From assembly GCF_016127575.1 (NCBI RefSeq), contig NZ_CP066018.1, positions 2,220,001-2,252,000 of the forward strand: a stretch of DNA of 32,000 bases, read 5' to 3'. A program made the translations under genes and the position numbers. This DNA comes from Cupriavidus necator. Its GTDB lineage: Bacteria > Pseudomonadota > Gammaproteobacteria > Burkholderiales > Burkholderiaceae. This document shows, piece after piece, positions 1-32,000 of this stretch. The notes under the pieces are model-generated. The model was not told the origin of the DNA. It searched no databases and worked only from the letters and a program-made list of their open reading frames with translations. The stretch's first letter is position 1. Every line of letters begins with the position of its first letter.

Positions 1-213
1 GCGCAGGCCCATGTCTGCCGCACCGTGTGCCGCCGTGCCGAGCGCGCGCTGGTGGCGCTGGGCGCGGCCGAGCCACTGAACGAGGCCCCGCGCCAGTACC
101 TGAACCGGCTGTCGGACCTGATGTTCGTGCTGGCGCGGGTGCTGAACCGGGCCGGCGGCGGTTCCGACGTGTTGTGGCAGCGCGATCGCGACGCGCCAGG
201 AGGTATGGAATAG
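1..213 (+). CDS. ATP:cob(I)alamin adenosyltransferase, PduO/MMAB type, C-terminal fragment (5' end lies outside the window)
   Basis: Frame 1 is open from base 1. The translation AQAHVCRTVCRRAERALV...QYLNRLSDLMFVLARV carries the RTVCRRAER and YLNRLSD motifs typical of PduO-type adenosyltransferases. Stop at 211-213. Confidence 0.75.
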   Translation, partial: AQAHVCRTVCRRAERALVALGAAEPLNEAPRQYLNRLSDLMFVLARVLNRAGGGSDVLWQRDRDAPGGME

Positions 214-316
214 GCCACTTTCGGCGGCCGCGCCGCGCCGTCCGCTTAACCTGCGGCGGCGGATGCCGTTGAAAGCATGCAGAAACCGAGAAAATTACTC
301 GGATTTGCCGGTTCTG

Positions 317-346
317 CCCTTGAAAAGCCCCCGGGCGGCCACATTT
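317..346 (+). promoter_or_regulatory. sigma32 (RpoH) heat-shock promoter of dnaK
   Basis: CCCTTGAAAA (317-326), a 13-nt spacer, then CCACATTT (339-346). This matches the E. coli-type sigma32 consensus CTTGAAA-N13-15-CCCCATNT. It lies about 55 nt upstream of the dnaK ATG, and GAGGAG (391-396) is the RBS. Confidence 0.6.
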
Positions 347-402
347 CGGCCTCAGGTTGAATTGCAGCCGCGCGGATAGCGCCGGCTCAAGAGGAGAGAA
401 TA

Positions 403-2355
<1,953 letters not shown>

Positions 2356-2526
2356 TCGGGACACGCGGGCGGCGGTGCAGGCACTGGCCGGCACCGCCCC
2401 CGCCCCGACGCCGGGCGCGGCCATCGGACCCAGCGGGAAACCGCCGTCGGATGCCTCGCTCGGCTTTTTTGCTATTCGCCGGTATCGCGCCGCATGTGCG
2501 TGCCGGCCAAAAAGGTTTGAGCCACC

Positions 2527-3672
2527 ATGGCAAAACGTGACTATTACGAAGTGCTCGGGGTAGGCAAGAACGCGAGCGACGACGAGATCAAGAAGGCTTA
2601 TCGCAAGCTCGCGATGAAGTACCACCCGGACCGCAATCCGGAAGGCAAGGACGGCAAGATCGCCGAGGAAAAATTCAAGGAGGTCAAAGAGGCCTACGAG
2701 ATGCTTTCCGACCCGGAGAAGAAGGCGGCCTACGACCAGTATGGCCATGCCGGTGTCGACCCCAATATGGCGGGCGGCTTCGGCGGTGCGCAGGGCTACG
2801 GCGGTTTCGCCGAGGCCTTTGGCGACATCTTCGGCGACATTTTCGGCCAGCAGGCCGGTGGCCGTCGCGGCGGCGGCGGCCCGCAGGCCTATCGCGGCGC
2901 CGACCTGCGCTACAGCATGGAGATCTCGCTGGAGCAGGCCGCGCACGGCCACGAGGCGCAGATCCGCGTGCCGCACTGGGACGACTGCGACCACTGCCAC
3001 GGCAACGGCGCGGAGCCGGGCTCGAGCGTGGAAACCTGCCCGACCTGCCACGGCGCGGGCCAGGTGCGCGTGTCGCAGGGCTTCTTCACCATGCAGCAGA
3101 CCTGCCCGAAGTGCCACGGCAGCGGCAAGTACATCCCCAAGCCGTGCACCAAGTGCCACGGCCAGGGCAAGCTGAAGTCGCAGAAGACGCTGGAAGTGAA
3201 GATCCCGGCCGGCATCGACGAAGGCATGCGCATCCGCTCGTCGGGCAACGGCGAGCCGGGTATCAACGGCGGCCCCCCGGGCGACCTGTATGTGGAAGTC
3301 CACATCAAGGCGCACCCGATGTTCGAGCGCGACGGCGACGACCTGCACTGCCAGATGCCGATCTCCTTCGCCACCGCGGCGCTGGGCGGCGACCTGGAAG
3401 TGCCGACGCTGAGCGGCAAGGCCACCTTCCCGGTGCCTGAAGCCACCCAGTCGGGCAAGACCTTCCGTCTGCGCGGCAAGGGCATCAAGGGCGTGCGTTC
3501 CGGCTATCCGGGCGACCTCTATGTGCATGTGAACGTGGAGACGCCGGTCAAGCTGACCGAGGCGCAGAAGGAGATGCTGCGCCAGTTCGACCGCTCGGTG
3601 CATGAGGGCGGCTCGCGCCACAGCCCGCAGGAGCAATCCTGGCTGGACAAGGTGAAGAGCTTCTTCAGCTGA
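2527..3672 (+). CDS. dnaJ: co-chaperone DnaJ (Hsp40)
   Basis: 381-aa ORF with a J domain ([14 protein letters not shown]), a G/F-rich linker and four CxxCxGxG zinc-finger repeats ([32 protein letters not shown]). Confidence 0.97.
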
Positions 3673-3690
3673 CCGGGTTTGCAGTATCGG

Positions 3691-3726
3691 ACCGGCCACG
3701 TGCGAGCGTGGCCGGTTTTGTTTTTG
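3691..3726 (+). terminator. rho-independent terminator after dnaJ
   Basis: Perfect 10-bp stem ACCGGCCACG (3691-3700) / CGTGGCCGGT (3707-3716) with a 6-nt loop, followed by TTTGTTTTT. Confidence 0.8.
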
Positions 3727-3779
3727 GCGCGCGATAATGCCAAGGTTGTCCCCACCGCCCCTTTCCTGACGATTTCCCC

Positions 3780-5708
3780 GTGGTAGCCAGCATCCAGCCC
3801 CCGCCCTCTCCCCCGGCCCCTCTCCCGCAAGCGGGCGAGGGGAGCACCCAGCCAGGGGGAGGAGATGTCTTCGTCCTTCTCGACGACGCCACGGCCCCGG
3901 CGGCGCAAGCCGCATCACGCCTCTACACCGGCTTCATCCGTGAAGACGTCTTGCCCGCCGGCAGCGACATCGCGCAACTCGACACCATGCTTGCCGAAGG
4001 CTGGCGCCAGGGCTGGCATGCCACCCTGTTTGCCCCCTACGAATTCGGCGGCGCGCTGGTCGATGCCCCGGTGCACACCGGCAACGCGATGCCGTTCCAC
4101 GACGGCGCGCTGCGCCTGCTGTGGTTCCGCAACCTGCGCCGGCTCGATGCCGCGGCGGTCACGGCGTGGCTGCAGGCGAAAGCCGACCCCAGGCCGGCGG
4201 GCCTGATGGACGTGGCCTCCGATACCTCCCGCGAGGCATTCGACGATGCCATCGCCCGCATCCACCAGTGGATCGAAGCCGGCGACACCTACCAGGTCAA
4301 CTACACCCAGCGCCTGCACTTCGATGCCTTTGGCGACCCGGTGGCGCTGTATGCCGCGCTGCGCGCCGCGCAGCCGGTGCCGTATGGCGTGCTGGCCAGC
4401 CTGCCGGATCGTGCCACGGTGCTGTCGCTGTCGCCCGAGCTGTTCGTGCGCCACGACGGCCAGGGCCACATGCTGACCCGGCCGATGAAGGGCACCGCGC
4501 CGCGCTCGGGCGATGCCGTGCGCGATGCGCAGGCCGCCGCCGCGCTGGCCGCCGATGCCAAGAACCGCGCCGAGAACGTGATGATCGTCGACCTGCTGCG
4601 CAACGACCTGGGGCGCATCGCGCAGCCGGGCAGCGTGGCGGTGCCGGAGCGCTTTGCGGTGCAGCCGTTTGGCGCGGTGCTGCAGATGACCTCTACCGTC
4701 ACCGCGACGGCGCGGCCCGGCACGCGCTTTGGCGCGCTGATGGCGGCGCTGTTCCCGTGCGGCTCCATCACCGGCGCGCCCAAGCGGCGCACCATGCAGA
4801 TCATTGCCGAACTGGAAGGCACGCCGCGCGGGCTGTACACCGGGGCGATCGGCTGGATCGATGCGCCAACCGACGAAGGCACCGCGGGACCGTTCGCGCT
4901 GTCGGTGGCAATCCGCACGCTGGTACTGGCGCCTCTCGCGGATACCGGCCTGCGCGCGGGTGAAATGGGCGTGGGCGGCGGCATCGTCCATGACAGCGTC
5001 GCGGCGGAGGAGTTCGATGAATGCGGCTGGAAGGCGCGTTTCCTGACGCGGCACGATCCCGGTTTTACGCTGTTCGAAACCATGCGCGTGCAGGACGGCG
5101 AGTGCCTTTACCTGGCGCGGCATCTTGCGCGCATTGGCGCTTCGGCACATACGTTCGGCTTCGCTTTCGATGCCGATGCGGCACGCAACGCGGTGGCCGC
5201 GCAGGTAGCGCAGCTGGGCGCGGGGACATGGCGCCTGCGTATGAGCGTGGACAAGCGCGGCGCGCTCGCATTTGCCAGCGGCGCGGTGGCACCGATGCCG
5301 GCCGGTCCGGTCAGGATCGATATCGCCCCCGAGCCACTACCCGCCGCCGATCCGCTGCGCCGCCACAAGACCAGCGCGCGCGCAGTGTTCGATGCGGGCT
5401 GGCAGGCCGCCGAGCGTGCCGGTGGCTTTGACCTGCTGTTCTTCAACACGCGCGGTGAACTGCTGGAAGGCGGGCGCAGCTCGGTCTTCGTCCGTATCGA
5501 TGGCCGCTGGCTGACGCCGCCGCTGTCGGCTGACATCCTGCCCGGCGTGATGCGCGCGGTGGCGCTGGACGAGGGAGGGGCGGCCCTGGGCGCCCCCGGC
5601 GAAGTGGTGACGGAAGCGGTGATCACGCGCGCGATGCTCGCGCGCGCCGAGGCCATCGTCCTGGTCAACGCCTTGCGCGGCGCGATGCCGGCGACGCTGA
5701 GTCAGTAA
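3780..5708 (+). CDS. pabB: bifunctional aminodeoxychorismate synthase component I / aminodeoxychorismate lyase-like protein (PabB-PabC fusion)
   Basis: 642-aa ORF. The N-terminal ~420 aa are chorismate-binding (SRLYTGF, GDTYQVNYTQR, SPELFV, PMKGT, ENVMIVDLLRNDLGR, FPCGSITGAPKRRTMQII, GIGW). The C-terminal ~210 aa are fold-type IV aminotransferase/ADC-lyase-like (FTLFETMRV..., RRHKTSAR, ILPGVMR). The only in-frame start upstream of the conserved FVLLDD block is GTG 3780, so the start is uncertain. Confidence 0.85.
   Translation: MVASIQPPPSPPAPLPQAGEGSTQPGGGDVFVLLDDATAPAAQAASRLYTGFIREDVLPAGSDIAQLDTMLAEGWRQGWHATLFAPYEFGGALVDAPVHTGNAMPFHDGALRLLWFRNLRRLDAAAVTAWLQAKADPRPAGLMDVASDTSREAFDDAIARIHQWIEAGDTYQVNYTQRLHFDAFGDPVALYAALRAAQPVPYGVLASLPDRATVLSLSPELFVRHDGQGHMLTRPMKGTAPRSGDAVRDAQAAAALAADAKNRAENVMIVDLLRNDLGRIAQPGSVAVPERFAVQPFGAVLQMTSTVTATARPGTRFGALMAALFPCGSITGAPKRRTMQIIAELEGTPRGLYTGAIGWIDAPTDEGTAGPFALSVAIRTLVLAPLADTGLRAGEMGVGGGIVHDSVAAEEFDECGWKARFLTRHDPGFTLFETMRVQDGECLYLARHLARIGASAHTFGFAFDADAARNAVAAQVAQLGAGTWRLRMSVDKRGALAFASGAVAPMPAGPVRIDIAPEPLPAADPLRRHKTSARAVFDAGWQAAERAGGFDLLFFNTRGELLEGGRSSVFVRIDGRWLTPPLSADILPGVMRAVALDEGGAALGAPGEVVTEAVITRAMLARAEAIVLVNALRGAMPATLSQ
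3801..3842. repeat. REP-like GC-rich palindromic element
   Basis: CCCCTCTCCCGC (3817-3828), AA loop, GCGGGCGAGGGG (3831-3842): 11 of 12 positions complementary. It is preceded by a partial direct copy, CCGCCCTCTCCCCCGG (3801-3816). Its translation gives the PLPQAGEG / PLAGEGPGERAG-type peptides typical of translated REP units in Burkholderiaceae. Confidence 0.6.
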
Positions 5709-5717
5709 GCCTGAAGA

Positions 5718-6412
<695 letters not shown>

Positions 6413-6416
<4 letters not shown>

Positions 6417-7111
6417 CGGCGGAAGCCTCCGGCACCCTGCAGCCAGGCCATGCCGATATTGACCAGCAGCGCCAGCGCCACCAGCACGATGCCCAGCGCA
6501 ATGCCCTGGGCGAACTCGCCCTTGCTGGTTTCCAGCGCAATGGCCGTGGTGATGGTGCGGGTCGAGCCTTCGATATTGCCGCCGATCATCAGGGCCGAGC
6601 CGACTTCGGCAATCACGCGCCCGAAGCCGGCGACCACTGCCGCCATCAGCCCGAAGCGCAGCTCGCGGATCACGGTCAGGAAGGTGCGCCAGCGGCCTGC
6701 GCCCAGCACCCAGGCGGTCTCGCGCAGGCGCACGTCGGCGCCCTGCAGGGTCGACAGCGCAAACGCCAGCACCACCGGGAAGCCGATCACAGCCTGCCCC
6801 AGCACCATGCCCGCCGGCGTGAACAGCAGGTGCAGGCTGCCCAGCGGGCCCTGGCGCGTCAGCAGCAGGTAGAGGACCAGCCCGACCAGCACGGTCGGGA
6901 ACGACAGGAAAGCCTGCGCCACCACCACCACCGCACGCCGGCCCGGGAACTGCCGGGTGGCGATCAGCCAGGCCGCGGCGATCGCCGGCACCGTGGCCAG
7001 CGCCAGTCCCAGCACCGCCACCATCAGCGAGGTCCAGACGATGAACCACAGGCCAGCGTCGCCGCTGGCCAGCAGGCGGAAGGCGTCGGCGGTGGCGGTG
7101 CCGATCTCCAC
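6413..7111 (-). CDS. ABC transporter permease (TupB / COG4662-like, tungstate-type family)
   Basis: 232 aa from GTG 7111, which lies 4 nt after the panB stop. It is a multi-span hydrophobic protein with an EAA-type loop (RETAWVLGAGRWRTFLTVIRELR) and the TTAIALETSKGEF motif that I associate with TupB-type permeases. The longer track ORF (to 7255) would overlap panB. Confidence 0.78.
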
Positions 7112-7115
7112 CGGC

Positions 7116-7937
7116 TCAGGCGGAGAAGGTGTGCTCGGCGGCGGGGAAGCTGCCGTCCTTGACGGCGGCCACGTAGGCGCGCACGGCTGCCTCGATCGAG
7201 GTCTGGCCGTCCATGAAGTTGCGCACGAACTTGGCCTTGCGGCCCGGGTAGACATTGAGCATGTCCTGCAGCACCAGCACCTGGCCTGAGCAGTCCGCGC
7301 CCGCGCCGATGCCGATGGTGGGGACCGTCAGCGATTGCGTGATCTCGCCGGCCAGCGCCGCGGGCACCGCCTCCATCAGCACCACCTGCGCGCCGGCGGC
7401 CTGCAGCGCCAGCGCGTCGCGCTTGAGCTGGGCCGCGCCGGCGTTGGTCTTGCCCTGCACCTTGAAGCCGCCCAGCGCGTGCACCGACTGCGGCGTCAGG
7501 CCGATATGCGCGCATACCGGGATGCTGCGCTCGACCAGGAACTTGACGATGGGCGCCAGCCAGTCGCCGCCTTCGAGCTTGACCATCTGCGCGCCGGCCT
7601 TCATCAGCGTGACCGCGCTGGCAAACGCGGCCTCAGGCGTGGGATAGGTGCCGAACGGCAGGTCCGTCAGCAGCAGCGAGGTCTGGTTGCCGCGCGCCGC
7701 GCATTCGGTGTGGTAGGCCATCTGTTCCAGCGTGACCGGCAGCGTGGTCTGCTGGCCCTGCATCACATTGCCCAGCGAATCGCCGACCAGGATCATTTCC
7801 ACGCCGCAGTAGTCGAGCAGCGCGGCGAAGCTGGAGTCGTACGCGGTCAGCATGGCGATTTTCTCGCCGGCGTCACGCATCGCCTGCAGTTTGGGAATCG
7901 TGATGGTCTTGCGGGAGGGATCGAGGAGGTAGCTCAT
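7116..7937 (-). CDS. panB: 3-methyl-2-oxobutanoate hydroxymethyltransferase
   Basis: [34 protein letters not shown]..., plus VGDSLGNV and KLEGG motifs. Start ATG 7937 was chosen by N-terminal similarity to PanB proteins; ATG 7949 is an alternative. Confidence 0.92.
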
Positions 7938-8036
7938 GGCAGTGCCCATATAGGACGGCTTTGCCGGTGCCGGGAGGGCCGCCCGCACGGCAACGACAGC
8001 CGTCGTTATTGTGTTGGGTCTGGCAGGCGTGGCCTG

Positions 8037-8678
8037 TCAGGGCGCAGCGAGATTGAGAAAGGCCTTGCGGCCGCGCATGTTTTCGATGCGCGACAGTAGT
8101 GTACGGAAATCGTCATCATTGTCCACCGGATTGAAGTGGGCGGTGTCGACCACCATCACCGGGGCGTCGTCGTACCGGTGGAACAATTCGCCGTAGGCGC
8201 CGGCCAGGCGCTGCAGGTAGTGTTCGTCGATGCCGGCCTCGCCGGGCTCGCCGCGGCGCACGATGCGCTCGCGCAGGAGCGACGGGGTGGCCTGCAGCAC
8301 GATCACCAGGTCGGCGCGCTGCGGCGGCAGGTCAAGGCGTGCGGCGATGGCGTCGTAGAGCGCCAGTTCGTCGTCGGACAGCGTCAGCGCCGCGTGCAGC
8401 CGGTCCTTGGCCATCAGGAAATTGGTGACCATGCGCTGTCCGGCCAGCACCCCCGCCTGCCATTGCTGCAGTTGCACCGCGCGCTGGGTCAGGCACCACA
8501 GCTGCAGCGCCAGCGCATGGCGCGCGGGATCGCGGTAGAAGGGTTCGAGGAAGGGGCTGCGGCGTGCGCTGTCGGGCAGCTCCTGGGCCTGCAGCGTGCG
8601 CGCCAGGCGCTGGGCCAGCGAGGTCTTGCCGGATCCGACGGGGCCTTCGACGACGATGCGGCGCAGGTGATCGAGCAT
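8037..8678 (-). CDS. deoxynucleoside kinase (dNK) family P-loop kinase
   Basis: 213 aa from ATG 8678, with P-loop VEGPVGSGKTSL, a DR motif (KDRLHA) and a lid-like RERIVRRGEPGE. The 388-aa track ORF is an extension that overlaps folK. Confidence 0.8.
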   Translation of the reverse strand: MLDHLRRIVVEGPVGSGKTSLAQRLARTLQAQELPDSARRSPFLEPFYRDPARHALALQLWCLTQRAVQLQQWQAGVLAGQRMVTNFLMAKDRLHAALTLSDDELALYDAIAARLDLPPQRADLVIVLQATPSLLRERIVRRGEPGEAGIDEHYLQRLAGAYGELFHRYDDAPVMVVDTAHFNPVDNDDDFRTLLSRIENMRGRKAFLNLAAP

Positions 8679-8705
8679 GGCGCTCCGGGCTTCAGTGGGG
8701 TGGAA

Positions 8706-8726
8706 GGCTGCGCCGCGGGCGCAGCC
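8706..8726 (-). other. perfect 9-bp GC hairpin in the folK-dNK spacer
   Basis: GGCTGCGCC (8706-8714), GCG loop, GGCGCAGCC (8718-8726). There is no U-tract on either strand, so an intra-operon RNA structure is more likely than a terminator. Confidence 0.5.
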
Positions 8727-8734
8727 GGGCGGGA

Positions 8735-9274
8735 TCAGCCAGGGCTGCCGCCATCGCCGGTCTCGCCAGCGGCGGCCTGCATGCGCAGGCACTTGCAGGT
8801 GGACACCTTCTCGATACGCTGCGCGCCCACGCCGGCCAGGTAGTCGGCGGCGCGTCCGCGCCCGGGGATGGCCAGCGCGGCGTCCAGCTCCAGCAGCGGC
8901 ACCAGCGTGAAGGCGCGCTCGGTCAGGCGCGGATGCGGCACCGTCAGGTGCTCGTGGTCGTGCTGCTCGTCGCCGAACAGCAGCAGGTCCAGGTCCAGCG
9001 TGCGCGGCGCGTTGCGGAACGGCCGCTCGCGGCCGAACTGGTCTTCGATGTGGTGGCAGATGCGCAGGAGCTGCGCCGCGGTGAACGAGGTCTGCACCTT
9101 GACCACCGCGTTGTAGTAGTCGTCGCCGCCGGCATCGACCGGGGCGGTGCGGTAGAGCGATGAGCGCGCCAGCACCGTGATGCCGACCTGCTGGGCCAGA
9201 CACACGATGGCGTCCTTGATGGCCTGGCGGGCATCGCCAAGATTGGCCCCGATGCCGATGAAGGCAAGCGTCAT
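8735..9274 (-). CDS. folK: 2-amino-4-hydroxy-6-hydroxymethyldihydropteridine diphosphokinase
   Basis: MTLAFIGIGANLGD..., SLYRTAPV, RTLDLDLLLFG and LTVPHPRLTERAF are HPPK signatures. The ATG abuts the pcnB stop (TAAATG), as in the classical pcnB-folK operon. Confidence 0.92.
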   Translation of the reverse strand: MTLAFIGIGANLGDARQAIKDAIVCLAQQVGITVLARSSLYRTAPVDAGGDDYYNAVVKVQTSFTAAQLLRICHHIEDQFGRERPFRNAPRTLDLDLLLFGDEQHDHEHLTVPHPRLTERAFTLVPLLELDAALAIPGRGRAADYLAGVGAQRIEKVSTCKCLRMQAAAGETGDGGSPG

Positions 9275-10816
9275 TTAGGTTTCCTCCGGCTGGCCGGGGC
9301 CGGCATGTGCTGCCTCGCCCGCGTCCGTGTCGCTCCGGGAAGACACTTTATCCGATTTCCGCGGACCGCGCCGGCGGCGCTTCTTGCGTGCCGGGCCTTC
9401 GCCCTCGGCGCCCTGGCCACCCTGACTGCCATGACCGCCTTGACCACCAGGGCCGCGCGCGCTGCGTACCGCGTCGATCAGGTCCTCGCGCTCGCCCGGG
9501 TCGGCGTCCTGGAAGTCCTGCCACCAGGCGGCCAGTTCCTCGGGCAGCTCGCCCGACTGGCAGCGCAGGTGCAGGAAGTCGAAGCCGGCACGGAAGCGCG
9601 GCGACTCCAGCAGCCGGAACGGCATGCGGCCCACGCGCTTTTCAAAGCGCGGCTGCATGCCCCAGATATCGCGCATGTCGGTGACAAAGCGGCGCTGGAT
9701 CGCCAGCTGGCCGGTCTGCTTTTCCAGCACCATGTCCATGGCGGTGTTCAGCGCGGCGATGGCGTGCTCGCCCTCCTCGCGCAGCCTGGTCCAGCGCTGC
9801 AGCACGTGGTGCCACAGCAGCGCGGCGAACAGGAAGCCCGGCGAGACCGGCTTGCCGGCCTGCACGCGGCGGTCGGTGTTGTCCAGCGCCAGCTGCACGA
9901 AGCGCTGGCCCATGGGCTGCTCCAGCGCCACGTCCAGCAGCGGCAGCAGGCCCTGGTGCAGGCCGGCCTTGCGCAGCTCCTGCAGCGAGGCCCAGGCGTG
10001 GCCGGACATCAGCAGCTTGAGCATCTCGTCGAACAGGCGCGCGCTGGGCACGTTGTGGATCAGCGACGCCAGGCCGGCGATCGGGTGGCGCGTGGCCTCG
10101 TCGATGTCGAAGCTGGTCTTGGCGGCGAAGCGCACCACGCGCAGCATCCGGATCGGGTCTTCGCGGTAGCGCGTGACCGGGTCGCCGATCATGCGCAGCG
10201 TGCGCGCGCGGATGTCTTCCATGCCGTGATGGTAGTCATGCACGGTCTGCGCGGCCGGGTCGTAGTACATCGCGTTGATGGTGAAGTCGCGGCGTTCCGC
10301 GTCTTCGGCCTGCGAGCCCCACACGTTGTCGCGCAGCACCCGGCCCGAGGCATCGATCGCATGGGTCTTGCTGTCGAGCTCGGCGCGCTTGAGGCGGCGG
10401 CCTTCGGGCAGCGTTTCGCTGGCGATGGCGTCGACCAGCGCGCGGAAGGTCGAGACCTCGATGATTTCCTGCTCGCGCCCGCCGTAGAAGGTCACGTGCA
10501 CGATCTGGAAGCGCCTGCCGATGATGCGCGAGCGCCGGAACAGCGCCTGCACCTGGTCGGGCGTGGCGTTGGTCGCGACGTCAAAATCCTTGGGCTTGAT
10601 GCCGAGCAGCAGGTCGCGCACCGCGCCGCCCACGATGTAGGCCTGGTAGCCGGCCTGCTGCAGCGTGGAGGTGACCTTGACGGCATTGCGCGACAGCAGC
10701 GCGGGGTCGATCTGGTGTTCGTCGGCGCCGACGATGCGCGGCGTATGGGCGCGGCCGGTGCGGCGCAGCTTGGGGCTGGGTTTGCCCAGCAGCCGGGTAA
10801 TGAGCTTCTTGATCAC
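9275..10816 (-). CDS. pcnB: poly(A) polymerase I
   Basis: 513 aa with a GTG start, 1 nt after the HAD hydrolase stop. It has the nucleotidyltransferase head (YIVGGAVRDLLLGIKPKDFDVAT) and RDFTINAMYYD. The C-terminal ~60 aa form a Gly/Gln-rich then Arg/Lys-rich low-complexity tail. Confidence 0.93.
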   Translation of the reverse strand: MIKKLITRLLGKPSPKLRRTGRAHTPRIVGADEHQIDPALLSRNAVKVTSTLQQAGYQAYIVGGAVRDLLLGIKPKDFDVATNATPDQVQALFRRSRIIGRRFQIVHVTFYGGREQEIIEVSTFRALVDAIASETLPEGRRLKRAELDSKTHAIDASGRVLRDNVWGSQAEDAERRDFTINAMYYDPAAQTVHDYHHGMEDIRARTLRMIGDPVTRYREDPIRMLRVVRFAAKTSFDIDEATRHPIAGLASLIHNVPSARLFDEMLKLLMSGHAWASLQELRKAGLHQGLLPLLDVALEQPMGQRFVQLALDNTDRRVQAGKPVSPGFLFAALLWHHVLQRWTRLREEGEHAIAALNTAMDMVLEKQTGQLAIQRRFVTDMRDIWGMQPRFEKRVGRMPFRLLESPRFRAGFDFLHLRCQSGELPEELAAWWQDFQDADPGEREDLIDAVRSARGPGGQGGHGSQGGQGAEGEGPARKKRRRRGPRKSDKVSSRSDTDAGEAAHAGPGQPEET

Positions 10817-10817
10817 G

Positions 10818-11492
10818 TCAGAACAGATCCATGATGCGCCAGCCGGCCGCGGCGGCGTGGTGGCGCAGGCGATCGTCCGGGTTGGTGGCGATCGGCTCGG
10901 AGACTTTTTCCAGCAAGGGCAGGTCGTTGGCCGAGTCGCTGTAGAAGGTGGTAGTTTCGAAGTGGTCCCACTGCGCGCCCTGGCTCCTGAGCCAGGATTC
11001 GACGCGGGTGATCTTGCCTTCGCGGAAGCTGGGCACGCCGTGGACCTCGCCGGTGAACTGGCTTTCCGGCTTGCCGTCGATGGTGGCGGGCTCGGTGGCG
11101 ATCAGGTGCTTGATGCCGAAGGCCGCGGCAATCGGCGCGGTGACAAAGCTGTTGGTGGCGGTCACCACGGCGCACAGGTCGCCGGCTTCCAGGTGCTTGT
11201 AGACCAGCGCGCGCGCCTGCGGCGTGATCACCGGGTCGATCACCTCGTGCATGAAGCGCACCCGCATGGCATCGAGCCGGTCGCGCGGGTTGGCCGCCAG
11301 CGGCGCCAGCGCAAAGCGCAGGAAGGCCTGGATATCGAGGGTGCCGGCTTTGTAGTGGCCGTAGAACTCGTCGTTCTTCTGCCGGTAGGTTTCCTCGTCG
11401 ACGACGCCCAGGCGGACCAGGAAGCGGCCCCATTCATGGTCGCTGTCGGTCGGGATCAGGGTGTGGTCGAGGTCAAAGAGTGCCAGATTCAT
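10818..11492 (-). CDS. HAD-IB family hydrolase (phosphoserine-phosphatase-like)
   Basis: 224 aa. Motif I is FDLDHTL, motif II VVTATN, and the C-terminal motif is YSDSANDLPLL. Confidence 0.85.
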   Translation of the reverse strand: MNLALFDLDHTLIPTDSDHEWGRFLVRLGVVDEETYRQKNDEFYGHYKAGTLDIQAFLRFALAPLAANPRDRLDAMRVRFMHEVIDPVITPQARALVYKHLEAGDLCAVVTATNSFVTAPIAAAFGIKHLIATEPATIDGKPESQFTGEVHGVPSFREGKITRVESWLRSQGAQWDHFETTTFYSDSANDLPLLEKVSEPIATNPDDRLRHHAAAAGWRIMDLF

Positions 11493-11584
11493 GGGCGGCG
11501 ATTTTACCTTAAGGCGAGAGGTCGGGCGGGCAGGCAGGCAGGCGCCGGGGCCGCATTGGGTGCGGTATGGGCGCCGATCCGGCG

Positions 11585-12292
11585 CTAATCCCGGAATTCA
11601 GCAAACATTTCACGCAGCAGCGGCAGCGTCACCGGCCGCTTGCGTTCCAGCGAGTAGGTGTCGAGCGCGTCCAGCAGCGCCATCAGGCTTGGCATGTCGC
11701 GGTAATGCCGCGTCACCAGCCAGTGCGTAATCTCCGGCGACAGCTGCAGGCCGCGCTCGCGTGCCGCATGCAGCACAGCGGCCTTCTTGTCGTCGTCCGA
11801 CAGCGGCGCGACCTGGTACACCAGGCCCCAGCCCAGGCGCGTGCGCAGGTCTTCGCGCACCGGCATCGCGCGCGGGGCCAGGCCGCCGGCCACCACCAGC
11901 GCGGTGCGCACGTGGGCGCGCACCTCGTTGTAGAGCGAAAACACCGCGATCTGGCGCGCTTCATCCAGCAGCTCGACGTCATCGACGGTGTAGAGCTGGC
12001 ACCACGGGTCGAACAGGAAGTCCGACAGCGGGTGGTGTGGGCTCAGGTAGCGGCTGCGGATGCCGTGCTGCGGCCCGGCCTCACATAGCGCGTGCAGCAG
12101 GTGGGTACGGCCGCAGCCGACCTCGCCCCACAGGTAGACCAGCCGGTCGCTGGCGTGCTCCTGGGCGAGCGCGGCGGGCAGTTCGCGCAGGCGCTGCACC
12201 GCTTCGCGGTTGGATGCCACCACGAAATTCTCGAAGGTCGAAGGCGGCGGGCTGCCCAGCTCGAGCGACAGTTGCTTGGGACGCGGGGACAT
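11585..12292 (-). CDS. hda: DnaA regulatory inactivator Hda
   Basis: 235 aa with QLSLELG...FENFV at the N-terminus, Walker A-like GEVGCGRTHLL and a DnaA-type AAA+ box (DDVELL). Confidence 0.9.
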   Translation of the reverse strand: MSPRPKQLSLELGSPPPSTFENFVVASNREAVQRLRELPAALAQEHASDRLVYLWGEVGCGRTHLLHALCEAGPQHGIRSRYLSPHHPLSDFLFDPWCQLYTVDDVELLDEARQIAVFSLYNEVRAHVRTALVVAGGLAPRAMPVREDLRTRLGWGLVYQVAPLSDDDKKAAVLHAARERGLQLSPEITHWLVTRHYRDMPSLMALLDALDTYSLERKRPVTLPLLREMFAEFRD

Positions 12293-12336
12293 GACGTATG
12301 GCTAACTTGCGGGTGTGGGCAGCAGTGGGGCAGCCG

Positions 12337-13410
12337 TTATTTTCGGTACAGGTCGCTGGCCAGGTAAACCCGCCGCAGCTGCCGCGCACCGACCAGCAGC
12401 ACGGCACAGGTCGGCAGCGCCAGCAGCACGCCGAAGAAGCCGAACAGCTGGCCGAAGGCGAGCAGCGCGAAGATCACCACCAGCGGGTGCAGGCCGATGC
12501 GTTCGCCCACCAGGCGCGGGGTCAGGTAAAAGCTCTCGATAAACTGGCCGAAGCCGTAGACCACCGCCACCGCGGCCAGCCCGTACCAGTTGCCGAACTG
12601 CAGCAGCGCGGCCAGGATCGCCATGACCAGCCCGACACCAAAGCCAATATACGGGATAAACACCGCCAGTCCCGTGAAGACCCCGACCGGCACGCCGATA
12701 TCGAAGCCGGCGATGGTCAGACCGATCGAGTAGATCGCCGCCAGGATCACCATCACCAGGATCTGGCCGCGCAGGTATTGCGACAGCAGCGCGTCGGTCT
12801 CGTTGGTCAGTTCGCGCACCTTGGGCACCCAGCGGCGCGGCACCACGCCCTCGATGCGGCGCATCACCATGTGCCAGTCCATCATCAGGTAGAACATGAC
12901 GATGGGCACGATAAAGACGATGCCGGCCACCGTGATCAGCGCCGAGCCCGACATCTTGACGTAGTTCAGCAACACCACCAGCAGGTCTTCCGGGCTGGCC
13001 GAGAAGCGGTCCGACAGCATGTTGCGCAGGCCCGGGAAGTCAAAGCGGATGCGCACGCCGAACTCCGCCAGCCGGGGCGAGACCACGGAGTTGAGCTTCT
13101 TCAGCAGGATCGGCAACTGTTCGCGGATCTGCGGGATCTCGCGTTGCAGCACCGCGATTGCCAGCAGTACCAGCATCACGCAGATCACCGTCAGCAGCAG
13201 GATCATCAGCGTCACGCCGACTGCGCGCGGCACCCGGCGGCGCTGCAGCCAGTCCACGCCCGGGTTCAGGACATAGGCGAAGATGAACGCGAACAGGAAC
13301 GGCGTCAGCACCGGCGCCAGCGCGATGATGGCGGCGAACAGCGCGACGGCCACGACGACCCAGAGCAGGATACGCTTGGCCTCTTGGTTCAACAGCGGGG
13401 CATTCATCAA
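12337..13410 (-). CDS. AI-2E family transporter (PerM/YhhT-like permease)
   Basis: 357-aa polytopic membrane protein with the typical AI-2E layout. It is divergent from purM, the same perM/purM/hda neighbourhood seen in enterobacteria. Confidence 0.85.
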   Translation of the reverse strand: MMNAPLLNQEAKRILLWVVVAVALFAAIIALAPVLTPFLFAFIFAYVLNPGVDWLQRRRVPRAVGVTLMILLLTVICVMLVLLAIAVLQREIPQIREQLPILLKKLNSVVSPRLAEFGVRIRFDFPGLRNMLSDRFSASPEDLLVVLLNYVKMSGSALITVAGIVFIVPIVMFYLMMDWHMVMRRIEGVVPRRWVPKVRELTNETDALLSQYLRGQILVMVILAAIYSIGLTIAGFDIGVPVGVFTGLAVFIPYIGFGVGLVMAILAALLQFGNWYGLAAVAVVYGFGQFIESFYLTPRLVGERIGLHPLVVIFALLAFGQLFGFFGVLLALPTCAVLLVGARQLRRVYLASDLYRK

Positions 13411-13601
13411 TAGTTGGGAAGGACGGGCGACTGCGCCGTTTGCGGCGGAATCTCGCCGGAAACTGGAAGCGGGGGGCCTCTATCCGTTAAAATTGCAATT
13501 CTACTGGACTCGCGCCCGCGTTCCGATGCCAAGCAACGGAAGCCGCGGTGGCCCGAGCGCCGGATTCCTCACTTTATTTCCTCCAGGACAAGCAGGTTCC
13601 C

Positions 13602-14654
13602 ATGAGCGCATCCCCGACCGCCGGCCAGGCAGGCCTTTCCTACCGCGACGCCGGTGTTGATATCGATGCCGGCGACGCACTGGTCGACCGCATCAAGCCG
13701 TTTGCCAAGCGCACCATGCGCGAAGGCGTGATGGCGGGCATCGGCGGGTTCGGTGCGCTGTTCGAACTGTCGAAGAAGTTCCAGGAGCCGGTGCTGGTAT
13801 CGGGCACCGACGGCGTGGGCACCAAGCTCAAGCTTGCGTTCCAGCTCAACCGCCATGACACCGTCGGCCAGGACCTGGTCGCCATGAGCGTCAACGACAT
13901 CCTGGTGCAGGGTGCCGAGCCGTTGTTCTTCCTCGACTACTTCGCCTGCGGCAAGCTGGACGTGGACACCGCCGCCACCGTGATCCAGGGCATCGCCCGC
14001 GGTTGCGAACTGGCCGGCTGCGCCCTGATCGGCGGCGAAACCGCCGAAATGCCCAGCATGTACCCGGACGGCGAATACGACCTGGCCGGCTTTGCCGTCG
14101 GTGCGGTCGAAAAGAAGAAGATCATCGACGGCAGCACCATCACCCCGGGCGACGTGGTGCTGGGCCTGGCTTCGTCGGGCGCGCACTCCAACGGTTACTC
14201 GCTGGTGCGCAAGATCATCGAAGTGGCCAGGCCGGACCTGAACGCCGACTTCCACGGCCAGCGCCTGCAGGACGCGATCATGGCGCCGACGCGCATCTAC
14301 GTGAAGCCGCTGCTGTCGCTGATCGAAACCCTGCCGGTCAAGGGCATGGCCCATATCACCGGCGGCGGCCTGACCGAGAATGTGCCGCGCGTGCTGGCGC
14401 AGGACGTCACCGCCGTGCTCAAGCGCGATGCCTGGACGCTGCCGCCGCTGTTCCAGTGGCTGCAGGCGCAGGGCCGCGTGGCCGACGACGAAATGCACCG
14501 CGTGTTCAACTGCGGCATCGGCATGGTCGTGATCGTGGCCAAGGAAGACGCTGAACGCGCCATCCGCCACCTGCAAGCGGCCGGCGAGGCCGTGTGGCAG
14601 ATCGGTGAGATCCGCGAACGCGCCGAGGGCGAGGCGCAGACCATCGTGGTCTGA
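13602..14654 (+). CDS. purM: phosphoribosylformylglycinamidine cyclo-ligase (AIR synthetase)
   Basis: 350 aa from ATG 13602: [24 protein letters not shown]..., [27 protein letters not shown]. The track start at 13548 is an upstream extension. Confidence 0.95.
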
Positions 14655-14681
14655 CGACACCGAAGCCTTCCGGCAAGAACG

Positions 14682-14713
14682 GCGCATGCCTTAGGGCATG
14701 CGCTTTTTTTTTT
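14682..14713 (+). terminator. rho-independent terminator after purM
   Basis: GCGCATGCC (14682-14690), TTAG loop, GGCATGCGC (14695-14703), then a run of 10 T (14704-14713). Confidence 0.85.
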
Positions 14714-14853
14714 CGTCCTGCGTACGGCTCATAAGGGTTTACCCAAAGGCTCACACCCGCTTTGTGCCCTGCGCTGGCCGAGTCCCGTTTTCGTGCATCG
14801 CACCAAAATCCAGCATGCATCTGCACCAAGTCTGATAAACAATATTTTGCTTG

Positions 14854-14882
14854 ATTGTATGGCGGTTTATCGCCTAATGTAC
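14854..14882 (+). promoter_or_regulatory. candidate GntR operator overlapping a sigma70-like promoter of the MFS-hydantoinase operon
   Basis: ATTGTATGGCGGTTTATCGCCTAATGTAC shares 21 of 29 positions with 20800-20828, including an identical 12-mer ATTGTATGGCGG and a second TGTA half-site at the same spacing. It overlaps TTGATT (14851-14856)-N18-TAATGT (14875-14880), inside an unusually AT-rich stretch 110 nt upstream of the MFS ATG. Confidence 0.45.
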
Positions 14883-14991
14883 TGAGCAAAGACGCAGCAC
14901 ACGTATGCCGCGTCCGGAGACAACGCCTCCGCGCGATGCCGGCAACCACCGGCGGCGCTGGGGGCAGGCCAGGACCATTGGAGGATCCACC

Positions 14992-16320
14992 ATGCAAGCA
15001 GTCAGCATCGACGCAGCGGCAAAAGGCGCGTCGGCCCAGAAGCAGTCCGTCGCGCGCGTCGCGGGGGCCAGCCTCGCCGGCACCACGCTCGAGTTCTACG
15101 ACCACTTCATCTACGGATCGGCCGCCGCGCTGGTCTTCCCCAAGCTGTTCTTCCCGCAGAGCGACCCGCTGACCGCGACGCTGCTGTCCTTTGCCAGCTA
15201 CGGCGTTGCCTTCGTGGCGCGGCCGCTGGGCGCGGCGATCTTCGGCCACTTCGGCGACAAGATGGGGCGCAAGTCCATCCTGATCATTACGCTGCTGATG
15301 ATGGGCCTGGCCACCTTCGGTATCGGCCTGCTGCCGACCTATGCCGCCGCGGGCGCGCTGGCGCCGGTGCTGCTGGTGCTGCTGCGCGTGGTGCAGGGCC
15401 TGGCGCTGGGCGGCGAATGGGGCGGGGCGGCGATCATGGTCAACGAGCTCGACCCTGAAGGGAAAAGGCGCGGCATCCTCGGCAGCCTGGTGCAGCTCGC
15501 CGCGCCGATCGGCCTGCTGCTTGCCAACGGCGTATTCGCGCTGGTGACCTGGCAGGTCTCGGAAGAAGCCTTCCTGAGCTGGGGCTGGCGCGTGCCGTTC
15601 CTGCTGTCGGCGCTGCTGGTGGGCGTTGGGCTCTACATCCGCTCCAACGTGCGTGAGTCCGGCATGTTCGAGAAGCTGGAGGAATCCCACGCCGAAGCGC
15701 GCGCGCCGATCATGGAAGTGCTGCGCAACTACAAGAAGCAGCTGCTGATCGCCTTTGGCGCGCGGCTGGGCGGCGATATCGCCTTCTACGTGTTCACGCT
15801 GTTCCTGCTGTACTTCGTGCCGACCAAGCTGGGCCTGCCCAAGAGCATCGCGCTCAATGCCGTGCTGCTGGGTGCGGTGGCGCAGATCCTGTTCATCCCG
15901 GTGGCCGGTTACCTGGCCGACCGCATCGGGCGTCGCCCGGTGCTGATGATCGGCGGCATCGGCGGTGCGGTGTGGGCCTTTGTCTTCTTCACGCTGGTCA
16001 AGACCGGCAGCCCGGCTTTGATCATGCTGGCCTCGTTCGTCGGCATGGTGCTGGTGTCGTTCATGTTCTCGCCGCTGGCGTCGTTCCTGCCGGAGCTGTT
16101 CGCCACCCGGGTGCGCGTGACCGGTGCCTCGCTCGGCTTCCAGTTCGCCGGTGTGTTCGGCGGCGCGCTGGCCCCGCTGATCGCGGTGGGCCTGCTCGAC
16201 CGCTTCGGCAGCACCGCGCCCGTTGCGCTGTACCTGGCGGCGGTGTGCGCGCTGATCGCAATCGCCGCGGCGGCCGCGCGGGAAACCAATCGCATGCACC
16301 TGTCCGACGCGGACCGCTGA
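14992..16320 (+). CDS. MFS transporter, metabolite:H+ symporter (MHS) family
   Basis: 442 aa from ATG 14992, with RBS GGAGGA at 14979-14984. The N-terminus LEFYDHFIYGSAAALVFPKLFF and the motifs GHFGDKMGRK / GYLADRIGRRP are typical of the KgtP/ProP/ShiA-type MHS family. It has 12 predicted TM stretches. Confidence 0.88.
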   Translation: MQAVSIDAAAKGASAQKQSVARVAGASLAGTTLEFYDHFIYGSAAALVFPKLFFPQSDPLTATLLSFASYGVAFVARPLGAAIFGHFGDKMGRKSILIITLLMMGLATFGIGLLPTYAAAGALAPVLLVLLRVVQGLALGGEWGGAAIMVNELDPEGKRRGILGSLVQLAAPIGLLLANGVFALVTWQVSEEAFLSWGWRVPFLLSALLVGVGLYIRSNVRESGMFEKLEESHAEARAPIMEVLRNYKKQLLIAFGARLGGDIAFYVFTLFLLYFVPTKLGLPKSIALNAVLLGAVAQILFIPVAGYLADRIGRRPVLMIGGIGGAVWAFVFFTLVKTGSPALIMLASFVGMVLVSFMFSPLASFLPELFATRVRVTGASLGFQFAGVFGGALAPLIAVGLLDRFGSTAPVALYLAAVCALIAIAAAAARETNRMHLSDADR

Positions 16321-16368
16321 ATGCGGACCACGGTGAGCGGCAGTAACAATCTTCTCGTGAGCAGTATC

Positions 16369-17805
16369 GTGAAACAGTTCGACCTGATCATCCGCAACGG
16401 CACCGTCGTGACCGCCAGCGACACCATGCAGTGCGATATCGGCATCGCCGGCGGGCGCATCGTACAGCTCGGCCACGACCTGGGCGAGGCCGCGCAGACC
16501 ATCGACGCCAGCGGCAAGCTGGTCTTGCCGGGCGGCGTCGATGCGCACTGCCACCTGGACCAGCCGATGCCGGACGGCCTCAGGATGGCTGACGACTTCG
16601 GCACCGGCTCGGTGTCGGCGGCCTGCGGCGGAACCACTACCGTGATCCCGTTCGCCGCGCAGGAGAAGGGCCATTCGCTGCGCGCCGCGGTGAACGACTA
16701 CCACCAGCGCGCCGATGGCAAGGCTGTGGTCGACTACGCCTTCCACCTGATCGTGGCCGATCCTACCGAGGCGGTGCTGCAGGACGAACTGCCGGGGCTG
16801 ATCCGCGAGGGCTATTCGTCGTTCAAGGTCTACATGACCTACGACGACCTCAAGCTGAACGACCGCGAGATCCTTGAGGTGCTGTCGGTGGCGCGCCAGG
16901 AGGGCGCGCTGGTGATGGTGCACGCCGAGAATTCGGACTGCATCGCCTGGCTGACCGAGAAGCTGGAAGCGGCGGGCAACACCGCGCCGAAGTTTCACGC
17001 GCTGGCCCGGCCGATGGCGATCGAGCGCGAGGCCACGCACCGCGCCATCACGTTCTCGGAGCTGGTCGACGTGCCGATCCTGATCGTCCATGTATCGGGC
17101 AAGGAAGCGGTGGAGCAGATCCGCTGGGCGCGCAACCGCGGTATGAAGATCTTTGCCGAGACCTGCCCGCAGTACCTGTTCCTGACTGCCGAAGACCTCG
17201 ACCAGCCCGGCTACCACGGCGCCAAGTGCGTGTGCAGCCCGCCGCCGCGCGACCGCAGCAACCAGGAAGTGATCTGGGACGGCCTGGCCGACGGCCTCTT
17301 CACCATTTTCTCGTCCGACCATGCACCGTTCCGCTACGAAGACGCGCAGGGCAAGAAGCCTGGCGGCAAGGAAGTCCCGTTCCAGTACATCCCCAACGGC
17401 ATCCCCGGCCTGGAAACGCGGCTGCCGCTGCTGTTCTCGGCTGGCGTGGTGGGCGGCCGCATCTCGGTCAACCAGTTCGTCGCGCTGACCTCGACCAACC
17501 CCGCCAAGCTCTACGGCCTGCATCCGCGCAAGGGCACCATTGCCATCGGCGCCGATGCCGACCTGGCGATCTGGGATCCGCAGCGTGAAGTGACGATCCG
17601 CAACGCCGACCTGCATCATGCTGTCGACTACACCCCGTATGAAGGCCTGCGCGTGACCGGCTGGCCGGTGACCACGCTGGTGCGCGGCAAGGTGGTGGCG
17701 CATGAGGGCGAGGTGCTGGCCGAGGCCGGCCACGGCCAGTTCCTGCCGTGCGGCCTGCCGGAGATGGCCAGGCCGCGCTATCGCACCTCGGGCGGCAGCC
17801 TGTGA
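16369..17805 (+). CDS. D-hydantoinase / dihydropyrimidinase (cyclic amidohydrolase)
   Basis: All catalytic elements are present: HxH (GVDAHCHL), carboxylated-Lys context (SFKVYMTY), VHAEN, LIVHVS and SSDHAPF. GTG 16369 gives MKQFDLIIRNGTVV, the usual N-terminus. ATG 16321, immediately after the MFS stop, is the alternative start. Confidence 0.88.
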   Translation: MKQFDLIIRNGTVVTASDTMQCDIGIAGGRIVQLGHDLGEAAQTIDASGKLVLPGGVDAHCHLDQPMPDGLRMADDFGTGSVSAACGGTTTVIPFAAQEKGHSLRAAVNDYHQRADGKAVVDYAFHLIVADPTEAVLQDELPGLIREGYSSFKVYMTYDDLKLNDREILEVLSVARQEGALVMVHAENSDCIAWLTEKLEAAGNTAPKFHALARPMAIEREATHRAITFSELVDVPILIVHVSGKEAVEQIRWARNRGMKIFAETCPQYLFLTAEDLDQPGYHGAKCVCSPPPRDRSNQEVIWDGLADGLFTIFSSDHAPFRYEDAQGKKPGGKEVPFQYIPNGIPGLETRLPLLFSAGVVGGRISVNQFVALTSTNPAKLYGLHPRKGTIAIGADADLAIWDPQREVTIRNADLHHAVDYTPYEGLRVTGWPVTTLVRGKVVAHEGEVLAEAGHGQFLPCGLPEMARPRYRTSGGSL

Positions 17806-17842
17806 CGGCAGCCTTGCCAATGCTTTGACTGAAACGACTGAC

Positions 17843-19237
17843 ATGGAACTGACCAACCGCCTGGACGCCACCACTATCGCGGCCCGCGTCGCCGCGGGCC
17901 GCCTCGATCCCGCCGAGGTGGTCGCCGCCTTCCAGGCTCGCATCGCGGCGCGCAATGACCAGCTCAACGCCGTGTTCGAGCAGCGCCAGGAGCTGGTCGA
18001 TGCCGACCTGGCGCAGCTGCGCGCGCGCCTGGCGCAGGGCGAGCGCCCGCTGCTGGCGGGCGTGCCGGTGATCGTCAAGGACGTGATCTGGAGCCAGGGC
18101 CGCCGCGTCACGCAGGGTTCGCAGCTGTATCGCGACTTCATTGCGCCCGCCGACGCGATCGCGGTCGAGCGCCTGCGCCAGGCCGGCGCGATCGTGCTCG
18201 GCATGGGCAATACCTCGGAGTTCGCCTGCAAGGGCCTGACCACCAACAAGGTCTACGGGCTGACGCGCCATCCGCTCGATGCCACGCTGACCGCGGGCGG
18301 CTCGTCTGGCGGCTGCGCGGTGGCGGTGGCGGCCGGCATGGCGCCGCTGGCGCTGGGCACCGACGGCGGCGGTTCCAGCCGGCGCCCGCCCGCGCATGCC
18401 GGCGTGGTCGGCTTCAAGCCTTCCTACGGCGCGATTCCCGATTCGGTCGGCTTTCCCCATGCCTTCAACGGCATCCAGGTGATTGCGCCGATCACGCGCA
18501 CGGTGGCCGATGCCGAGCTGATGTTCGAGGCGTTGGCCGGCGCCGATCCGCGCGATCCCGATACGCTGGGCTTCTCGCTTGGCGCCGCGCGCCCGCTGCA
18601 TACGCTGAAGATCGCGGTCAGCCCGCGCCTGGGCCTGGACACGCCGGTCGACGACGATGTCGCGCAGGCCTTCGAGCAGGCCGTGGCCCGGCTGCAGGGC
18701 GCGGGCCTGACCATCGAGCGTGCCGACCCGGCCTGGCCAAAGGGCGCCGACGAGGCCGCGCTGATGCCGCTGCAGCATGTCGGCCTGGCCAATCTCTACG
18801 GCGAGGCCTGGCGCCGCGACCCGGAGCTGTTCGATCCCGACGTGGCGCGCCAGATCGAGCGCGGGCTGGCCTGGAGCGGCGCCGACGTGGCGCGCGCGCG
18901 CGAAGCCAGCCACCAGATCGCGCTGGCCGTGGCCGGGTTCTTTACCCGCTATGACCTGCTGCTGTGCCCGACCACCCCGTGCGTGGCGTGGCGCAACGAC
19001 CGGCTCGGGCCGGAGCGGATCGGCGGCGTGGCGGTGGAGCCGCGCGCCCATGCGGTGTTCACGCCCTTCTTCAATCATGCGCTGGCGCCGGCCATTTCGG
19101 TGCCCTGCGGCCATGGCCGCGACGGGCTGCCGGCGGGCCTGCAGATCGCCGGCCCGCGCGGTGCCGACCGCAACGTGCTGGCCGCGGCCAGGCTGGCCGA
19201 AAGCGTGCTGGCGCCGCTGCTCAACCCTGCCGGATAA
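17843..19237 (+). CDS. amidase-signature (AS) family amidase
   Basis: 464 aa from ATG 17843, with PVIVKDVI (catalytic Lys context), GGSSGG and GTDGGGSSRRPPAH (Ser-cisSer-Lys triad region). The track start at 17702 overlaps the hydantoinase. Confidence 0.88.
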   Translation: MELTNRLDATTIAARVAAGRLDPAEVVAAFQARIAARNDQLNAVFEQRQELVDADLAQLRARLAQGERPLLAGVPVIVKDVIWSQGRRVTQGSQLYRDFIAPADAIAVERLRQAGAIVLGMGNTSEFACKGLTTNKVYGLTRHPLDATLTAGGSSGGCAVAVAAGMAPLALGTDGGGSSRRPPAHAGVVGFKPSYGAIPDSVGFPHAFNGIQVIAPITRTVADAELMFEALAGADPRDPDTLGFSLGAARPLHTLKIAVSPRLGLDTPVDDDVAQAFEQAVARLQGAGLTIERADPAWPKGADEAALMPLQHVGLANLYGEAWRRDPELFDPDVARQIERGLAWSGADVARAREASHQIALAVAGFFTRYDLLLCPTTPCVAWRNDRLGPERIGGVAVEPRAHAVFTPFFNHALAPAISVPCGHGRDGLPAGLQIAGPRGADRNVLAAARLAESVLAPLLNPAG

Positions 19238-19242
19238 CCGTC

Positions 19243-19986
19243 ATGCGAATCCTTGTCCTGAATCCCAATACCAGCGAAGGCATCACCGCGCGGCTGATGG
19301 CGGCGGCCACCGAGGCCGCGGCCCCCGGCACCGAGCTGGTGCCGCTGACCGCCAGCCGCGGCGTGCCCTATATCGCCACGCGCGCCGAGGCGCAGATCGG
19401 CGGCGCCATCGCGCTGGAGATGCTGGCCGAGCACCATGGCCAGTTCGACGCGGCCATCATCGCGGCCTTCGGCGACCCCGGCCTGATGGGCGCGCGCGAA
19501 CTGTTCGACCTGCCGGTGGTGGGCATGGCCGAGGCGGCGATGCTGTCGGCCTGCATGCTGGGCCGGCGCTTTGCCATCGTGACCTTTGCGCGGGCGCTGG
19601 GGCCCTGGTATGAGGAGTGCGTGGACATGCATGGCCTGCGCAGCCGGCTGGCCGGCATCCGCATGCTGGACGGCAGCTTTGCCTCGGTGTCGGACGTCCA
19701 GGAAGAGAAGGAAGCCGTGCTGGTGGAACTGGCCAACCGCGCCGTGGCGGAGGATGAAGCCGATGTGGTGATCCTGGCCGGCGCGCCGCTGGCCGGCCTG
19801 GCCGCGCGCGTGCGCGACCGCATTCCGGTGCCGGTGGTCGACCAGATGGCCGCCGCCGTCAAGCAGGCCGAGGCGCTGGTCGCGCTGCAGCCGCGCAAGG
19901 CCACCGCGGGCACGTTCCGCCGCCCGGATGCCAAGCCCACGCTGGGTTTGCCCGCGGCGCTGGCAGCGCGCATCGAGCACCGCTAA
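19243..19986 (+). CDS. Asp/Glu/hydantoin racemase family protein (HyuE/Dcg1-like), apparently lacking both catalytic cysteines
   Basis: 247 aa from ATG 19243, 5 nt after the amidase stop. MRILVLNPNTSEG..., AAFGDPGL and VVILAGAPLAG match the family fold motifs. The positions normally occupied by Cys (AC[FW]GDPG and LGCAGM, as I recall them) are Ala75 and Gly180. Confidence 0.8.
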   Translation: MRILVLNPNTSEGITARLMAAATEAAAPGTELVPLTASRGVPYIATRAEAQIGGAIALEMLAEHHGQFDAAIIAAFGDPGLMGARELFDLPVVGMAEAAMLSACMLGRRFAIVTFARALGPWYEECVDMHGLRSRLAGIRMLDGSFASVSDVQEEKEAVLVELANRAVAEDEADVVILAGAPLAGLAARVRDRIPVPVVDQMAAAVKQAEALVALQPRKATAGTFRRPDAKPTLGLPAALAARIEHR

Positions 19987-20014
19987 GCCACTTCGCCGCC
20001 GATGACGCCGCGGC

Positions 20015-20752
20015 TCAGACCGCGGCGAACACCGCTTCGAGATCGACCTTTTCCTCAGCCGGCAGCTCCAGCCGCAGCGTGCTTTCGACATGGCCGAGGT
20101 GCTCCGCCATCAGCCGCGCGGCGCGCTCGCCGTCGCCGGCTTCCAGCGCATCGACGATGTCGTCGTGTTCATGGTGCGGGCACGACGGCACCCCCGGTGC
20201 GTCATAGAGCGCGATGATCAGGCAGGTCAGCGAGCACAGCTCGCGCATGTACTTGCCCAGGTACTGGTTGCCGGTCATTTCCGCCAGCTTGCAGTGGAAC
20301 TCGCCCGACAGCCGGATGATGGCGCGGCGGTCGTTGCTGTCGCGCGCCTGCGCTTCCTGGCGCGTGGTTTCGCGCAGCGCGCGCACCCCCGGCGCGCCAA
20401 TGGCGCCGGCCAGGTCGCGCACCAGCGCGGGTTCCAGCAGGTGGCGTGAATGCAGCACCTGGCGCGCTTCGGCCACGCTCGGGCTGGAGACGAAGGTGCC
20501 GCGGTTGGGATGGACCGTCAGCACGCCTTCATGCGCCAGCTTGGCAAAGGCCAGCCGTACCTTGGTGCGGCTCACGCCGAACACGCCGCCCAGCTTTTCC
20601 TCGACCAGCTTGGTACCCGGCGGCAGCCGGTGCTCCCAGATCGCGGTCAGGATGCGGTCGGCGATTGCCTCGACCGACGCGCCGCGCGCGCTGTCCGTGT
20701 CGGTCTCATTGATACCGTCGGTGGCGGGCAGGTCGGCTTTGGTTTGTGGCAT
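20015..20752 (-). CDS. GntR family transcriptional regulator, FadR/FCD subfamily
   Basis: 245 aa with an N-terminal winged HTH (KLVEEKLGGVFGVSRTKVRLAFAKLAHEGVLTVHPNRGTFV) and a C-terminal all-helical FCD-like domain. It converges on the racemase homologue with a 28-nt gap. Confidence 0.88.
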   Translation of the reverse strand: MPQTKADLPATDGINETDTDSARGASVEAIADRILTAIWEHRLPPGTKLVEEKLGGVFGVSRTKVRLAFAKLAHEGVLTVHPNRGTFVSSPSVAEARQVLHSRHLLEPALVRDLAGAIGAPGVRALRETTRQEAQARDSNDRRAIIRLSGEFHCKLAEMTGNQYLGKYMRELCSLTCLIIALYDAPGVPSCPHHEHDDIVDALEAGDGERAARLMAEHLGHVESTLRLELPAEEKVDLEAVFAAV

Positions 20753-20799
20753 GGCGGTTGGCGTTGGCGGCCCGGAAAAAAAAGACAGTCGGTGTCGTT

Positions 20800-20828
20800 A
20801 TTGTATGGCGGCTTGCCATCAAGTGTAT
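20800..20828. promoter_or_regulatory. second copy of the candidate GntR operator, upstream of the gntR gene
   Basis: ATTGTATGGCGGCTTGCCATCAAGTGTAT lies 48-76 nt upstream of the gntR ATG (20752, minus strand). Its first 12 nt are identical to 14854-14865. Internal inverted repeat ATGGC/GCCAT. On the minus strand the motif's reverse complement ends in TACAAT, a -10-like hexamer. Confidence 0.45.
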
Positions 20829-20856
20829 AACAGCGGCGTCGGACCGGTTGCCGTTC

Positions 20857-21357
20857 TTACTTCGCGCCGAGCTTGTCCAGCGCCTCGCCGGTCACGCGGC
20901 AGATGCGCCAGTCGGGCAGCACGTCCGCACCCATGGCCTCGTAGAAGTCGATCGACGGCTGGTTCCAGTCCAGCACCGACCATTCGAAGCGGCCACAGCC
21001 GCGCTCGACCGCCAGCGCCGCGAGGTGCTTGAGCAGCGCCTTGCCCAGGCCGTGGCCGCGCCAGGCCGGATCGACATAGAGGTCTTCCAGGTACAGGCCG
21101 GGCCTGGCCAGGAAGGTTGAGAAATTGTGGAAGAAGAGGGCAAAGCCGACGGCTTGCCGGCCGCCATCGGTGTCGACTTCGACCAGCACCGCTTCGGCAT
21201 GCGGCGTGGCGCCGAACAGTGCATCCTGGATCTTCTGCGGCGTGGCTTCGACAATATGCGTCAGCTTTTCGTATTCGGCCAGCGCCAGGATCAGGTTGAA
21301 CAGCGTCTCGCTGTCGGCGGCGGTGGCGGGGCGGAGCGTGAAGGCGGGCTTGGACAT
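20857..21357 (-). CDS. GNAT family N-acetyltransferase (diamine/SSAT-like)
   Basis: 166 aa from ATG 21357, with GGAGAG RBS upstream. Acetyl-CoA motif A is present: LEDLYVDPAWRGHGLGKALL. Confidence 0.85.
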   Translation of the reverse strand: MSKPAFTLRPATAADSETLFNLILALAEYEKLTHIVEATPQKIQDALFGATPHAEAVLVEVDTDGGRQAVGFALFFHNFSTFLARPGLYLEDLYVDPAWRGHGLGKALLKHLAALAVERGCGRFEWSVLDWNQPSIDFYEAMGADVLPDWRICRVTGEALDKLGAK

Positions 21358-21438
21358 GCTGGGTCGGCTCTCCGGCAAACAGGAATTCGGAATTATCGCC
21401 TGTGCGTCACTTGCCGCGCCAGCTTGCATGCAATCGGG

Positions 21439-22407
21439 TCAGTGCCCGAAGTCCGCCAGCCTGCGCACCTGGTCGACATACCCGGGCGCCAGGCAATCCA
21501 CCACCAGCCGCTCGGGCGTGCTGCGCAGCCAGGTCAGCTGGCGCTTGCACAGCTGGCGCGTGGCGGCGATGCCGCGCTCGCGCATGGTGGCAAAGTCTGC
21601 GTCGCCGTCCAGGTACTCCCATACCTGCCGGTAGCCGACGCAGCGGATCGACGGCAAGCCCGGATGCAGGTCGCCGCGCCGGCGCAGCCGCTCGACTTCC
21701 TCGATAAAGCCGTTGGCCAGCATCGCGTCATAACGCTGAGCGATGCGCGCGTGCAGCGCCAGGCGGTCCGATGGCTCCAGCGCAATCACGCGGAAGCGCT
21801 GGTCCGCCGCGCCGGCAAAGGTGCGCCCCTCGGCCTGGCGCGCCAGCAGTGCCGACATCGGCTGGCCGGACAGGCGGTGGATCTCCAGCGCGCGCTGGAT
21901 GCGCTGCGCGTCATTGGGCGCGAGCCGCGCCGCGGTGACCGGGTCGACCTCGGCCAGCATCGCATGCAGCGCCGGCCAGCCGCGCTCGGCGGCAAGCTGG
22001 TCCAGCTCCGCGCGCAGCGCGGCATCGGCCTGGGGCAGGTCATTGAGCCCCTGCGTCAGTGCCTTGTAGTAGAGCATGGTGCCGCCGACGATCAGCGGCA
22101 CATGGCCGCGCGCGCGGATCTGTGCGATCAGCCGTTCGGCATCGGTGACGAACTGCGCCGCGGAGTAGCTGTCGGCCGGGTCGATGATGTCGATCAGGTG
22201 GTGCGGCGCGGCTGCAAGTTCTTCGCGCGTGGGCTTGGCGGTGCCGATATCCATCTCGCGGTACACCAGCGCCGAATCCAGGCTGATGATCTCCACCGGC
22301 GCGTCGGCCGCCAGCGCCAGCGCGGCCGCGGTCTTGCCCGAGGCGGTGGGGCCGAGCAGGCAGACCACGGGCGGATGCGTGGCGGAATCGTGGGGTACGG
22401 CGGACAT
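21439..22407 (-). CDS. miaA: tRNA dimethylallyltransferase
   Basis: 322 aa with P-loop GPTASGKT, then [16 protein letters not shown] and HHLIDI. Confidence 0.93.
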
Positions 22408-22440
22408 CGAAAGCCTTGGATGAATCGTGGGGCGAGCGGC

Positions 22441-24423
22441 TTATTGCCCGCGCAGGAACAGCCGGTCCAGCTCGGTCACGGTCAGTTGCACCCAGGTCGG
22501 GCGGCCGTGGTTGCACTGGTCGGCGCGCTCGGTCTGCTCCATCTGGCGCAAGAGCGCATTCATTTCCTCGAGCGTGAGCTTGCGGTTGGCGCGCACCGCG
22601 CTGTGGCAGGCGAGGGTGGCCAGCAGTTCGTTGCGGCGCTCGGCCAGCACGCGCGAGCCGCCGTAGGCATGCAGGTCGCGCAACACATCGCGCGCCAGCG
22701 CTTCGGCATCGGCCTGCTGCAGCAGCGCCGGCACCGCTCGCACCGCGAGAGTGGTGGGCGACACCGGGGCGATATCGAAGCCCAGCAGCGTCAGTGTCTC
22801 CTGGTGTTCTTCGGCCACGCCGATCTCGACCGGGCTGCCGGGCAGCGTGACCGGGATCAGCAGCGGCTGCACCGCGAGGTCGCGCGCGTCCAGGCCGGCC
22901 TTGATCTGCTCATACAGGATGCGTTCGTGCGCGGCATGCATATCCACCAGCACCAGCCCGCGCGCGTTCTGCGCCAGCACATAGATGCCATGCAGCTGGG
23001 CGATGGCGTAGCCGAGCGGGTGGTCGTCGGGGGCGTCGGCAGGATCGGCAAAGCCGGCGCGCGCGGCCGGCGGCAGGCGGTCCAGCAGGCCGGGCGGGTC
23101 GTCGGCGCGTGCCGCCTGCGCGTCGGCCAGCCAGGCCGGCGCTTGCGCCGGGGTGCCGGGCATGGCGCCATACGGCCGCGCTGCCGGTGCGGCGGCATCG
23201 CGCACCATGCCCAGGTAGGCCTGGCGTGGCTGGGCGATGCCGAGTTCGGTCTGGCGTGCCGCGGAATAATTGATCCACTGGCCGCCACCACCACTGCCGC
23301 CGCCAAAGCCCGGCCGTGCGCCGCCCGCCGGTGTCGCGCCGCCAGACGGCAGGGTGATCTCGCCGTCGGCATCGGTATGCAGGCTGTCGCCGTTCCCGCC
23401 GGCCTGCCGCGCCAGGCAACGCTGCACCGCGTGGTAGACGAACTGGTGCACGGCGCGCGATTCACGGAAGCGCACTTCGATCTTCGACGGGTGCACGTTG
23501 ACGTCGACCATCTCCGGCGGCAGGTCCAGGCACAGCACATAGGACGGGAAGCGGTCGCCGTGCAGCACGTCCTGGTAGGCGCTGCGCACCGCGTGATTGA
23601 GCAGCTTGTCGCGCACGAAGCGGCCGTTGACAAAGAAGTACTGCTGGTCCGGCCGCCCGCGCGAGGCGGTGGGCAGCCCGGCAAAGCCATACAGGTGCAG
23701 CGTGTCGGCCTCTTCGTCCAGTGGCAGGCGGGCGCGGGCAAAGTCATTGCCCAGCACCTGCGCGGTACGGGTGGCGACGTCGCCGGCATTCCAGTGCTCC
23801 AGCGGCTTGCCGTTGTGGTGGACCGAGATGGTCACGTCGGGCCGCGCCAGCGCCACGCGCCGTACCATCTCCAGGCAGTGCCCCAGCTCGGTTTGCTCCG
23901 ATTTGAGGAACTTTCGGCGCGCTGGCGTGTTGAAGTAGAGGTGCTGCACGTCGACGGTGGTGCCGACCCCGCCCGAGGCAGGCTGCACCGTGCCGGTATC
24001 GGCGCTGACCTGGGTGGCATGGGCATCGGCCGCGGTGCGGCTGGTCAGGGCCAGCTGGGACACCGAGGCGATCGAGGCCAGGGCCTCGCCGCGGAAGCCC
24101 AGCGTCAGCACTGATTCCAGTTCGTCGAGCGACGCAATCTTGCTGGTGGCGTGGCGCATCAGCGCGACCGGCAACTCTGCCGCAGGGATGCCGCAGCCGT
24201 TGTCCGTGATGACGATGCGCCGCACGCCGCCTTCTTCCAGCCGGATGCCGAGCTGCGTGGCGCCGGCGTCGAGCGCGTTTTCCAGCAACTCCTTGACCAC
24301 CGAGGCCGGTCGTTCCACCACTTCGCCGGCGGCGATCTGGCTGATGAGCTGGTCCGGCAGCGGCCGGATCGGGCGCGGCTGCTGGGTGGTGCGCAGGGCG
24401 GTGCTGGAGGCGGAGGCAGGCAT
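22441..24423 (-). CDS. mutL: DNA mismatch repair protein MutL
   Basis: GHKL ATPase N-terminus (IAAGEVVERPASVVKELLENALDAGA, DNGCGI), a Pro/Ala/Gly-rich linker, and a C-terminal dimerisation domain ending CNHGRPT. ATG 24423 is preferred; GTG 24450 is the alternative. Confidence 0.93.
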   Translation of the reverse strand: MPASASSTALRTTQQPRPIRPLPDQLISQIAAGEVVERPASVVKELLENALDAGATQLGIRLEEGGVRRIVITDNGCGIPAAELPVALMRHATSKIASLDELESVLTLGFRGEALASIASVSQLALTSRTAADAHATQVSADTGTVQPASGGVGTTVDVQHLYFNTPARRKFLKSEQTELGHCLEMVRRVALARPDVTISVHHNGKPLEHWNAGDVATRTAQVLGNDFARARLPLDEEADTLHLYGFAGLPTASRGRPDQQYFFVNGRFVRDKLLNHAVRSAYQDVLHGDRFPSYVLCLDLPPEMVDVNVHPSKIEVRFRESRAVHQFVYHAVQRCLARQAGGNGDSLHTDADGEITLPSGGATPAGGARPGFGGGSGGGGQWINYSAARQTELGIAQPRQAYLGMVRDAAAPAARPYGAMPGTPAQAPAWLADAQAARADDPPGLLDRLPPAARAGFADPADAPDDHPLGYAIAQLHGIYVLAQNARGLVLVDMHAAHERILYEQIKAGLDARDLAVQPLLIPVTLPGSPVEIGVAEEHQETLTLLGFDIAPVSPTTLAVRAVPALLQQADAEALARDVLRDLHAYGGSRVLAERRNELLATLACHSAVRANRKLTLEEMNALLRQMEQTERADQCNHGRPTWVQLTVTELDRLFLRGQ

Positions 24424-24429
24424 CCGGCG

Positions 24430-24435
24430 ATTATA
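24430..24435 (-). promoter_or_regulatory. perfect TATAAT (-10) on the minus strand, directly upstream of the mutL ATG
   Basis: Plus-strand ATTATA at 24430-24435 reads TATAAT on the minus strand, followed by CGCCGG and then ATG (24423). I found no convincing -35. Confidence 0.35.
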
Positions 24436-24576
24436 CGTGGACGCCCGCACGGAGTCGGACGCGCAAAGGCGCCGCAGGTGACGGATTGGCGCGGCGGCTC
24501 TTGTATGATTCAGGCCAAGGCGGCCCAGGCCGCATCGGACAGAACGCAGTCAACCAAACCATCAACGGGGAACGAC

Positions 24577-25242
24577 TTGGATCTCGCTTTGCAGCTCATC
24601 GACATGCTGGTGCATGTCGACAAATACCTCGGCACGGTCATCGACCAGTACGGCCACTGGGTCTATGCCATCCTGTTCCTGATCGTCTTTGCCGAAACCG
24701 GTCTGGTGGTCCTGCCGTTCCTGCCGGGCGACTCGCTGCTGTTTATCGCGGGCGCCTTCTGCGCAACCGGCGCCATGAACGAGTGGGCACTGATCGGCCT
24801 GCTGCTGGTGGCGGCGATTTCCGGCAATACCGTCAACTACCTGGTGGGCAGCTGGATCGGGCCCAAGGTGTTCGACCATCAGTGGCGCTTCCTGGACCAG
24901 GATGCGCTGCGCCGCACCCATGACTTCTATGAGCGGCACGGCGGCAAGACGCTGGTGATGGCGCGCTTCGTGCCGATCGTGCGCACCTTCGCCCCGTTCG
25001 TGGCGGGCGTGTCGCAGATGACCTTTGCGCGCTTCCAGATGTTCAACGTGGTCGGCGCCGTGGCCTGGGTGGTCGGCCTGGTCTTTGCCGGCTACTTCTT
25101 CGGCAACCTGCCGTTCATCCGCCAGTACCTGAACCTGATCGTGCTGGCCGGCATTGGCGCGGCCGTGGTGCCGCTGGTTCTGGGCGGGCTGTGGAAGCTG
25201 GTGCGCGGCAACCGCCGCCGGCCCACGCGCGTGGAGCGCTGA
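24577..25242 (+). CDS. dedA: DedA family inner-membrane protein
   Basis: TTG 24577 gives (M)DLALQLIDMLVHVDKYLGTVIDQYGHWVYAILFLIVFAETGLVVLPFLPGDSLLF, collinear with my recollection of the E. coli DedA N-terminus. GGGGAA lies upstream. ATG 24505 and ATG 24604 are alternative starts. Confidence 0.85.
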   Translation: MDLALQLIDMLVHVDKYLGTVIDQYGHWVYAILFLIVFAETGLVVLPFLPGDSLLFIAGAFCATGAMNEWALIGLLLVAAISGNTVNYLVGSWIGPKVFDHQWRFLDQDALRRTHDFYERHGGKTLVMARFVPIVRTFAPFVAGVSQMTFARFQMFNVVGAVAWVVGLVFAGYFFGNLPFIRQYLNLIVLAGIGAAVVPLVLGGLWKLVRGNRRRPTRVER

Positions 25243-25251
25243 GCAAGTGAG

Positions 25252-25279
25252 GGGCCGCGCAGCCTTCGCGCCCTTTTTT
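25252..25279 (+). terminator. rho-independent terminator after dedA
   Basis: GGG(C)CGCG (25252-25259) pairs with CGCGCCC (25267-25273), giving 7 bp with one bulge. It is followed by TTTTTT (25274-25279). Confidence 0.6.
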
Positions 25280-25296
25280 CACTATGAAGCGGGTTC

Positions 25297-26145
25297 TTAG
25301 TTGAGGCTGCGGCTCATCATCCGCAGCGCCGGCATGCGCTCGCGGATCTGGCCGATATCGGCCGCATCGGGCCGGGCGAGCACATAGGCTTCCAGGTCGG
25401 CCAGCGCAGGGCGGAAGCACTCCAGGTTGGCGTACGCCAGCCCCCGGTCGCGCACTTCCTCGATCGAACCCGGCAGCAGGATCACCAGCCGGTTCTGCAC
25501 CGCCAGCAGCCTCTGCCAGCGCGACTCCTGCAGGTAGATCGCCTTCAGGTTGCGCAGCATGCGTGCGACGATCTCGCGGTGGCTGGCCGCGCGCAGGAAC
25601 AGGCCCAGCGGCACCTGGCTGGCATCGCTGATGCCTTCGCGCTCCAGGTACGGGTCCAGCATTTCCTGCAGCCGTTCCTTCGACAGGGTCTCGCCGGTGA
25701 GCGGGTCCAGGATCACCTCGCCGGCAGGAATCGTCATGCGCAGCAGGAAATGGTTGGGGAACGACACGCCCTTGAGCGGCAGGCCGATCTGCTGGCCCAG
25801 CTCCATGAACAGCACCGCAAGCGAGATCGGGATGCCGCGCCGCTGGCGCAGCACCACGTTCAGGTAGGAGTTGTCGGGGTCGTAGTAGTCGTTCGCGTTC
25901 GGGCCGAAACCCAGGTCGCGATAGAAGAAATGGTTCAGCAGGCGCAGCCGCTGGATCGCGGGGGTGCCTTCGGCGATCCGGCGCTTCAGGCGCAGCGCCA
26001 GCACGTCCAGCGCCGCAAGCTCGGACTGCAGGTCCAGGTCGGGGTAGGCGTCCTGCGCGATGGACAGCGCGGTTTCGGTCAGCGGGATGCCGTTTTCGTC
26101 AGCCACGAGGCTGGCGAAATAATCCAGGACTTTGGTGGATGTCAT
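25297..26145 (-). CDS. SirB1/YchA-like protein (transglutaminase-like N-domain plus TPR-like C-domain), function unknown
   Basis: 282 aa with FFYRDLGFGPNANDYYDPDNSYLNVVLRQRRGIPISLAVLFMELG, which is characteristic of the SirB1 (UPF0162) family. Confidence 0.72.
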   Translation of the reverse strand: MTSTKVLDYFASLVADENGIPLTETALSIAQDAYPDLDLQSELAALDVLALRLKRRIAEGTPAIQRLRLLNHFFYRDLGFGPNANDYYDPDNSYLNVVLRQRRGIPISLAVLFMELGQQIGLPLKGVSFPNHFLLRMTIPAGEVILDPLTGETLSKERLQEMLDPYLEREGISDASQVPLGLFLRAASHREIVARMLRNLKAIYLQESRWQRLLAVQNRLVILLPGSIEEVRDRGLAYANLECFRPALADLEAYVLARPDAADIGQIRERMPALRMMSRSLN

Positions 26146-26241
26146 GTCGGTTTCCCGGTGCAGCCGCCGGCACCGCGCGCAGCGTGGGTCACCATTGCCG
26201 GCTCGTTAGGTGGCCCATGCGTTGGCAGATTCGCTGGCCCA

Positions 26242-27792
26242 TCAGCCGGCGCGGCGCCTGAAGGCAGAGTAGCGCAGTCCCATGAGCCACAGTGTACCGA
26301 AGTAGACCACCGCTGCAAGTACCAGGCACGAAGCCAGCAGCGCGATGCGCAGCAGCGGCGTCGCGCCCAGCCCGATCCAGTCGAAGTTGCGCGCGAACCA
26401 GAGCAGCATGCCGGACAGCAGCAGCACCGAGGCGCACAGCTGCGCCAGGAACAGCCACCAGCCCGGCGCCGGCCGGTACAGGCCGCGCCGGCGCAGGCCG
26501 AAGAACAGCAGCAGCGCGTTGATGGTGGCGCCGGCGCTGATCGACAGCGCCAGCCCGGCATGGCCGATCCACGGCACGAACGCATAGTTGCAGGCCTGCG
26601 TGATCACAAGCACCAGCAGTGCGATCTTCACCGGCGTGCGGATATCCTGGCGCGCATAGAAGCCGGGCGCCAGGATCTTGATCGAAATCAGCCCCATCAG
26701 GCCGACGCCGTACGAGACCAGCGCCTGGCGCGTCATCTCGACCGCGTGGGCGTCGAACTTGCCATAGTTGAACAGCACGGCGGTCAGCGGCGCGCCGAAC
26801 ACGAACAGCCCCACCGCGCAGGGCACCGCCAGCAGGAAGGTCAGGCGCAGGCCCCAGTCGAGCAGGCTCGAGTACTCGGCATGGTCGCCCGAGGCGTTGG
26901 CCTTGGACAGGCTCGGCAGCAGGATGGTCCCCAGCGCCACGCCCAGCAGCGCGGTCGGGAATTCCATCAGCCGGTCGGCATAGGTCAGGTAAGAGACGCT
27001 GCCCGCGGCCAGCCGCGAGGCGATATTGGTATTGATGATCTGGCTGATCTGCGCCACCGACACGGCCAGCAGCGCCGGCCCCATCTGCCGCAGGATGCGG
27101 CGCACGCCGGGATCGGACCACGCCGCGCGCAGGTTGAAGCTCAGCCGCGGCATCACGCCCAGGCGCCGCAGCGCCGGCACCTGGATCGCCAGCTGCAGCA
27201 CGCCGCCGACCAGCACGCCCCACGCCTGCGCGTAGATCGGCTGGTCCATGTGCGGGCCGACGAACAGGGCCGCGATGATCAGGCACAGGTTGAGCAGCAC
27301 CGGCGTGAAGGCCGGCACCGCGAACTTGCGCCAGGTATTGAGGATGCCGGACGCCAGCGCCACCAGCGAGATCAGGCCGATATACGGGAACATCACCCGC
27401 GTCATGAACACGGCCGCGGTATAGGTCTCGCTTTGCCCGCGGAAGCCGGTGGCGACCGCGGTCATCACCAGCGGTGCCCCGATCACGCCAAGCAGGGACA
27501 CGCCCATCAGCACCCAGGTCATGACCGTGGCGACGGCGTCGATCAGTGTCTTGGTCGGCTCGTCGCCGCGCTTGGTGTGGTATTCGCCCAGGATCGGCAC
27601 GAAGGCCTGCGAGAACGCGCCTTCGCCGAAAATGCGGCGCAGCAGGTTGGGAATGCGGAAGGCCACGTTGAACGCGTCGGTCATCTCCGACGCGCCGAAG
27701 GCGCGGGCGATCAGGATTTCGCGCACGAGGCCGGTGATGCGCGAGAGCATCGTAAGGCTGCTGATGGTGGCGAGCGCTTTGAGCAGGTTCAA
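26242..27792 (-). CDS. murJ: lipid II flippase MurJ (MviN)
   Basis: TTG 27792 gives (M)NLLKALATISSLTMLSRITGLVREILIARAFGAS, the canonical MurJ N-terminus. About 14 TM segments. The track extension to 27903 has no homology support. Confidence 0.9.
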   Translation of the reverse strand: MNLLKALATISSLTMLSRITGLVREILIARAFGASEMTDAFNVAFRIPNLLRRIFGEGAFSQAFVPILGEYHTKRGDEPTKTLIDAVATVMTWVLMGVSLLGVIGAPLVMTAVATGFRGQSETYTAAVFMTRVMFPYIGLISLVALASGILNTWRKFAVPAFTPVLLNLCLIIAALFVGPHMDQPIYAQAWGVLVGGVLQLAIQVPALRRLGVMPRLSFNLRAAWSDPGVRRILRQMGPALLAVSVAQISQIINTNIASRLAAGSVSYLTYADRLMEFPTALLGVALGTILLPSLSKANASGDHAEYSSLLDWGLRLTFLLAVPCAVGLFVFGAPLTAVLFNYGKFDAHAVEMTRQALVSYGVGLMGLISIKILAPGFYARQDIRTPVKIALLVLVITQACNYAFVPWIGHAGLALSISAGATINALLLFFGLRRRGLYRPAPGWWLFLAQLCASVLLLSGMLLWFARNFDWIGLGATPLLRIALLASCLVLAAVVYFGTLWLMGLRYSAFRRRAG

Positions 27793-27915
27793 GGTGCGGG
27801 TCGGTGCGGGACGGTGGATCGGTGCGGGCGCACCGCATGCCGGGGACGCCACTGAGACGCGGTCCGGGCGATAAAGTTGCCGGCGCGCCACGTGCCCCGG
27901 CACAATGTGGCGCTT

Positions 27916-27921
27916 ATTATA
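27916..27921 (-). promoter_or_regulatory. perfect TATAAT (-10) on the minus strand upstream of murJ
   Basis: Plus-strand ATTATA at 27916-27921, in the murJ/rpsT divergent spacer. It is correctly oriented, about 120 nt upstream of the TTG start. No good -35. Confidence 0.35.
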
Positions 27922-27972
27922 CGGACCGGCCCGGCGCCCGCCCGGGCCTGAGCTGGCAAAGTGTCCGCCGTG

Positions 27973-28002
27973 TTGCTTTGTGCGCCGGCATCTGTGTATA
28001 AT
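27973..28002 (+). promoter_or_regulatory. sigma70 promoter of rpsT
   Basis: TTGCTT (27973-27978)-N18-TATAAT (27997-28002), about 118 nt upstream of the rpsT ATG. Confidence 0.5.
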
Positions 28003-28120
28003 TGCCGATTCACAAGGACAGTTGCGTTCCGGATTCGTGTGTCAGTGCATCCCGGGTCGCTCGATATGACTTAATTGTTGTGTCCCCCGCGGCACGCATC
28101 TGAATTCAGGATATTTTTAC

Positions 28121-28387
28121 ATGGCAAATTCCGCACAAGCTCGCAAGCGCGCCCGCCAGGCCGTTGCCCAGAACGCTCACAACTCCAGCCTGCGTTCGCG
28201 TCTGCGCACCGCCGTCAAGGCCGTCCGCAAGGCCATCGACGCTGGCGACAAGGCCGCTGCCGCCGAGATCTTCAAGAACTCGCAAGCCGTGATCGACAGC
28301 ATTGCCGACAAGAAGATCGTGCACAAGAACAAGGCTGCACGTCACAAGTCGCGCCTGTCGGCCGCCATCAAGTCGATGGCTGCCTGA
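28121..28387 (+). CDS. rpsT: 30S ribosomal protein S20
   Basis: 88 aa: [33 protein letters not shown]... Confidence 0.96.
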
Positions 28388-28444
28388 TCGCTGCCCGGGC
28401 CGCCCCGGCGGTCCAGCAGAGGAGGGTGCCCAGGCATCCGCCAA

Positions 28445-28475
28445 TAAAAAAGCTCGTCATCCGACGAGCTTTTTT
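28445..28475. terminator. bidirectional rho-independent terminator between rpsT and the DUF3579 gene
   Basis: AAAAAA, then AGCTCGTC (28451-28458), ATCC loop, GACGAGCT (28463-28470), then TTTTT. A-run and T-run flank a perfect 8-bp stem between convergent genes. Confidence 0.85.
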
Positions 28476-28500
28476 GCTTTCCGGTGCCAGGCCGGCACGC

Positions 28501-28800
28501 TTATTCCAGCGAACAGGCTTCAACCAGCTGCAGGTTGTTGTCGCGCGCAAAGTTAAGCACGAAATCCAGCGCCTTGGGTTCAATGTCGCGCAGCCGCACG
28601 TCCACCACCACGCATTTGACATTGCCGGCGAAGATCGGCCGCACGTAGGGGGAGTAGGTCAGGCGCGGGTCGCCGCTGTCGCCCTCGGGGCGGAACTGCG
28701 CCATCACGCCGCACAGCCGTTCGGCCCAGTCGCTCGGGCGGAAGGTCTTGCCTTCCTTGGTAATGCCTTGGATAAAGAATTCGCGAACGTTGGGGTTCAT
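28501..28800 (-). CDS. DUF3579 domain protein (function unknown)
   Basis: 99 aa from ATG 28800: MNPNVREFFIQGITKEGKTFRPSDWAERLCGVMAQF... matches my recollection of the ~100-aa DUF3579 proteins of Burkholderiales. The extension to 28965 has an atypical per-codon-position GC pattern in the 60 nt I tallied. Confidence 0.7.
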   Translation of the reverse strand: MNPNVREFFIQGITKEGKTFRPSDWAERLCGVMAQFRPEGDSGDPRLTYSPYVRPIFAGNVKCVVVDVRLRDIEPKALDFVLNFARDNNLQLVEACSLE

Positions 28801-28997
28801 GAGGCTGGACACTGCGGGTGAGGCGGACGACTCGACGGTAAACCCGCTGGACGGGCGCCCGTTTGACGCGGCCGGGGCGCGTTTGGTTCGCGCTGGTTCC
28901 AGCCGGAAGGCGGGGCGTCGGTGTCTTGCGGGGGCACTTTTGATGCCGGCGGCGGGCAGCGGCATGGGTATGCCGGGCCCCGCGTGAATCAGCGGGT

Positions 28998-29003
28998 ATT
29001 ATA
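28998..29003 (-). promoter_or_regulatory. perfect TATAAT (-10) on the minus strand, inside an AT-rich palindrome between the DUF3579 gene and argF
   Basis: Plus-strand ATTATA at 28998-29003. It is part of TTATAT-CTT-ATATAA (28999-29013), which also supplies plus-strand TATATA/TATAAG hexamers. Confidence 0.35.
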
Positions 29004-29127
29004 TCTTATATAAGAGTTGCGCATAAGGGCGAAATCCTGTCGGGAACCTGTCAGCGGGCCCGGGCAAGTGCAGGGCGCAAGTCCGTGCCGGGTTGTCCCG
29101 GACTCGCCAAAGCAGAAATAATCCCTT

Positions 29128-29193
29128 ATGATTCTTGCAGTTAAATTGCGTATGCGACGCGAAAGGCGGCTCCGCGGCGCGCTTGAGTCATGA
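29128..29193 (+). CDS. candidate Arg-rich leader peptide upstream of argF (MILAVKLRMRRERRLRGALES)
   Basis: 21-codon ORF ending in TGA. Six Arg codons (CGT, CGA, CGC, AGG, CGG, CGC) fall within 9 consecutive codons. The ORF overlaps the 5' arm of the hairpin listed next. No Shine-Dalgarno is visible before ATG 29128 or the internal ATG 29152. Confidence 0.35.
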   Translation: MILAVKLRMRRERRLRGALES

Positions 29194-29238
29194 ACACTTC
29201 GTGACGGCGCGTCCCCACCGAGCCGCCTTCTTTGTTTT
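29163..29238 (+). terminator. candidate attenuator: long imperfect hairpin plus U-tract ending at the argF ATG
   Basis: Outer stem AAGGCGGCTC (29163-29172) / GAGCCGCCTT (29220-29229). Inner helices are 29178-29182/29207-29211 and 29187-29190/29202-29205. CTTTGTTTT (29230-29238) follows, directly before ATG 29239. Confidence 0.4.
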
Positions 29239-30162
29239 ATGAGCTCAACCCCGATCAAGCATTACCTCCAGTTCAGCGACTTCACTCCCGACGAGTATGA
29301 GTACCTGCTGGATCGCGCGCGGATCCTGAAGGCCAAGTTCAAGAACTACGAGACCTGGCACCCGCTGCACGACCGCACGCTGGCCATGATCTTCGAGAAG
29401 AATTCCACGCGTACGCGCCTGTCGTTCGAAGCCGGCATCCACCAGCTGGGCGGCCACGCGGTGTTCCTGAACACGCGCGACTCGCAGCTGGGCCGCGGCG
29501 AGCCGATCGAGGATGCGGCGCAGGTGATCTCGCGCATGGTCGACATCATCATGATCCGCACCTTCGGCCAGGACATCATCGAGCGCTTTGCCGCGCATTC
29601 GCGCGTGCCGGTGATCAACGGCCTGACCAACGAATACCACCCGTGCCAGGTGCTGGCCGACGTCTTCACCTACATCGAGCAGCGCGGCAGTATCCGCGGC
29701 AAGACCGTGGCGTGGATCGGCGATGCCAACAACATGGCCTACACCTGGATCCAGGCCGCCGAGCGGCTCGGCTTCACCTTCCATTTCTCGGCGCCGCCGG
29801 GCTACCAGCTTGATCCGGCGATGGTGCCGGCGTCGGCAGCCGGCCTGGTCAAGGTCTTCGACGATCCGCTAACGGCCTGCCAGGGCGCCAGCCTGGTCAC
29901 CACCGATGTCTGGACCAGCATGGGCTTCGAGGCCGAGAACGACGCCCGCAAGCGCGCCTTCAAGGACTGGATGGTCACGACCCCGATGATGGACCGCGCC
30001 GCGCCCGACGCGCTCTTCATGCACTGCCTGCCGGCGCACCGCGGCGAGGAAGTCGAGGCCGCCGTGATCGACGGTCCCAAGAGCGTGGTCTGGGAAGAGG
30101 CCGAGAACCGCCTGCACGTGCAGAAGGCGCTGATGGAATACCTGCTCTGCGGCCGCTACTGA
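29239..30162 (+). CDS. argF: ornithine carbamoyltransferase
   Basis: 307 aa with FEKNSTRTRLSFE (carbamoyl-phosphate site), HPCQVLAD and HCLPAHRGEEV. Confidence 0.95.
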   Translation: MSSTPIKHYLQFSDFTPDEYEYLLDRARILKAKFKNYETWHPLHDRTLAMIFEKNSTRTRLSFEAGIHQLGGHAVFLNTRDSQLGRGEPIEDAAQVISRMVDIIMIRTFGQDIIERFAAHSRVPVINGLTNEYHPCQVLADVFTYIEQRGSIRGKTVAWIGDANNMAYTWIQAAERLGFTFHFSAPPGYQLDPAMVPASAAGLVKVFDDPLTACQGASLVTTDVWTSMGFEAENDARKRAFKDWMVTTPMMDRAAPDALFMHCLPAHRGEEVEAAVIDGPKSVVWEEAENRLHVQKALMEYLLCGRY

Positions 30163-30187
30163 ACCAGCGCGGCGCGGGGTGAACAGG

Positions 30188-30213
30188 GAGGGGCCGCGAT
30201 GGCCCCTCTTTTT
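30188..30213 (+). terminator. rho-independent terminator after argF
   Basis: GAGGGGCC (30188-30195), GCGAT loop, GGCCCCTC (30201-30208), then TTTTT. Confidence 0.78.
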
Positions 30214-30240
30214 ACGTCTTTCGTACAGAAACCCAAGGAG

Positions 30241-30558
30241 ATGGAAGTGAGCCAGTTCGACAACGTGTCGGTCGTCAAGAAAGCCAACCTGTACTTTGAC
30301 GGCAAGTGCGTCAGCCACACCGTGCTGTTCCCGGACGGCACCCGCAAGACGCTGGGCGTGATCTTCCCGGCCGCGCTGACCTTCAACACCGGCGCGCCCG
30401 AGATCATGGAAATCAACGCCGGCACCTGCCGCGTGCGCCTGGCCGGTTCGGAAGACTGGCAGACCTATGGCGCGGGCCAGCAGTTCAGCGTGCCGGGCAA
30501 CAGCAGCTTCGATATCGAGGTGCAGGAAACGCTGGACTACGTCTGCCACTTCGCGTGA
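30241..30558 (+). CDS. ppnP: pyrimidine/purine nucleoside phosphorylase PpnP (YaiE/DUF1255)
   Basis: 105 aa from ATG 30241, with AAGGAG immediately upstream. [20 protein letters not shown]...GAPEIMEI..G is typical of PpnP. The track start at 30199 lies in the loop of the argF terminator. Confidence 0.87.
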
Positions 30559-30591
30559 CCGGCGCGGCGGGCCGGTCCTGGCCCACCTGCT

Positions 30592-31602
30592 TTACAGCAC
30601 TACCGGCTCCGGTTCGATGCGCACGCCAAAGCGCGCCTGCACCGCATCGGCGATGCGGTTGGCCAGTGCCAGCAGCATCGCGCCGGTGCCGCCGCCGTGG
30701 TGCACCAGCACCAGCGCCTGCTTGCCGTAGACGCCCACCGGGCCATCGGTCATGCCCTTGAAGCCGCAGCGGTCGATCAGCCAGCCGGCTGCCAGCTTGT
30801 ACGAGCCGTCCGGCTGCGCATAACTGACCAGGTCCGGGTTGGCCTGCAGCAGCGCGTCGCGCTGCGCCGCGCTGACCAGCGGATTCTTGAAGAAGCTGCC
30901 CGCATTGCCCAGCTGTGCCGGGTCGGGCAGCTTGCGCGAACGGATCGCGACCACGGCGTCGCGAATCGTGGCCGCATCGGGCGCAGCCCGGCCATCGAGT
31001 TCGCGCGCCAGCTCTCCGTACGACAGCACCGGTTGCCACGCCTTGGGCAGGCTCAGCGTCACCGCCGTGATGATGTAGCGGCCGGCGCCGGCGTGCTTGA
31101 ACAGGCTGTCGCGGTAGCCGAAGCCGCAGGCCCGCAGGTCCAGCCACACGAATGCGCCGGTGTGGCGGTCATAGGCGCGCACGCCTTCGAAGCGCTCGCG
31201 CAGCTCCACCCCGTAGGCGCCGATATTCTGGATCGGCGCCGCGCCCGCGGTGCCGGGGATCAGCGCCAGGTTTTCCAGGCCGGGCATGCCGTCGGCGATG
31301 GTGCGGTTGACCAGCGCGTTCCAGTTCTCGCCGGCGCCGGCGGTGACCAGCCAGGCATCGCCAGTCTCCTCCGGCTGGTAGCCGGGGATTTCCATCAGCA
31401 GCACCAGCGCGTCCAGGTCGCCGGTCAGTACCACATTGCTGCCGCCGCCCAGGACCAGCAGGGGCAGGCCGTCGGCACGCGGGTCGGCCAGGGCCGCGGT
31501 CAGGTCGGCTTCGCTGCGCACATGCACCGCAAAGCGCGCGCGCGCGTCGAATCCGAATGTATTGTGGCGACGCAGGGGATAGAATTCGTGGAAATCTGCC
31601 AT
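30592..31602 (-). CDS. murB: UDP-N-acetylenolpyruvoylglucosamine reductase
   Basis: 336 aa from ATG 31602: [22 protein letters not shown]..., [11 protein letters not shown] (FAD-binding domain), AGSFFKNP. Confidence 0.92.
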
Positions 31603-31666
31603 GCAAGGGAAAGGTGACGCGGCCGCCGCTGGAGGGCAAGCGACCCGGAACTGCGAGGTAGGCTGG

Positions 31667-31672
31667 ATTATA
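31667..31672 (-). promoter_or_regulatory. perfect TATAAT (-10) on the minus strand upstream of murB
   Basis: Plus-strand ATTATA at 31667-31672, about 65 nt upstream of the murB ATG in the murB/yajQ divergent spacer. The context CCGTATAAT is the same as upstream of murJ. Confidence 0.35.
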
Positions 31673-31727
31673 CGGAAGGCGCCGTGCGCGGCCGGCTTCC
31701 GGGCATACGGATCACAAGGAGAATGCA

Positions 31728-32000
31728 ATGCCGTCGTTTGATGTAGTGTGCGAAGCGAACATGGTTGAGGTGAAGAACGCCGTCGAGCAGGCCAACAAGG
31801 AAATCTCGACGCGCTTCGATTTCAAGGGCTCGGACGCCCGGGTCGAGCACAAGGAAAATGAACTGACTGCCTTTGCCGACGATGATTTCAAGCTGAGCCA
31901 GGTCAAGGATGTGCTGATCAACAAGATGGCCAAGCGCAACGTTGACGTGCGCTTCCTGGACTACGGCAAGATCGACAAGATCAGCGGTGACAAGGTCAAG
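31728..32000 (+). CDS. yajQ: YajQ family nucleotide (cyclic di-GMP)-binding protein, N-terminal 91 codons (3' end outside the window)
   Basis: ATG 31728 is preceded by AAGGAG (31716-31721). The translation [40 protein letters not shown]... is the UPF0234/YajQ signature. It is missing from the ORF track because no stop falls inside the window. Confidence 0.88.

Follow-up and report, generated by a model that had tools for sequence, protein, structure and literature searches.

Between purM (13548 to 14654) and the miaA (21439 to 22407) and mutL (22441 to 24450) genes, the analyzed stretch of Cupriavidus necator DNA (32,000 nucleotides, referred to here as the window) contains a compact cassette of five genes. 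Four of them lie on the plus strand and encode an MFS transporter of the metabolite:H+ symporter (MHS) type (14992 to 16320; 442 aa), a D-hydantoinase/dihydropyrimidinase-family cyclic amidohydrolase that follows with a gap of 0 nt (HYD; 16321 to 17805; 494 aa), an amidase-signature (AS) amidase after a gap of 37 nt (AMI; 17843 to 19237; 464 aa), and an Asp/Glu/hydantoin-racemase-fold protein after a gap of 5 nt (RAC; 19243 to 19986; 247 aa). The fifth gene, gntR (20015 to 20752, minus strand; 245 aa), encodes a GntR-family regulator with an FCD ligand-binding domain and converges on the RAC gene across 28 nt. Our re-examination agreed with the gene calls, coordinates, and gaps of the original prediction, including the 0 to 48 nt given for the first gap, since an alternative GTG start of HYD at 16369 leaves 48 nt. 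The transporter gene has a ribosome-binding site (GGAGGA) 6 nt 5' of the ATG at 14992; a start at the ATG at 14905 is unlikely, the orthologues being 441 to 442 aa long.

The upstream border of the cassette is the intrinsic terminator of purM (14681 to 14714, plus strand), which has a 10-bp stem with 7 GC pairs, a 4-nt loop, and a T10 tract; its fold (-22.8 kcal/mol, z = -3.95) was matched in stability by none of 200 shuffled sequences. Of the two good terminators proposed originally, only this one is canonical. The other, a GC-rich hairpin assigned to neither strand at the convergent RAC/gntR junction (20006 to 20027; 8-bp stem, 6-nt loop), has no T tract, overlaps the gntR stop codon, folded with z values of -2.2 (plus strand) and -1.1 (minus strand), and was not reported by the terminator scan of the window. 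Terminator-like matches inside the operon occur at chance level (5 observed vs 4.3 expected). The block does separate housekeeping genes, as had been noted, although a GNAT gene (20857 to 21429) between gntR and miaA was left unmentioned. Base composition does not point to a recent insertion (GC content, 69.5% for the cassette vs 67 to 68% for the flanks).

A putative sigma-70 operon promoter is located at 14851 to 14880 on the plus strand (-35 TTGATT, 14851 to 14856; 18-nt spacer; -10 TAATGT, 14875 to 14880), with hexamers that were picked by eye at a place where the promoter scan made no call. It is overlapped by a candidate GntR operator, ATTGTATGGCGG (14854 to 14865), and a second copy of this 12-mer, as written on the plus strand, lies at 20800 to 20811, at a sigma-70-like match that the promoter scan placed before gntR (20829 to 20800, minus strand). 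The window has exactly these two copies, one at each promoter, whereas two copies occurred in 0 of 100 shuffles. Besides, Cupriavidus, Aminobacter, Caldimonas, and Xenophilus all keep CTTGATTGTATGGCGGTT 5' of the transporter gene, and the operator 11-mer is restricted, among the 88 loci compared, to cassettes of the type in the C. necator window. Eleven Cupriavidus loci keep the second copy 5' of gntR. In Xenophilus, Caldimonas, Piscinibacter, and Variovorax, a second copy lies in the divergent intergenic region, at the end nearer gntR; it is exact in Xenophilus and near-exact or exact in the other three. The gntR product matched PF00392 and PF07729 in the profile search and reached no NCBIfam equivalog cutoff, and its orthologues (63 to 96% identity) travel with the cassette in convergent or divergent orientation. 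Judging from these sequence patterns, it is very likely that the cassette genes are co-regulated.

HYD exceeded the cutoffs of two models named "dihydropyrimidinase" (NF009941, 857.9 vs 647; TIGR02033, 568.1 vs 393) but not that of the allantoinase model (271 bits vs 358), and its closest solved relative is the Ralstonia pickettii D-hydantoinase 1NFG (E = 4e-136). The metal and carboxy-lysine motifs were said to be complete, and all six residues (H76, H78, K169, H201, H257, and D333) were indeed found. The cassette orthologues have in common two HYD subfamily signatures, SPPPRD and SDHxPFRY(D/E)D, and these loop signatures are absent from 1NFG. AMI was likewise confirmed as a Ser-cisSer-Lys amidase by its match to PF01425 (307 bits) and its intact triad motifs, K79, GGSSGG (S154/S155), and GTDGGGSSRRP (S178/S179); the K79, S154, and S178 motifs align with those of aryl acylamidase 4YJ6. 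None of the NCBIfam models reached its cutoff with AMI (best score, 324.9 vs 506), and the AtzE and allophanate-hydrolase models gave 201 to 215 bits. The transporter matched PF07690 and PF00083 in the profile search and scored 428.5 bits against the MHS model TIGR00883, just below the cutoff of 443.45; the nearest named model was that of the shikimate transporter (346 bits vs a cutoff of 538). Its orthologues (79 to 98% identity) are adjacent in 21 loci. An anionic substrate had been argued from membership in the MHS family, but this argument is weak because related cassettes use importers of unrelated MFS or ABC types.

RAC matched PF01177 (155 bits) and none of the models in the NCBIfam library. 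Its only close solved relatives are two allantoin racemases (E = 1e-33; 34 to 36% identity), and its AlphaFold2 model (pLDDT 83) also had allantoin racemases as the top Foldseek matches (TM-score, 0.83 to 0.88). Alignment with the Klebsiella allantoin racemase 3QVJ placed Ala75 at Cys79 and Gly180 at Cys184, and Ala and Gly were found at the two catalytic positions in all 80 RAC loci, which bears out the earlier description as a Cys-less racemase homologue. With both catalytic thiols missing, a racemase step is hypothetical. NPNT, FGDPG, EAA, and PVVD, the motifs of the substrate pocket, do not vary. The Pseudomonas fluorescens allantoin racemase 5LFD has Gly at the first canonical Cys and was deposited as an active racemase. 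The RAC family comprises 171 clusters at E <= 1e-30, and 49 of 103 full-length representatives carry the A/G pattern, which extends to about 40% identity.

RAC, and not HYD or AMI, is the conserved hub of an alpha- and betaproteobacterial cassette family, a point that the original prediction overlooked. It is the most conserved member (74 to 83% identity across classes vs 54 to 62% for HYD) and is adjacent in every cassette. We counted the genes lying no more than 10 kb from RAC in 80 genomes: HYD orthologues occurred in 58, AMI orthologues (56 to 99% identity; median centre-to-centre distance, 1.1 kb) in 47, arylmalonate-decarboxylase-like proteins in 35, and PuuE-like hydrolases in 17. The complete MHS-HYD-AMI-RAC set was present in 21 of the 80 loci, and the cassette is thus a real co-conserved unit in which AMI is one of several interchangeable partners of RAC. 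The compact cassette of Bradyrhizobium and Ensifer consists of MFS, AMDase-like, GntR, RAC, and HYD genes with a 4-nt RAC/HYD overlap and has no amidase; therefore, the RAC-HYD core does not strictly need AMI as its second step. Bosea has, as the alternative partner, a homologue of PuuE allantoinase (E = 2e-88 to 1Z7A; 317 bits against TIGR03212, under the cutoff of 424.6). PuuE-like, AMI, and RAC genes were found together in Hyphomicrobiales loci, and a ureidoglycolate-lyase-like gene (98.7 bits vs a cutoff of 160) was found in a locus of this order. At Bradyrhizobium locus L039, RAC and an MFS-AMI pair adjoin urate-pathway genes, including a true PuuE and OHCU-decarboxylase fusion (548 bits vs 424.6), a true HIU hydrolase (124.9 bits vs 87.45), and a second HIUase-like gene (85.2); these ureide-gene neighbors come from genera other than that of the window. 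The alphaproteobacterium Aminobacter has the same cassette with 83 to 90% identity, which indicates transfer between classes, and in C. gilardii and C. cauae the cassette lies in a different genomic context. Both observations support the accessory character suggested for it, and a mobile one.

We infer that this self-regulated five-gene operon probably uses two successive hydrolyses to degrade a small ring compound rich in nitrogen. Tentatively, and somewhat short of even confidence, we read it as a catabolic operon that is induced by its substrate, a small cyclic amide of the hydantoin/ureide type, and serves mainly nitrogen salvage. The GntR/FCD protein would repress its own promoter and that of the operon via ATTGTATGGCGG, with the substrate or an intermediate lifting the repression, and the MHS symporter would import the compound. 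RAC, which lacks the thiol pair of allantoin/hydantoin racemases but retains their pocket motifs, might bind the ring compound and prepare or present it, whether by non-thiol epimerization of an acidic C-H, by other carbanion chemistry, or as a noncatalytic partner. Ring opening by the D-hydantoinase-family enzyme would yield an N-carbamoyl (ureido) acid, and the AS amidase would split the terminal ureido amide of this acid into ammonia and carbamate, the latter then losing CO2. No canonical carbamoylase was found in five related loci with Pfam annotation, so that a different second hydrolase is needed, and AMI may thereby stand in for the missing carbamoylase. AS amidases such as allophanate hydrolase, AtzE, and ureidomalonase hydrolyze terminal ureido amides, although plain carboxamides are more typical substrates, which fits a half-amide instead, and we know of no N-carbamoyl-amino-acid amidohydrolase in the AS family. 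The comparative context favors ureide/hydantoin-type compounds at least as much as imides, because the relatives of RAC are allantoin racemases, some partners are PuuE-like, and urate-pathway genes occur in some loci. An anionic cyclic imide or a carboxy-hydantoin, the more specific chemistry proposed originally, is a possible substrate at most. D-hydantoinases hydrolyze cyclic imides too, and the standard allantoin route is presumably already present in C. necator. Neither the searchable literature nor the NCBIfam curated models assign a substrate to the cassette, consistent with the earlier view that the gene set is not a known defined system.

The close rival of the hydantoin/ureide reading is a cyclic-imide/half-amide route, the main idea of the original prediction, which we consider possible but doubtful. 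HYD would serve as the imidase for a substituted compound of the succinimide or glutarimide type, AMI would convert the half-amide to a dicarboxylate and NH3, and RAC would handle the stereocentre beside the imide carbonyl. R-CO-NH2 is a typical target of AS amidases, the AMI triad is intact, and the route would need nothing beyond these enzymes, as suits a compact cassette; in Blastobacter, imidase subunits of about 35 kDa and a half-amidase of about 48 kDa are reported, sizes that match the cassette proteins. A cyclic imidase with an AS-type amidase is genetically proven in nicotinate catabolism of Aspergillus nidulans, where HxnM/HxnN convert 3-hydroxypiperidine-2,6-dione via alpha-hydroxyglutaramate to alpha-hydroxyglutarate, and known imidases belong to the family of the PuuE-like partners (PMC9304392). 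These partners, which fall below the PuuE cutoff and co-occur with AMI and RAC in Hyphomicrobiales, thus count for imides. Nevertheless, HYD scores above a D-hydantoinase equivalog cutoff, the nearest relatives of RAC act on hydantoins, true urate-pathway genes at some loci favor ureides, and amidase-less cassettes would end at the half-amide. Simple imides, moreover, are neutral, a misfit with the anion argument drawn from the MHS family.

The names of the two models that HYD passes would also suit an ordinary reductive pyrimidine or generic hydantoin variant, with HYD as the dihydropyrimidinase of the cell, AMI in place of beta-ureidopropionase, and RAC incidental. We regard this as very unlikely: neither dihydropyrimidine dehydrogenase nor an NCS1 permease was found in the window or the annotated related loci, the cassette HYDs carry their own loop signatures, and an incidental RAC does not accord with its conservation and constant adjacency. 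Rather improbable, too, is a noncatalytic RAC, whether as a subunit for ligand binding or scaffolding or as a decayed pseudoenzyme, with HYD and AMI alone doing the chemistry. The replacement of both cysteines in every locus, conservation well above that of the enzyme partners, as expected with several interaction surfaces, and the overlap with HYD in Bradyrhizobium and Ensifer are consistent with such a subunit, whereas the invariant pocket and 5LFD, deposited as active, argue for catalysis, and decay is excluded by the 171 clusters and the wide A/G pattern.

Among known systems, the cassette shares its overall logic with the hydantoin-utilization (hyu) clusters known from Arthrobacter, Agrobacterium, Sinorhizobium, and Pseudomonas, which combine a hydantoinase, the hydantoin racemase HyuE, an N-carbamoyl-amino-acid amidohydrolase, and an NCS1 permease. 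Both would import, (racemize), open the ring, and deamidate, and the cassette likewise has a D-hydantoinase-family ring opener, an adjoining PF01177 protein, and another hydrolase, together with an importer and a regulator of its own. However, its second hydrolase is of the AS family rather than a nitrilase-superfamily or M20 carbamoylase, its permease is an MHS-type MFS protein rather than NCS1, and its racemase homologue lacks both catalytic cysteines; a nitrilase-type or M20 carbamoylase and an NCS1 permease are absent from the window and the five Pfam-annotated loci, so the difference first proposed stands. Ureide modules comprise an allantoin racemase (HpxA/AllR), an allantoinase (PuuE/HpxB or AllB), an allantoate amidohydrolase, and a GntR regulator, as in Klebsiella hpxSAB. 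The cassette resembles them in the nearness of RAC to allantoin racemases, in the PuuE-homologue partners of related cassettes, and in the true PuuE-OHCU decarboxylase and HIUase genes adjoining RAC and AMI in some Bradyrhizobium. It differs in that HYD scores as a D-hydantoinase (568 bits) and not as an allantoinase, RAC has neither cysteine, and the amidase is of the AS rather than the M20 family; no cassette protein reached the cutoff of an NCBIfam ureide-enzyme model.

The imidase and half-amidase of Blastobacter sp. A17p-4 have reportedly been described only biochemically, and to our knowledge their genes have never been tied to a cluster. The cyclic imide pathway of this strain and of A. 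nidulans (HxnM/HxnN) shares with the cassette a cyclic amidohydrolase followed by a Ser-cisSer-Lys amidase, and its two hydrolytic steps release NH3 and a dicarboxylate (PMC9304392). Known imidases are of the PuuE/polysaccharide-deacetylase type, whereas the cassette ring opener is a binuclear-metal hydantoinase, and the cassette has RAC, whereas no racemase-like partner is described for cyclic imide systems. In the oxidative pyrimidine pathway of Rhodococcus erythropolis, barbiturase is followed by ureidomalonase, an AS-family enzyme that acts on a ureido acid. Barbiturase has the cyanuric-acid-hydrolase fold and HYD the hydantoinase fold, and that pathway is not known to include a racemase-like protein, unlike the cassette with its RAC. 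Nevertheless, both proceed from a ring-opening amidohydrolase to an AS-family amidase, and the R. erythropolis pathway offers the best precedent for the action of an AS enzyme on a ureide.

Five cassette genes were delineated by an ORF listing combined with a GC3-based gene call. The plus strand carries genes for an MHS-type MFS transporter (14992-16320; 442 amino acids [aa]), the D-hydantoinase-family enzyme HYD (16321-17805; 494 aa), the amidase-signature (AS) amidase AMI (17843-19237; 464 aa), and RAC, a thiol-less Asp/Glu/hydantoin-racemase homologue (19243-19986; 247 aa), and the minus strand carries a GntR/FCD regulator gene (20015-20752; 245 aa). A GGAGGA ribosome-binding site precedes the transporter start at 14992 by 6 nt, and this start agrees with the orthologue lengths of 441 to 442 aa. 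The gaps of 0, 37, and 5 nt between the plus-strand genes were just as originally predicted, and an alternative GTG start of HYD gives a transporter/HYD gap of 48 nt. A 1247-aa antisense ORF lying over the transporter and HYD genes (14506-18249, minus strand) was rejected as a high-GC artefact by its codon-position GC pattern.

The family calls of the original prediction were confirmed with Pfam and NCBIfam, that of MHS at a score just under the cut-off of its model. HYD scored 568.1 bits against the NCBIfam D-hydantoinase equivalog TIGR02033 (cut-off, 393) and 857.9 bits against the NCBIfam subfamily model NF009941 (cut-off, 647), and the metal and carboxy-lysine motifs expected to be intact were indeed found (H76, H78, K169, H201, H257, and D333). 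By model scores and ligand residues, HYD is a binuclear-metal cyclic amidohydrolase of the kind represented by the hyu hydantoinase. AMI matched PF01425 with 307 bits and reached no curated NCBIfam cut-off, and its Lys-cisSer-Ser triad is kept in alignment with 4YJ6 (K79; S154/S155 in GGSSGG; S178 in GTDGGGSSRRP); its domain, triad, and GGSS[GS]G motif are those of the amidase signature family. The transporter scored 428.5 bits against TIGR00883 (MHS, TC 2.A.1.6; cut-off, 443.45), which ranked far ahead of ShiA (346) and ProP (242), with PF07690/PF00083 as Pfam assignments. The regulator combines a winged helix-turn-helix domain (PF00392, 56.6 bits) with a C-terminal FCD domain (PF07729, 85.9 bits), as defines the FadR/FCD subfamily of the GntR family, and also lies below every curated NCBIfam cut-off. 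An ErtD (ergothioneine/hydantoin-5-propionate) assignment was rejected at 253 bits against a cut-off of 650.

The remainder of the 32 kb consists of housekeeping genes only. On the 5' side are dnaK, dnaJ, a putative pabB-pabC fusion, panB, folK, pcnB, a histidinol phosphatase gene, hda, an AI-2E permease gene, and purM, and on the 3' side a GNAT acetyltransferase gene, miaA, mutL, a SirB1-like gene, murJ, a DUF3579 gene, an ornithine/aspartate carbamoyltransferase-family gene that is probably argF, ppnP, and murB. The fusion-like gene is a single 642-aa ORF (3780-5708, plus strand) with chorismate-binding (PabB-like) and aminotransferase class IV (PabC-like) domains, by which it looks like pabB joined to pabC. 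The GNAT gene (PF00583; 20857-21429, minus strand), absent from the original prediction, separates gntR from miaA; most loci of the C. necator clade show it in synteny with miaA-mutL, and elsewhere it does not accompany the cassette. Of the two good terminators that had been proposed as cassette boundaries, that of purM (14681-14714) is excellent (z = -3.95), whereas the second is a GC hairpin without a T-tract at the RAC/gntR junction, straddling the gntR stop codon. The GC content of the cassette (69.5%) is close to that of its flanks (67-68%), and thus composition gives no sign of recent import; a foreign-DNA signal was rejected, as neither GC nor GC3 was anomalous.

RAC matched PF01177 with 155 bits, indicating the Asp/Glu racemase fold, and had zero NCBIfam matches; its sequence is 100% identical to entries from C. 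necator. The top structural matches of its confident AlphaFold2 model (pLDDT 83) were two solved allantoin racemases (5LG5 and 3QVJ; TM-score 0.83-0.88, 34-36% identity), followed by hydantoin racemase, OpaE, and arylmalonate decarboxylase. The fold of the two-thiol racemases (HyuE/HpxA type) is present, and their catalytic Cys pair is absent: in alignment with Klebsiella allantoin racemase (KpAllR), Cys79 corresponds to Ala75 and Cys184 to Gly180. All 80 family loci analyzed have Ala/Gly at these two columns, and the pocket motifs NPNT, FGDPG, EAA, and PVVD are kept and invariant. Among 1.84 billion representatives at the 50% identity level, 171 clusters were found with E <= 1e-30. Among the 103 nearest full-length representatives, Cys/Cys was found in just 3, Ala/Gly in 49, and the first Cys only in 16; thiol loss in the RAC clade is therefore an old, selected trait and not decay. 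The Pseudomonas fluorescens allantoin racemase (PfAllR; 5LFD/5LG5) has Gly at the column of the first Klebsiella catalytic Cys, and since 5LFD was deposited as an allantoin racemase, loss of one Cys is compatible with activity. We know of no precedent among characterised members for loss of both canonical Cys residues.

Other candidate catalytic thiols were considered. Cys104 of RAC is invariant; it was rejected as a relocated catalytic residue and is probably structural, because in the model it belongs to the last part of helix 95-106 and is remote from the active site, which is formed by strand ends. Column 136 (window 19648-19650) is Cys in KpAllR, PfAllR, and most alphaproteobacterial RACs, whereas all 21 cassettes of the window's type have Leu there, so that residue 136 was rejected as a general catalytic residue. 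Fusions of RAC-like proteins were uninformative for function, being either tandem canonical-Cys double racemases or probable merged gene calls (FCD+RAC and RAC+amidohydrolase) among the long representatives; the metagenomic relatives P0171, P0192, P0217, and P0268 each join two Asp/Glu-racemase domains in tandem within a single protein, for the most part with the canonical Cys. Besides, a second, distant Cys-less racemase-fold clade of 33-36% identity (AFGDPG ... GGGPLA) was observed in three of the related loci (L036 397-, L049 17744-, and L055 2301-). Its members in Bosea and Hyphomicrobiales each adjoin a PuuE-like gene and a PotA/PotD-type ABC importer, and in L049 and L055 the same cluster includes a ureidoglycolate-lyase-like gene scoring below the cut-off.

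At least 515 relatives were obtained in a single scan across 185,579 species genomes, and the best 80 loci (74-99% identity to RAC) were analyzed by tblastn and all-against-all clustering. Within 10 kb of RAC, a HYD orthologue (54-98% identity) occurred in 58 of these 80 loci, an AMI orthologue (56-99% identity) in 47, an arylmalonate-decarboxylase/EutA-like protein (AMD) with an AMDase-like Gly/Cys pattern in 35, and a PuuE-like hydrolase of the polysaccharide-deacetylase fold (E = 2e-88 to 1Z7A for the Bosea protein) in 17, while 6 loci, mostly short contigs, had none of the four. Conservation of the gene neighborhood, raised in the original prediction, was found in the form of the full set MHS-HYD-AMI-RAC plus GntR (type A) in 21 of the best 80 loci, from Cupriavidus, Variovorax, Comamonas, Xenophilus, Caldimonas, Piscinibacter, and Aminobacter. 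Type B (MFS-AMD-GntR-RAC-HYD), in which RAC and HYD overlap by 4 nt, occurs in Bradyrhizobium, Ensifer, and Microvirga, and type C (RAC, then the PuuE-like gene and an ABC importer, then GntR-HYD) in Bosea; larger Bradyrhizobium islands comprise HYD-AMD, RAC, two amidases, and ABC and MFS importers. Between Cupriavidus and Bradyrhizobium, identity is 74-83% for RAC, 54-62% for HYD, and 56-61% for AMI. Judged by these sequence comparisons, RAC is the common denominator of the cassettes and by far their most conserved member.

In the C. necator clade, the cassette is invariably flanked by purM on one side and GNAT-miaA-mutL on the other. C. gilardii and C. cauae carry it at another location, adjoining another module of PuuE-like, TctC, amidohydrolase, GntR, and RAC-like genes. 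Two loci of the alphaproteobacterial genus Aminobacter (L022 and L024; 5.5-11.7 kb) hold a complete MHS-HYD-AMI-RAC-GntR set 77-91% identical to the C. necator proteins, and the L022 proteins are 83-90% identical to those of Cupriavidus. For these families, such identity greatly exceeds what is usual between alpha- and betaproteobacteria and indicates a recent inter-class transfer; no transposase or integrase flanks the Aminobacter or C. gilardii copies.

The window contains exactly two copies of the 12-mer ATTGTATGGCGG, a count reached in 0 of 100 shuffles. One copy (14854-14865), 5' of the transporter gene, overlaps a promoter-like TTGATT-N18-TAATGT, and the other (20800-20811) lies in the gntR upstream region, where a scan gave a promoter-like site. 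The element is kept 5' of the transporter gene in Cupriavidus spp., Aminobacter, Caldimonas, and Xenophilus, and a copy stands at the gntR end of divergent intergenic regions in Caldimonas, Piscinibacter, Xenophilus, and Variovorax; across 88 loci, its 11-mer core is confined to type-A cassettes and to these two places. The candidate operators contain a TTGTAT half-site, which is typical of the FadR/FCD subfamily of GntR regulators. This good phylogenetic-footprint evidence suggests that the GntR/FCD protein autoregulates and controls the operon, and the candidate operator shared by operon and gntR argues for co-expression of the cassette. A sigma-54 promoter reading of TGGCGG-N-CGC was rejected, as the spacing is one off and the element is not conserved. 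A second element, GTGCATCGCACCAAAATCCAGCATGCATCTGCACCAA, is situated 5' of the operator/promoter (14795-14838) and kept in the Cupriavidus loci; it has two copies of GCACCA at a distance of about 24 nt and might bind a further regulator, perhaps for nitrogen control.

Related loci offer a lead on the substrate class. In photosynthetic Bradyrhizobium such as L039, RAC, an ABC importer, and an MFS-AMI pair directly adjoin three urate-pathway genes (L039 15156-15509 and 18662-20451), and L042, L047, L054, L061, L065, and L071 likewise have RAC and an MFS-AMI pair beside such genes. A fusion of PuuE allantoinase (548 bits versus 424.6) with OHCU decarboxylase (152 versus 96) and a 5-hydroxyisourate hydrolase (HIUase; 124.9 bits versus 87.45) in L039 are bona fide, and a second HIUase-like paralogue scores slightly below the cut-off (85.2 bits versus 87.45). 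HIUase-family genes were present in 15 of the 80 RAC loci, and a Hyphomicrobiales locus has ureidoglycolate-lyase-like and guanine/8-oxoguanine-deaminase-like amidohydrolase genes, both below cut-offs. The urate-gene neighborhood is a lead and not proof, because the true PuuE and HIUase genes belong only to related Bradyrhizobium loci and not to the C. necator window.

We propose that derepression by GntR would allow import of the substrate, that RAC would work on this cyclic compound or together with it ahead of ring opening, that HYD would open the ring, and that AMI would hydrolyze the resulting acid at its terminal amide. RAC's relatives, the PuuE-like partners, and the urate-gene neighborhoods favor a hydantoin- or ureide-type substrate, with AMI acting on the ureido group like allophanate hydrolase or ureidomalonase, and we adopt this reading tentatively, at somewhat less than an even chance. 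A cyclic-imide/half-amide route is nearly as good, even if on the doubtful side: plain carboxamides are the preferred substrates of AS amidases, and imides are among the compounds that D-hydantoinases accept. Moreover, a PuuE-type imidase paired with an AS amidase is genetically proven in Aspergillus nicotinate catabolism (PMC9304392). That an MHS transporter speaks for an anionic substrate, as originally argued, proved a weak point, because the importers of sister cassettes are unrelated. It is unlikely that the pathway is an ordinary pyrimidine one. The window genes include neither a carbamoylase nor a dihydropyrimidine dehydrogenase nor an NCS1 permease.

As to RAC, its activity cannot be derived from the sequence, and a complex-forming, non-catalytic protein would be compatible with the data, as its extreme conservation and translational coupling to HYD would fit such a role. 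It is conceivable, albeit rather improbable, that the Ala/Gly RAC clade is both an enzyme class of a new kind, such as an epimerase, decarboxylase, or isomerase that works without a thiol at C5 of a hydantoin-like ring, and the obligatory first step of an undescribed pathway, widespread in soil bacteria, for a natural ureide-like N-heterocycle. If so, the hydantoinase, AS amidase, AMD-like, and PuuE-like partners would be exchangeable downstream modules, and a large group of "D-hydantoinases" would gain a natural function.

To our knowledge, bacterial D-hydantoinases are used industrially and yet have no known physiological role, their natural substrates being a long-standing question. The cassette is a tractable entry to this role, as C. 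necator H16 is genetically amenable, the defined regulator and candidate operator could serve for an inducer search, and the enzyme set is compact enough for reconstitution. The protein that anchors the whole family of cassettes has the racemase fold and is highly conserved, yet both of its catalytic thiols are lost. Solving the cassette could add an AS "decarbamoylase" or half-amidase and a new Asp/Glu-racemase-fold activity to the biocatalysis toolbox and could reveal a nitrogen source of rhizosphere bacteria.

No substrate or pathway is assigned to the cassette in the full-text literature searched, outside which important older biochemical papers fall, so that prior knowledge is possible, and RAC, AMI, and the regulator go unnamed in the curated NCBIfam models (June 2026). 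Literature on an Aminobacter hydantoinase, P. putida nitrogen RB-TnSeq, and Aminobacter metformin was rejected as prior description, as other clusters were concerned. The cassette shares with the classical hyu cluster a hydantoinase of the binuclear-metal cyclic amidohydrolase family and differs from it in three of four defining features, namely, carbamoylase type, permease type, and two-thiol racemase. The departure from hyu clusters anticipated by the original prediction is thus borne out in the window: the sole second hydrolase is the PF01425 protein AMI instead of a carbamoylase, and the transporter is an MHS-type MFS protein instead of an NCS1 permease. A nitrilase-superfamily or M20 N-carbamoyl-amino-acid amidohydrolase was found neither in the window nor in five Pfam-annotated related loci. 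The enzymes also differ from those of the ureide (allantoin) pathway, as HYD scores 270.8 bits on TIGR03178, under the allantoinase cut-off of 357.85, and neither RAC nor AMI reaches any NCBIfam cut-off for an allantoin enzyme. With the imidase/half-amidase pathway, the cassette fold classes are compatible, a likeness at the fold level only. By analogy, we infer that the cassette works like a hyu or ureide module.

Follow-up and report, generated by a model that had tools for sequence, protein, structure and literature searches.

The gene at 19243..19986 on the plus strand of the window (the whole 32,000-nucleotide stretch of Cupriavidus necator DNA analysed here, in whose numbering positions are given unless another contig or locus is named) encodes a hydantoin/allantoin-racemase-like protein that lacks both catalytic cysteines of its family. 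The cofactor-independent racemases that share this fold are known from textbooks as two-cysteine enzymes, and the branch without either cysteine proved to be large, old and strongly conserved. In our preferred reading, which we regard as quite possible if short of probable, the protein would be a thiol-independent enolate-forming enzyme, most likely stereo-inverting, that acts on the carboxylated cyclic ureide or imide of its operon.

Translation of 19243-19986 (+) yields 247 amino acids followed by a stop (protein P0001), and the product matches the Pfam family PF01177 (Asp/Glu/hydantoin racemase) over profile positions 1-211 (155.5 bits against a cut-off of 31, E 2.2e-45). An AlphaFold model based on an alignment of 66 sequences reached a pLDDT of 95.9 and a pTM of 0.92, bearing out the view of an earlier note on this DNA that the rest of the fold is well conserved. 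Together with Foldseek, the model describes two pseudo-symmetric alpha/beta domains, which superpose on the allantoin racemases 5lg5 and 3qvj with TM scores of 0.88-0.92 at 35% identity. The closest solved structures by sequence were 5lfd (E 2.5e-33) and 3qvj/3qvk (E about 2e-32). No NCBIfam model matched the protein, and the ESM Atlas supplied only generic names. [quoted passage not shown]

Both former catalytic positions could be placed with a HMMER alignment that is gap-free at the two motifs, where IIAAFGDPG and ILAGAPLAG of the query stand against IACFGDPG and LGCGGM of wild-type HpxA (3qvj). HpxA Cys79 aligns with Ala75 (codon GCC, 19465-19467) and Cys184 with Gly180 (codon GGC, 19780-19782); in the Klebsiella allantoin racemase these two cysteines have been described as the catalytic pair (PMC12661438). 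The first former catalytic loop, IIAAFGDPGL (residues 72-81; 19456..19485, +), was located by its codons and by alignment to 3qvj and 5lfd. It includes Asp78 (19474-19476), and its AAFGDP is invariant in the clade alignment described below. The second, VILAGAPLAGL (residues 176-186; 19768..19800, +), was placed by alignments and codons and carries the clade-specific Pro182. The two features that define a two-thiol racemase, a cysteine in the xxACFGDPG loop and another in the LGC(A/G)GM loop, are thus absent. The earlier note had reached the same conclusion from the motif positions; those positions are correct by the alignment to 3qvj, and the profile alignment that it had proposed puts Ala75 and Gly180, with no cysteine, at the catalytic sites.

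It had also placed the protein's sole cysteines elsewhere, in LSACML and YEECVD, and these are indeed the only two, Cys104 (LSACML; 19552..19554, +) and Cys126 (EECVD; 19618-19620, +). We considered and rejected the idea that they are relocated catalytic cysteines. Both are invariant in the 120 closest homologues, and the wider clade is variable at these sites (T/L/A/S at the first, Q/S/A/V at the second); they are therefore not replacement catalytic residues. A sequencing slip is excluded as the source of the missing cysteines, because Ala75 and Gly180 are invariant in the same 120 homologues and a change from Ala to Cys takes two base changes.

These 120 homologues (77-100% identity), from Cupriavidus, Variovorax, Comamonas, Bosea, Bradyrhizobium, Ensifer and Aminobacter, contain no cysteine inside either former catalytic loop. 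Orthologues at 70-99% identity occur in both alpha- and betaproteobacterial genera, and dN/dS within Cupriavidus is 0.03-0.12. The racemase-like protein is the best-conserved protein of its operon: its identity is 99% at locus L001, where that of its neighbours is 93-97%, and 81% at a Variovorax locus (L012), where theirs is 64-76%. Within the clade, conservation is highest in the NPN loop and in both former catalytic loops. The gene is intact and under strong selection, with no decay. The suggestion in the earlier note that it is unlikely to be a decaying pseudogene therefore holds, given the confident model, the low dN/dS and the invariance of the loops across a well-supported clade.

We placed the protein in a tree of near-full-length representatives of 50%-identity clusters drawn from the best 150 matches of an exhaustive search, to which three paralogues from the same genome were added, one of them a two-cysteine copy, giving 87 sequences in total. 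Sixty-six of these had no cysteine at either site, 16 had the first cysteine only and 4 had both. The query fell within a clade of 27 representatives (SH-aLRT 99) with the signature AAFGDPG / AGAPLAG together with Tyr43, Glu49, Trp122 and Arg135. One scan of a species-level genome collection returned at least 528 confirmed relatives carrying the clade's two loop motifs. Our search for literature on cysteine-less or pseudo-racemases and on imidase/half-amidase clusters found nothing on this clade, and the resources searched contained neither a publication nor a curated model or solved structure for it.

We compared 28 clade members with 40 two-Cys, 20 first-Cys-only and 4 Gly/Cys sequences. Eight clade-specific positions are invariant in the 28 members: Ala37, Tyr43, Ala75, Trp122, Tyr123, Ala179, Gly180 and Pro182. 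By this comparison and by secondary structure, Tyr43 (19369..19371, +) belongs to the loop that follows strand 2, the counterpart of the substrate loop A described for OpaE (PMC12661438). It is invariant in both the cysteine-free clade and the first-Cys-only class, and is Ser elsewhere, two-Cys racemases included. Trp122-Tyr123 (19606..19611, +) is invariant in the cysteine-free clade only, and Trp122 lines up with a Trp that is conserved in the maleate-isomerase-like partner family discussed below (hhalign probability 69%). Judged from topology, Tyr43 would lie in the pocket, and Trp122 and Tyr123 too have been placed relative to it by topology.

The first-Cys-only sequences (Cys75/Gly180, always with Tyr43) were seen at loci L129-L135, L166 and L170, some of them adjoining an NCS1 permease and PuuE (L131, L134). 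These copies are candidate one-cysteine allantoin racemases, in which Tyr43 might act as the second base.

In the window, the gene follows three others on the plus strand. The first operon gene encodes an MFS metabolite/H+ symporter of the MHS family (14905..16320; PF07690, TIGR00883), and the second a dihydropyrimidinase/D-hydantoinase-type cyclic amidohydrolase (16321..17805; NCBIfam NF009941, 858 bits against a cut-off of 647). A pattern search found the DAHCH motif of this hydrolase intact, and its other metal-ligand motifs were seen by eye. Directly upstream of the racemase-like gene lies an amidase-signature (AS) amidase (17843..19237; PF01425, E 3.7e-91) with an intact GGSSGG. The amidase reading frame opens at 17702, overlapping the hydrolase gene by 104 nt; judged by homology, the ATG at 17843, 37 nt past the hydrolase stop, is the more likely start. 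The amidase stop codon (TAA, 19235-19237) and the ATG of the racemase-like gene at 19243 are separated by 5 nt. A convergent GntR/FCD regulator (20015..20752, minus strand; PF00392 and PF07729) follows, and is conserved beside orthologues.

Neighbourhoods of 80 orthologous loci (70-99% identity) were compared by ORF calling, clustering and tblastn; some of these loci end at contig ends, and related genomes among them are non-independent. Within 8 kb, a dihydropyrimidinase-type hydrolase was present at 57 of the 80, a PF17645 maleate-isomerase/AMDase-like gene at 55 and an AS amidase at 40; at least one of these three partners was found at 70 loci and none at the other 10. The earlier note had raised the question of whether cysteine-free homologues always occur with a hydantoinase and an AS amidase: the pairing is frequent but not universal. 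The transporters were an MHS-type MFS protein in the window and MFS, TRAP or NMT1-type ABC proteins at other loci, which points to an organic-acid substrate. A GntR/FCD gene was often directly upstream in orthologous loci, and in alphaproteobacteria it often also shared the direction of the racemase-like gene.

None of the 80 loci resembles an allantoin cluster: a PuuE-family match was present in only three and an NCS1 match in none. Of 401 genomes sampled evenly across the phylum, 59 contained a relative, and nine loci had the cysteine-free signature, six with the hydrolase within 8 kb and five with the isomerase-like gene. Neither PuuE nor NCS1 had a match at the window operon or at the eight other clade members in this sample. 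Many of the roughly 40 two-Cys loci in the genome sample adjoin PuuE and NCS1, and three of the four loci of the Pseudomonas AllR type (Gly/Glu78/Cys) adjoin an NCS1 permease.

The PF17645 partner family (loci L007-L079, e.g. L042:6440-7216) has the maleate isomerases 4fq7 and 2xec as its best PDB matches. In all 44 of 44 copies the first Cys site is occupied by Gly and the second by Cys (WNGTS ... CTN), so that an arrangement typical of arylmalonate decarboxylase (AMDase) sits on a maleate-isomerase-like sequence.

The same genome holds further members of the family. At C2:2731300-2734700 (L091:6321-9707), genes for an NCS1 permease and a PuuE-type polysaccharide deacetylase flank a two-Cys racemase of canonical type (IACFGDPG / LGCAGM). 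This locus is the genome's real allantoin cluster, so a canonical enzyme already takes care of allantoin. The clade of the query has another cysteine-free member here (52% identical), at C1:1428000-1434000 (L089:4606-9914). Its cluster consists of an MFS gene, a maleate-isomerase/AMDase-like gene with Gly/Cys sites, an amidohydrolase gene, this second racemase-like gene and a GST gene; upstream, on the opposite strand, come an M20 peptidase gene and one of the FAA-hydrolase family. The third cysteine-free copy (GAFGDPG / GGGPLGE; C1:1731831-1732478, L090:7826-8503) is more distant, and its neighbours are a 5'-nucleotidase-like gene on one side and a cation-efflux gene on the other.

Among characterised enzymes, HpxA of K. 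pneumoniae (3QVJ/3QVK/3QVL) shares the fold of the query (TM 0.90, 35% identity), the NPNT, GDPG and AEAA motifs and a C-terminal tail with a conserved Lys, and differs in possessing Cys79 and Cys184. HpxA-type genes adjoin allantoinase and an NCS1 permease, whereas the query adjoins a dihydropyrimidinase-type hydrolase and an AS amidase. The best match in both sequence and fold is AllR of Pseudomonas fluorescens (5LFD/5LG5; E 2.5e-33, TM 0.88-0.92), which also lacks the first cysteine (Gly) but, in the 5lfd sequence, keeps the second and has a Glu three residues on. Cendron et al. reportedly identified this Glu78, in 2016, as the replacement base for the lost cysteine. Unlike AllR, the query has Asp78, part of the family-wide GDPG, and Gly180, and the Glu/Cys features of the AllR type are absent.

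The hydantoin racemases HyuA/HyuE (Sinorhizobium, Agrobacterium, Pseudomonas NS671), which we compared by description, belong to the same subfamily and occupy the same operon slot, beside a transporter, a hydantoinase and an amide hydrolase; in classical hydantoin-utilisation clusters the racemase sits where the query gene sits here (PMC3546935). They are two-Cys proteins paired with N-carbamoyl-amino-acid amidohydrolases, whereas the query is paired with an AS amidase. The diketopiperazine epimerases OpaE and NozR extend this subfamily to new, bulkier ring substrates (PMC12661438, PMC10156859), but keep the Cys/Cys pair that the query lacks. Cysteine mutation abolishes NozR activity (PMC10156859) and nearly abolishes that of OpaE, in which C90S alone retains about 5% (PMC12661438). 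The fungal nicotinate route, with its cyclic imidase and amidase (PMC9304392), offers a chemical analogy only, and the imidase BpIH is PuuE-like and unrelated to the hydrolase of this operon.

Several lines of evidence lead us to favour a thiol-independent enzyme, the intact fold and the purifying selection among them. The racemase family swaps catalytic residues rather than dying, as in 5lfd (Gly/Glu) and in the first-Cys-only proteins with Tyr43 beside NCS1 and PuuE. The two former catalytic loops are invariant in a clade with an SH-aLRT of 99, a sequence pattern which suggests that the pocket is still in use. The operon context is one of ring opening. On this reading the protein would still be an enzyme, its pocket between the two domains presumably kept, and its substrate would be the ring compound of the neighbouring hydrolase, probably a carboxylated cyclic ureide or imide, or the ring-opened product. 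An enolate would form, without a thiol, at the carbon next to the ring carbonyl, most likely resulting in stereo-inversion (racemisation or epimerisation). The proton may be handled from the domain-1 side, by Tyr43 and/or Asp78 or by water activated by Glu97, with solvent serving the other face. The Pseudomonas allantoin racemase, with glutamate in place of its lost first cysteine, would be a precedent by analogy.

Several observations weigh against this. The AGAPLAG loop consists entirely of non-functional residues and no new acid/base side chain is present on the domain-2 side, so a symmetric two-base racemase is unsupported. Asp78 is a residue of the GDPG found throughout the family, with a shorter side chain than the Glu present in Pseudomonas AllR; the ten loci without any partner gene within 8 kb also count against this reading. 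Moreover, 5-substituted hydantoins racemise spontaneously, so a racemase may be unnecessary.

A rival reading is one-sided enolate chemistry, for which two opposed bases are not needed: the protein might, in the manner of AMDase, decarboxylate a malonate-like or beta-carbonyl acid, or else catalyse a tautomerase or double-bond isomerase reaction. AMDase (3DG9, 2VLB) and maleate cis-trans isomerase (2XEC, 4FQ7) are in the same superfamily, and the small residue at the first Cys site mirrors Gly74 of AMDase. Foldseek aligned the query with AMDase at TM 0.6-0.66, the shared Trp122 fits, and query orthologues often have a relative of these enzymes nearby, suggesting dicarboxylate or malonate-type intermediates. 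The match to the PF17645 Amdase profile is weak, however, its E of 3.8e-4 corresponding to 20.6 bits, below the gathering cut-off of 25.9. AMDase requires Cys188 and an oxyanion-hole Tyr and the query has neither: Gly180 stands for Cys188, and VTFA is found where relatives read VTPY, the hhalign probability of 69% making the Tyr mapping moderately secure. We also examined Tyr123 as that oxyanion-hole Tyr and rejected it, VTPY coming directly after strand 5, where the query has VTFA. Maleate cis-trans isomerase, for its part, requires both cysteines, where the query has Ala75 and Gly180. In sequence and fold the query is much nearer to the allantoin racemases, at 35% identity and TM 0.9, than to AMDase, for which the values are about 19% and about 0.6. 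Next to an AMDase-like gene, another decarboxylase would be superfluous. We regard one-sided chemistry as unlikely.

A rather unlikely explanation, in our judgement, is that the protein is a non-catalytic pseudoenzyme that has kept its pocket or oligomer surface as a binding, scaffolding or regulatory partner of the hydrolase, the amidase or the regulator. Inert Ala and Gly at both catalytic sites, with no clear substitute in domain 2, would be expected of such a protein; so would conservation above that of the neighbouring enzymes if it had several interaction surfaces, and the GntR gene often found directly upstream and co-directional in alphaproteobacteria also speaks for this reading. Conservation peaks, however, at the former catalytic loops and the NPN loop and not in surface patches, and the partner genes differ between loci, which argues against a single obligate protein partner. 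We know of no pseudoenzyme in the Asp/Glu racemase fold, and the family's habit, seen in 5lfd, of exchanging catalytic residues without losing activity tells in the same direction. That the protein is instead an ordinary two-thiol racemase that has been misaligned, or a recently inactivated pseudogene, is very improbable. Source annotations do name close homologues 'hydantoin racemase' or 'allantoin racemase', but the gap-free 3qvj alignment, the lack of loop cysteines in the 120 homologues, the variability of the Cys104 and Cys126 sites across the clade, the low dN/dS and the spread of orthologues over two proteobacterial classes all oppose it. The earlier note had proposed a family member with another activity, with different acid/base residues or with a non-catalytic role; the evidence fits this proposal.

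It is possible, if on balance doubtful, that the clade as a whole represents a new thiol-free proton-transfer (or decarboxylating) catalyst on the racemase fold, defining an undescribed step in the breakdown of cyclic ureides or imides. Its working residues would then lie outside the classical positions, with Tyr43, Asp78/Glu97 and Trp122-Tyr123 as candidates, and it would act together with the dihydropyrimidinase-type hydrolase, the AS amidase and the Gly/Cys maleate-isomerase-like enzyme on a carboxylated cyclic ureide or imide. In annotated genomes all members of the fold family go under the name 'hydantoin/allantoin racemase', which for the large cysteine-free branch is probably wrong. If active, these proteins would have a third catalytic-site design in the fold, after Cys/Cys and Gly-Glu/Cys, and would point to a hitherto unrecognised pathway by which soil bacteria such as Cupriavidus, Variovorax, Bradyrhizobium, Bosea and Ensifer break down cyclic amides, which could serve hydantoinase-type biocatalysis. 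If inactive, they would be the first pseudoenzymes known to us in the fold.

Two minor observations concern long relatives and the regulator. Domain fusions were considered as a functional clue and dropped, as the long relatives are tandem double racemases or chimeric calls. Four polypeptides contain two racemase domains in tandem, with Cys/Cys in both halves of P0171, P0192 and P0217 and with Thr/Ser and Ser/Ser in P0268. The sole promoter-like match between 14600 and 21000 (TATACA-18-TACAAT; 20800-20829, minus strand) lies upstream of the GntR gene, and coincides with an operator-like motif described in the earlier note.
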